Assembly (NCBI GenBank): GCA_037379345.1
Contig: CM074514.1
Span: forward strand, 25,420,001-25,484,000
Origin: Perna viridis
Taxonomy: Eukaryota
Direction of reading: 5' to 3'
Length of the DNA: 64,000 nucleotides
In this document: piece by piece, positions 1 through 64,000 of the stretch
Layout of the letters: each line of letters begins with the position of its first letter
Position numbering within the stretch: position 1 is the first letter of the stretch
Translations under genes and position numbers: made by a program
The notes under the pieces: model-generated
Seen by the model: the letters and a program-made list of their open reading frames with translations, nothing else
The model's database searches: none
What the model was told of the DNA's origin: nothing

Positions 1-143
1 ATAGATAGAAACTTTCATTTGCTGAACTGATCCATATGATAATTCCTACTAAAGTTTGTTTGAGTCAAAATTGTCAGGCAATTCCTTGAAAGGCAAAAGA
101 TTTAAGCAGGTGAGCGGTTCAGGCTCCTGGGAGCCTCTTTTTT
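1..143 (+). mobile_element. 3' end of a non-autonomous Helentron/HINE (DINE-1/CvA-like) element, cut by the window edge
   Basis: Subterminal motif CAGGTGAGCG (107-116) is followed by the hairpin AGGCTCC-TG-GGAGCCT (121-136) and a T-run, the usual HINE 3' end. Confidence 0.55.
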
Positions 144-1464
144 GTTCCAGCAGAATTTTTTTCTATTTACAGAGACCTATCCTAGTACACTGGACACTTT
201 TGTTATATCCATATCTACATTTGTATATTGTCCTATCATAGGAATCATATTATCAACTGAAAGGGTTTCCTATCTTTACATATAGGTACAGTATGTACTG
301 CAAGTATTATGCAACGTTTTCAAGGTAAACGTTGAAGAACCCTGTCGTTGTTCACACGACACACAACTATATAAATAACCTTCCACCAATTTTGATAGAA
401 TTTAATTGGTTGTGTTTTATTCGACCTAAAAAATTGCTGTCACATAATGATATGACACTGTTCTCTATTGTCAATACATGTCCATAGACATTTAGTTTCG
501 TGAGATAATTACATGCAATATAAGTATTAGTTGGTTGCTGAAGTTCTCAAATCCAAAACGAAGGTTGGTATTGATTTTGGGGGGATATGACCTCAACCAT
601 TAGGGTCAAAAGCTAGCATTTCATAGAATTGTACTATATACATATAACGCAAGTAAAGGAAAATGTCTCTGATATTGTTCTACAATTTTCTATACCACTA
701 AGGTTAGACTGGTTTTGAACCTTTAAAGAATGATGGGCCAGAAACCAGAATTTTCCTGAAGTACCAGGTAAAAGTAACTTGATCTTTTTTGAGATTGTAC
801 TTCAAGGTGCCATTTTGGGGGTTGGGGCTTTAACGTTAGAGAAGGAGATAGAAGAAAAACTGGTCATAGTATAAACAGCATTCAATAGCATGATGACATG
901 TCTGACAACACATATAATAACTCAAATATGGAAACAAAATGATTCACTGATATTTTTGTGATCGAAAGAAAATCCTGGTCCCAAAGGCCTGTGTACTTGC
1001 TCCTATTTTTTCAAGGTTCAACCATGCAGTTAATGAAGCTGTCATAGAGGACGTATTTTACTGGGTTATGGGATTTTACATTTTTTATGTTTTAGAGTAC
1101 AAAGATTTAACTGTGCTCCAGCCCCCTCAACCAGGCGTCAGTTGCTGTTAAATACCACATTTTGTTTTCTGGCCTATGCAAACATAAACTAGACAAAACG
1201 AATTTGCTCTTTGGGCAATACCAGTCATAGTCCATATTTGCCCCTCGGACAATCTGTGTCCACACTTTTACTACAATAAATAATATATATAATGATGACC
1301 TTTCAAAATGAATATTTACTTAGAATAAATCGAAATGCAACATTCACATTTTGATTCTGAGATGTAAAACAGTTGACAAAAAGCAGAAATTCTGCCACTC
1401 TACCTTCTTCCATACAACGTTTTTTTTGTATGTATCAATTTTGAAATTATTCCTCCTTACTTGA

Positions 1465-2195
1465 AAGAGTAATCAAGGGAACCAAGATTCTAGCGGAAAT
1501 CAAAGAATGTAATAGGGACAAAGACAAGACATGGAAAACAGACAAACACAACAAAGAACATAAAACAACTACAATAATGCATACAAAGTAACAAAAGAAA
1601 ATGAGCAACTCGAACTCAACTAAAAACCGAGAGCATTGACTAGGTGCACCGGTAGGGTAAGCGTCCTCTGCTTTTCTAGAAACATCCGCCGACTTACTCA
1701 TAAAAAGTCAAGTCCGGGGTAGACGAAAGAGTAAAGGAAAACTATGACACGTTGAACAAATCAATTTTCATGGTGCAGATGGATACACCGTAACGATCCA
1801 CGAGTTCTTGACGACGACCATAAAACCTCAGTATTGATGACTTCAATCTTGTGGCAACATAACCCTGTTCCAGAAGCCTAATTGTAAGAAGTCTAGCGCG
1901 ATACAAAAAAGTCTACGTAGTTACCGCAAGCTCTGGCATAACGTATGAGTTGTGATATGAAAACTCCATACGCAGGTGCTGAAAGGATGTTGCCACAGAT
2001 GAAAGGAAAATTGACAATATGGAATGAAAAAGTCCTTGCGTTTGTCGTATAGTTTGGATAAATAGTTTTCCTATACCATCGATCTCTAAGAGTAGGTCAA
2101 GATATGAGGCTGACTTCACAGTGTCTAGTATTCTTTATTTAAAGTTCTTTGAGGTAGATGCGATGTATCAAAGCCCCGAAACTAGGACTGTTTAA
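1465..2195 (-). mobile_element. 5'-truncated, frameshifted Penelope-like retroelement (RT C-terminus plus 3' UTR)
   Basis: Minus-strand translation across frameshifts gives LNSPSFGALIHRIY..SASYLDLLLEIDG..KLYDKR..HIVNFPFICGNILSAPAYGVFISQLIRYARAC..RLLEQGY..RFYGRRQELVDRYGVSICTMKIDLFNVS*, with the stop at 1744-1742. These are PLE RT palm/thumb motifs. The 3' UTR recurs at 11948-12284 and 34936-35131. Confidence 0.85.
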
Positions 2196-2762
2196 TATAC
2201 AACGGGAGTACATTAAAACAGAAGTTTACTTTAAATGATAAATCTCTTATAAATATATGAATTAGATATTTCGATTTGTGGTCGCATCAAGCCATATCAA
2301 GCTAAGCAACCACCACTATATCCTTTGTCTCTTAAGCAAAGTACGTGTTCTTTGTATGTTATTCAATAAAAATGAGTCTTGAATATATGTATGTTATTCA
2401 ATAAATAAACGAGTCTGGAATGTAAAGTCAAATAGTTTTCAAAATTCAAAATACACCTGACAAATATTCACGCAATCGTTTTTCCCCTATACAGTAATAC
2501 TTGAATTGGATATATGTATATGAAACCGAATAGCAACTAAAGAAATTTCAAATCACTTTTCAATTTTCTAAAAAGTCGGTTTATATGGTAACTCTTGTCT
2601 ATTAAATCAAAATATACAGCGTACAGTGCAATCAATATACAGCGTACAGTTATCCAATTTAAGCTTTCATATGTTAAGAGTCCAATTGAAGGGATATACT
2701 GTAGGTTTCAATTGTCTTATTTTGTTTTGCCATCTACTCGTTAAATTATTGATATTTATCTA

Positions 2763-2768
2763 TTTATT
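2763..2768 (-). promoter_or_regulatory. Candidate poly(A) signal of the kelch-like gene
   Basis: AATAAA on the minus strand about 150 nt after the stop codon. The AT-rich background makes this weak. Confidence 0.35.
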
Positions 2769-2919
2769 ATACATTTTTTTTTTGGGGGGAGGGGGGGTAA
2801 AAAACAGTTAAAAGTTTTTTTTGAAGGATTAAACAAAATAAACTGGTTTGCGACAGATTACAATTATAACCATGAAGCGGTTTTTTAGAAGTGTAACATG
2901 CAGCCAAAACAATCACTTT

Positions 2920-4971
2920 TTATGGTTTATGGACATTTTCAAGAGTTAACATGGAACTTCGAATATCAATGATAGTAGCATGATACTGGTTTGACTCTTT
3001 CTTAGCCGGAACTTTCATGTTCTTGTGAGTTATGCATGGTTTCCTCGAAATAACGTCAAAAGCACGCGTTTCAGTGGATTCAGCACGATCCGAATTACCT
3101 CCAATCACGAACACTTTTCCTTGGTAATAAAGAACACCAAAACCAAACATACTTTGTTTATGTACCGACCCTATTACGACAGGTTCCTTCCCGAACTCAT
3201 ATATCATGACGTCACCCTTCGGTCCAACGATATATGCCTCGTCTTCATTTACGACGAGCCCACTAAAACTGCACATAACAGGTAACTTCGAAAACACGGT
3301 ACAAGAACCATTCGAAAGGTCAAATCTTTGAATTGATGTTACAAATTCGCCGAAAGACTTATTTCCACCGAATATGAGAATGCTGTTACCAAATATAGCA
3401 CAGGATGGATTCGATACTGCTATACTCAGCGCTCCGACCCGATTCCACGACCGGTCATTTACATTGTATTTGTCGACATGGGGCATTACAACTATTCTGT
3501 CTTGACTTCCTCCAATCAAATATATTACATCGCTTTTCATCACCATTGCATGATCTGCCCGACCGTATTTGTAATCAATTGGACCTAGCTTCTCCCATTC
3601 AAACTGAAGCAGATTAAAACGATAAAATGCTGTCGTGTTTGCATACCCACCGCACATATAGATATTGTACGCGTCAGAGCATGAGGCGTAAGAGCCACCA
3701 GAAGCATGTTTTGGCATACCAGGCAGATGGTACCAGCATAAAGACTTAAAACTGTAGCAAGCTAGATGTAACCCTTGTTTATAACTAGACGACCACATAA
3801 CGAGCATAACCTCTTCACTGCCAAAGCATCTTCGTTGTTCCTCACGATTACTTTTGCTTTTCATGGTTTCCTTTATGTATTCTGAACATTCTTCGTTTTT
3901 TATCATGAGAGAGTCGCTTAATGCATCTTCAAGCTCTTCGTCCAAGATTTGTGAAAGGTTGACGTTTTTCAATACTTCAAGTGGTTTAACATCCTTGTTT
4001 TGTCTCAACCAAGATAGGACAGTTTGAAAAAGGCTATACTCATTCTCTGTATTTATATGTTTTTCTCGTAGGATAGAAATAAATATGTTTTTTGTTATAG
4101 AGTTAATTCTATCCCTTAAAACCAATTCACTGAAGTGTCGACTAATAAAACTAACGGCTTTTGACAGAAGATACTCGGAGTTTACCGCATCTCCCAATAT
4201 TGCGACGTCAACACAGTTGTCTATTTCAATATGGCGGCATATGAAACGCTCGCAATGACATTGAAGCTGTGGAATCTGCAGGTACGATGATGTGGATAAT
4301 AATTTTTGCACATTATTGATGTTGACAATATTTTCACCGGTGTACATGAAATCTAATATAGACATGAATATGTATTTGTCTACATCGTGGATTTGTATTT
4401 CATCTTGGTGATATTCCTTCAGTTCTGATGTAAACATTGCGTCAAAAAAAGCTGAGAAAGACGACATGATGATTTTATGACAGAAAAACTTCTGATTATC
4501 TACGATAAGGGTTATATCTGACAAATGCTTACTTCTCTTCAGAGTAGACAGTGTCTGGCCCAGTGCAGTATTCCTAAGCTTGAAAACTTCAGCATAATTA
4601 ACAAGATTATTGGTCGTCCCAGTTTTTCTCATAAACCAAGGTACCCCAAACTGGATTGCAATGTCTGCAATCTGCTTTTGGTTGTATTCGCCCGATTTTA
4701 TTGACGAAGGACTATACACTAAACGAAGGTACTGGTCAACATTATTAAGAGATGCATTAACTTTGATACTACATGGTGTAGCTTCAGTATCGCTCCGCTT
4801 AGTAGTACTGGGTTTCACTTTGACACCATGAGTGCACAGACTGGAAATTAGAACTCTATGAACATTAGTTTCACCATCTGTCGCTATCACCCTTAAGTCT
4901 GTGTACTGTTTCGATTTCCTAAATTTCTCTAGCATTTCCATGAGCATTATTGTATGAGCTTCAGATCCCAT
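2920..4971 (-). CDS. Kelch-like (KLHL family) protein, about 683 aa: degenerate BTB + BTB + BACK + six-bladed Kelch propeller
   Basis: Open 2-kb ORF. First BTB: YTDLRVIATDGETNVHRVLISS. Second BTB: LSDITLIVDNQKFFCHKIIMSSFSAFFDAMFTSELKE. BACK region: IEIDNCVDV...ENEYSLFQTVLSWL. Kelch GG motifs: IYMCGG, IYLIGG, ILIFGG, VFVIGG. The track start (4998) is GTG. The ATG at 4971 directly follows the splice-acceptor-like TCTTTTCAG, so the exon probably starts there. Confidence 0.92.
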   Translation of the reverse strand: MGSEAHTIMLMEMLEKFRKSKQYTDLRVIATDGETNVHRVLISSLCTHGVKVKPSTTKRSDTEATPCSIKVNASLNNVDQYLRLVYSPSSIKSGEYNQKQIADIAIQFGVPWFMRKTGTTNNLVNYAEVFKLRNTALGQTLSTLKRSKHLSDITLIVDNQKFFCHKIIMSSFSAFFDAMFTSELKEYHQDEIQIHDVDKYIFMSILDFMYTGENIVNINNVQKLLSTSSYLQIPQLQCHCERFICRHIEIDNCVDVAILGDAVNSEYLLSKAVSFISRHFSELVLRDRINSITKNIFISILREKHINTENEYSLFQTVLSWLRQNKDVKPLEVLKNVNLSQILDEELEDALSDSLMIKNEECSEYIKETMKSKSNREEQRRCFGSEEVMLVMWSSSYKQGLHLACYSFKSLCWYHLPGMPKHASGGSYASCSDAYNIYMCGGYANTTAFYRFNLLQFEWEKLGPIDYKYGRADHAMVMKSDVIYLIGGSQDRIVVMPHVDKYNVNDRSWNRVGALSIAVSNPSCAIFGNSILIFGGNKSFGEFVTSIQRFDLSNGSCTVFSKLPVMCSFSGLVVNEDEAYIVGPKGDVMIYEFGKEPVVIGSVHKQSMFGFGVLYYQGKVFVIGGNSDRAESTETRAFDVISRKPCITHKNMKVPAKKESNQYHATIIDIRSSMLTLENVHKP

Positions 4972-5100
4972 CTGAAAAGACCGCATAAAATTAAGCACAT
5001 CGAAAGGGTATGCGTTTTATCAAAGTCCTACACTGAACTGGCCAAGCATGCAAAATAAGTGGGCTAACATTTCTTTTTTTTTGGGACAAAGCTATAGGAT

Positions 5101-6783
5101 CAAAGAAATGACAATTCAATGAATCGCCCATCTGGTTGAATTTGCCTTCAAAGGCAATAAATTTAAGAAGAAAATGTCCAACAACTTTGACTCAAGAAGT
5201 CTTTGGCAGGGCTTATCATAAAGATCATTTCAACAATTGAAAGTTTCTTTTCATCTATCACTGTTTTCAAGATATTGACTGAAAACTGTTTAAAAAAAGT
5301 CAGTTTCAAGGGAAATAACACTTACAAGGAGTCAGGTCTCACTAACCACTTCCGGGTCAAATGCCCCCCCTCCCCCCCACATATAGTACCAAAACACACT
5401 GAACCTAGAAATATGCATTGCAAGTGCATTATTTGTGTTTATTCTGTACCATTAGAATAATGATTTTGAAAGCCTTATTTTCCAAGCTTCGCAATGATAT
5501 GCAACTTTCAGGTGTCATTTGTCCTGGGAATTCACAGTGAAACATTGAAAATAACTTATTTAACATGTAAAGTAATGGAAACTTTAGAAGTGGTTAGTGA
5601 GACCTTATCTGACAACTTTTATCCCTGAAGACTTATGTAGTCCTAATAATAAGGATCATTTCAGCTATTGAAAGAATTTGGCTAAACCTAACGGTTTTGG
5701 AGTTAAATGTGAAAAAGTACTGCCTGACCCCTACACTGTATGTTCTATTTTTAGTAATGGCTGACATGTTTTTGACGGATCAAAAATCCCTACATCAGTT
5801 CTATGCAAGATACACCAAGGAACATTCGTACCAAGTTTGGTTCCAATTGATCAAATAATGTCAGAGGAGAAGATTTTTGAAAAAAAAAACATTAAAAATA
5901 GCAAAAATCATCGAAAAAGGGCAATATCTCCAACATGACTCAACAGTTTAAAACCAAAATTTGACACCAATTATATACAGGATACCCCAAGGAACATTCA
6001 TACCAAGTTTGGTTTCAATTGGTCAAGTAGTGTCAGAGGAGAAGATTTTTGAAAGAAATAAACATTAAAAATAGCAAAAATCGTTAAAATGGACAATAAC
6101 TCCAACACGGCTGAACGGATTAAAACCAAAATTTAACCAGAGATAGATCTTATCATGCTAAACAATTTTATCCATGTCAGAATTTAGTTAAACCTAACGG
6201 TTTTGGAGATATATGCAAAAATCTGCTGTCTGACCCCTATGTTCTATTTTTAGTAACGGCGGTCATGTTTTTCGATGAATCAAAAATCCCCACAACAGTT
6301 CTATACAGGTTACTCCAAGAAACATTCATACCAAGTTTTGTTGTAATTGGTCAGGTAGTGTAAGAGGAGAAGATTTTTGAAAGAAATAACATTAAAAATG
6401 GCAAAAATCGTTGAAAAAGGGCAATAAATCCAACATGGCTTAACGGATTAAAACCAAAATTTGACCAGAGATAGATCTTATCATGCTGAACACTTTACTG
6501 ATATCAGAATTTAGTTGAACTTAACGGTTTTGGAGATATGTGTGGAAAACTACTGTCTGACCTCTATGTTCTATTTTTAGTAACGGCGGTCATGTTTTTC
6601 GACGAATCAAAAATCCCCACATCAATTCTATGCAGGATACCCCAAGGAACATTTATACCAAGTTTTGTTCTAATCAGTCAAGTAGTTTCAGAGGAGAAGA
6701 GTTTTGTATAATATTGTTAAAGACGGCGGACGACGACGACGACGGACGCCAAGTGATGGCCTTGGCAAGTTGAGCTAAAAAAA
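5101..6783 (-). mobile_element. Non-autonomous Helentron/HINE element carrying internal tandem repeats
   Basis: On the minus strand the 5' end reads TTTTAGCTCAACTTG, followed by a (GTC)n microsatellite (about 6722-6748). A degenerate CAGATGGGCGATTC subterminal motif lies near 5120-5134. The internal landmark CCAAGTTT recurs at 5831, 6003, 6331 and about 6658 (unit about 327 bp plus one partial unit). Confidence 0.7.
5334..5605. mobile_element. MITE-like inverted-repeat segment nested in the Helentron
   Basis: Perfect 19-bp inverted repeat AGGTCTCACTAACCACTTC (5334-5352) / GAAGTGGTTAGTGAGACCT (5587-5605). No clean target-site duplication (TSD). Confidence 0.6.
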
Positions 6784-7290
6784 GACTTTAGTAAAGAATA
6801 ATAAATGAGTTTATGATTTGAAAAAAAGCGAAACCAAACATTCAGAAGAAATCAAGTATATACAAGACATTAAAATATTATCATGTTAAAGGGACGTAAC
6901 AGCGTTGAATCTATCGCGCCGTTCTGATTATGTTTTATATTCTCAACTATAATAAATATCATATTTTCTAAATGCCATAAAACGTATTTGTGATTAAGTC
7001 TTGATATATAAAATGTACTTACATCTTAAAGTTTTCAGACTTTAGTAAAGAATAATAAATGAGTTTATGATTTGAAAAAAAGCGAAACCAAACATTCAGA
7101 AGAAATCAAGTATATACAAGACATTAAAATATTATCATGTTAAAGGGACGTAATAGCGTTGAATCTATCGCGCCGTTCTGATTATGTTTTATATTCTCAA
7201 CTATAATAAATATTATATTTTTTAAATGCCATAAAACGTATTTGTGATTAAGTCTTGATATATAAAATGTACTTACATCTTAAAGTTTTC
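6783..7290. repeat. 254-bp direct tandem duplication
   Basis: 6783-7036 versus 7037-7290, with 3 mismatches and AGA microhomology at the junctions. Confidence 0.95.
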
Positions 7291-7517
7291 AGAACCGATT
7301 TAAGTACCAGTTTACGACACAACGTGCCAATTCCTGTTTGTTTACCTGAGATATACTGATCAATAAACAATTGTAAAGCGCCAAGTTTTGAATGTGTATA
7401 AAGTCTTGAAGTAATTTATTACAACAGACTCAGACTAAACTTTTGCTATTCTTTTATAAACATTTAGCTCTGTATATAAAAGTACATTTTTTGTTAAAGA
7501 AAAAAAATACGAAATCA

Positions 7518-8436
7518 TATGGCAAGCTAAAGTGGACAAGAATGAGCATTTTCTAATATTAAAAAATGATTTTTTAATATTATAAATTCATTTTCTAATA
7601 TTACAAATTAGATTTGTTATATCACAAAACGCTTTTTTAATATTGAAAAATCATTTTTTTAATATTAAAAATTAAATTGAATTTCTGATACATTGTATTA
7701 AAAACCTATTTTTTAATATAAGAAATTGATTTTCTAATATTAGAAAATGGACTTGTCGTATTCAGTGACGATTTTTTTAATGTAAGAAAATCATTTTGTA
7801 ATGTTAAAAAATGTGACTGATTTTCTAATATTACAAATTCATTTTCTAACATTACAAATTCAATTTGTAATATTACAAAATGTGTGATATAATATAATAT
7901 TACTAAATCAGGAATTTGTAATATTAGAAAATGAATTTAAAATATTAGAAAATGAATTTGTAATATTAGAAAATGAATTTAAAATATTAGAAAATGAATT
8001 TTCTAATATTACAAATTAATTTTCTAATATTATAAATTAGATTTCTAATATCACAAAACAGTTTTTTAATATTAAAAATTCAATTGAATTTATAATATTG
8101 AAAAGCAATTTTTTACTATAAGAAATTGATATTAGAAAATGGATTTGTGGTATTCAGTTGCCAATTTTTAATATTAGAAAATCATTTTGTAATATTAAAA
8201 ATGTGACTGATTTCCTAATATTACAGATTCAATTTGTAATATTACAAAATGTGTAATATTTTATAATATTACTAAATCAGGAATTTGTAATATTAGAAAA
8301 TAAATTTGTAATATTACAAAATGAATTTCTACTTTTAAAAAATCTTTTCTAATATTAACAAAATGATTTTGTAATATTAAAAATTCATTTTCTAATATTA
8401 CAAAATGTTGATTTTTGTCCACTTTGGCTTGCCATA
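7518..8436. mobile_element. Foldback-type non-autonomous DNA transposon
   Basis: Terminal inverted repeats (TIRs) TATGGCAAGCTAAAGTGGACAA / TTGTCCACTTTGGCTTGCCATA (1 mismatch in 22). 6-bp TSD AAATCA at 7512-7517 and 8437-8442. The interior is built of ~21-bp units around the palindrome TAATATTA in both orientations. Confidence 0.85.
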
Positions 8437-11335
8437 AAATCAAATGTTATTTTTATCAAGCAAATATTGCATATTCATATGAAGTTTGTTGATACATGGG
8501 GGTCGACTTGTACCAAGGACGAATAACTGTTTTATAAAAGAATAAAAACCCGTGTATAAAGAGGGCTGACCCCTGTTTTATTTAATTTTAAATTTTAATC
8601 GAAATGCGACAGAAAGACCAAACCGTTCTGACGATTTTTTTTGTGTATCATTTTCCCCTCGAAGTTCAAATCGTTTACCCCCAATGTGTTATTTACAATT
8701 TAATAGTTTATGTTCGATTTAATTTATGTTCTTTAGGCGAAATCACTAAAAGAAAAAAAGAAAGTAAGTATGTCACCCAAATTATACTAGAAGTAACGAT
8801 CGAATGTATCAGCAAGTCAAGAATCAGAAAAGAGTTGAAAAACTTACTCGGGAAATGAAGAATACTAGCAGTTCGTTTTAAAGTACATTTGTATCCAACT
8901 TGTCACAGACGGATCAAGAAATATTCAAAGGTGACATTCGCTTCCAGGCCACTTTTGTCTGGAGAAAAAACAAGTTAAAACCAAGAACAAATGTAACTGT
9001 TGGAATACTGGGTTATCGTTCTTATACCTCGTTTCTTGCCGCGTGATGATCATCGAAAACCATCAATCGGTTATAATAAAAGTTTATCCTGAGTACTAAC
9101 GTATTAATTTTTATCAATCGTTATGTCGACATGCGGTAGCAAATTTAATATAATTGTATTAAGGATAGGATGACGTGTACTACTGCATTTTTAGAAACAC
9201 AAACGATGTCAACTGAAATCCAGGCTAAAACGACGAGGAAAACTACAACATGGAAAGCAAAAGAGATTGCTACAGCATAACGACAAACGGGTTCACGGCG
9301 TCGACCGAAAACCTTTTGGAAAAAAGTAAAGTACGTATTAAGGTAAGAGGTGTGAAATACCATTTCTATTTGAACTTTGAAAACAGGTTCAATTGTTTCA
9401 GACGGACATGTTCCCATGAAGATATATCAGGAAAGAAATCCAACGAACCTCAGCCACATAGTCCTCTGAACGAGTAAGATGGTAACACTGTAAGCAATGT
9501 TTGCCGTCTGTCAGCAACTTACACACTGAGTATATACAACTAGTGAGTGGTTGCCATCAATGTTATGGTGTCGACAAGCACATCAAGAACAGCTGGTCTT
9601 GCTTATTACAATACCTTCTTTCAGCAGTTCGTACTGGTTTAAATACAAAAGAATAAAATCCAATTCGTTATCAAAATGCATCGAGTGACGTCAATGCGCG
9701 AGGGATGATGATCAGGTACGCAGTCAGAAATGATCTTTTGATCTTGATGATTTTAAACTAGAATACTTTTACCTATATATTTGACCTAATTACCTGAAAT
9801 TAACTTTGGAGGTTAGTAGTCGCCAAGGTTTACAGATGATGCATATTACTTGTTATAAACGAAGATCTAAGGAATGAATTGGCAGAAGCGTGTAATTATC
9901 CTATCCGTCGTCAGTAGGATAACTATAGTCTGAACATTCCGGCTCTTGGTCAGATGTAGTACAAAACGGTGAACTCTCAGGAGAATTCAAGGTTGAGTAT
10001 AACATACAAAGACATTGGAAAAAAGAAGGAAAAAATTCACAATAAATTCACATCTTTAATATCATAATTATGGCAGCAATATTTACGTCTAACCCGGAAA
10101 ATATTTTCGTTCCACAAGTTTCTCTAAAATAGAGTGGATTATGATATTGACCTGGGAACCAGATTATATTTACGTCTTAAATCTTATAACGTTACTGTTA
10201 TATAGGAAATACAGAATTTTAAAATTTTACTTTCATAGTAACGAAGTTACATACTATTATATTAAAAATGAGATATTTTATAATAGGGCTAAAAATATGA
10301 CAACTTTTTGATGAACAAAGTCAACTAACTCCGTACCTCATAAGCAAAGCCTAAAATCATATTATATTCATGGTTTTATTAAAGACAGTTCGTTAAATCC
10401 TCTCCGTTTAAGAAGAGACAAACATACATTTATAGGCATAATAAAGATAGTTACGCCCTCAATTTTAAAATTGAGACAGTTCAAGCAATTCCCCAACGTT
10501 TTGGCGATCATTTTAATTAGTTATAAGATTATCGACAATTTAGTAAAAAAAAAATTCAGTCATCGTGCAGATAGCAGTTGGTATTTTTACCACCAAAAAC
10601 TACATTTTTACCATCATAGTCGTGGATTTACATCTCCTCTCTCCTTGTCAGGACAGCTATTTACATTTTCGATATATTAAAGTAGCGATAAAGATCATTG
10701 AAGACATAGTTACTAATGTTATGTACATTTTTACCGTTAGAGTAAAAGCAGCAATTTAAATTTCATCATTATAGTGAAGACCACATTCATAGTAAAGATA
10801 GGTATGTGCATTTCCTCTGTCATACAAAAGGCAGTATTTTTATTCATAAGCATCTTTGACGCTAATTTGTATCTTCACCGACATATTTATGACAGCAGTT
10901 CATAAGTTAAACATCACTGTAATTTACGTCATTACGGAGATTACTATTTTCACCGTCATTGTTAAACAGTGTATTTACATCCTTACCTTTCTAGTAAGGG
11001 CGCATTCATAGTTACAAAAGACAGTAATTAACTCATCCCTCAGAGTAAAATTCAACGTCAAAGCAGACCATATAAATGACCTTCCGGCTTCCGGTCAAAT
11101 GTAGCACAAAACCGTGAACCACCAGAACAAGGTTATTCAAAGTTTGGTAAACCAAACAAAGATGTTGAAAAAGAGAAAACTAGTGAGACAGGTCTGGAAC
11201 CTTTTCTTTGTCTCAATTTTAAATATATTTTTAATTTTTTTTAAGCACAGTGACTTACAACAACTAGAAAATAAAAAGAATGTCATCACAATCGTTACAA
11301 ATTAAGACAGCAATTCACACCTTGACTGTCATAGT

Positions 11336-11546
11336 CAGGCGCGTAGCTGAGGCCAAATTGAAGTGTAGGCAAACTTTCGGCAGGGGGTCTGCTTAAGGCC
11401 CCCAGCAGGTCCAGAGGGGCGAAGCTTCGCGGAGATAGCGTTTTAGAGCATCATTTATGCCTCTCCTGGATGTATTTTATTTCCAAAAAAATGGCAAAAT
11501 TAAGTGCAGGCAAAAGCTTTTTTGCCTAACGGCAGCTACGCACCTG
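11336..11546. mobile_element. MITE (211 bp)
   Basis: 14-bp TIR CAGGCGCGTAGCTG / CAGCTACGCACCTG (1 mismatch). Flanked by a 5-bp duplication ATAGT (11331-11335, 11547-11551). Confidence 0.8.
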
Positions 11547-11947
11547 ATAGTACATAGTCATAGTGAAGACAGCAGATTACTTTATCACCGTCATAGTAAA
11601 GACAAAAAAATTGCGTCACCATGCAAGTAAAGACATGAATTTACGTCTGTGCCGTTATGGTAAGAGAGCTAGCTGCAGCTTCACCGTAAAAGTAGAGAAA
11701 GAAATATCTTCACCGTCGAAACGACGGCTATCAGCTATTTATATATTCACCATACTAGTTAAATCAATCATTTATATCTTTATCGCCATGATTGAAATTC
11801 ACCTCCACAATGAAGACTGTACTTAACATTTTAAGCAGTTTACATGTTTGTCATCTAGTAACGACAATAATTTACAGCTATGGTTCATCCAAGGTCCTTA
11901 ACCTTTATGAGTTACACGTTGCGTTACATGTCTTCATAGTCTTACTA

Positions 11948-12284
11948 GTGGATCGTTACGGTGCATCCATTTGCACCATGAAAACCGATTTGTTCAACGC
12001 GTCACAGTTTTCTTTTCCTTTATCGTCTCCCCCGGTCTTGATATTTTATGAGCAACTCGGCGGGTGTTTCTAGAAAAGCAGAGGGCGCTTACCCTGCCGG
12101 TGCACTTGGTCCATGCTCCCAGTTTTAGTGGAGCCCGATTTGCTCATTTACTTTTGTTTCTTTGTTCGTATTATTTTGGTTATTTTATGTTCTTTGTTGT
12201 GAGTGTCTGCTTTCCCTGTCTGGTCTTTGTCCCTAGATTGCATTCTTTTGATTTCCGATAGGATCTTGGTTCCCGTGATTACTC
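11948..12284 (+). mobile_element. 5'-truncated copy of the same Penelope-like element (last RT codons plus 3' UTR)
   Basis: VDRYGASICTMKTDLFN followed by a UTR collinear with 1465-1800, sharing GTTTCTAGAAAAGCAGAGG, CGCTTACCCT and ATCTTGGTTCCC. Confidence 0.85.
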
Positions 12285-12379
12285 CATATATAATACTTAA
12301 ACTTACGTCATTACAGTCGTCAAAGTATCATAGACTGATTTACGTCTTCGCCGTCAACTTATATACTATACACTACCAG

Positions 12380-13757
12380 GAATTTAACTACAGATTTTAT
12401 GTACTTTTAATGCCGATATAAAATCAGTACTTTCTTTCGAATAACATTTCAGTAATGAATTTTTTTCGGTAATTTCAGTACTTACCTTTTTTTGTCATTT
12501 TACAGCGCTTTGATTTTTTGTCAATTTTCGTAAACTTTCGGTACTGTAAATTTCAGTCATTTTTCAGTACTGTGGTTTTCTGTCGTTTTTCAGTACAAAT
12601 AATTGATTTACGATGATTTATCAAAAAAAAATATTAGACTCGTGTTGTCGGAATATTCAACTTCGTTCATTTTAATGTTTATATAAACAAAACAAACGTG
12701 CAAAATGACGTAATTTGTTTACAGATCTTTCGAGCGTTTTACTGAGAAGAAGATAATTGTGAAAATTTAAGCGCATAAGTGATACCGACGAAAAACGGAA
12801 ACTGGCGTTCAAATTTCAGTTGGAAACGTCGCCGGTTGAATTTTACTGACATACTGCCACACAGACATCACCAGAACAGGAAACTGCTCTTTTAACAAGT
12901 TTGTAGAAGAACTTGAGCTTGGTATTGGCGCAATATTCGATGTAGATACAAATGAAACGTACAATATCTATCTGCATTCACCAGCTTGGGAACAAGTCTC
13001 AAGTCCCCCCACCACCACACTCATAAGGTGCTTTTTACCCATTTCAAAATTTAAAAAAATGGAATATTGTTAACCGTTGGAATATTTCTGTAATTTTTAG
13101 TAATTTTTTTCAGGATTGTATCTTGGTATTCTGGCCATTCTGCCTTTCTGGGGGGAAATTATCGAAAAATTTTGCCATTTAAGTTAAGAGTCAAAATTAG
13201 GGAGGTAAAATCAAAATTTTGGGAATATTGCATGATTTGATATGATGTTCTTTGGGAAAAGGTCCTTTTACAGGATCATGCTGAATGCTAGAAAAATCCA
13301 TGTTTTTGCTGTTTGCAAAGGAAGCATATGTTTTTTTTCAGTATGTACTACTACTATTATACTGTACATGTAGGTCCAAATGCAATATTTCAAGTCAACA
13401 CAATCATGACGTTCATCAAGTCATTTTTTAATCTGTCCATGCAAAATAAAAAATTAACCTTCCAAGATGGCAAACTTGCAATGTATTTGGACTACAAAGT
13501 ACAATACATGTACATTGTGTATTTCAAGACCTCTAACTTTTTAGTTACTAAATTACATACATGGATGTAAAAGTGAATCTTCTCAGAAAAGATATTGCTA
13601 TTGGACTGGTTAAAATCCATATTGGTCTTGCATATTGGACTAGTTAGTCAATTAAGGTATAATTGCGTAAGGTTTTCTATATTGGCTGAGTTATTGGTCC
13701 TCGGCTAGAAATATTGGATTTTGACTACGCCTCAGTCCAATATAGCTACTATATTAC
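12380..13757. mobile_element. Unclassified insertion(s) in the satellite, possibly a Crypton-like non-autonomous element
   Basis: Interrupts the 33-bp array. The left part has TTCAGTA repeats. The right end has repeated ATATTGG and the motif CCTCGGCTA...CTACGCCTCAGTCCAATA. Family assignment is by resemblance only. Confidence 0.35.
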
Positions 13758-13881
13758 TTCTTCGTCGTCAGGATATAGACAGCAGTTTACGTCTTTCGCC
13801 GTCAGAGTAAAAACAGCAGCTTATGTCTTTCACTGTTAGAGTATAGAAAATAATTTCCGTGTCCACCCTCAAAGTATAGAG

Positions 13882-14372
13882 TCCCGTGCAGGTCCGGGTG
13901 TCAAAAGAATAAGCGCTAAGCTTGTCGTAAAAGGCGAATAAATAGTGCTCAGAAATCTAGCCGGGGGCTAGGCGCTCTGCCCACAGAGCAACTGGGATGT
14001 GTGCCCCAGGTGGTGGAATGGGGTACCCCTGGCGTGTTACATGCTGGGGTTGTCAGGCTATAATACAGAAAACCTGACCGCAAACCATAGTGGTGCACCG
14101 TGTTGGGAAAGAGGCCACGTTCCTCGCACGTTCAAGAACCCTGCTGGGGTATTCGATAGGAGTAGGAACCTTTTCGCTCTGACACAGGAGGCTAAATTGT
14201 CCGACCTTACCCATCCCTCCCCTTTTTCTAGTGGCAGTAAAAATTTGTCGACCTTATTATCCTTGTATCCCATCCCATTTTTCATTTCATCATCATTTCA
14301 TGTTCATCGTCTGAATACAGCTGAAATATTGCTGCTAGGACGTTAAACCCCAACAATCAATCAGTCAATCAA
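13882..14372 (+). mobile_element. SINE-like retroposon, copy 1 (structured non-tRNA head, Deu/Nin-like body, (CAAT)n tail)
   Basis: TSD TCAAAGTATAGAG at 13869-13881 and 14373-14385. The 3' end CTGAAATATTGCTGCTAGGACGTTAAACCCCAACAATCAATC is LINE-tail-like. Collinear with 15221-15735. Confidence 0.88.
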
Positions 14373-14819
14373 TCAAAGTATAGAGGACAGCTTTCGCCTT
14401 AAGCGTCAGAGTCAAGACAGCATTTCCTTCCTTTACCATCAAAGTAGAGGCAATAATTTATATCTTTATTTTTATTTACATAAAGACAGAACTTTTTCAA
14501 CCTTCACAGATATTGCATAATCGGCAATTAACATCTTCAGTTTGTACCTAATGGAAGCAACTTTCTTTTCGACAGGCATGATATTATATTACAGTGACAA
14601 CATATACAGCAACTTGTATCAGAATAATTACTTCAGTCAACTTAACGTTATCAGTCGTATAACACAGACTATTACTTACATCTTGAAAGTGATTACATAG
14701 AAAGTGTAACAGTTGTAAAACACATAGAATATCTCACATCTATGTATTCATTCTGTAGTCTTCCTACAATCAATTCTTTAGTCAAGAATCAACATTTTCA
14801 CATTTATTGTTCAGGCAAC

Positions 14820-17310
14820 AACTTGTATCTCCAAATTCATTGTAAAGTCAGTAACTTATGTCTTTACATTCATTGTTAAGTCAGTAATTTACTTCTTTAC
14901 ATTCATTATATAGTCAGTAAATTACGTCATCACATTTATTATAAAGTCAGCACCTTATGTCTTCACATTCATTATGTAGTCAGTAATTTACTTCTTTACA
15001 TTCATTATATAGTCAGTAACTTACGTTTTCACATTCATTATATAGTCAGTAATTTACGTCTTTACATTTATTTTATAGTCCTTAACTCACGTCTTCACAT
15101 TCATTATATAGTCAGTAACTTACGTCTTCACATTCATTATATAGTCAGTAATTTACGTCTTCACATTTATTTTATGGTCAGTAACTTACGTCTTCACATT
15201 CATTATATAGTCAGTAACTTCCGGGTGTTAAAAGAATAGGCCTGCAGCAGCGCTAAGTTTGTCGTAAAAGGCGACTAAATAGTGCTCAGAACCCTAGCTG
15301 GGGGCTAGGGCGCTTTGCCCACAGAGCAACTGGGATGTGTGCCTCAGGTGGTTGAATGGGGTACCCCTGGGGTGTTACATGCTGGGGTTGTCAGGCTATA
15401 ATACAGAAAACCTGACCGCAAACCATAGTGGTGCACCGTGTTGGGAAAGATGCCACGTTCCTCGCACGTTAAAGAACCCTACTGTGTTATTCTCCCGGAG
15501 TAGGAACCATAGGGCTCCGCCACAGGAGGCTAAATTGCCCGACCCTACCCATCTCTCCCTATTTCCAGTGGCAATCAAAATTTGTCGACCCCATTGTCCT
15601 TGTGTCCCATCCCTTTTTCATTTCGTCATCATTTCATGTTCATTTTATCACCAATTTCATGTTCATCGTCTGAATATAGCTGAAATATTGCTGCTCGGGC
15701 GTTAAACCCCAACAAACAAACAAACAAACAAACAGGTAACTTACAAATTCTTTATATTGTCAGTAACTTACGTCTTCACATTCATTATATAGTCTGTAAC
15801 TTACGATTTCACATTCTTCATAAAGTCAGTTACTTACGTCTTCACATTCAAAATATAGTCAGTAAATTACGTCTTCATATTAATTATATAGTCAGCAATT
15901 TACGTCTTTACATTCAATATATAGTCAGTAACTTACGTCTTCACATTCATTATATAGTCAGTAACTTATGTCTTTACATTCAATATATTGTCAGTAACTT
16001 ACGTCTTCACATTCATTATATAGTCAGTAACTTGCGTCTTCTGAATTCTTAAAACAGTCAGTAATTTACGTCTTCACATTTATTTTATAGTCAGTAACTT
16101 ACGTCTTCACATTCATTATATAGTCAGTAATTTACGTCTTCACATTTATTTTATGGTCAGTAACTTACGCCTTCACATTCTTTATATAGTCAGTAACTTA
16201 CGTCTTCACATTCATTATGTGGTCAGTAACTTTTGTCTTTACATTCATTATGTGGTCAGTAACTTTTGTCTTTACATTCATTATATAGTCAGTAAATTAC
16301 GTCTTCATTATATAGACCTGACATTACGTCTTCACATTCATTATATAGTCAGTAATTTACTTCTTTACATTCAATATATAGTCAGTAAATTACGTCTTCA
16401 CATTCATTGAATAGTCAGTCACTTACGATTTCACATTCTTCATATAGTCAGTTACTTACGTTTGCACATTCAATATATAGTCAGTAAATTACGTCTTCAC
16501 ATTCTTTATATAGTCATTAACTTACGCCTTTACATTCATTAAATAGTCAGTAACTTACGTCTTCACATTCATTACATAGTCAGTAACTTACGGCTTCACA
16601 TTCATTACATAGTCAGATACTTACGTCTCCACATTCATTATATAGTTCGTAACTTATGTTGTCATTGTATAGTACTGAAATTACGTCTTCGCATTCTTTA
16701 TATAGTCAGTAATTTACGTCTTTACATTCAATATATAGTCAGTAACGTACGTCTTCACATTATTTATATAGTCAATAACTTACGTCTTCACATTCATTAT
16801 ATAGTTATCAAACTACATCTTCAAGTTCATTGTATAGTCACCAAATTGCGAGTTGACATTCTTTACACAGTCAGTAACCTGCATCTCCACGTTCATTGTA
16901 AAGTCATCAACGTACATGTGCGTCCTCGTGTATATTATTTAGTCTACAACATGATCTCCTAATACGTTGAAGAGTTGACAAAAACATCTTCATATCCAAT
17001 AATAGTCAGTAACTTGCGTCTTCATATTCACAGTTATTATTGTTAACAACTTACATTTCCACATTCAATACAAACAATTACTTTGTTCCTCATGTCCGTT
17101 GTATAGTTAACAACTTACATCTTCACGTTTATTTTTTGTCAACAACATGCATCTTTGCATTCATTATAGTGTTGACAACTTACATCTTCATATTCATTGT
17201 GCAGTCACTAACTTACATCTCTGCATTCATTGTATAAGCAACCATTTACATTTCCACATTCTTTATATAGACAGCAACTTACGTCTTCAAATTCATTGTA
17301 TAGACAACAA
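14820..17310. repeat. 33-bp satellite, homogeneous core
   Basis: Unit TATATAGTCAGTAACTTACGTCTTCACATTCAT, period 33 (GTCAGTA at 15111 and 15144). Dozens of copies, degenerating beyond about 16800. Confidence 0.95.
15221..15735 (+). mobile_element. SINE-like retroposon, copy 2 (slightly 5'-truncated, (CAAA)n tail)
   Basis: TSD GTAACTT at 15214-15220 and 15736-15742. Collinear with copy 1 and inserted in the young satellite core. Confidence 0.88.
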
Positions 17311-17529
17311 CTTTAAATCAATGTTTGTTGATTCTCTGGTACTTGTTAAATTGCGCATATTTCACCTTGTCGTCATGTGTTAAAACCCTGCTTTTGGGAT
17401 TAAACCATGATACTTAACAACTGCAGGTATGTTATGTTTTTTTTCTAATAAGTTTACATGGTCATTTTCAAGTATAATATTGAAATCATCCACACTGTTG
17501 ATAAACTTATATACACTGTCTAGTTCTGT

Positions 17530-17840
17530 GTTACGAACGTCAGCTGTTTCTAGAAAAGCAGGAGACGATAATCTGTTACTTGTTAGCATATGTCAAACTA
17601 CTTGGGTAGCTTTGAGGGCAGCGTGTTCGTGTGTCAGTTTTATAGAAACAGTTATGTATTGTTGTATTAGTACAAATGTGCTTTCTTCTTGTGTTTCCAC
17701 AGTTGCTGATCACTAAGACAAATTAAATGAAGATTTATTGGTGGGCTCTTTGTCGTGCTCAGTTCTGTTGGTTTTGGTTTTGTGTTTGTATATGTGTTGC
17801 TTCTTGCTTATTTCATTTCCTTTTTGCTTTTGTTTTTGTA
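17530..17840 (+). mobile_element. Highly decayed relic of the Penelope-like 3' UTR
   Basis: Retains TGTTTCTAGAAAAGCAG (about 17546-17562) and a downstream GT-rich tract resembling the UTR. Confidence 0.35.
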
Positions 17841-18311
17841 AACATTAAAATAACAAACTATATATATATATAATCTCGGTCATTTAATAAATTACAATTC
17901 ATAACAACATATTAAAATATAACGTTTGCTTATTTTACAAAATTAATACAAAGCATCATAATAAATACATCTTTGGATATTAAAATGGTTTCCTTGTAAT
18001 GCTTTACAGTGAACTGATATGATGTGTCCATTTTACATTAAATCTCTTCCTCTCAACCTCTCACTCTCATTCATATCCAAGTATCATCTACTGTACCATC
18101 TACTATATAATAACGAGCAAGCGCACTTCTCATTTAGATTATCTCCAATTCTTTTTTCAGCCAAGCGCGCATATAATTTAAATTCCCATACTATTCCTTC
18201 AGCTCAGCAAAAAGATGGATCTCTACAATTCTAGAACATTTTTAAAAAAAAAAGAAAACAAACCTTTGCCAAGTGAAATGCCCAACTTCTGTACTTATCA
18301 TTATTTTTACA

Positions 18312-18492
18312 CAGTGAAACCTGTATGAACCGAACTCTGAATAATCCAGAAAAAAACAGTATGAACAGTCTCTTTATATCAATTAAAAATGTATTTTGAA
18401 CCTAAGTAAACCGAACACCTGTCTAAGGCAAACCAATTTCAAAGTCCAAAAGGGGTTCAGGCCCGGGCTTCCGGTTTACAAAGGTTTCACTG
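18312..18492. mobile_element. Tc1/mariner-pogo-type MITE
   Basis: TIR CAGTGAAACCT / AGGTTTCACTG with internal AACCGAAC repeats. Both flanking dinucleotides read CA instead of the usual TA. Confidence 0.7.
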
Positions 18493-21053
18493 CATTTATT
18501 CTGTACATACATTCATTTTACAGCTCTCAAACCAAATCTCTCCTCTTTCACACACAACTTTCAGTACAATTTCACTTTACTTTTTAAATGCTGTACCCTA
18601 AAACATATTGTTACTGAAAGATATTGCACTGGTCCAGACATGCCGCGTGCAGGAACAGCAGTGAAAAAATGTCTTACTTCATCACTTTGACTGTAGATAG
18701 CGTGATTAATGAAAATAATATGACTAGGTACCATGAACCATGTAAACTATTTAATGCTGTATTAGTATAATAAAGCTTGATATTTTTATGTTCCGACTAG
18801 CAACATTGAATGTTTCAAAAATAGAAAATGTAATTCAAAATCTAACTAGTGGTAAATTACTCTTACATTTTATCATAATCTATATTCATTATCTTCTCGT
18901 TACAAAAATAATAGCAGGCTTGCTTTGATAGGCTTTGAATGCATGTCAAAAGTTATTTCTGACTTTTCAGTGCAGACTTACAAATTACAAAGATGTTTAA
19001 GAAAAACGTAGATTCTACCTCATGATAACTACTTACTATATATTTTTCTTACTAAGATCAATAGAAAATTTTAATAGTTGGCAAGACCCCCTATACAGAA
19101 TAGAACGAATTTAAAAGAAAGCATATTGATCACGTGGTCTTTTGATTCATATTTAAACACTATGTAAACTATTTGGAAATGCATTTTTAAAATGCATTAA
19201 GATTTTAAGATACTGTCGTTGTATTGCAATGGGAAGATTTATAGTTACAATTTTGCGGACAATTTTTTCATTGAAAACGCAACGAAGCAAGAACAAAGCA
19301 TACCACTTACATTCCACACTCACATTGTACTAGGTACGATGAACCTCTCACGTGTTTAGAGATAGTTATTGTTATAAATTTTCATTAAGTCTTGACCATG
19401 AATATCAAATACTTTACAAAATTTAATCATAAACAAAGTATAAATAATTTTAAAGGGGAAGTAGTATTCTGGTGGTAGGTTGGTATCAAGTATTACAATA
19501 TCGTGAGGTGTGAAGCTGAAACAACTCTACTTCGACTAGTTACTCTGTGTGGTATACCGACAGTTGTTTCGTAAATTACTTTCGCATTATAATGAAACAA
19601 CAAAACAAAATAAAACAACCTTGGCGTGTAGACAGAGTTTCCAAGATATCCCCCATAAAATTTGTCAAAATTTATGACTATGTTTTTGAAATCTCTTCCA
19701 ATCAATAAAAGTTATTAGCAATCCTTACAGAGTTGATTAATCAAGGAAAAGACTAGAAACCTTAACAATTTGAAATCACCAAAATTAATCATAAGCAATT
19801 TTCGTCTTATATAAAAGATGAATATATTATTGGTCTGATGAATTGACTTGTTTTGGAATGAGTCATGATTATTGACCAATGCCTTCTTTAGTGGACAGAG
19901 TAATTCATTAGACAGTCATACAGCCTGTTATGAATAATCAATGTAACAATACTAAATTGGAGCCTTTCAAACATTAACAATCCAGTATAACGCACTGTAA
20001 ACCACCAGATAAGAATCAGAAATAAGCCACTTCCATTAGTTTTTGACACTTTAAAACTTTGGGAGTGGGTTTTAAGCCCAACACATCAAGTTAAACACCT
20101 ACTGGATTTTCAAGGGGATAGCGATACTGTCTAAACAATTTAGAACTGTTTATGACGGATCAAAAATAGGCAAAAATCCTTAAAAGCCACCCACGTCTCA
20201 TATTCAAAAAGGCGGAAAAGGATATCGAATACATAAAGTACTGCAATTGGCTTATTATATGGGATAATCTTGTCATGTAAAAAGAGAAGTAGCAAATGTA
20301 AATATAGACAATAAATTGACAATGCAGTATATGATATTCACAAAAATGATCATGCATACTCTTACAAAAACATATACACGAGAATATGTGAAAGACCATG
20401 TAACATATGTCAATCTTTGAACACAAAAGTAATGAACATTTTAAAAACAAACAATGATCTATGAAAGACATTTACATAACTTACTGATCTTGCAGACTAC
20501 CGAAGGAACTGGGGATAGTGAAGAAATAAAAGATTGATTTCACAGAACCGAAAAGAATGCCGAAATATTACAGGTATATAAGGTCTATTTATCTAACATA
20601 TGAAACTGTATAAAATCTCGATAGTTCAGCACAGCAGATTTTAGCTGACATTCTAAATGGGCTAAACTATGAAAATGTTTACTAGTAGTCAGTGTGTCTT
20701 GGCTGATTTCATCAATGCTAGAAACTTTTTTTCCTATAAGACAAAGTAGTTGTGCCATCATGGAACTTTATTTTTCTTTCTTTTCAACTGAACGCTTCTT
20801 TCTAATGATAGAGCATAAAAGCTCGTTCGGTTTTCTACAAGACCAATGTTGACATAAGTACAAATTTCTCTAATCACACAATGTTTCGGAATGACATACA
20901 AGTTGAATCATCTGAGGCAATACCAAAATCACATTCGCCACATATGACCTTAGATATCACAGTTAAGCATGTGACTTCTCGTTACACCATACCAAGTGTT
21001 ATGTTGGCCCGCTTTGTAAAAGTCAAAAGAGCTCTTCGGTCGCATGCATTCAC

Positions 21054-21059
21054 TTTATT
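21054..21059 (-). promoter_or_regulatory. First canonical poly(A) signal downstream of NDNF
   Basis: AATAAA on the minus strand. I found no AATAAA or ATTAAA between the stop (22274) and this site, only weaker TATAAA/GATAAA variants near 21900-21945. Confidence 0.4.
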
Positions 21060-21240
21060 TCATTTTTTTCACTTTTAAACCATTATATTTGGTCTAGGTA
21101 ATAATTGCTCTTTCATTCTGAAGACATAATCACAACATTTTAGTTGAACAAAATAAGTCAGGCGTTAAATTATGCCGGGTGAAGTTCTCCCGGGTTATAA
21201 ATCTAAGTACGAAAATACCGCTCGTATTAAAATTGCTAAT

Positions 21241-21280
21241 TCCGGTACACGTGTTTCATGGAGCAACCTCTCACCGGCAT
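21241..21280 (-). ncRNA. Decayed hammerhead ribozyme relic
   Basis: Minus strand AUG CCGGUGA GAGGUUGCUCCAU GAA ACACGUGU A. The CUGAUGA core carries two transitions, the palindromic stem III ACACGUGU and a GUA triplet are intact, and stem I is largely deleted. Confidence 0.5.
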
Positions 21281-21566
21281 TAGAACCAAATACATTGGAA
21301 GACCTAAAAAAATTACGCAAGAAATACTCGAAACCAAAAATATCAAACTAGAAAGCCAAAACTGAGAAGTTCAGTCAAGTGTCATAGTGCGTTTGAGTTT
21401 TGAAAAACTGTAAATTTCGGTAAATGATCGATGGTATATATGGGGTCAGACAAGTCCGATAATTGGGCTGGTGAATACCCTTGGGGCATTTGGTCCACCA
21501 GCAGTGGCATCGACCCGGTGGTTGCCACGTACAAGTTACCATTCATAAAATAATGCAAATTCCGAT

Positions 21567-21610
21567 ATACTGAACACATGTTTCAAGGTGTAACCCATCA
21601 TCAGCAGCAT
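21567..21610 (-). ncRNA. Type I hammerhead ribozyme (near-canonical)
   Basis: Minus strand AUGCUG CUGAUGA UGGGU-UAC-ACCUU GAAA C-AUGU-G UU CAGUAU. 6-bp stem I (AUGCUG/CAGUAU), intact CUGAUGA and GAAA, 4-bp stem II closed by a U-U mismatch, short stem III. Predicted cleavage after GUU at 21573. Confidence 0.7.
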
Positions 21611-22273
21611 TAGAACCAAATAAATAAATTAATATCTTATTTTGATTGGTCCAAAAAAACTCGAGGCTATCATCTAACTCTATAGACAGCTAACAGCCAC
21701 AATACCTATATGTGATTTAGCTTTTTGGTCAATGTAAATTTGTCTATATTTCTCCCAATAGAGCTATTCTACTATAAAAGTAAATGGTTGTTTTGTCATC
21801 ATGTTCAGTAACTTGTCTAAAAGCTGGTTCAGAAACATAGTTTTTTATGAGTGTAACTACATTTCAGAATATTTTAAACGTATCCCGCCTGCGACTTTAT
21901 AACTAATAGTTTTAAAGCCTTTGCAGCACTTGTCTTTTTTATCATAACACTTGGTTGTCAGAACTTCCTTAATTGTACCGCAAGTGCGTTTTGTTTTGTT
22001 CTTGTCAGCAATGCCACTACTGCAAGATAAGCACTGCAGTTAGAGAAAAAAAACTGGCGCCATGTAAAAAAAAACATTACGCATACATATGAACGACAGG
22101 CGGCACGCGTCTTCCTCAGAAGACCTATCCTTATCAATCAGGTCATCAATACATTAACGGTACAACATTGAACTCCGCTGACCTACGTCTGCACCACCAT
22201 GAAGAAGAGGCACTTCAGATTCAATGTCGACCCTAGTCAATGATACCCCAGTCGCTATTTTTAACATATTGCT

Positions 22274-23646
22274 CTACGGATGTACCTTTGTAGAAGCCAC
22301 TAAACTATTATATAATAAGGTATAACCTTTGCCTAATTGTATAACAACATCAAACTGATACGAAGTCTTACTTTTTAAATTTCTTATTTGATGGTTTAGC
22401 ACCATATTTGGTTTTTCATGTCTCACTACAATACAAGTCACCTTGGTACTATCTTTAACTGGAGACTCACTATTTTTACTGCACTGATTTCGCCGTCTTT
22501 TCCGACGTGCTGTTAACAGTATTTCTTTTTTATATATACAATATTTCTGTCTTGATATTGTACCTAACCAACCTATAGTTAATGAATTATGTGTTGTACT
22601 ATTATCTACGAGAAAAACGTTTGCTTTTCTGGGCAACGAAGGGTATCTTACTTTCCTCTGTGATGTTGATACCATCAGCCGAGCTGTTTTTGGAACATCT
22701 TTCTTCCGGCTTGATACACTTATGAAGTATGTATCCGCCTCTAGATTTCCAACTTTGAAAGTTGATGTCCTTTTGACTTTCTTTTTAATAATCTTTTTTA
22801 CGTTTTGGCCACGCCCATGTCCACGTGACACACGAAATGTCACTCTACCAGTACAAGAATGGACGGCAATGTACAGATCACTGGTATTCTTTAGAACATA
22901 TTTGAATTTATATTCTAACTTTTTCTTCGTAAATTCTACCTCTTGAAGTTTGCCATTCCGTAGTTTTTTCACTCGTTGTCGCTTTTTCCTTTTCTTTGAT
23001 GTCACTGACAACTTTTTATATGCACTACTAAGGTTATGCTGTTTATTTATCGCATAAACATTAACATTATATTTAGTACCCGGCTTGGCCTGTGTGAATA
23101 TATATGACGTGTCTCTGCCAACGCACGTGTAAAAAATATCCTTCGGCTTTGCTGGTTTTACTGGCCTTGCCTTACTGCGAAACAAGTTAACAATATCATC
23201 CTCCCAAGGAAAGAAGAACCCGGTATTTTTGGGGACTTTGTCACCAAATTTATGAGACATGAGTGAACAGTAATTGTCAAAACTTCTTTTTGGACTAACA
23301 GAAATACAGTATGTAATGATATTGCCATATGGTGTTTCATCTTGGCTAGGAAACCACGACACAGTAAAACTTTTTCGTCGTATTCTGTCAACACGAATAC
23401 TGGAATTTCTCGGTAATCTTGGGTAGTCTCTGTCTTTACTTGGAGCAACCGGTTTAGACTTAAGAAATAACTTCACATACGTGTCACTTTCTGTTGGTTT
23501 TATAAAAACAGTATAAATCCCACTTGTATTAGAACTCCTTCTGAATATATGTGACTCGGGACCAGTAAATGAATAAAGCAATACTCCGGTTGGATTTGCT
23601 GGTTCAGGGACCTTTGGTTTATCTTGGATATCAAATAATGGTGTTT
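22274..23646 (-). CDS. NDNF: NDNF/Nord-like protein, last coding exon (FN3-like domains and C-terminal NDNF domain)
   Basis: Acceptor TTCTTTTCTTCAG ends at 23647. A phase-1 join (G+AA = Glu) keeps the frame. The motifs LLYSFTG..SGIYTV..DTYVKLF, YPRLPRNSSIRV..SFTVSWFPS..ITYCISV..FDNYC, KPGTKYNVNVYA and YPSLP..SLTIGW..KYCIY parallel vertebrate NDNF. Stop at 22276-22274. Confidence 0.93.
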
Positions 23647-25882
23647 CTGAAGAAAAGAACAAAGTGGAATTGCAAATGGAACTTCTTTGATGATAGACTC
23701 AATGGTTAAATGATTGTTTTCCTTACAGCAATCACATATCTAGATTGTATGTAGAAGATGGGTAGGAAGATAATATGGGCAAGAAGTAGGTAGGAAAGGT
23801 AGATAATCAAGTAGGCAGCAATCTCGTGAAATAATAATATATCACTGGAGACAATATTTCCAAAAATTCATTGCCATAACCCTATTTCACTACTTATACG
23901 AAAGATTTCGTCAACTGTGATTTTAAATAATTAGAGGAATGAAAAATTAAGCTTGCAGTTCAATACCGCATTGGCGCATATCAATTATTAACTTTCTTGC
24001 AATATCCTAGTACATCAGGGGTCATATGACGAAGAAAATACAAAACTGTTCGAGTATATATGTATGATAATTAACGCTAATATGCCATAATAAAAAGCAT
24101 GAAATTTTGCAGTAAAATGGGAAGTTCATCGTTCTAAGAATATAAACGAGCTTAACACTTTGTACTAACCTGACCCCAAAGCACAATTCCCCATAATGAA
24201 ATCTCATCATATGTACGTGTTAAAGCATATAAAATACAGAGGTAATATATTATCATACTTTTTCGCGAATATTGTCATCAGTTGTCAAAAAATACATTTC
24301 TGGTGAAAACTTCAAAGGTATTATTATTAAAACAAGACCCGATAGGAATTCCAGAACGTCGAAAGATGCGAAGACCTAACGCTATGAATGCATAAAAAAT
24401 TAGTAATGATAGTTGTCTTGCCATACTCTTTTTCCATCATTGTAAAGGTATATGTTTTGTCTACTCCATTGTAATTGGTTATATGTTCTTTTTTTTTCTC
24501 GATACGAGCACGGAAAATGTACTATTGGCATCGCTGCAAACGGGAGCAATAACAAAACGACCGCCAAAGTCTAGTCAAAGAATTGGCGCGCGATTATGTT
24601 GCTTAATTAACTATATTAATGATAATCCAGTTACGATAGATTTCTTCTATTACAAAAATAATTGCAGTGCATGCGGTAAATAAAGGACACAACCTTACGA
24701 GTTTCAATACTATTGTATACCAGTTTTAGTAGTATCATGGATATTGGATGATCGCCCAGAGCACGGAAGAGTAAGTAATTCTATAATGAATCTTCGATGG
24801 TTATGGTTACTAAATCTGTCCGATAACGTATATTCATATTTAGACCAACCTTATATTGACAGAAGCCTTGGTCAATAAAAAAAAGCAACGAAAATCAATT
24901 GAAAAGTAACAGAAGCGATGAGTCGATCAAAGGTTTTAAATATCTCGAAATATTTAGACAGTCCTCTAATATATGTTAAAAGTATAACCTATAACCCAAC
25001 TTGGTTAATGGGTGCGAGTTGTGTTGGCGTGCTCAAGTGTATTATACCTCTTAACTTGTTATAAAAATTTGACATGACAAATACATTTTGGGGGAGTAAA
25101 CTAATCTAGTCTGATTTAAATGGTATGAAAAGGACCCCCTAACAAAGAAAAACTTGAATACTCATTACAAGGAAACCAATTAATTATGACTAGTAATAAC
25201 ATAATTTGGTAAGTGTGAATGGAAAATAAGCGGCCTGTGTGGTCAGAATGCTTATACTTTAATTGTTAAAAAGTTAATTATGTCCATCTCCAGTTGTTCA
25301 GAAAGGTTAGTGACTCCCCCTGAGTAATTGTCAGTTAGTTTCTTGAATTAGAAGTAAACAGAGTCTGTAACGTACAAACAACGTATATCACAAGATGTAT
25401 TCGCTTTGAAACTACAAGACCTGTTTTCGTGAATATATTAAAAAGATTATCCAACAGCGATTTTAATGTAAGTGTTTTATTAGTGTTCATTAACGATAGT
25501 GGTTTTAAAAGGAGTTTTTACCATTTCCTTAAAAAAATCTCTTGTATACAGACAAAACAGTACAACAATAAAGTTACAGAAACTAAAAAATTGAAATGGA
25601 CCAAACCGTATGCAACACGGTTGTTACAATTTCCTCGACAAATTTTTATGTTTAGCCAAAAACAGTACAAAGTAACAGAAACTGCAAATAAAGGAAAATC
25701 GAACGAACCAAACAGTTGGGAACACGGACCATGTAAACTGTAAAGACATCGGTCTTGTTTTCAAAAGCACGTGCCAAATTGTCAATAGTGTACCCGGGTG
25801 GAATGCGGAAAAAAATTGTGAAAAAAAGATATTAATTTTCTATCTACAGTGCTTGTTTGACAAAGCAACTAAGTATATATAC

Positions 25883-26007
25883 CTCCATAGTCGTCATAAC
25901 CAGGGATGGTTTTACGCATCACTCTTGACTCGACTGCTGACGCACACGGGGTGATTCTCAATGACAAAGGTACCTCATTATTTTCCTCGTCAACCATGAA
26001 TAAGATC
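25883..26007 (-). CDS. NDNF: NDNF/Nord-like protein, second coding exon (125 nt)
   Basis: Acceptor TATTTACAG, donor G|GTATAT. Encodes ILFMVDEENNEVPLSLRITPCASAVE, matching the NDNF motif YFFVVEEDNTPLSVTVTPC. Phase 2 in and phase 1 out fit both neighbouring exons. Confidence 0.9.
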
Positions 26008-29000
26008 CTGTAAATAGATAAGGTTAGAACATTCTGGTATTGCCAAATTTTGTACACATAATAATACTAGCGTTTGGACATTTTTGGTGGGGTTACAATT
26101 TATATTTCCTTTAGGCCGGACTCCATTGTGGAATGTTTGTTAACTTCGAAATACTAGTGTAGTGTGTTTTGTTTCGATCTTTTTTAAACAAGGCAGCTCT
26201 TGTCGTTCCAGTTAGTGTCATATTATGGATTTCATTTCTTGTCACACACCTATGTGTAGTGTAATAGCTAACATTTGTGCTTGCAAGTCTCTATTTTTAA
26301 TGTTTCGTTCGAAGTTCTTGTCGAGAATTCCAGTTTGTTCATAAGTTAAAGTTATAAGTGCAATGACGTATTCAGACAAGAATTTATAGGAAGAGGGGGA
26401 ATGTTTGATATTCAATTCTTACCATCAAAATATACAGACATCTATTTTTGATAATGAGTTAATGCAAATAAATAAAATAGAAATTCTTTGAAATAAACAG
26501 TAGAGAACACGTTAAAGCACAATTTAGCAGGTACATTAAATTGTAGACTACTTTTAACAACGCTATTAATTATTTTCTCGTTTGTTTGAGTCTACAGTGC
26601 AAAAACGCTGTCCTATTCTATTCTATTTTGGTTAAATGTAATCCAGTTCTAGCAACTTGTTATGTCTGATAAAGCAAGTTAGAATTCTTGTTATTAGTTT
26701 ATTCCCATTTCTCAATTCGAACGTCTTTCCAATCAATTTCTTATAAACATTAATCATTATAGATGCGTATTGTGTTGAAAGGTACATTTCAATAAAATAT
26801 TCTGTGTATGAAATAAGCGTGTGTGTTCTAAAGTTTATTTGTAAATTTTCTTTGATGTACTTAAGATAATAAATCTTGTACAATTTAAATCGCAAAATAA
26901 AGAGAATTTCAAATGGCAATTGTTATTCTTGTTTAGTAGGTTTACAGTTCGCTTTCTAGCAATTGTTTGAAATGATGTATCTTTCTCAAGTCGAGTTAAC
27001 TACCATGACCATAGAAATACGATAATAAACTGTTCACACAGAAGGACTCTGTTTCTCTGTAGAATGTTCTACCAACGATCATGGTAATGACCAGGATATC
27101 ACCAAACTCAGCACGAAAAACTGACTAATCTTAACAAATTATATTGAAAATCATTATAAAATTTCAAAGAAAATAAGAAACTATCAATAAGTATAACAGT
27201 AAAGAACAACAGCCTTGTCGACTCGACAGATAGTTTGAACCGTATTTTTCTAATTTTTAACAACAACGGCGATACGCTATCGTCAATAATCATCTCTAAT
27301 CTCAATATTCAGAACACGAGCTAGGAATCTGTAGCCTCCTAATACATCAGACATGTTAATTCCACTCGAAGTGCAATTAATCTGTAACCCTGTCTGAGAA
27401 TGGGCACACATGCATTGCCGATTATTTTAATTGGTTATGATCAATTATTTTTAATTTTCCCAATTACAGTAATGAAACAAATCAGAGGTGATGTCAGTTT
27501 AACCTTTATACGACAAAATCACATAACATTTTTTTCATGATTTATATACCAAACCCTTTAAACTGTTAAACAGTGACCCGACAATGGCAGTCAATACAGT
27601 GACCTATATTCCATGTAATATCATTTTCCCGGTCCATACACGTGTCAGTGATCGGCATTACTGACAAATTCCTGTTTATAATTCAATTATTTCTGTTTTA
27701 CTAAGATGTGTGGAATTTCCATAAAGTTTTGAAGGAGGTTTTGCCAACAAAATCATCAAAAACGTACTTTTGCTACCTGAGAATTAACCTTTCGAGTGAT
27801 CTTGAACTTTTTAGAGGGATAAACTGTCAGCACAACGAAAACTAACCATCTTTCAACAACCATGACTGAGTTTTAATTAAAGAAAAGATCTGCTTCATCT
27901 CAAGGGTGAAAAGAAAACGTACTCTGTAAAGGAGGGTACATTGTAGTGGTTATTATCTTAGAGTCAGGTGCGACCAGATGTAGTTCACGCCTGGGAGTTC
28001 ACGTGTGTGCTGTAATTTCAAAACTGGATAATTAGTTGAGGTAAAGGATGTACCGTCCGTTATTTCGAGAACCCAAAATGTACCAGTATAAATAGGACTT
28101 GTATACCAAACAGACATGTAAAACACACACCAGGCCAATACGCCATATATAGTGCACCAAAATAGTGCAATGCAATGAGCAAGTTTCATCAGAAACTCAT
28201 AAGAAACTTTAAGTATGGTAATATTTCAGAGCTTCAAAACTTCACAAGTAGCGGAGTGATTGAAATGCGGTTATACGTCTGCGGGGGAATCAGGATGCCA
28301 AGTAAACGTAGACATTAAACATTCGACTGTATTATTTACATTTTGAATCATATGAAGGTCCAATTCATAATAGTCTCAAATTGAGATTTTCCACAAATTC
28401 TTCCTCAACTCAAATTTAGACCAATTAGATCACTTCAAATCTAAGATTTGATGTAGTTTCAATTTGAGAATTTAAATGAAACTACGATCAGAACCTTGAC
28501 GTACTGTAGATCTTATTTGTCACGCCATTTGAGATTAAAATGGTGTCTAGTGAAACAGACTACTTCGAGTGCAAGATTAGAGCTTTTTTTTGTCTTACAG
28601 ATACTTACACTGAAGTATAGATCGTAACGTTTGAACATAATATACTTTACTCTCTAATACCATATCTCCAGAAATAGAATGTCCGGAATACCCCTCACAA
28701 AGAATTACTGTTGTGCAGTTAAACGTAGAATTTAGTGTCGATATGAAGACAGACGGATGACGGGGGAGTTTTATAACTCAATCTGTTGATGCAATGGAAT
28801 GAAATGTTTGACATTCGAAGCAACAATTCTTTCTGTTTTTGGATTTGCATTATGATAAAGCATCTTTGATATCGATAACAAAATATGCGAAGAAGATATA
28901 GATGCTCCGTTTTTCTGTTTCATAAATCACATACAAGATGGATCTCGTATTAAAACTCTTATCATAAGTTTCATTTTTATTTCTCTGTCTACAAATCAAC

Positions 29001-31953
29001 AACAAACCCCAAAATATAACGAACGTTATCAAAGTGATAGTTGAGGTTACGTCAAGATTCTCATACACTTCCTCCGCTCTTTTTAAATTCATGAAAATCA
29101 TTATACTATTGATCGAAATACATTCCTTAACTACACCATCGAACACGAACATTTCTATCTTTTAAAGGACCAAAAGCTTCTGTTCTACTTAGAAAAAGTA
29201 AACGAAACAGTCCCTAAATCACATAACACAGTGAAAGAGAGTTTTTAAAACCAAGGATTGATGTTGCATTGCCTTTCTTTGGAAGTAATACGATTTGACT
29301 GGTATTAATCAGTTCGATGTGTGTTTTTTATAATAAACGTAGGTCAAGGATGAAAAACGTAAGCTAACAGAGCTAAAGATTGAAAATGAAACTTGTCAAT
29401 TAGAAGTTTTTGATGTTGCACAGTAAACCACTGTGAGTAAGTTTGCGATAATTGGTGTAAAGAGTTACTAATTACTAACAATTTGACGTCGAGATCATTT
29501 GTAAGGAATCACTACTACAAGTTCTACTAATCAATTAGTCTACAGTGTAATGTGTCTAAGAAATGAAGGCACGAGTATCTGCGGTTAGAAGCAGCAGCAG
29601 AAACTCCACGTGCAAAACGGAAAAGCAAGAATAACTGCGGTAAAAAGAAATGCAAACAACCCGAAAATAATACTGAAACTACACTCTAATGATAAGCAAG
29701 AGACAACCAATTAATTTTAAATAAATATTCACGGGCCCAGCCAGTTACGTCCACGGATGTCGAACCTTGAATAGTTCGGGCTTAAGCAAGAGACCACCAA
29801 TAAAAACAACTATTCAACAGAAAAAGTATGATGTTATGGAAGTAAAGACCATGCATAATTTAATAGCAGGAATAGTCTTGTAAAGGATAAAGTGAAAAAA
29901 AAACATAGCATTACAAACGCAGACAGAAAACATGTATACACGGCTAAAACTTGAATATTTGTTTTACCAAAATTCTATATGAAAAAATAAGGAGAGCGTG
30001 AAATAGCTTTGAGTTATTGCTGTTTATAGACTATCGGTACTTATCCCAACCCACCAGAGAATAAAAGACGAAAACAACTCAGTCAGAAGTGAAGGTTTCA
30101 TTTGGGCTGTAACAGATTGATGTACGCTGATAATGATTGTATTTGTCTGGAAATGACTGTGATAAATTTGCCGTATCGTCGCTCTAGACCCTAAGAGTGG
30201 CAGATTAAACAAGGAATCAATATATATTATGACAGCTATGACAAATTGCTGTAAGTTTATATCATATTGTTAACATAAACATGCGGTGTTGCATACTGGC
30301 TGCCGTAAAAGTCAATTACGTAATAGTGTTTTCTAAATCTTGTTAGTTTTTCCAATCTCCCAAACCATCTTATTTTACACCTCGAAAACAAAGTATTAAG
30401 ATGATTGTTCATCCAGACATTTTATTATCCCAAACAACTACACTAATCACATTTTTGCCCTTTCCAATTCAGGCAATTTTCCTAGGATAAAAGCTATGCA
30501 TGGAGAAAATGGGTTAAAAAAAGAAAGACTTACAACTTTCAGATTTAAATTATTAAAATAATACGACTAATTCCAAATAAGATGATAATTATGAATTGAA
30601 GTATTAAGTGATATTCGCAATATCATACCACCGTAGGGTAATTACATAGTCGATTTACATTATAATAAAATTTACGCATAGTTCAATAAGAAACTAATTA
30701 TTCAAGAGAAAATAAACAACTCTCTGTTGGTTAATCTCATTTGAAAAGACAGCACCTCAACCATTTTATATTTTGATTCTTAACTAGAATAGATATTTCA
30801 GTATTTAAATATTATCCAACTTCAACAAAAATATCGTGATTCAGTATAATTCGTGAATATCCTCGTTGTATATACAGAAAATAGAAGAAATGTATTAAGT
30901 TTAAAAGAATTAGCAAAAGGCAGTGACGTGCAGTCACTGTAAAATGTAAAATATCTGAAGGCATCACGCAATACTGGACCATGGTTTGTTCGGAATTCTT
31001 TATAAACAGTTTATGCTTCACAAGAAACGTACTGTCTGAAGGCTAATGATGTTAGTCTAAAAGAGGAATCAGACTGTCCATGTGGTCATATGATGTTCAC
31101 AAGGCATTAATGCATGTACTATGACAACAAATGGAGATGTAAACATTCGATACAGCAATGCAGGAATGGTTATTTAAACATATGATAGTTTTTTCTGGTT
31201 ATGGAAGAAATAGAAACATAATGAAACAGAAATTGTCAAAGTCAAAGGACAAAAAATCCAAGGTATATAGTAACGACAGTCGGGAGAAGGTAGGTTCAAG
31301 TTGTAGCGTAATCGCAAAAAATCAGAAAAATGCAGAAGATTAAAGAACAGCCTAAGTAAAATATGAACAAAAGAAACTCGAAAGTATGCAATTATTTTAT
31401 GGTAACACTGACCAGGTAAACCAAAGGAGCCTTCCGCTTTTCTCGAAAAATTCGATAAGTCACGCGAGGAGGGAAAAGGTAACAATCCACCTTCTTATTA
31501 CAAAGAAATCATGACCCTGGCCTCATTTTTATGATCTGTCAACATTTGTTTTGTTTTTTTTGGGGGTTTTTTTTTTCTCACAACCGATTTTTTTTTTTAA
31601 ATTACATGCATTACAAGATTAATCTTAATTAGACTGGAAAAGACGACAATCCTACCACGCCGACTGGAATGTAAGAGATATCTGATTTTGCTATTTCAAT
31701 AATGTTCCATACGGCGAAAATAAACTACAGGAAAGAAAACTTTAAACATATCAGAATACTAATATTTTGTAAAATTACCTTGTAGCGGTCCAAATAACAA
31801 TTACAACATAATCATCATGGAGGGGGTACGTTGTGTTTAAAAAGACCTTACAATATAACAGTTTTCGTGTACAATAGAGAACAAAGCTAACATAACCTTA
31901 GAATGGAGATAAATTAAAATTAATACTATAATGACCTGTTATTAGCAACTTAC

Positions 31954-32183
31954 TTTATTGTTTCGTTGGCTAGAAGATATGCGTTGACTTCGGTACCCTC
32001 TTTCAGTACTTTACTGTCTTTGAAAATTTCAGCATTATCTACTTCATTGTAGTAGATCTCTGAGCTTTGAGCTAGCTTGGAGGGAAGTTTCTGTGCAGTT
32101 ATTCGCGCCGTCATACCAAAGAAGAATATCACAAAGTTCACAACGATTAATTTAATTTTTTTCCAATCAGAACGTCGTATCAT
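31954..32183 (-). CDS. NDNF: NDNF/Nord-like protein, first coding exon (signal peptide and mature N-terminus)
   Basis: ATG lies 7 nt after the acceptor TTTTTTCAG (exon starts at 32190). Hydrophobic signal LIVVNFVIFFFGM is followed by QKLPSK..IFKDSKVLKEGTEVNAYL (compare NDNF QKLPTR..FFHDSSVIPDGAEISSYL). Donor AA|GTAAGT. Joined CDS is 230+125+1373 = 1728 nt = 575 aa. Confidence 0.92.
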
Positions 32184-33900
32184 TGTGAACCTGAAAAAAT
32201 AGAAAATAACAAATGAATGTCAGTTCCTGCAGTCATCGCCAGCCCAATTAATGTAGAGTGTACTTTCAGTGGATGTCCAAGTTTCACATGTTCTGTCCCC
32301 TAGATCATTTTGCAGATCAGCTAAAATCGAAGCAATCATCATGACATTGCTTTATTTTACTAAACAGCTTTCTGTGAATGAACTCGTAAACAATGTTAAC
32401 TCTTATAGAAATAATAACAATGGTGAATACACTGAGTTTTGTATGCAGTATATAATCGAAAAAGAAAATAACTTGTTTGAATGGTCACGAAAAAAAGGGC
32501 GAAGAAAAAAGCCTGATAATAATAACTTGTGGAATCAAGGTTTTTTAACAACTAATATATGCTGGTTGCATCACCTAGCTATAACTACAGAGATATCTCT
32601 TCCCACTCTCATACTTAAGCAGATACAAAAGATAAAAGCGATTTTTCTGTCAAAGGGGACTTCATTCTCTGCTCAGGAAGCAGAAGTTCTGCTGGGCGGT
32701 ATGTTATTGAACGACTCATTGTGTAATCAGACATAATGAATACCGTTATATAAAAACGTCATGAGGTTACATAAAAATATACTAATAAATGAGATGACTA
32801 ATTGGTCGAATGACTTACTTGTATATTTCGTACCTGTTTGTTCTTATAAATGTTTATAAACAGTGATCACAAAGGTGAATACATGTCGAAAGCTTCAACG
32901 GTTCACAAAATGATGCTTAAATATTTTACATTAATAAATTGTAGGCTAGAAAGATCTCTTTTAAAAAAAACTTTCTCTAAAATATTTAAGTCTAACTCCG
33001 CACTATACAAACTCGAGTCAGGGTGCCAACCCATTGTCTAGAATGCGGTTAAGTTACAATATGCAACCCATCGCAGCTTCCTAGTTCTATATTGTTTATG
33101 CGTCTTGAGTAAACATTTTCTATATCTTTCGAAACCAACGGCGGTAATCTTTCATCCAATTCGATAGAAATAGAAAATTAAAAGCTCTATTTAGAATCAA
33201 TTTAAGATAGAGCACGACATTTGCCTCCAATTCGAATGTCTTGGGACGTGCAATGCATGTGCATTTAACTGCATAACTATATGTTTAGTTTTCTTATTGC
33301 TGCTTGAACGAGAATCGTGTTTGCTATGATAACACAGGCGAGAAGTGATGAACCACATATTCTACCTTAAAGGTAGAGACTACTACGTTAAGAAAATAAG
33401 GGATACAAGATGTAAGGTAATATGCGTTACGCAACGAACTGACCAATTCAGTTAACAAGGATCTCTGTATTATTCAAATTATCTTATTACATTTTTCAAT
33501 TTACCGCAATTTCTTGTTGAATAAGAGGAGTCTGGTGGTACATTTTTGTTCGCACTACATGACATCACTGTGTCATGTTTCAACATCTTGTAATTAAATA
33601 AAATTTGTTATATCACGAGAAAAAAGTTTGAAATATGATCGTTGACAGATATGAAAAGAACTCGTATTACAAGAGACTTTCCAATATGAATATGCACGGT
33701 AGCAGGATAGTCAAAAGCTATGATGTTACACTTTTGAAAAAAAAGAGAATTTACTAAAGTTTTGAAATTCATTACCTGTAGGATTGTCTGATAAACTGCA
33801 CCACTTAATTATTATTATATCGTCAATATAAAAGATAAGTCCCTTTCTACTCTTAAGATAAGAAAACAGGTTTTAAAATGACTTAATAATTTTGTCCTAC

Positions 33901-33950
33901 CTTCAAAGAAGCTGCGCTTCGTACATCGCGGCCGTCACATGACTGAGCAT
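33901..33950 (-). other. Candidate 50-nt 5' UTR exon of NDNF
   Basis: GC-richer island bounded by acceptor TTCTTTTTAG and donor AAG|GTAGGA. An upstream exon is implied by the acceptor at 32191-32192. Confidence 0.45.
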
Positions 33951-34935
33951 CTAAAAAGAAATTAAAAACAATACTAATGCTATCGCTATTACATCCCATA
34001 TCACAACTGTTATAAAAACATCTGTATCGAAATATTTCATTTTCAAGACTGTGCTTGGAGAGCATCAGCAGATCGGCCAAACAGTAAATCGTGTATCCCG
34101 AAAATGATCTATATTGATCTAATGAGAATCTACTGTTGTAGCAGGTAACATTTAGCCAATGAATCTTTGGGGACGCTTTAATCGATACAATGAAAATTGT
34201 AGATTGCTCTGTAATCAGTACCTTTAAACAGCACTTTCGGTGATAATTCCTCTGTTAAATCTACTTGATAATATCATAATTATATCCTGATTACAACGTT
34301 TAACTTCTTACTGGGTATGTTTCCAGTTTTATTTCTGTTATATCAAGTTATTTTTGTATAGCCCTAACCTTTTTTCACACACAGTCTAATTATCCATTTT
34401 TAACGCTTTGACAAAAAAATTCACCTGATTTTGATAATTTGTACACCTGTGTGTTGAAACATTTCAAAATCTCATTAGCATGTTGACATTTGTAATCATT
34501 TTACTTTCATCAAACTTTTATTAGTAATTTGACAGAAATATCGATGAATTTACAAATGACAGCTAAATAACTATATATGGTCCTAATAAAAATTAAGATT
34601 TATATCTTTCATTATCTTGTATGTAATTAATTAATTACAATAATGTAGTTAACATAGAATTTGCTCACATATTTTCATCATTATTCATTCAATTTTCTAG
34701 GAACCAAATCGATTTAGTAGGATGACAGTAACAGGGTTCAGGCTTCAGATTATAGTTTTTAAGAACTTGCATGTTTAACCTCATATTCCTGTTAATGTGG
34801 CCGCAAATTCCGATCCGCGACACCCGAACCCCAACCCTCAGTGTGTACACTTTTAAGTTCTTTGTTTAATCACCTTTACTTCCTTGATCAAATTTTCATG
34901 TCTTGTAGTGAAATTCAAAAGTTGCATATTTTTGG

Positions 34936-35131
34936 AAGAGTTATCAATGGAACCAAGACTCTATAGCAGAAATCAAAAGAATGTAATCAAGAGACAAAGA
35001 CCGACACGAAAAACAGACACACACACCCACACAACAAAGAACATAAAGTAACTAAAATAATACTACAGAGTAACAAAAGTAAATGAGCAACTCAGACTCT
35101 ACTAAAGTTGAACGCATGGACAAGGTGCACC
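34936..35131 (-). mobile_element. 3' UTR-only copy of the Penelope-like element
   Basis: Collinear with 1465-1651 (GGAACCAAGA, GAAATCAAA, ACAACAAAGAACATAAA, ATGAGCAACTC, GGTGCACCG). Confidence 0.8.
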
Positions 35132-35413
35132 GATTTGGAAATCCAATTGGCATTATTCGGTGATGGAGTATTTCAGTCTTAAAAGGGGTTTCTTTTCCTG
35201 GTAGATTGGTGATGTAACGAACAGTAATCTTACTCGAACAAAGTACTTGTAATGATGATTATGAATATGAATTTTCATTCATATAGACAATTATGTAATA
35301 AGATAATCATGCAGACATGGCTTATCCGCTTTATACAGAATAAGAATAGCTGAATAAGCTCAACTTTCTTCCTATTTACATTTTTAAACAAACAATACCA
35401 GTGCATGTATGCA

Positions 35414-35542
35414 CAGTGGTGGATAGAGGGGATGTTTTAGGAAGTTGGAACCCTTTTTTCAAATTTTGTTAATTTCTTGCAAAATTTGGTTAAAGAAAGT
35501 AGCCTTTGTATCTCATTTTCAAAATTTTTGGAGCCGTCCCTG
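35414..35542. mobile_element. Degenerate MITE of the CAGKGGCGGATCC-TIR type
   Basis: Ends CAGTGGTGGATA / GGAGCCGTCCCTG. Resembles 46239-46406. Confidence 0.45.
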
Positions 35543-38500
35543 TTGTGCTGTTCGTGCACTTTGGAAAATCATATTTTTAAGCAATTTCAAGAAGGCCATC
35601 CCATCGAATTTTCTGATGGCTGACCCTCCCTTCATCATAATTTCATGAATTATAATATTACACATTTTATTGAAATCAGACCGATTTTGCAAACGTTATA
35701 AAATCATTGTATAGTCCTCGATTAATATCGTCCATATGGCCGATATCATAAGTTCTCGGAGTGATAACAAAGGTAATATTAATAAGTACTATCTTTAAAA
35801 AAAGACTGCTGATGCAGTAAAATTTTGTTCTTTTTACTTCTTTCTACATATCATTCAAGAAAATTAGCACATGGTTTCGATACAGTTTTTTCGAACGCCA
35901 CTAAGTTATCAGTATTTGGCCAATCGGGAAACAGAATTTCGATCAGGTGACTTGAATTTCCATAAACGCGCGTCCTTAAGGTCAAAGGATAAAAAGCGAA
36001 ACTATACCAACTGCGTCGGAAAAAGGCCATGTATTATTTGTAAGTACTACGTTGTTGAATGTGATATTAACGTCGAAGGTCGACTCAATAAAACTGGGTT
36101 GAATACATAAAACATAATTCTCGGATAATTATATCAAACCAAGGTTGTGCAAATTAGTCAAATAAATATCGGGTATTAATAATTAGTAAATTGAGAGAGA
36201 TTTTGAAGCAAGAAGTAATAAAAAGTTGATGTGTCTGCTTGGATTAAAGTGTAAACAACATTAAATTTCTTGGAATATGTCCAGGTTGGTCTAAACGGCA
36301 TTGTAGTCGCTAGACGCCATCGGGTTTGAGGGCTTTCTAAACAAGCAGCATACGTTTTACGATGAGAACGTCTAATAAAATGGAATCGGCAGACGACCAT
36401 AATCTAATTGTGTATACATTAACCCCAGACAAAAAAGACAGAAAGTGTGAAGTATTCTAATTGTTTATAAACTATGAATAAACAGAAAAAAGTGGAATAC
36501 TAAAACTTATAGAACATAAAACATACAAGTGCATCAACACGACGCATCGTGAACTGTACTTCAGTACACCCGTACAATCATTTCAAGTTAAACGTCATAT
36601 GTAACAAATTAGACAAAAAACAAAGTAAATATTTTGCTCAGGTGCAATACGAGAAACCAGAAGTCTACCATCTGATCGTAGTTCGTAAAACAGTATTGAA
36701 GATGAAAGTTTGCCAAATTGAATACAAACAATTAGTGAACAGTCGTCGTTTGGTCAGCTTAACGTTAATAGATAAATTGTTTTAAAAGTAAACCATTTAC
36801 ATAAACCCAAGTGCGTCATCCACAAAAGTTACATCACTATTCATAAATTCGTCATAAAAATGTCTTGAACTGTCCTGAGTGCAAACCAGCCGTCCATTTG
36901 GAAGCAAGTTTAGATAAAATATCTGGAAGATCACGTCTTGTTGGTGTATACTAGTATTATGTTTATATACACTATACGTCGACAGGCGACATGGTAAAAT
37001 GTGTGAAAATTGTCAAAGTCTTTTGAACCTCGTTGCCCCTTTGACCTTCAAAATCACCTCTATCTATCGTTATTTATTTTTATTGGACCTTTTACAAGTT
37101 TTACCTGCCAAAATATAGTATTATAGTAACCATCCACCCCTAGATCTTACATGTATCGTCTGACCCAAATATGTAACCTTAACATCTAGTGGCAGTAAAT
37201 CAATACAATTGGTTTATATATGCGTATACATGAAGCAATGTTGTTGAGGTGTGATTCCTGTAGAAAGTGAATACTTTCAGATCAACTGGATATACAATGT
37301 TAATATTATTTCAGCATTAACATTCTCCGTGAAAATGAAAGTAGTAAGTTTAGCGAGAAAGTAGCCAGAGTCGCTACGAATATTGAGTTTCTAACCGGTG
37401 AGCAGTAAGTTAAATGTAAATATCTGATTTACGAGTTTTACGAATGCCGGAGTTTGTTTTCGTTGCTCTAGGTGTCTGTTTCTTTGGTGTCTCTCTCTTT
37501 TTGACGATGCCGATGCCATTCTTTTTAGTTAAAGTTCAAAAGCTGTATATACCGAAGACAAATTTTAATATCAAAATGAAAGACTCTTGCCAAAACCATT
37601 CCATTCTATTGATTGTTTCCAGATACTTGAATTTATAATTTCAAATTTTAGTTCAAAAAAGAAAAATATCGAAGTCAAGCTACGGCAGTTTAAACGTATA
37701 TAAATCCGCTATGCACGACACTGCACTTTTCAAGCAGAGTCATTAAATGTAGTTGTTTTTACCTTTTGTTGGTTATCAAAAGATTTTTCTAAAGTATCAC
37801 AAATCTTTCAAGTCAGTTTCCGGTACAGGCCAATGATAAAACACAAAGAAGTCAAATTGGTCAAGTACAGGCACACTGAATCGGTGAAGTACTACATGTC
37901 TCCATCACACATACCGCATCTCTATTATGCTTTATCACGGCAAGATCGTTATTGTCTGAATCCTTGAAAGTATGTAAATTATTCAAAATTGCAATAAGAA
38001 CCTGTCGCGGTTAAAAAATTCATCATTTCGGTAACTTTCTAGACTAAAACAATTACAATGTAATGATATGCTACTTTGGCTGTGCTCATTATTCATTTCT
38101 TTAACAAGGGCGTATCGGTTAACAAATGTATCGAAATATTTAATATATCTTTCTTAAATTGATGTCAAAACAAATAATTTATGGGAATTTTTACGGTTAA
38201 AAAACCCATAAAATAAAAGGATTAAATTCAATTACTTAAAGTCGAACTGCGTTCTGTATGTGACAAGTTAATGAACGGTATCAAATGGGCAGTAATAACT
38301 GCGAATATTACTCTACATTTGTGAGAATAATCAAGCAAGCACTGTCGGTAATAAATGACCTGGGCTATCAAAACGTTGAAGAAATACACCCCACAACGAT
38401 AATTACCACCTAATATCGCCTTGGATTTTCTCTGCTTTGGTAGAAACTCAAGGATTTTTCAGTTGTTATTGTTCTACAAAAAAGTAGATATTCGCTTTGA

Positions 38501-40675
38501 TAGTGGATTCTTTTACCAAGCCATGTTTATTCGAATTAAACGCAAACTAAAGTCAAGTTTTATGTCTGAGTTAGGAAATTGCATCATTTAAAGTGAACGT
38601 TAAATCCAGAACATAGCATTTGATACAGAAACATAATTCCGGGCAATATTACTAAGCGTTTTAGAAAATAGCAAAGGCTAGGCTATGCAAACTACATTCG
38701 AACAAGTCTTTGTACTCCACAGATACGATTTTAGAGAAAAAAATGAATTTTATTTTCCATTTTTCGAATTTCATCAGTTATTTTTTCAGACCGAAAAGGT
38801 TTTTAAAAAATGTCCATGATTTCTCCTACAGATAATAGCATTACATACATGCAGGATTTTTCGTGATTCGAGGATTATAGTTATTTACCGAAGTATACAT
38901 ATTGTACAACATATGTTTCATTTAAATATACGAGCGACATGTGCTTATAGGATTACCGGGCAAAAAAAAAGACATAGCTTCACAGAAAATCCTAAATTTC
39001 ATGTGAAACATACGAAAATTTCGACTTGATTCATGGAAAGTTCGCATGTGTAATTTATCCTGGCCTCGTCTTACTTGCTGTATGAAAATTTTCTGGGTAT
39101 GCATAACCGTACCAAAGAGATTTATATGTTTGTAAAAATAAATCAGAACGCTGTCACTTTGTATGACTTGAAAGCTCGTATCTCTTTTCGGGAACATGCG
39201 TTCATATGACATTTGGACTAAACAAATAAAATAAACCGTTTTATTAATGCGGCGTCTTGCGCATATATTCAACAATGGATGATTTTTATAACTTTTTTTG
39301 CGTTTTAATACCTATCAATGTATTAATATTTTTATCTTTTTTTTGCACCTGCAGTGTTTTATAATAGCTTTATGCTTAGTCTGCAATAATTTCATTAAGA
39401 ATGGAAACTAAGTGAAAAGTAAAACAAGGCAACAATTATCTACATCATATTGTTTAAGGTGATGATAACAACCCAAACTGCTGTTTCGTTATCATCATTG
39501 AAACTAGAAGACACTGGTAGCACACAGTCTGTGGGGCACTTTATTTATTACATGAAACAGGATTCTAAACAACATTTCATACATAATGCTTTCTTAATCC
39601 CATCCCCACCCCCACGAGTGCATATTAATGTGTAAAATAGTGACTATCATTTTTCATGAAAGAAAAAAATGTTCCTAATTCCTATCACATCTAAAAACAA
39701 TTTTGCATTCAATGAATAATGTACATCTTTTTTTTAAAACTTCTTACACTATTTTATCATTGTGAACAAAAATACACCTGTTTTTCTTAACCATTTACAA
39801 ATCCATGTACACATACAGACTTTACAAACTAAAAATTGAAAAGTAAGGAATTTACAAAATATGATCCTACCTTACACACTGAGATTTACACACAAACATT
39901 AAGTGAAGGAATAATGACACTATTTATTTAACTGAGGGATGCTGGTTTGAAAACCACAGTTATATGAATCAAAGCGAAATTGTCATACCAATTAGTGAAC
40001 AATATCTGGTAGACAAAATATTTGTAAGACTCATTCCGAGTAGGACTTCGTATTATATAAATTAATCACCGTTTACATCCCTTAACATTTTACAATGGCG
40101 ACTACAGGGAAGGACAAAAAGCAACAATATCTTTAATGATGTAAGTCACGCAAACTTTAATACGAAATTATCTAAGTTCCTCGGCATGCTTAGTAATACA
40201 AAACTAAAATCAAGTAAAATATTTAAAATTTAAAGAAACTTTTTTCCAAAAGAATTTAAGCTTTTTTTATGAATCTGTATGACAACTACTAGTCTCGTTT
40301 ACTCTATCATATTGACATCACCATAATGAAATAAAACTAGTTTCTTTATTTTTATGTGGAAATCTTCATAATGAATCAATTTATTACTGTTAAATCAATT
40401 ACTTCCAATCACAGAAACAACTGAAATGACAAGCGGAATGACCCGGAACTAGTTAACAATAACCCGGAAACATACAGTAAATATGAACCAACGCGAAGTT
40501 GTTGGCGGGTATAGTTGTAATTATCTGTTTTACACATGTGTAAAACAGACTTCTGCAGAAACTATAACTTTAAGATTATAGTAAAGCAATTAAACTAACG
40601 TCTGGGGTAGGAGTACATTATACATGAACCGAAATACCCTCAAAAACTAATCCGCTATTTAGTGATCTACATAAC

Positions 40676-40684
40676 GACCACCCA
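40676..40684 (+). promoter_or_regulatory. Perfect Gli/Ci consensus motif GACCACCCA
   Basis: Exact 9-mer about 8.5 kb upstream of the NDNF ATG. Function is not shown. Confidence 0.3.
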
Positions 40685-43600
40685 TTGAAAATATACTAGC
40701 AACCCGAAGTACAATATAGAGAGCTTCTTCAAATGCATACATCTGAAAATGTCTCAATGCCCAGCAGAAAAGCAGAAAATTATTATCTACTAATATTACT
40801 AATAGATTGTGTCATAACTTGATATTTAATACTCGAACGATATGTAAAAGTTGGAATTAAGAGCACAGATACCCACTTAACCATGTAATACACATTGAAA
40901 AAAAAAGAATTAAAGCAACAGGTAGTAAAATCAGATAACCTTAGCGTTATTTTGTTTAATTAAATGTCTGTAAATGAGATAAGTAAGAAAAATAAAGGAA
41001 ATTTTGTTCAGGCTCAGCATGACCTACCAATCCGCACGTTACCTCTTATCAAAACCTGCAGACTCAGGATCAGCGTGAAGAGATGTTGCATCTTTCAATA
41101 CCGCAGTTTTATTTCAGTAATTCATGGAAAGGGTCAAATAAACGTCTTTTAATCAAACTGTTTTCCTCAACATATACATGTGGGAAAAGGGTATTTTTGG
41201 TTACGAACGTAGGTCAATAGAAGTTAAGTGAATTTAAAAATGATAGACATGGATATAGAAAGAAAGCATAAGAACGGAAGATCACAGGAGATATAATTTA
41301 TAATTAACATTTTAAATTATAATAAAATTTAAAAAAAAAAGAAAAAAAAATCTTTTTAAATACTAGTAGTCTTTAGAAGCAATTCTTGAATCTGTATTGA
41401 AGGAGACATTGCTTTGTAACAAACGTGTTGCTCGTGGTTTTCCCTTGAAAATGATATAAAAGGGGATATAAATTCAAATTTAACCATTTCGATTTAGTAT
41501 TAAACTATGTTTTCCATATTTCAGATTCAGTATTTTTCCTTTGTGAACGGGTTTTGTAGAAATGTAAATGGAAAATACCATTGCTAATGTTTTCTTCAGT
41601 ATGCCTAAGTTTTCTTAGTAAAACCATCATCATGTATACTTTTACTTTTAGAATTGGTACCTGTGAGTATTGACTTCAGAATTACTATTTAAAATGATTG
41701 ACTGATTAACATTAGACATAAATGTATTACACAATACAAAAATATGTGTAATAAATAAAATTTTATTTGGTTGCATGGGTTACTATTTTGTCAGTGGTTT
41801 ATGCAGTGGTCAGCTGATACTTTCAGCTGTTGCAGTCTCTTACTGGATTGCTTACAAATAAATAGAATAATAACTACCAGAAGTCAGCTGATGCTTGTGA
41901 TCTAGGTTCTGATCCAAGACAAACAATATCAAGCAAGTTTATACTTTATGTAAACTACAAATCATTTTGGCAGACAGTTTGCAATACCGCTGTGATCTCC
42001 CTTCTATTTGCCTAACTACGTACATTCGTAATCTGCCATTATCTTTAAAATTCCAAAGTAATCTTAAATTCTTTCCAAGTGGTACTCTTCATTAAAATAA
42101 CAAAATTTTGTTGCATCGGCGGAAACCGTGTAACCCAGCGTGTTGTTAAGAGAAACTTCGTATTATGACAATAGCAAAGTGTTCATGCTATATCATAAAA
42201 ATAAATGTATCACAGGTACTGATTCGGTAATTATTGCAATACTTAATTTAATAGTATAATAGTTAAATTTTATTAATTTCTTATTTATGTAAAAAATTAT
42301 GTTAATATACCAATTACTTACTATAAAATTCATCCAGCGCTATCCGCTTTTGAAGTTTTCAATAAATCCACTAATGAACACATTTTTAAAATTATAATTT
42401 TCAATTTGTTGTCATAAAAAAGATTTCCCACTGCAGAAATGATGCCTGCCGTGCCATACTCCGATTGGTCTTGCGCAAGCGTGATCTAGGACATACAGCC
42501 ACGTGACACCATCAAATTATATTTCGTCTAGCGGTTTAGGTTTTTAGAAGTTTGTTTTTTTTTTTCAGTAATGTTATATTCAAACCCATTTTTCTTATTA
42601 TGAAACTGAGAAAGGAGAGACAATTTACATGTAGTTCATTTTATTCGTTCCTACAAAGATTTCAGTATCCAGATGTCTGTATCATGGTTCTACAGTCACA
42701 ATTCTGAACAATGGTAACTCATTCCTTGTTAAATATTATTTTAATTGGCTCTTAAAATTCCACAGGAGCATAATTATACTTTAATGACCTAGCTCTGTAT
42801 TAATCTTTATTTTATCTTATCTGGATATTAATTAATCAACTATATTTGACGGTCTATTACGCTGTATATCAAAGCTTTAGTAGTAAAATATTTCATAACC
42901 GGTAGCTTAGACTTTTTAATAGATTTATTACTTGAAGGTGCATATCCTTGTGTCACTGCGTATTTACATGGCTGATAATCGATAAATTTCCTAAATTCCA
43001 AACCATATTTATCAAGGGTACATTCCTATTTAAATGGCGCGTGGATATACGATCACAAGGGTGTCGCTATATGACCGTACAACTAATACAAGTGACGAGA
43101 GGAGTTCGGTATCGCGTTATATGAAATACTACTCCCTAGTAATATGTTAAACTATGCGATATTCAATATCATTTTATGGGTTTTCTTTTACACCTAGATG
43201 TATATGTGTGGAAAAATTTGCTAATTGCTTGAACGCAAAGACCTAGATTTTAATAAAGTTTGGATAACGTTTCCCATTGTCATTCAATATCATATGTGAT
43301 TAAATATTCTGCATGCCATTTTTTGTTATGCCGTTGTAAGAATATGTCTGTTCAACTACGCTTTTGATTTTCAATACATTTTGACTAAATTAAAAAATGA
43401 GTATAATTAACTTCTTTTTTTTTTAACCTTTCTACTGACTATATGAAGTTTACAATTTTGGAGAACAATATTTCAGATGTCCGTTTATAGTTATAGTTGG
43501 TGATTATCAGAACTCGGTGTATGTTTATATTATTTTTTTTTCGCCGAAATTGATATTCTTACTGCTTGATAATCTACTGCTATGATACCAAAAACTATCG

Positions 43601-46238
43601 ACAAAATTACGTCAAATTAGCGTTGCATTGACGTCGCCAATAAACATTGCAACGCCAGTTTTGCACATATCGACAGTACATCAAATATCGTCTTCTTGGG
43701 CTTGCTGCGATATTTTTCAGTCTCGATTTCAAAATTGCCGTTAATCTATATGATGTGTGGTAGTAAAAAAAAACAGACATATTTGAGGAAACATCGTGGA
43801 GAAAAAAATCCAACAGCAATAGAGCAACCAAAATACACGAATTCATCGTCTCTAAAGCCACCAGCAAAAAAAACCAATTTTTACAAACCAATTTATTTCA
43901 TTTGACAAATGCTTGATTACACACATAAGAAAAAAACACCAACTGTACAGAAAGTGGGAATTTAAACCACCAAACAAATTCCTGAAACGGTTCAGGTTGT
44001 TAGCTGTAGTGTTGCTCTTCTGTGTCTATAAGGATATCATTTTACTATTTTTCATCATAATGAGGGGGGTCCAACCCCTGGATCTACACCAAGATCAGCC
44101 TCTGTGACCATGGTATGATAATTACATGTGCAAGTTCCCAAAAGTTTTTTTACAGAAAGGTACATATAAACTATCCATGTTGAGATCAAGATTTTTATAC
44201 ACAAGCAGGTTCTGTAACCGCATTTTTGTACTCGAATTTGCGTAAAAGATCAGATAAGATTAAATACTCAATCTGAATATTAATTTTATTTATGTCAACT
44301 TACTAAGTGAAAGTAAATTGAACGATAAAAGGATATGGTGATAGATAACGACATTTAAAGTAGCTTCATGACCAGTTATAAAATTGAAAGGTATAATAAT
44401 GTCCCAAAACACCTAAAAAGAAACATTTTTTAAACGATAGAAGACTAAAATAACGATTTTTTTAGGATGAAAACAACGCATTAACTTACTTTGAAAGTGT
44501 AAACCCGACATTATCCTTCACCGTCCATTTAAATTGAACAGGTGACTCCAACCACGGCATATTTAATTAGACCAATTAGCACTATAATTTGACGCTTCCT
44601 ACTGACTTCGAGGGAGGCCTTTCTCCGATGAAACTCTCCAATGCCAAATCATTGGTACATTCCGGTCTATATTTAGACTTTATTTACTAACATGTTATCT
44701 CATTTTGTGATTTTTTTCTCTCTATGATATAAATAAGTATTGCTCAATAAGTTTCATGATGAAATAATCAAAATTAGAAACTTAGTGAGGACTACAAATA
44801 TATAGAAAATGTCCACGTTTGCATTTAAACGACATAGTCCCTTCGTTCTTACAGAAACTTGGTCTAAATCCATCAAATTATCATTTTCCATAACTGTGTA
44901 TTAATCGTGAATACAGGGGGTCTCTGAAGTCCATATATTGGTACTCTGCCCCCGTTTTATTCAATATCTGTTATTAAAGATTTGTCCGTTACAGATAATT
45001 AACGTAACAATACTTTGTCCTTATTTGCTCCATAAGTCTAGCCAAAAGTACGATACATGATGTCAACAATGACGTACCCTATATTGTTCTGGTAATTTTG
45101 GTATTGAGTATCTATTTGTGTTAAACGATCGACTGAACGTTAATGTACTTTTAAAATATTCTTATAAATCCGCGTCCAGGATTAAAAAAGGGGGGTCAGT
45201 CAATTCTATTCTTGTGTTTTGTATGAAAGGAGATACATGCAATGAATGCGCCAAAATATTGGTACAGACGTCGTAATCCTGTTCAACAATGTTTATAAAC
45301 TAACCTTGATTTCTTAAAAACAAAACTAGGACCGAACTTACTTTCACTATTCCGTTTAGCAAGATAAACCTAAATTCAATCAGATTTGATGGGTATCAGT
45401 TTGATATGGTATGGTTGCTAATGAGATAGTCATCCACTAAATTCTAAGCAATTCAACAATTCACCCACACGGTCTTCAATGATGGGCAAAACCCAAAGTG
45501 CACAAGGCCCCCAAATAAATTATGTGAAATTATTCATATAAAGCTAAGTTGTTTGTGTTGTGCTGTAAATTAACAGTCTCTATGAACAATCAAGGGCAGC
45601 TGTATTCGGTACAATTAGGCGTGACTTTCTATTTGAAGATCATAATACATGATTACGAACAACTAAACATCAAGGGAAATATGAAAAGTAAATATAAACA
45701 AATCCAAGGTTAAGAAAGTTCGATATGATTTCTTACTACTGTTTATTTACCGGACTCCGCGGTCAACCCACTAACACAATTCTATTAATTTGTCCTAGTA
45801 GTATCCAGATGACCCTTCTAATTAGAAAAGTTATCGTACAGACTCCCAAAGGAGACGGACTTAATAGTGATCAATGTGTAGACTTGTTGACAAAAGAAAG
45901 ATTATTTAATATATATACTTGATATGTGTTATCTGTTTGGCTTATTATATATGAATCAATTGTCCACTTTTGTAAGTTTCTGTCATTCCACGGACAATAG
46001 AATTCCTGACGATCAGGATAAACCCCGGAATCACAGTCAGTCCTCTTATTCAATTGTATATAACATCAAAGGCACCAAAAAGATCAAAGACTTTAAGTTA
46101 TAATGTGTGTTAACGTCAATATTCTAGAAGTACTAAGACTCCAGTACTAATAATACAAACTTACATTAGATATACGGAAAATCTATATAAAAGCTGTTAG
46201 AAAAGGTAATGTATGAACAGGGGTGGTTGGGTGATATT

Positions 46239-46406
46239 CGGTGGCGGGTCCCATGCAGGGAAGATTTGAGGGATTTGAACCCAACCCAACCTTCTTTTTA
46301 GGGAAAATTTTGTTGAAGCCGTGCAAAATTAGAGCACATAAAATGATACAAAATGAGAAAATGATAACATGGAACCCCCCTTCCAAAATTTCTGGATCCG
46401 CCCCTG
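46239..46406. mobile_element. MITE of the CAGKGGCGGATCC-TIR type
   Basis: Ends CGGTGGCGGGTCC / GGATCCGCCCCTG. Flanks GATATT / AATATT form an imperfect 6-bp TSD. Confidence 0.6.
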
Positions 46407-48400
46407 AATATTTGTCGATCCTTTCCACTTCCTGGTCTTAAAACTTTAATATTGTATTTGCTTAATCATTTTTGTTGGCTTTAACTCAAACTGAGTTTAT
46501 TAATACAAAAAGGTACATGTCTACAAGAATGTCAATGATGACGGTAACAATTTCTAAAATGACATCAATGTTTATACCTGATGGCGATGACGATGATAGT
46601 GGTCTTAGAGAAAATCCATCCGATACGAAAAAAATTCATGGAAAACGTAGAATCTGAACAGGACATGCCTTGATAGATATAATACGTGCTGTTGATAAAT
46701 ACCCCAATACACCTTAACCGTATTGTTTTTGACTTCAGTGGAGAATGATACCGTTATATTACAGATGACTTGCGTTTCCCTGCGTGATGACTTAACTAAA
46801 AATTTGTTATGATTAAAACTAATAGAATCAATTACAGTCTAATAAAGAATTATTTAAATTAAGTGGCCCTAGCATGGCCCACACGAGAAAACAGTGAACG
46901 TGACCACTATTTCTGAACATTACGTCAATCTAATCGTATTCATTAACAGACACACCCTTCGCATCATGAATGAAACTAAGAAGCATCGTGTGAATAAAAC
47001 TAAATATCGAGTTTTGATTACATCTAAATATAAAGAACAAATAGAACCAATGAATAGGTGTTGGTTGATCAATACGAATTAACTAACGTAACTTCATTTT
47101 GTATAGACAATGAGTTAATATGAAAGGAACGGTTCCAATTCATATCAATAGAAACATTAGAGTAATAATATAAATCGGAAGTAAGCAAGCAACCTACACA
47201 ACTTCCGTATATTTAATGCAATTAACATTATTTCGAATTTAATTCCATTAAAAAGATTGTCATATCCTGTCAGTAGAAGCCATCCCAAAGATTTCGATAA
47301 AGACATTGATCATCGAGTCTTTCATCTTCTTTTCTACCTAAACAGAATGGCGTGAATTCTTTGAACTTTTCCTTTTATAACTATGGGCATTTCCTCTTGA
47401 AAGGTTAATACCTTGCAGTGGCAAAACAAATCTTCAATGAACAATTGAAAATTAAAAAAAAAATGTTCAGTCGCTTATAGTTATCAACGGTAATAGGGAA
47501 ATTTCACAAGAAAATCAAAAGTCAACCTGATGGCACAAAAGCTGTAGATAGCATGTGCATTGTCATCATTCCAACAATTTCAAGTTTTGAATGAAAATAG
47601 AAACTTGCTTATACTGTATTTTTTTTAATGAGCGGGTTTTTATTGTGTTTGCCGCACCGATTTTCATTAGCCTTTTGTGGTGTGTCCGTGTTGGATGATA
47701 AGGATGTGCAGTTCTTTTCATTTCTTTTTAATCATTTGTAAACCCGACACTGTTTTAATGTTTTAATTGAAATATTGCATTATAAGGAGACTTCTTCATG
47801 ATCACATGTTCATACTCGGTGACATTATGTATTTAGTAGATGCATAACATTCCTATTAAAACACACAAGTCATTAAGTTAGTGACATGCATCAAACATTT
47901 GAAATAAGCAACTGAACTTTTTTGTTCTCAAGTTTGAATCACTAAGATTGAAATCAGTTCACTTGCTAAAAGATAATTGCAAATAGCCTAATATTTTAAC
48001 AGCATAAACTGTATTTCAAACCTGCCAAACAATGTTCACAATATTTAAAATGTACTTTAACAAAACTGCTCTAACAGTTTAAAAATGAAAGAAAACAAAA
48101 TAATCAACAAAAAAAAAACAACAAACAACAAAACAAGAACAAACTATAAATAGATAAGGCAACATGGCTGCAGTTTTAGCCTCGTTTTAAATTACGCAAC
48201 ATTTTGAGATTCGCCCTTCTATGTAAAACCTTAAGCCCACTTATAATGATAAGGAAAAGTACTTGCAAAAATGTTTCTCATATTTGAACGTCGAAAAACT
48301 TAGGAGTACTAAGTCATTTTTAACTTTTGGAAGATGAAGAATCCACACGTTACCAGTCCATATGATGCACTTCTGTGATCGTCTTCTGGCGACCGAATTT

Positions 48401-48406
<6 letters not shown>

Positions 48407-48456
<50 letters not shown>
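48407..48456. repeat. (TG)25 microsatellite
   Basis: Read directly from the sequence. Confidence 0.99.
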
Positions 48457-48457
<1 letters not shown>

Positions 48458-50197
48458 CTCGACAGACACTTTTCTATAGAAATATTCCAAGGTTCTCAAT
48501 ACAAGAGAATAAAAATAGATACTTCAATCACTATCTGCAGATGACACAGCTATGTAGCGCCAAATTATACCTACAGGGAATATTTGAGATAGTTTGAATT
48601 ATTTCCTTATACAGTATCAGGTGTTTTGTTGAACGTATAACACTCGAAAAGACATAAAGTTAGGAGACAGCTTCAAGAGATTATTTATGTCCTTTGTCTC
48701 TTTAGAAGATGATAAGAGAATAGTATTTACTAATAATCTGAACCATATATACAGGAGTTTTATAGCAGTTATCAAATATAAATGTATGTTTACAATATAA
48801 TTTCAAACAAATCACTTAGAGCTGTTGGTAATTTTCTAGACAAAGTATCCATCCAGGGGGTCATCCATAAAGCCAGGTAAGACCCATCTTCATGCAGTCA
48901 TGTGGTGTTTCTCCGTGTACGCTAAGTTAAACTACTTGAACGGTACAAAACTAGTATAATCATTTGTGTGCTTTTGGATTAGTCCAGAGGACCAAGCACC
49001 ACGACTGTGGTGATTTATGACACTATGAGACGAGAGAAAAAAAGATATCGGTAAAAACCTCAGTTGCTAACAATCCGAATTTGACGTCTTGTTGTTCCCT
49101 AGTACAATTTATTTATAATTCCTCTCTATGGGGTACTAATATCCAGTCAGTCTTAAACATCTACCAGGGGAAAGTTTTGTTCGGGCGTCCCACATAGGAT
49201 TAAAAAGTGCATTCTTGAAATTTCGGAAGATTTACTAGGTTTAACTTTCTAAAAGTTTTATCGAAAAATAATCGACATTTGACGCAATTTCTTATAATAG
49301 CAATGTCATAAACAATAAGATTTGACAAAAATTTAAGTGTTCAATAAATCGTCGACCACACTGTGATCGCTAAGAGATAGATATAGAAAACTTTGACATT
49401 GTCATTTAAACAAGATATGATTGCGTTTACATTTGATTTTCATGGGGAGAGTCGGGTCTCATCACTGATAGCCCTACCGCGGGTAAAAGTTAAAATATTC
49501 GTCTCAGATACTTGTATAAATTAATCTGTTATAGATTATAGCACGGATAATGTAGAAGACACATACTTTCCATCAGTTGAAACCGAAATAGCTCATCCCA
49601 ATTTCAAATAAAAAGACGTTGCAAGATAGAGGAATACTATTCAATATACTTAATTTTTAAAAAAATCGCTATTTCATACCTAAAGATTGTTGGAATTGAC
49701 AGCAAATTATAAGAAAAAAAGAGATGCATGTTTTCTTTGACTACCATGTACTATTCACATACCAGAGCGTTTCTTATAACTAAGAGAATTACATAAATTA
49801 TGTCCCGTTGCAATGGCTTCGTTGCATTGTAATTCTAAGAAATTCCATAAAATCGTTTGCGAAACTTGAATACATGCTTTAGCTGGAATTTAATAACTAA
49901 ACTCACCCGTCATCTTAAGAAAAAAATATCCAAATATTGACTGACTTGATTTTCACGTGCATTTTCCAGGAATTTTCACAATCAATTCGGAGGCGGGTGA
50001 GAGTTTGTAATTTATATCCTATTGCCATTGTTTGTTGTCGCATATGGTTTGAAACCCAACCGCGAAATTTAAAAATCACATTCTCAAACACCTACCATCA
50101 CGATGTTTCTAAAGGCTAATCTTTTAGTAATTATTTACTTAACTATAAAAATGCAGGTTGGAAAACAAACGTAGAGAGGCGTCGTCAATTAGAATAT

Positions 50198-50469
50198 TGT
50201 GATGAGATAATGTCTTATGAAAGGTTTTCAAGCATGCCGTGGGGATTATGTGATAGAAGGTAATCAACCAAAATGTGTAAACAGGCATTTTTGTCATTTT
50301 TTTGGAAAAAGGAAAACTTTGAATGACGAATCCCAAAAATGTCCCTTTTATCATTATGCAATTTGTGAAAAAAGTGTAAAATGCAAAGGGGAAAGGCATT
50401 GTGACAATACACCGTGACCTGCTGACAAGCCTTGGGTTGACAACGCCATATAAAGCATTCCTCATCACA
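50198..50469. mobile_element. Degenerate inverted-repeat element with TGT...ACA ends
   Basis: TGTGATGAG / CTCATCACA termini with patchy complementarity for about 35 bp. No TSD seen. Confidence 0.4.
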
Positions 50470-53286
50470 TCTGTCATATGTCCTTTTTAAAAGTATCGCA
50501 TTATTTATCATTTTTATTTTTCATGATTTCTTCAAACAAAAAAAGAAACGAGGGTATACATGCAATGAAGCATTAATTACATATACTCACAAGATAAGTC
50601 ACAATTTTCTGAACGGAGTAGGGAAACACACTAAAGGCGCAACCAATATTTTATTTATATTTATAATTTCTGACTCGACTCCCTTTTTCCCTTTTTCCCA
50701 GTCCTTTTAAGACATATGACCCAAGTACCCTGATCCTAATATCAAATGGTATTATCTTTTCCAGACATGGATCACGTATTTATCTATAACTTCCAATAAA
50801 CAATGTTTTAAATGACTTTTATTTTTACAACCTATGATATAGCAGACGTCCATGTAGGTCCTTCGTCTTTCTCTTATAAAACATCCAACTTTTTAAGTTA
50901 CTTCAATATTTAGGATTTCACAGTTTCATTTTTTACGTGATATGCACATTAAAGCGAAAAGAGTCCCCTAAAAGACAAACATTTTGATCCGTCACTGAAT
51001 GTAAATCACTGACAGACTCCTACTTCAGCTAGCGACCCTACAAATACTTCGACTGACACAGGGTAAGCCATTATCAAGCAATATTATGTATGTTTTACAT
51101 TTTATATTTTTAAATTGTATACATAGCACATACATATCATTTTTCCTATATCATTCCGAGGTATAATCAGAGCTATCGGAATGTTTGTTTTAAATTGATA
51201 GGCACTTTAAATCAAGATTAAAATAACTCCTGTCTAATATTTTTATTAGGGATAAACAATTTGTCGAGTCATGATAAATTGTATATAGTCCAAGTTAAAT
51301 TGTAGTAGTTCATATTATATAATACACAAATATACTAAAACGTAGAATGATAGCTTTCAACAAACTGCAGGCCTTGGTATACCATTTGATTACTTATATG
51401 TAGTACAGATTCAAATCTTTTCTTCTAAAGACAAAAATAAGGATAACAAAAATGTACTTTAACGTATCAATTAACAAGTCAAGCCTCTGACACGATGTTG
51501 AGACTCCCGGAGCGGGTATCCGGGTACATCTAATAAACCTCTGCTTTGGGTGGTGTGGTCTAAGCTTAAATTACTGTAGCTTTACTAGTACGTTTCTAAT
51601 TAGTAGAGAACTATATTCGTTCTACAGCTTCAGCTTCTACACAGAAGTTAATTTCTCCTTTAACTAAATTGAGTATGAATGGAAAGCATTTGAAGCTTAC
51701 TGCCGTCAATGGTTAGTGCAAATAACAGAAGAGGATCTGAGACTACAATTGCACATATATAGCACTATCCCATAAATAAATCCCGGTTCTTCAATTTTAT
51801 GCTTTGCATCACACAAATAAATTTTGCAGTCAAAGTTTTCATAACTGATTAAAGCAACGGGTAACCATGAGGGCAAAATCCGAAAAACAAATCGCAAAAT
51901 TGTAATGATTACAAGTCACTACTTTATCCTCATTATATTCTATTACATAGAACCTGCGAGTACTTGTATGTTTCTTTTTATGTGAACTGAATTCTATGAT
52001 CATAGCGTGATGTTATTTTTTTGTATGCACTGAGTTGGGCATTTGCATTTTTCTTGAGTTGTCAATGTAACCAAGTAAGATAGAAGCGCCCATAAAATTG
52101 CATGATAAACGAACGATGAGGGGTGCAGATTCGGGTTAATTTTCACCCTGCAGTCATAATTTCTAACACTTACTGTAATATAGACAGCCGGGTATTTACT
52201 CGCGCTGATCCAAGGACACGCCCACCTCTGAAGAAACCTCAATTATGCAAAGAGTCAACACATCAATTTTGACTGTCGACCTAATAATTGCGTAATTTTA
52301 AAAAGAAATATGTGAGTGCGTAAGGTTTGTTTATTTTCCTTATTTGAGCAGGTTGGTTTTTTGGATTTTTGTTATTGAATTATAAGTAAAGGTTGTATAA
52401 TAAGTATCTTAACAGCCATTAGCAGTAAACCAACACTTAAATTCTAGACCAATGTTCAATTAATGCTCCTTTTACATGTCCTATACCTTTCTAAATGCAC
52501 ATTTTTCAAATAAGATATAATAACAACATGATATCTTTGATTTTTAAAGACTTAAAAAAAAAGAAACGATATATATAGCCTCAATGATAATTGAGCACTC
52601 ACGGTATACCTAGAATAGTTGGAATACATATTAAATACTTGACGTACACATGGGTTTCAACACTATTGTGGTTTAAACGAATTAGTTGTACAAAGTCCAT
52701 TTTAGTTTGGTGAAATGAAACTGTGCACATAGAACTACATGTTAAAATCATCCATGCATTCATCGAGTACAACAGATAAGAAAAGCGGTTGTGACGTTAT
52801 TTTCATAAAAACCTTAATGCTATTGTAGATTACAACGATTATACTCCATTACCATGACCCTCCCTCCCAAACACGCAAAAAAAACCAAAACAAAACTGAA
52901 AAAAAAACAAACACAACAAGCACAAGCACAAAAACAGCAAGTTTTGACTATGGAGGTTTTGGGCAAAGATTTCAGAGAAGTCAGTCTTGCAGCTAGCTTT
53001 GAAAATAGAATAATTAAAATGACCGAGTCAGATTGTAAACTTTTTTACCTTCTTAAATAAATGCAGCGGAAAAAGGCATCTTATGGCATGCGTTTTGATG
53101 ATTCATTATATTGATTTTTTTAACGTTGATTTTGCAACTTAATTGACAAGTTCGTGAATTTTGTATAGGCATTTCCTCTAATAATGATTAGTGAATTCTC
53201 AATTTTATTACTTGTCTTTTCATTCCAACGATGATGATGTCGAATGCATCTTAGGTATATGACCAATTAAGATACATATCGAATAT

Positions 53287-53634
53287 TATGCCATTCAAAG
53301 TTAATGCCTTGGTCCTCAGGTCACTTCAGTTTAGAACCAGCACTGGATGGATACATTTCTTTTTGGTTATTTATTGCCATCAAATATAATGTAGGATTTC
53401 TTGGCCATCATCCTTGTTACGTCATAGAAAGCCCCGTTTCACATTATGATATCCATATCTATACAATTACAACAAACAAAACCATCTTCTTCGGCATTTG
53501 TATAATTATAAACAATACAAAAAGCACCCGCATTGTGTTTGATGGCAATAAATAGGCAAAAAGAAATGCATCCTTCCCATGTTGGTTACTCCGGAAATGA
53601 CCAGAGGACCCAGGCGTTATCTTTGAATGGCATA
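53287..53634. mobile_element. MITE with ~44-bp imperfect TIRs
   Basis: Left end TATGCCATTCAAAGTTAATGCCTTGGTCCTCAGGTCA; reverse complement of the right end TATGCCATTCAAAGATAACGCCTGGGTCCTCTGGTCA. Confidence 0.8.
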
Positions 53635-54882
53635 AATGTTGGAAAATTCATTTTTGCCGTAAGCATCCAAAATTTCGTAAAGAGGTAATGTTAAATCATG
53701 CAGGAACTAAATGCTACTTTCCGCGGGAAACATCGTTTTTAGGAAAGACGACAAAGACGTAAATAAAACAGTGCATGAACATAACATTCTGTTTCGTTAT
53801 TCATGAAATCAAGGGAATACAACAGAAACAGCATTATTTGAGAATCCCAGATCTTCAGTCAACGATGGAAAAAATAATTTTTACAAGAAAACAGAATATA
53901 AATGATGAAATATGCATCATTATTTCAATAATAAGACATTTCCTGGATACGGTTAAGTCAGACATGCTAATTGATAGCGTCTTTAATTTAGTTGAGCTGT
54001 CAAATCTAATCCTGTATGTATTTTATCTTACCTTATATTTTTTACATGATTAAATTTCCGGATTCATATCACCAGCGTAAAAAGTTTCTTAGCCATTGCG
54101 TTAAATTAAATGTCCGAACCTAAACATTACGTACACATACTTAAGTTAAACTACTCCACTTCAACAGATAAACGTTTTTTATCTCAAAAAAATTTGAAAT
54201 ATTCCTCAAGGAATTATTACATAAGAAATCTGTTTTGGAGTACTAAATAGAACACCACGAAGGATTCCGATAACAACAATGTCAATGGTGAAGTGCACGA
54301 ACACTAGCAACAGTAACACAACACTTGTTATAAAAAAATCTCTCGAAAAATAAAACCTTGATTTGTCTTCCAACACAAAATTCTTTAAAATGATAAAATA
54401 TTAAAATGTGATCTATTTAAGTCTGTTATTTAAAGGAAACACTTTCACAGTTAAATCACAATAATTTGTTGTCCAAATATTTTAACTATTCGCGAAGTTG
54501 AAATTTAGATATATTTTACAAAGCTGTGCAAATACACAAATTTCTAATATGGCTAATGCGACAGTTTTCTGTTTGTTTTCCAGATTTAAAACAGGGCGAT
54601 GTAAGTGAAATATATAAATATTAAACCCAATCGAAACGTACATTTCACAATGTGTATAACTCCATATCAACATGAATGAAACAATTTGTCGTCTTTTTAA
54701 CATTCTATCTTACATGGATATATGCGAGAACAAAAAATACAAAATAGAGAAAACTGAATAAAGAAACCCTAACAAAATATACGAGTTAGATGAAATAATC
54801 TAAAAAGAAACCGAATTACCATTCCCTAGAACGACAACACAGTAAGAACAACACTAGAAACAAGAAAATCAAAACAATATTA

Positions 54883-55091
54883 GGCCAAAAAAATAATGTC
54901 TTTTTCTTGTTTCCCTACCTACCCTAGCTCTTTGTGCATGTCCTAAACGTTTTATGGCATTTTGCATCGTTATAGTCTAGATTATCTCGCCATTAATTCA
55001 GTGTAAAATGTTTTTGAAAAAATAAAATAATTTTCCTACCTACCTTTACTTTCTTGGTGGTAGCAGGAAACAAGACTTCGAATTTTTGGCC
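54883..55091. mobile_element. PIF/Harbinger-type MITE
   Basis: TIR GGCCAAAAA / TTTTTGGCC, TTA TSD on both sides, internal CCTACCTACC motifs. Confidence 0.75.
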
Positions 55092-56077
55092 TTATTATAG
55101 ATGATTTACAAACCCCTTATATCAAAGGGTTGGACCAGTGGTAACAGACATGAAATAAATTAACTCAATTTAAATGTAATAGAAGCAAAGGGAAGCTCTG
55201 AACAACTACCAGTAGTAACGTGTTTAAAATGTGCAACGTTTTCCCCTCATCTTTTGTCATTTATCATGAATTATACATGAAAGGAAAATCATACCAACTT
55301 GTACAGAACTTGTGTATTTTTGTCTTATGTATGTTTATTTCCTTGTAGTTCAATAGTGTGACCAATATATACGTTTGGTAAAGCTTAATCAAACATAGAT
55401 ATGAAAGCGAATATTTAATAAATTGTCTAAAATAAGTCGTTAAAATGTTGTATTAGCGTTGTTATTTTCACTTTACGATACAGTGCAACAGGGGAACTTT
55501 TTAGAGTATCAGTTATGGCCATCTTTAACCGACATGCCCAAAATCTTACTTCCTTATCCGAGTGAATTTAAACATGACATTATTTCACGTCATGTTCAAC
55601 ACTTTGTAAATGGTGTTGACGGAATAGTTTGATATAATGTTAGAATTCATTATAATTAGGTGAGGTTTCGGGTGTGAGATAGAGGAACAAGTTCGTCAAA
55701 CTCTTAAATAACTGCGGTTATGTTAAATGACCTAGTTGTTAGTGTTCTAAATGGTACAAATACGATATGCTCTAAAATCGGGTGACTTCCGCTAAAATCC
55801 TGGTTCCCTTGATATTATTGCCTACTCTTTCGTAACCGTTATGACAAGAATGTTTTCTATCATCTAGAACAAAATAACAACAGTCAATGGCTATAAACAG
55901 ATATCGATGTCCTGAATATATATATTTGTTGTGACATGCATCGTTAATTTGATCCTCTATCCTACATAATAACACCTAGATGAACTGTCCCGTACTACCA
56001 TATATCGTGTACTTACAGCCCTAGATTAATCCTACGAGGAGGAATCACCCGGCCAGCAAAAGCTATATTTTTATGTA

Positions 56078-56230
56078 GTCTAGCTGTCCGAGTGGTCTAG
56101 GGCGCTGGACTTAGTGCAGGCGGTGTTGCCATGGATGTCACAGCGGTACGAGTTCGAGTCCCGCGGAGGGAACGACAGAAATTTGCTTCGCAAATTTGAC
56201 AGTTCTAACATCGTTGGGAATTTTTCAGAC
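56078..56230 (+). mobile_element. tRNA-derived SINE
   Basis: Pol III A-box-like TGTCCGAGTGGTCTAGG and B-box GAGTTCGAGTCC (56150-56161), then the hairpin AAATTTGC-TTC-GCAAATTT. No closing acceptor stem. Confidence 0.7.
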
Positions 56231-56346
56231 CCTTTTATAAGTTTACGTTATCTTCCCTGTATCAATTTGATCCGATGGAGCAGTGTAGTGAATAGAGTCG
56301 TCACATTCTGAGACGTTGTATATATATATGATCTTTATATAACAAA

Positions 56347-56745
56347 TTGTAACGAACGTCTTTGTTTGAATCGGAAACTGGGTAATATATTACATACATT
56401 CAATACCAAACGATAATTTTATCTTTTAATGTAAACTTCCCGTTCTAATACAAGCAAAATGCTCGAATAGACATGCGTATGGTATTTTTTAAAGTACGTT
56501 GTAGCGATCTTTGGGTCGCTTATGATATTGACCAGGGAACCAGTTTAGGAACCAGATTAAGCAGGTGGTGATGAATATTCATTAATATTGGGGCGTTCTA
56601 ATGTATGTGACCTTCATAGTCTTGTAACGAGTCTCAGTGCTTGAATCGGAAACTGGGTAATGTTCAAAGCTAACCGATCATTTCATGTAAACTTTCCGTT
56701 CTCGTACAAGCAAGAAACACGCGTAGAACATATGTGTATGATACT
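56347..56745. repeat. Pair of diverged ~130-bp direct repeats
   Basis: TTGTAACGA..TTGAATCGGAAACTGGGTAAT..ATGTAAACTT.CCGTTCT..TACAAGCAA starts at both 56347 and 56622. Confidence 0.75.
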
Positions 56746-59700
56746 TAAGAGGTACCCTTTTTTTTTATCTCGTATGAAGCTAGAACCATGATGCTGTGGC
56801 GGTAAACACGGCGAGGATCTGCAGCATTGTGTGGCGTATAACTACATGCAAATCATAATGCGATTATTAAGTACTGAAATTACGAGTGCAAACAATATTT
56901 GCGACTTAAAAACCATAAAAATTTGGACATTTGGGTGAAATATCAAACTGAAAAGGGGAATTTTAAAATGTCATGATTTAAGTTGTGACGTGGTCAACCA
57001 AAATCATGTGTATCATATTCAATTTCATCAAAGCTTATCAAGCTTTCATTTAAAACAATGAAATCAGTTCAAGTTACTTTGATGCTTACATGAGATTGAT
57101 GTTAAAAGCTAAATACACACTTTCCAATAATTTGTAAGAGTTGTGTCCCTTACCCTAAGTCTACCTCCTTAATCAATGAAAAAAATCATCAAGGGCACAG
57201 CAGAGAAAAAAAGAATGATGATATGCAAATAACACAGTCATAATCTTTTAAATAAAAATCGCAGTGACTAGCAAAACAATGTAATATTATAAAAAATATT
57301 CAACCGTAAAGTTAACTAAAAAGGTGCATATGTAATAATTACAAATTTGTGAATTTTTCTGCAATAATTATTCGTCTACGAATAGGACGAAATAATTATA
57401 AAACATGGCTTTCGCGTTAACAAGATTTATATGTGTGAATAACGTTAGCTATGTTCCCATATGTAGATACGTTCATTTTGATTGATAAAAGTACTGTTGA
57501 CAAAAAATTAAAACGATTTTAGATAATTATGGTGCAATTCTTCTTATACTTCCAATCTCATCAACAGATATAATAACTGCTTCTTTTACTTTGTATCATG
57601 CACAATGCTGGCGTAATTCAGAATATAAAACAATTACAAGGCTTGAGCAACTGAGCAATGATATTACTGAGTACGACAGAGCTGCAAAGGGTGCAGTATC
57701 AGGTTGGAAATAGGTCATAAAAAAAATCTAAAGATGGAGTTTTATGATTTTAGACTCTGCCTATGATGGACGAAGCTGTATAAACGACTTTTGTTGATGC
57801 CATATCATGTTTTTTGTGGTTGGTGTCTCGATCAACAGGGGGAGGTGAGACTTTCTAAAACATCAGCTCAGCGCTGACAGAAACATTTTGAGACATTCAT
57901 GTTCTGGACACCCTGCATATATTGGACGTCCTTCTTTTGATTCTTGTGCAGCTGTTTGCTATAGTATATACCATGTTGTTAAGTCTTTAGATATGTACGC
58001 ATGTTAAACGGAATATTTGAATTATTAGTTTAACGAATTTTGTGGTTTCCAATATTTTTTAAACGCTTTGCCTTTTTTGTATTCATTTCAACTCTTCACT
58101 TAAAAAGAATGATCAAAAATAACATTATCAATAGAACCTCTATTAAGTCGTTTTGACGACAGAAAAAAAAACAATATACTTACATGTCTCTCTTTTTGGA
58201 GACACGTTTGACGTCCGTAATGATATTCATTGTTTACACAAGTCTAACCACAACCAAATTAAACAAACTATATTGATGAGACAATGCAACGACTAGTTTA
58301 ACAACATCCCTTTTTACACACATCCTACCATCCATACTTGTTGCTTTTTCACCACAAGTACATAGCTGTACTTTTACTACCTAAAAAATAGTTATTATTT
58401 TTGTGGTATTATTTCTTACCAGCCAACATTTTTGATGCAGTGATGGTTATAGAAAAAAACTTCCCATTAATTAACGTGATTTAAATCTAGAAATACAATT
58501 AAGTTTAAAGTAATGATAGTTAAGTTATTTACGTTTTTCTTTATAGGTTAAAGTCAAACATAAAAACTAGTTCTCATAATTTTAAATGATACAAATTGCA
58601 ACAATGTTCTAAACACAATATAGGTATGACTCTACAAATCTTGCCATCAAATCAAACACGGTATTACAATAAAACATAATTCTTAAGATGTATCTAATTA
58701 GTTTTGATAATTAAATTATAAGGATGTAGATGTTTTTAACTTTTTTATGTTGAAAGGTGCTCCTAAATGATCTATTGTCACTTCCTGATTTTTGTCTGAT
58801 CATCAAAAGTATTCGTTACTTTATTTATTTGTCCTAATGTACAAGTCCTTGTAAGGATCAGGTAAAATACGCGTGTAAAACCACACCCACCAGGAGTATA
58901 TTTTTTAAAATCGAAATTGTCTTCCAATTTTGAAATCAATACTGTTCCACAACGAATTTTCAATTTGCTATGTAATTTACAATTTATCTAACATACAATA
59001 AAGATGAGACAAGTCTGGTAATTAATTCTTAGTTCTAATGGAACAAATAATAAAATTACACTATTAATTTAGTGGGATTTTAGACCATATTGCACATGCT
59101 TCGTCCTTACAAAGACCCGTATTTAAAAAATAAAAGGGCTAAACACATGGTCTGTAATAAAATCTTTAATGAAGGAAACTGTTAACGTCAGTAATTGACC
59201 AAGATTTAAGTCATTAAAATAATCTAAATCGGCGATGCACAAATAGGCAAAATGTCAGACATGTAGGTAGAACGAGCGGAAAATTGTAGCAGTGAATTGT
59301 ACAAGATGTAGAAGGCTTTTTTATTCAACCAGCAGTAATTTCAAAAGAGAAACAGCAGCGATGTAAGTCAAAACTGTATTTTCATGTTTTTCGTGAAAAC
59401 CAAAATTATTTAGCGCTGTTTATTGGTATAATTCAATATACTTCAGTGGTCTTTGATATTACTACATATTTGTTTATTTCTGAGACCCCACTTGTCCAAT
59501 CGGTTTCCTTGGTAACAGAAAATTACTCTCAAGTTCATAGATAATAACAAGCAATTAGTATCAAACAAATAATACACACTGAATAAAAGATTTCATCTTT
59601 TCTAGTAACAGAAAATAAACTGATCATGTGATGGCCGACTAGCTCCTAACTAATAAAATGAATACTTTTTTTTAAATACAATAATCATACTTCATCGTTG

Positions 59701-60772
59701 AACATTGTGCATCCTTTCTACAACTTCATCAACTAACTCAACCGAGTTCTTTCTTGAAAAAAAAAACTATAGTCAATTGACATTAAGTCAGTTTCAGTGA
59801 AGGAGAGCAATGTCGTTCAACACGTTTTTTGATCTGTTGCCTTAGGTACAATAAAAATTGAACTGTATCCATGACAACATGACAACATGTATGACAACTT
59901 ACAAGATTTGTATAAAGTTTGATTGGTTGAGATTGGTTCAGATTAGTTGAAAACTCCAACTTGTCTTTCCAAGGAAATTAGAACATGGGTCATTGAGTCA
60001 TTTCATATGGTGGATTCCGCGACTTTCTCAAAATAAACAAACGACAGAGACATTTTCCATATTGTTAAGAATGATATGCCACAAAGCTTTTCAAATACAC
60101 CAAGGGACTTTTTAGTTGGATTCAATTTAGTTTTTACTATTGAAAATGAAATGTAACTAAAATTTATTATCCCGGAAGCCAATATTACAAATGGTTATTA
60201 ATGTTTTTTGAAATTTCATTTATTTTCTGCAGAATTTGAACTTGACTGTGTGAGTCAGTCATATAACGAAAAAAAGTATATTTTATTTATGGGCAATATA
60301 TATCGTTTAACAAAGCATTTTCTAAATGGAGTTATTGTCATTAAAATATATTATGAAGAAATAAATCTTAAAATCTTTCAATTTAGTCAAAACATATTTC
60401 AGCGTATTTTATTTCAAAGTGATTAGTTTTTCAGACGTTGTGAGAAAATACGAAGATGTTTAAACAAAATCATGACCAAAAAAAAAGAAACTATTCAAGA
60501 TATTTTATTACATGAAGCTTTGCATTGCGTAGATTCCTTTGCTCTTTTGAACTTTATGGTAATGTTAAAATGAAGATGACTTTATATGAAATATCGTTTT
60601 TCATTTTTCTATATTGATTAAGTATTGTTCTGCCTAAAAACCAGGCAGGGGGGATTCATCATATCTTAAGATAAAAAATGAAACTGTTGAATACATTTTC
60701 ATTAAAAAAATGAAAATAAACTCCTATTATGTTCGTGTCCTTGGATCTGCTACTTATCGTGAATAATTTTTT

Positions 60773-61147
60773 GACTGGTTCTATTGTAAAAATTCTGACG
60801 GGAAGTTTCCCTGTACTTTTTTTCTGTAGTAGATCATAACCAAAATTTAAGTGTTAATATCTCGAGTGGGAAAATTTCATTTGCACTTTTATTTTGAATA
60901 CAGTTTCAATGAGGCCTACTGAAGGATTTCCGATAAAAAAAAGTATTTGGATTTTCCTATATATCTTTAAATATTATTGGACTGGTTATAGTGAAAAATG
61001 TTCTGGTGTGAAATTATCCCATTTTTTCTGTAGTAGAACATAACAAAATGTTAAGTTTTAATATCTCCAGTGGACTACTTTTATTAGCACTTATATTTCT
61101 TAATGCAGTTTCTATAGGGCCTACAGAAAGATTTGCAATAAAAAAAT
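60773..61147. repeat. Diverged tandem repeat, period about 207 bp
   Basis: GACTGGTT..TTTTTTCTGTAGTAGA.CATAAC..TTAATATCTC.AGTGG..GGCCTAC.GAA.GATTT starts at both 60773 and 60980. Confidence 0.7.
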
Positions 61148-61899
61148 GTGTGGTTTTGAGAATTGCATGAATCATCTTTTATAGCATCTGCCTGTTTTTA
61201 ATGCAGAGCTGTACTTAAGTGTCAGTCTCTGTAAGAATCAAGCAATGGTTGAGACATGATAAAAACTATCATTTTGATACTGTCATTTGACTATTTGCAC
61301 CACCAGAATCAAGAAAAAATACCAAAAAAACCCAATATTTTCCATATCATGTTGGTACATTGAATCGTAATTTCATTGAAATGCACTGAAAATGAACATT
61401 TCAAGGACAGATAACTCTGTCAAAAACTTCATTTTTCTAACATTCTATTGAAAAAATTCAGTGATGCAGAAATTTAATAATAGTTTTTTTTTCAAGTAGA
61501 GAAAGTATCCTTGAGTGATATAATAATGTCAGATCGGTGGGGTTTTGACATGCATGTTTATGAATTGTCCCATTTGCCTGTTTCTTATAAGCACTTACAC
61601 TTAAGAGTTACTTCTTGAGCATTTAGACATTACATCAAACAGATTTTATTATAACAAGATAGGCATCAATTTTTGTTTAAATGAATTATGGTAAAAATTT
61701 TCGTTAAAAATTCGTGTCAAGAAGGTTACAATTATAAAGTTCATACATCGATTGATTTGATGGATTGAATGGTTGACTGGAGTTCGTCCTTTTTTCAGTG
61801 TGTACTTACTTTTGTAGTTCTTTTATTTTGTAGGATTGGTTCTTCATACGTTTCCTGTTGGTATTCCCGGTATAGTCTTATCGAATCTACTTTTGTTGC

Positions 61900-62975
61900 T
61901 CCTGGTGTTGTCTGATCCAAGGATTTCCTTTGTTTTTACATTCAGTTTTTCCGGTGTGTCTGATCCAAGGATTTTTCCTCATTTGTACCATCGGTGTTTC
62001 CTGTGTTATGCAAAGATTTCCTCTTGTTTGTACCTTCAGTATTCCCGGAGTTATCTCCTTGTTTGTACCTTAGTTTTTTTTTCAGGAATTATCTGATCCA
62101 AGGATTTCCCCTTGTTTGTACCTTCCATATTCACGGTGTTGTTTGATCCAAGATTTGCATTTGTTTGAACCTTCATTGTTCTCGGAGTTGCCTGATCCAA
62201 GGATTTTCCTTTGTTTGTACCCTAGTGTTTACGGTATTGTCTTATATAATGATTTTCCCTTGTTTGTTTACCCTCGGTGTTCACAGGGTTGTCTGATCCA
62301 AGGATTTCCCCATGTTTGTACCGTTAGTGTTACCGAAGTTGTCTGATCCAAGGATTTCCCCTTATTTGTACCTTCAGTGTTCCCGGAGTTATCTCCTAGT
62401 TTGTACCTTAGTTTTCCCGGAATTATCCGATCCAAGAATTTCCCCTTGTTTGTACCTTCAGTGTTCCCGGAGTTGTCTGATCCAAGGTTTCCCCTTGTTT
62501 GTACCCCAGCGTTTACGGTATTGTCTTATCTAATGATTTTCCTTGTCTGTTTACCATCGGTGTTCACGGTGTTGTCTGATTGAAGGATTTTCCCATGTTT
62601 GTACCGTCAGTGTTCCTGGAGTTTGTAACTTAGATTTCCCGGAATTATCTGATCCAAGGATTTCCCCTTATTTGTACCTTCCATATTCACGGTGTTGTTT
62701 GATCCCAGATTTGCATTTGTTTGAACCTTCGGTGTTCTCGGTGTTGTCTGATCTAAGGAGTTTCCTTTGTTTGTACCCTAGTGTTTACGGTATTGTCTTA
62801 TATAATGATTTTCCCTTGTTTGTTTACCATCGGTGTTCATGGTGTTGTCTGATCCAAGGATTTCCCCTTGTTTGTACCATCAGTGTTCCCAGTGTGGTCT
62901 CTTCCAAGGATTTTTCCTCATTTGTACCTTCCATATTTACGGAGTTTAATTCTTATCTAAGGTTTTTCCTTGTGT
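61900..62975. repeat. ~50-bp minisatellite with higher-order structure
   Basis: Unit approximately GTTGTCTGATCCAAGGATTTCCCCTTGTTTGTACCTTCAGTGTTCCCGGA, about 20 copies. A multi-unit block starting at 62085 recurs at 62641. Confidence 0.92.
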
Positions 62976-64000
62976 GTAGCTTAGGTACTGCTCTTGTTAA
63001 TTGATTTTAAAGATGCAGCATTTTTTAACAAGAGAGTTATCTACGATACATATCATAATTAACTATTCATAATTCACGTCCTTTAATGGACTCCGCATTG
63101 CTCATTGAGTTAATGTTTATTTTGTAGACAAAGACTTTAAAATGGATAGTCATTGCTTCTATGCTTCTATGGCATGGAAGAGATGCCGTGATTAATAGTT
63201 TGGTCGAAGTCAGAATAATAATTCTGTCCGAATTTGTTGTCTATCTGTGTATCAGTATTTTTCCTTTGTTAACTAAATAAAAATCTGACTCAGCCTGTCG
63301 GACTAGTACAAAGCACGGTCTTTTCGATTGTTCAAACATTCTCTGAAATGCATGATATATCGCCAACAAAGTTGCCTGAAAAATACTGAAAGTCACAAGA
63401 TTATGTTAATGGATAGTTTTGCTTTATATTTATTTATATATTTTGCTGTTGTTATTTTTGGGATGGGGTCCATTTTTTTCTTTTCTCTTTCTTTTTTTCA
63501 ATTATTTTTTTTGGGTATTTTTGTTTTTTGTTTGTTTTTTGTCTTTTGTTCAAGTTTCTTATTTGAATGATGTAATGCTATCAGCAATCTAAATAAAAGA
63601 AGCTCTTTTATTGCAATATGCATGGCAAAAGAATTCGAGAGAATTGCGAAATGCAACTATTTCTTTGCAAGCAATGCTTTATTCTAAAATGCTTCGCTCG
63701 GTACAAGACTATATATCATCAAATGCGAAGTACAATAAATCATAAAATTTTAATCAATTTGCACCGATTACCAGAATCGGCTATAGAAATCAGTTATGAC
63801 TCACTTAGATATTTGTCTCCGAATTATTCCCAAACCCTTAAAATCGTGACAGATTCCCCAACAATAATGGTATATTTCAGCTTCACTTAAATTAATTCTG
63901 AATTTATTTCTAGACATAGCTACACTTCTGTACAAAATATTCTAAGAATCCTATATTAGGACCGTAATCAGACTTTATTAGATATTTATTCGTTCTTTCA

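Follow-up and report, generated by a model that had tools for sequence, protein, structure and literature searches.

A hammerhead ribozyme downstream of NDNF in Perna viridis, most likely the fossil of a decayed retrozyme insertion

In the window analyzed here, a stretch of 64,000 nucleotides of the Perna viridis genome (GCA_037379345.1, contig CM074514.1, positions 25,420,001 to 25,484,000), a hammerhead ribozyme motif, termed HHR1, is found past the NDNF stop codon, on the same strand as the gene. It is confirmed as a real type I motif, competent as far as its sequence goes, and it is very probably the hammerhead of an old, decayed, 5'-truncated dimeric retrozyme insertion, i.e., a fossil and not a control element of NDNF, since about 2,000 copies exist of the small mobile element it belongs to, a kind already described in mussels, and this one is worn. 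A regulatory role for HHR1 in NDNF is unlikely. Positions below are those of the window, and the annotated parts are all on the minus strand.

HHR1 spans 21556-21622, with its core helices at 21610-21567 and an intact catalytic core. A type I hammerhead at 21610-21567, with intact CUGAUGA and GAAA about 660 nt past the NDNF stop, had been proposed in a first-pass annotation; reading of the minus strand agrees, the distance being 664 nt, and the extendable 6-bp stem I, stem II, GUU triplet, U.U pair and short stem III also described there are all present. Stem I pairs AUGCUG (21610-21605) with CAGUAU (21572-21567) over 6 bp, one being G.U, and a distal extension is found past a 4-nt bulge. The core segments are CUGAUGA at 21604-21598 and GAAA at 21584-21581. 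Helix II (UGGGU-UAC-ACCUU) has 3-4 bp, and helix III consists of A15.1-U16.1 (U16.1 being 21574) and a C-G pair, 2 bp in all, closed by the tetraloop AUGU; given this real helix III loop, HHR1 is not a minimal hammerhead variant. The triplet G21575 U21574 U21573 is a GUU of the NUH type, where the family has GUA, and cleavage is predicted at 21573/21572. Thus, the invariant core, A15.1-U16.1, three helices, an open-ended helix I and an NUH triplet characterize HHR1 as type I, while the G10.1-C11.1 pair, or at least G10.1, is replaced by a U.U at 10.1-11.1, the family majority being G.U. In hammerheads, G10.1 is near-universal but not absolute. All eleven invariant core nucleotides are intact and, as A15.1-U16.1 and a permitted NUH triplet are kept with them, some cleavage by HHR1 may be possible from sequence. 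A U.U occupies the same basal position of helix II in the natural axolotl hammerhead HHR_Amex2, which cleaves weakly, i.e., 22% in 1 h (PMC7229834).

The bare CUGAUGA...GAAA pattern occurs three times in the window against 1.29 expected, which is not significant, and the two other matches (24261 and 38754) are attributed to chance, as the family covariance model does not pick them up. The full HHR1 motif is not a chance match, since the genome holds 1,950 matches to the family core, this one included, and a control pattern gave 0. The family-specific covariance model (R1) assigns 80.1 bits to HHR1 (E ~3e-18). Scanning of 19000-24000 with Rfam models (E<=10) returned no hammerhead match, and likewise none was returned for four loci with intact family copies; since the Rfam models also miss intact copies, this null result is uninformative on HHR1 and was rejected as evidence against it.

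Genome-wide, a 101-nt query yielded at least 702 candidates at first look, and the 32-nt family core was found in 180 exact copies, 1,213 with up to two mismatches and 1,950 with up to three, the window copy sitting at exactly 3 mismatches over the 31 specified positions. This family of ~2,000 copies is spread over many chromosomes. Units in three loci (L013, L014, and L019) are spaced by 381-385 nt with a hammerhead in each, and the flanks across 19 loci are not homologous, given that most copies are terminal or 5'-truncated. Metazoan non-LTR retrozymes have short tandem units (about 170-400 bp) and lack LTRs, a primer-binding site and a polypurine tract. With its short tandem units, dispersed high copy number and non-coding low-GC sequence, the family displays sequence features of such retrozymes, and the HHR1 insertion is one of its copies. 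In the published model of these small, non-autonomous elements, tandem units are transcribed, self-cleaved by their hammerheads, ligated to circular RNA and reverse transcribed by a borrowed enzyme, for which the reverse transcriptase of Penelope-like elements has been proposed (PMC8557442, citing PMC7229834). About 5,000 type I hammerheads have been described in Mytilus galloprovincialis, in 350-390 bp repeats yielding circular RNAs (Cervera and de la Pena, 2020; PMC7229834). The Perna family resembles these in having a hammerhead per unit (381-385 nt vs. 350-390 bp), in being non-coding, AT-rich and dispersed as thousands of dimers or multimers, and in having transcribed copies in a mytilid mussel; unlike them, it is in a different host genus, and the window copy is decayed and 5'-truncated with one dead hammerhead. 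As it stands, the significance of this copy is slight; it adds one more decayed representative of a known element class, from a mussel genus that is not the one of the original description. Penelope-like elements carry minimal hammerheads in their pseudo-LTRs (PMC4209133). Like HHR1, these hammerheads are of type I and tied to retroelements, but in the window copy the hammerheads are separated by a 330-nt non-coding interval and no reverse-transcriptase ORF is present.

The insertion occupies approximately 21200-21650 and comprises HHR1, a 330-nt unit and a second hammerhead, HHR2, as determined by BLAST against 19 other family loci and by alignment A1 with the well-preserved dimers L014, L019, and L013. 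A 25-nt direct repeat recurs in it at a spacing of 330 nt. Within the non-coding unit body (21296-21555), 82 nt (21523-21442) are better conserved family-wide, the nearest other copies being 72-81% identical in the body and 86-90% in this block. ORFs overlapping the unit are short only (55-65 aa), and its GC content is 0.34-0.43. No long terminal repeats were seen at the insertion by repeat search or in alignment A1, and no target-site duplication of at least 8 nt was found around it; the 7-nt AT-rich TAATTTA (21631 and 21172) was rejected as such, a match of this size being expected by chance. HHR2 (21228-21292, alignment A1; 34.7 bits with R1) is dead. Its core reads CCGGUGA, with U4 changed to C and A6 to G, both at invariant positions, and in its stem I the 5' strand has lost 3 nt while the 3' strand is altered to CCGGAA, which is unable to pair with AUGCUG of HHR1.

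The canonical metazoan type I design has a helix I of 6 bp, a helix II of 4 bp, a helix III of 1-2 bp and a palindromic loop (PMC4209133). Helix sizes and palindromic loop are common to the Perna family and to the hammerheads of newt satellite 2 and Schistosoma, which act as dimers (PMC4209133), but the window copy differs from these in that its dimer route would be closed in cis, the partner HHR2 being dead and its CCGGAA not pairing with AUGCUG. The family sequence ACACGUGU is self-complementary, and cofolding of an intact copy gives an extended helix III; the double-hammerhead helix III is predicted to form in this intact copy but not in the window copy. Regarding the single motif, the active fold of HHR1 lies 9.0 kcal/mol above the minimum free energy (MFE) structure, compared with 2.2-3.9 for five intact copies, and the MFE structure is without helix II (z-score -0.01). 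The weak activity forecast in the first-pass annotation is consistent with these predicted energies.

Divergence was measured against two young dimers. The element body is 25-35% diverged (28% in the comparison) and HHR1 14%, a difference that is not significant (Fisher p=0.06), the ribozyme being in any event the best-conserved part when subfamilies are compared, and a chance estimate indicates that three random mismatches leave the core untouched in 25% of copies. At the NDNF locus of Mytilus coruscus, neither sequence search nor the family model detects a retrozyme within 10 kb 3' of the gene, so that the conservation at the orthologous site raised in the first-pass annotation was not borne out. 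Very probably, a retrozyme copy inserted in sense orientation ~620-660 nt beyond the NDNF stop, later than the split from the Mytilus lineage, and subsequent decay killed HHR2 and spared the core of HHR1 by chance. HHR1 itself has lost G10.1 and has a weakened helix II and stem I, and a misfold, in which part of CUGAUGA pairs with the mutated cleavage-site strand, is predicted to be preferred. The insertion is transcribed along with the 3' region of NDNF, probably in long 3' UTR isoforms; its cleavage is expected to be poor or nil, and it would be neutral for the host gene.

The last coding exon (22274-23683, stop TAG at 22276-22274) was the only exon searched against Pfam, and its ORF matches NDNF_C (4.4e-29) and NDNF (3.6e-15), and also fn3. 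With tblastn, residues 74-543 of Mytilus coruscus NDNF (P0003) align to 23683-22280, and upstream exons are found at 32114-31953 and 26009-25887; the host NDNF is 64-66% identical to that of Mytilus. The closest relative with data is represented by a contig (L021) with 87% protein identity, which stops 38 nt past the NDNF stop codon. A hexamer scan detects no AATAAA or ATTAAA between this stop and the hammerhead, and places the first canonical AATAAA at 21054-21059, in agreement with the first-pass annotation. Farther downstream, BLAST of L022 against the window picks out two blocks, 20068-19709 and 19403-19183, with 70-75% identity to Mytilus coruscus DNA lying 2.4-3.4 kb beyond the NDNF stop. 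Both blocks are single copy in the host genome, the Mytilus flank 3' of NDNF contains no further called gene, and no ORF above 103 aa was found. The conservation of these blocks supports a long, conserved NDNF 3' UTR, which would enclose the insertion.

In the stranded run X21 (66 reads, ~3x depth), every read is oriented as minus-strand, i.e., NDNF sense, RNA, which bears out the sense orientation of the hammerhead in transcribed DNA. Sense reads are found on both sides of HHR1 and past the AATAAA at 21059-21054, to at least 20400; in the runs covered, transcripts do not end at this hexamer, and contigs end at 18731 and ~17875, each just past an ATTAAA. The former end belongs to L023 and lies 19 nt beyond a candidate poly(A) signal at 18750-18755; the latter is common to the X1 and X4 contigs (6.2-6.3 kb) and lies just past a candidate distal signal at 17883-17888. 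A (TA)n run at 17870-17860 may instead have broken the X1 and X4 assemblies near 17875. Contigs of X1, X3, X4, and L023 pass straight through HHR1, so uncut sequence across the cleavage site exists. These contigs, like that of L024, are collinear with intron 2 and may therefore be pre-mRNA or DNA; they were rejected as proof of mature mRNA, the RNA status of the runs being a guess. At 21573/21572, X21 displays neither a depth step nor an end pile-up, at a depth of ~3x that is too shallow to see or exclude ends.

It is possible, though the less probable view, that the same fossil lies outside the main NDNF mRNA, poly(A) addition occurring mostly near 21900-21950 and the downstream reads representing minor read-through or another transcript. 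Depth in X21 falls from 2.7-5.2x over 21915-22116 to ~0 over the 300 nt of 21612-21914, the L024 contig ends at 21747, and GATAAA (21943-21938) and TATAAA (21901-21896) are possible weak signals. In addition, some reads at 21410-21625 may be cross-laid pieces of other expressed family copies: 19 of the 66 reads lie only partly on this stretch, seven fit solely 21493-21523, and the expressed contigs of other copies (339-883 nt) have 31 nt in common with the window copy. An intron behind the gap was considered and rejected, as no plausible GT...AG was found on reading and no joints were reported. Early poly(A) addition is, however, at odds with the absence of a canonical AATAAA or ATTAAA upstream of HHR1, with a depth of 2.8-4.7x over 20602-21005 that equals the exon depth on the same strand, with the X1, X3, X4, and L023 contigs that bridge the gap, and with the Mytilus-conserved single-copy blocks farther downstream; moreover, at ~3x depth a 300-nt hole can arise by chance.

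It is very unlikely that HHR1 is a tolerated, attenuated 3' UTR regulator by which part of the mRNA is severed from its poly(A) tail and NDNF output lowered, as in rodent Clec2. The hammerheads of Clec2, known from rodents and other mammals, are of a discontinuous kind with a large loop insertion, are conserved among orthologues from rodents to platypus and reduce reporter expression (Martick et al., 2008, reviewed in PMC2950038), by 80% in the case of Clec2d (PMC2950038). Like them, HHR1 is a sense-strand hammerhead downstream of a stop codon which, if active, would detach the poly(A) tail from the coding portion. Unlike them, it is continuous, derived from a repeat, absent at the orthologous Mytilus locus and of putative activity, whereas the Clec2 hammerheads do not belong to a repeat. 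An intact core with sense transcription on both sides, a probable long conserved 3' UTR, the identity of the insertion sequence in L023, a contig of another run, to that of the window and the slightly better preservation of HHR1 (14% diverged vs. 28% for the remainder, p=0.06) would fit co-option. These are outweighed by the membership of HHR1 in a set of ~1,950 copies, with an intact core expected by chance in ~25% of equally diverged ones, by the loss of G10.1 and a misfold favored by 9 kcal/mol, by the dead HHR2 with its mismatched stem I strand, on which the dimeric route depends, by the empty Mytilus locus and, at low depth, by the featureless X21 profile at the site. The reading of HHR1 as an NDNF element thus holds insofar as the motif is sense-strand, sequence-competent and transcribed, but not as gene-specific, the motif belonging to a ~2,000-copy repeat with a dead partner; between the attenuated regulator and the simple decay left side by side in the first-pass annotation, decay is favored. 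It is very improbable that a co-opted HHR1, weakened by its U.U pair and GUU triplet, cuts a minor share of the long-UTR NDNF transcripts, perhaps only under some conditions. If HHR1 does cleave, a host mRNA would here be the natural target of a ribozyme carried by a transposon and, if co-option were true, a mollusc would offer, in the mRNA for a secreted signaling protein, the first Clec2-like self-cleaving switch to derive from a repeat.

A live retrozyme locus, in which excision from NDNF transcripts would yield a circularized 327-330 nt inter-hammerhead unit, is hardly credible despite the layout as a dimer, where two hammerhead positions flank a unit, and the expression of other family copies (linear contigs of 339-883 nt), since HHR2 carries two substitutions at invariant positions and a deletion (34.7 bits), HHR1 is predicted to misfold, no joints or ends are seen in X21 at ~3x, and the window copy, having no close relative, has not been a source of new copies.

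Some practical consequences follow. Since the Rfam hammerhead models miss this family of ~2,000 copies, a family-specific model is required for masking, and hammerhead motifs in mussel UTRs should be compared with repeat families before any regulatory reading.

HHR1, the type I hammerhead lying 3' of the NDNF stop, is a real hammerhead on the sense strand of transcribed sequence. On the minus strand, the 5' strand of stem I (AUGCUG, 21610-21605) is followed by the core CUGAUGA (21604-21598), a helix II reading UGGGU-UAC-ACCUU, GAAA (21584-21581), a minimal helix III (C-AUGU-G), U16.1 at 21574, U17 at 21573 and the 3' strand of stem I (CAGUAU, 21572-21567), a layout from which cleavage is predicted between 21573 and 21572. 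Every part of the motif described at 21610-21567 by the first-pass annotation can be found in this reading, which agrees with it on the predicted cleavage site as well. The ORF ending at 22274 carries the Pfam domains NDNF and NDNF_C and is coding exon 3 of NDNF (coding exons 1 and 2 at 32114-31953 and 26009-25887). Between its stop and HHR1 the distance is 664 nt, where some 660 nt had been proposed, and a hexamer scan detects no AATAAA or ATTAAA in this interval, the first AATAAA being located beyond the motif at 21059-21054, as had been claimed. No hammerhead match is returned by Rfam for the HHR1 region at E<=10, but this carries no weight because Rfam also misses intact copies of the same family. 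The hammerhead models of Rfam release 15 miss the intact copies at loci L002, L009, L014 and L019 even at E<=10; in a family of about 2,000 members, these surface just as spurious snoZ223-like matches.

A second stretch resembling HHR1 lies 330 nt downstream, and the 101 nt around HHR1 yield at least 702 first-look candidates in the 723-Mb genome, the 40 scored matches being 79-88% identical and spread over many chromosomes. The family majority combines a stem I AUGCUG/CAGCAU, with a distal 6-bp extension past a 4-nt bulge, a CUGAUGA core, helix II GAGG-UUACU-CCUU, then GAAA, and helix III C-ACGU-G with a GUA triplet. Its 32-nt core pattern occurs 180 times exactly, 1,213 times with at most two mismatches and 1,950 times with at most three, against 0 genomic matches for a control pattern. 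Paired hammerheads are spaced 381-385 nt, with identity between their two units reaching 98%, and the ORFs overlapping a unit are all short (55-65 aa). This is the architecture of a metazoan non-LTR retrozyme. The genome of Mytilus galloprovincialis holds some 5,000 type I hammerheads within 350-390 bp repeats; they self-cleave at a rate of about 0.1 per min and yield circular RNAs in abundance (PMC7229834). The present host is also a mytilid mussel but not a Mytilus, its NDNF being 64-66% identical to those of M. coruscus and M. edulis. The family has the helix dimensions of the canonical metazoan type I hammerhead (helix I of 6 bp, helix II of 4 bp, helix III of 1-2 bp with a palindromic loop), a design that is often efficient only as a dimer (PMC4209133). 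At L002:1345-1411 (minus strand), 168 nt from the first hammerhead of that copy, a sub-variant with helix II GAGAC...CUCCUA and another distal stem I suggests that the ribozymes fall into at least two subfamilies; several have also been reported in Mytilus. The hammerhead segment alone can also be found as a 34-copy tandem array (45-nt period, 94% matches) at G000:C1:47448269-47449799 (L025:269-1799), and again at G000:C1:47552731-47552852, with CACCAU instead of CAGCAU as 3' strand of stem I; this array is a minisatellite born of the ribozyme core.

Aligned with well-preserved dimers, the window insertion is a 5'-truncated dimer extending from about 21650 to about 21200. Its second hammerhead, HHR2 (21292-21228, minus strand), has U4 changed to C and A6 to G in the core, together with a 3-nt deletion and an altered 3' strand in stem I. 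The family model gives 80.1 bits to HHR1 versus 34.7 to HHR2; such scores do not track competence, three non-training copies above HHR1 carrying core-killing substitutions. HHR1 departs from the family majority in helix II (G10.1 to U, A10.2 to G), in the cleavage triplet (A17 to U) and in stem I (C to U), the latter two changes being shared with the family copy L008. It is exactly three mismatches from the 32-nt pattern, and three random mismatches over the 31 specified positions spare the eleven invariant core positions in 25% of cases, so that, of some 740 copies at this distance, around 180 are expected to be core-intact by chance. Relative to two young dimers, HHR1 has diverged by 14% (6/43), HHR2 by 24% and the rest of the element by 28% (85/303; Fisher p=0.06 for HHR1 versus the rest), a difference that is no evidence of post-insertion selection, since a comparison of subfamilies shows the ribozyme to be the most conserved part in any case. 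Apart from one 82-nt block, the unit body is only 72-81% identical to its best other genomic copies and has no close relative; the copy is therefore old. That block (21442-21523, minus strand) is GC-richer and 86-90% identical among copies with the remaining body at 72-81%, and other expressed family copies match it exactly over 31 nt (21493-21523).

With regard to activity, the hammerhead fold of HHR1 is predicted to lie 9.0 kcal/mol above the minimum free energy (MFE) structure, versus 2.2-3.9 kcal/mol in five intact copies. The MFE structure contains a shifted stem, created by the A17 to U and C to U changes, in which UGCUGA (including C3-A6 of the core) pairs with UCAGUA; helix II is absent from both MFE and centroid, and the fold energy is no better than that of shuffled sequence (z = -0.01). 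When an intact copy is cofolded, helix III is extended to 8 bp as in the classical double hammerhead; no such helix forms for the window copy. In the double-hammerhead model, each active site would be assembled from two units, one providing the core and the other the cleavage strand, and an in-cis dimer route would here need HHR2, with its dead core and a 3' stem I strand unable to pair with the 5' strand of HHR1. Given this predicted misfolding and the dead partner, poor or no cleavage would be expected, in line with the weak activity anticipated from the motif alone. Some residual activity would be compatible with the sequence: in axolotl, a natural hammerhead whose helix II also has U.U at its base reaches 22% cleavage within one hour (PMC7229834).

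In the stranded RNA-seq run X21, all 66 reads mapped over 20400-23400 are oriented as expected for minus-strand RNA. Depth is 2-4.7x over the exon (22274-23400), 2-5x at 21915-22274, about 0 at 21612-21914, 3.4-4.6x at 21410-21611 (roughly 2-4x once seven reads matching 21493-21523 alone, which stem from another expressed family copy, are set aside), 0.75-1.8x at 21006-21409 and 2.8-4.7x at 20602-21005; sense transcription therefore runs past the AATAAA at 21054. No end pile-ups or joints are reported in this mapping, whose depth is far too low to bear on cleavage. The 300-nt gap could be due to chance at this depth; alternatively, NDNF may have a proximal 3' end at about 21900-21950, an interval in which all candidate hexamers are weak. 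The gap is bridged by contigs of other runs, and it is rather doubtful that most NDNF transcripts end upstream of HHR1. Contigs of the runs X1 (6,348 nt) and X4 (6,203 nt) cover all of 20400-23400 and extend about 2,525 nt past 20400 to about 17875, just after an ATTAAA at 17888-17883, although an assembly break at a (TA)n run near 17875 could also cause these ends. Contig L023 spans 24793-18731, ends 19 nt after an ATTAAA at 18755-18750 and, across the element, is identical to the window save one T-run indel at 21659. All three are collinear with intron 2 and the RNA label of their runs is a guess, so they may come from pre-mRNA or DNA. At 20806-20813, a 19-nt insertion polymorphism (tandem duplication) distinguishes sequencing runs.

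No family copy is detected by unit BLAST or the family model in the 33-kb NDNF locus of Mytilus coruscus, including 10 kb 3' of the stop; the hammerhead is not conserved at this orthologous site, and the insertion is specific to the lineage of the host mussel. For a closer relative (87% protein identity), the single contig reaches 38 nt past the NDNF stop. HHR1 belongs to a worn copy of a mussel retrozyme that is abundant in the genome; its partner is dead, it is not conserved outside the lineage, and its predicted fold favours an inactive structure. Between the attenuated regulator and the simple decay envisaged by the first-pass annotation, decay is thus very probably the right reading; a Clec2-like regulatory role, conceivable if residual cleavage persists, is possible but quite unlikely. 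Further 3', two blocks (20068-19709 and 19403-19183, minus strand), single copy in the genome, share 70-75% identity with Mytilus coruscus DNA located 2.4-3.4 kb beyond the NDNF stop, a distance that is similar in both mussels. With no other gene called in the Mytilus coruscus flank, they probably belong, as conserved elements, to a long NDNF 3' UTR, for which they provide independent support.
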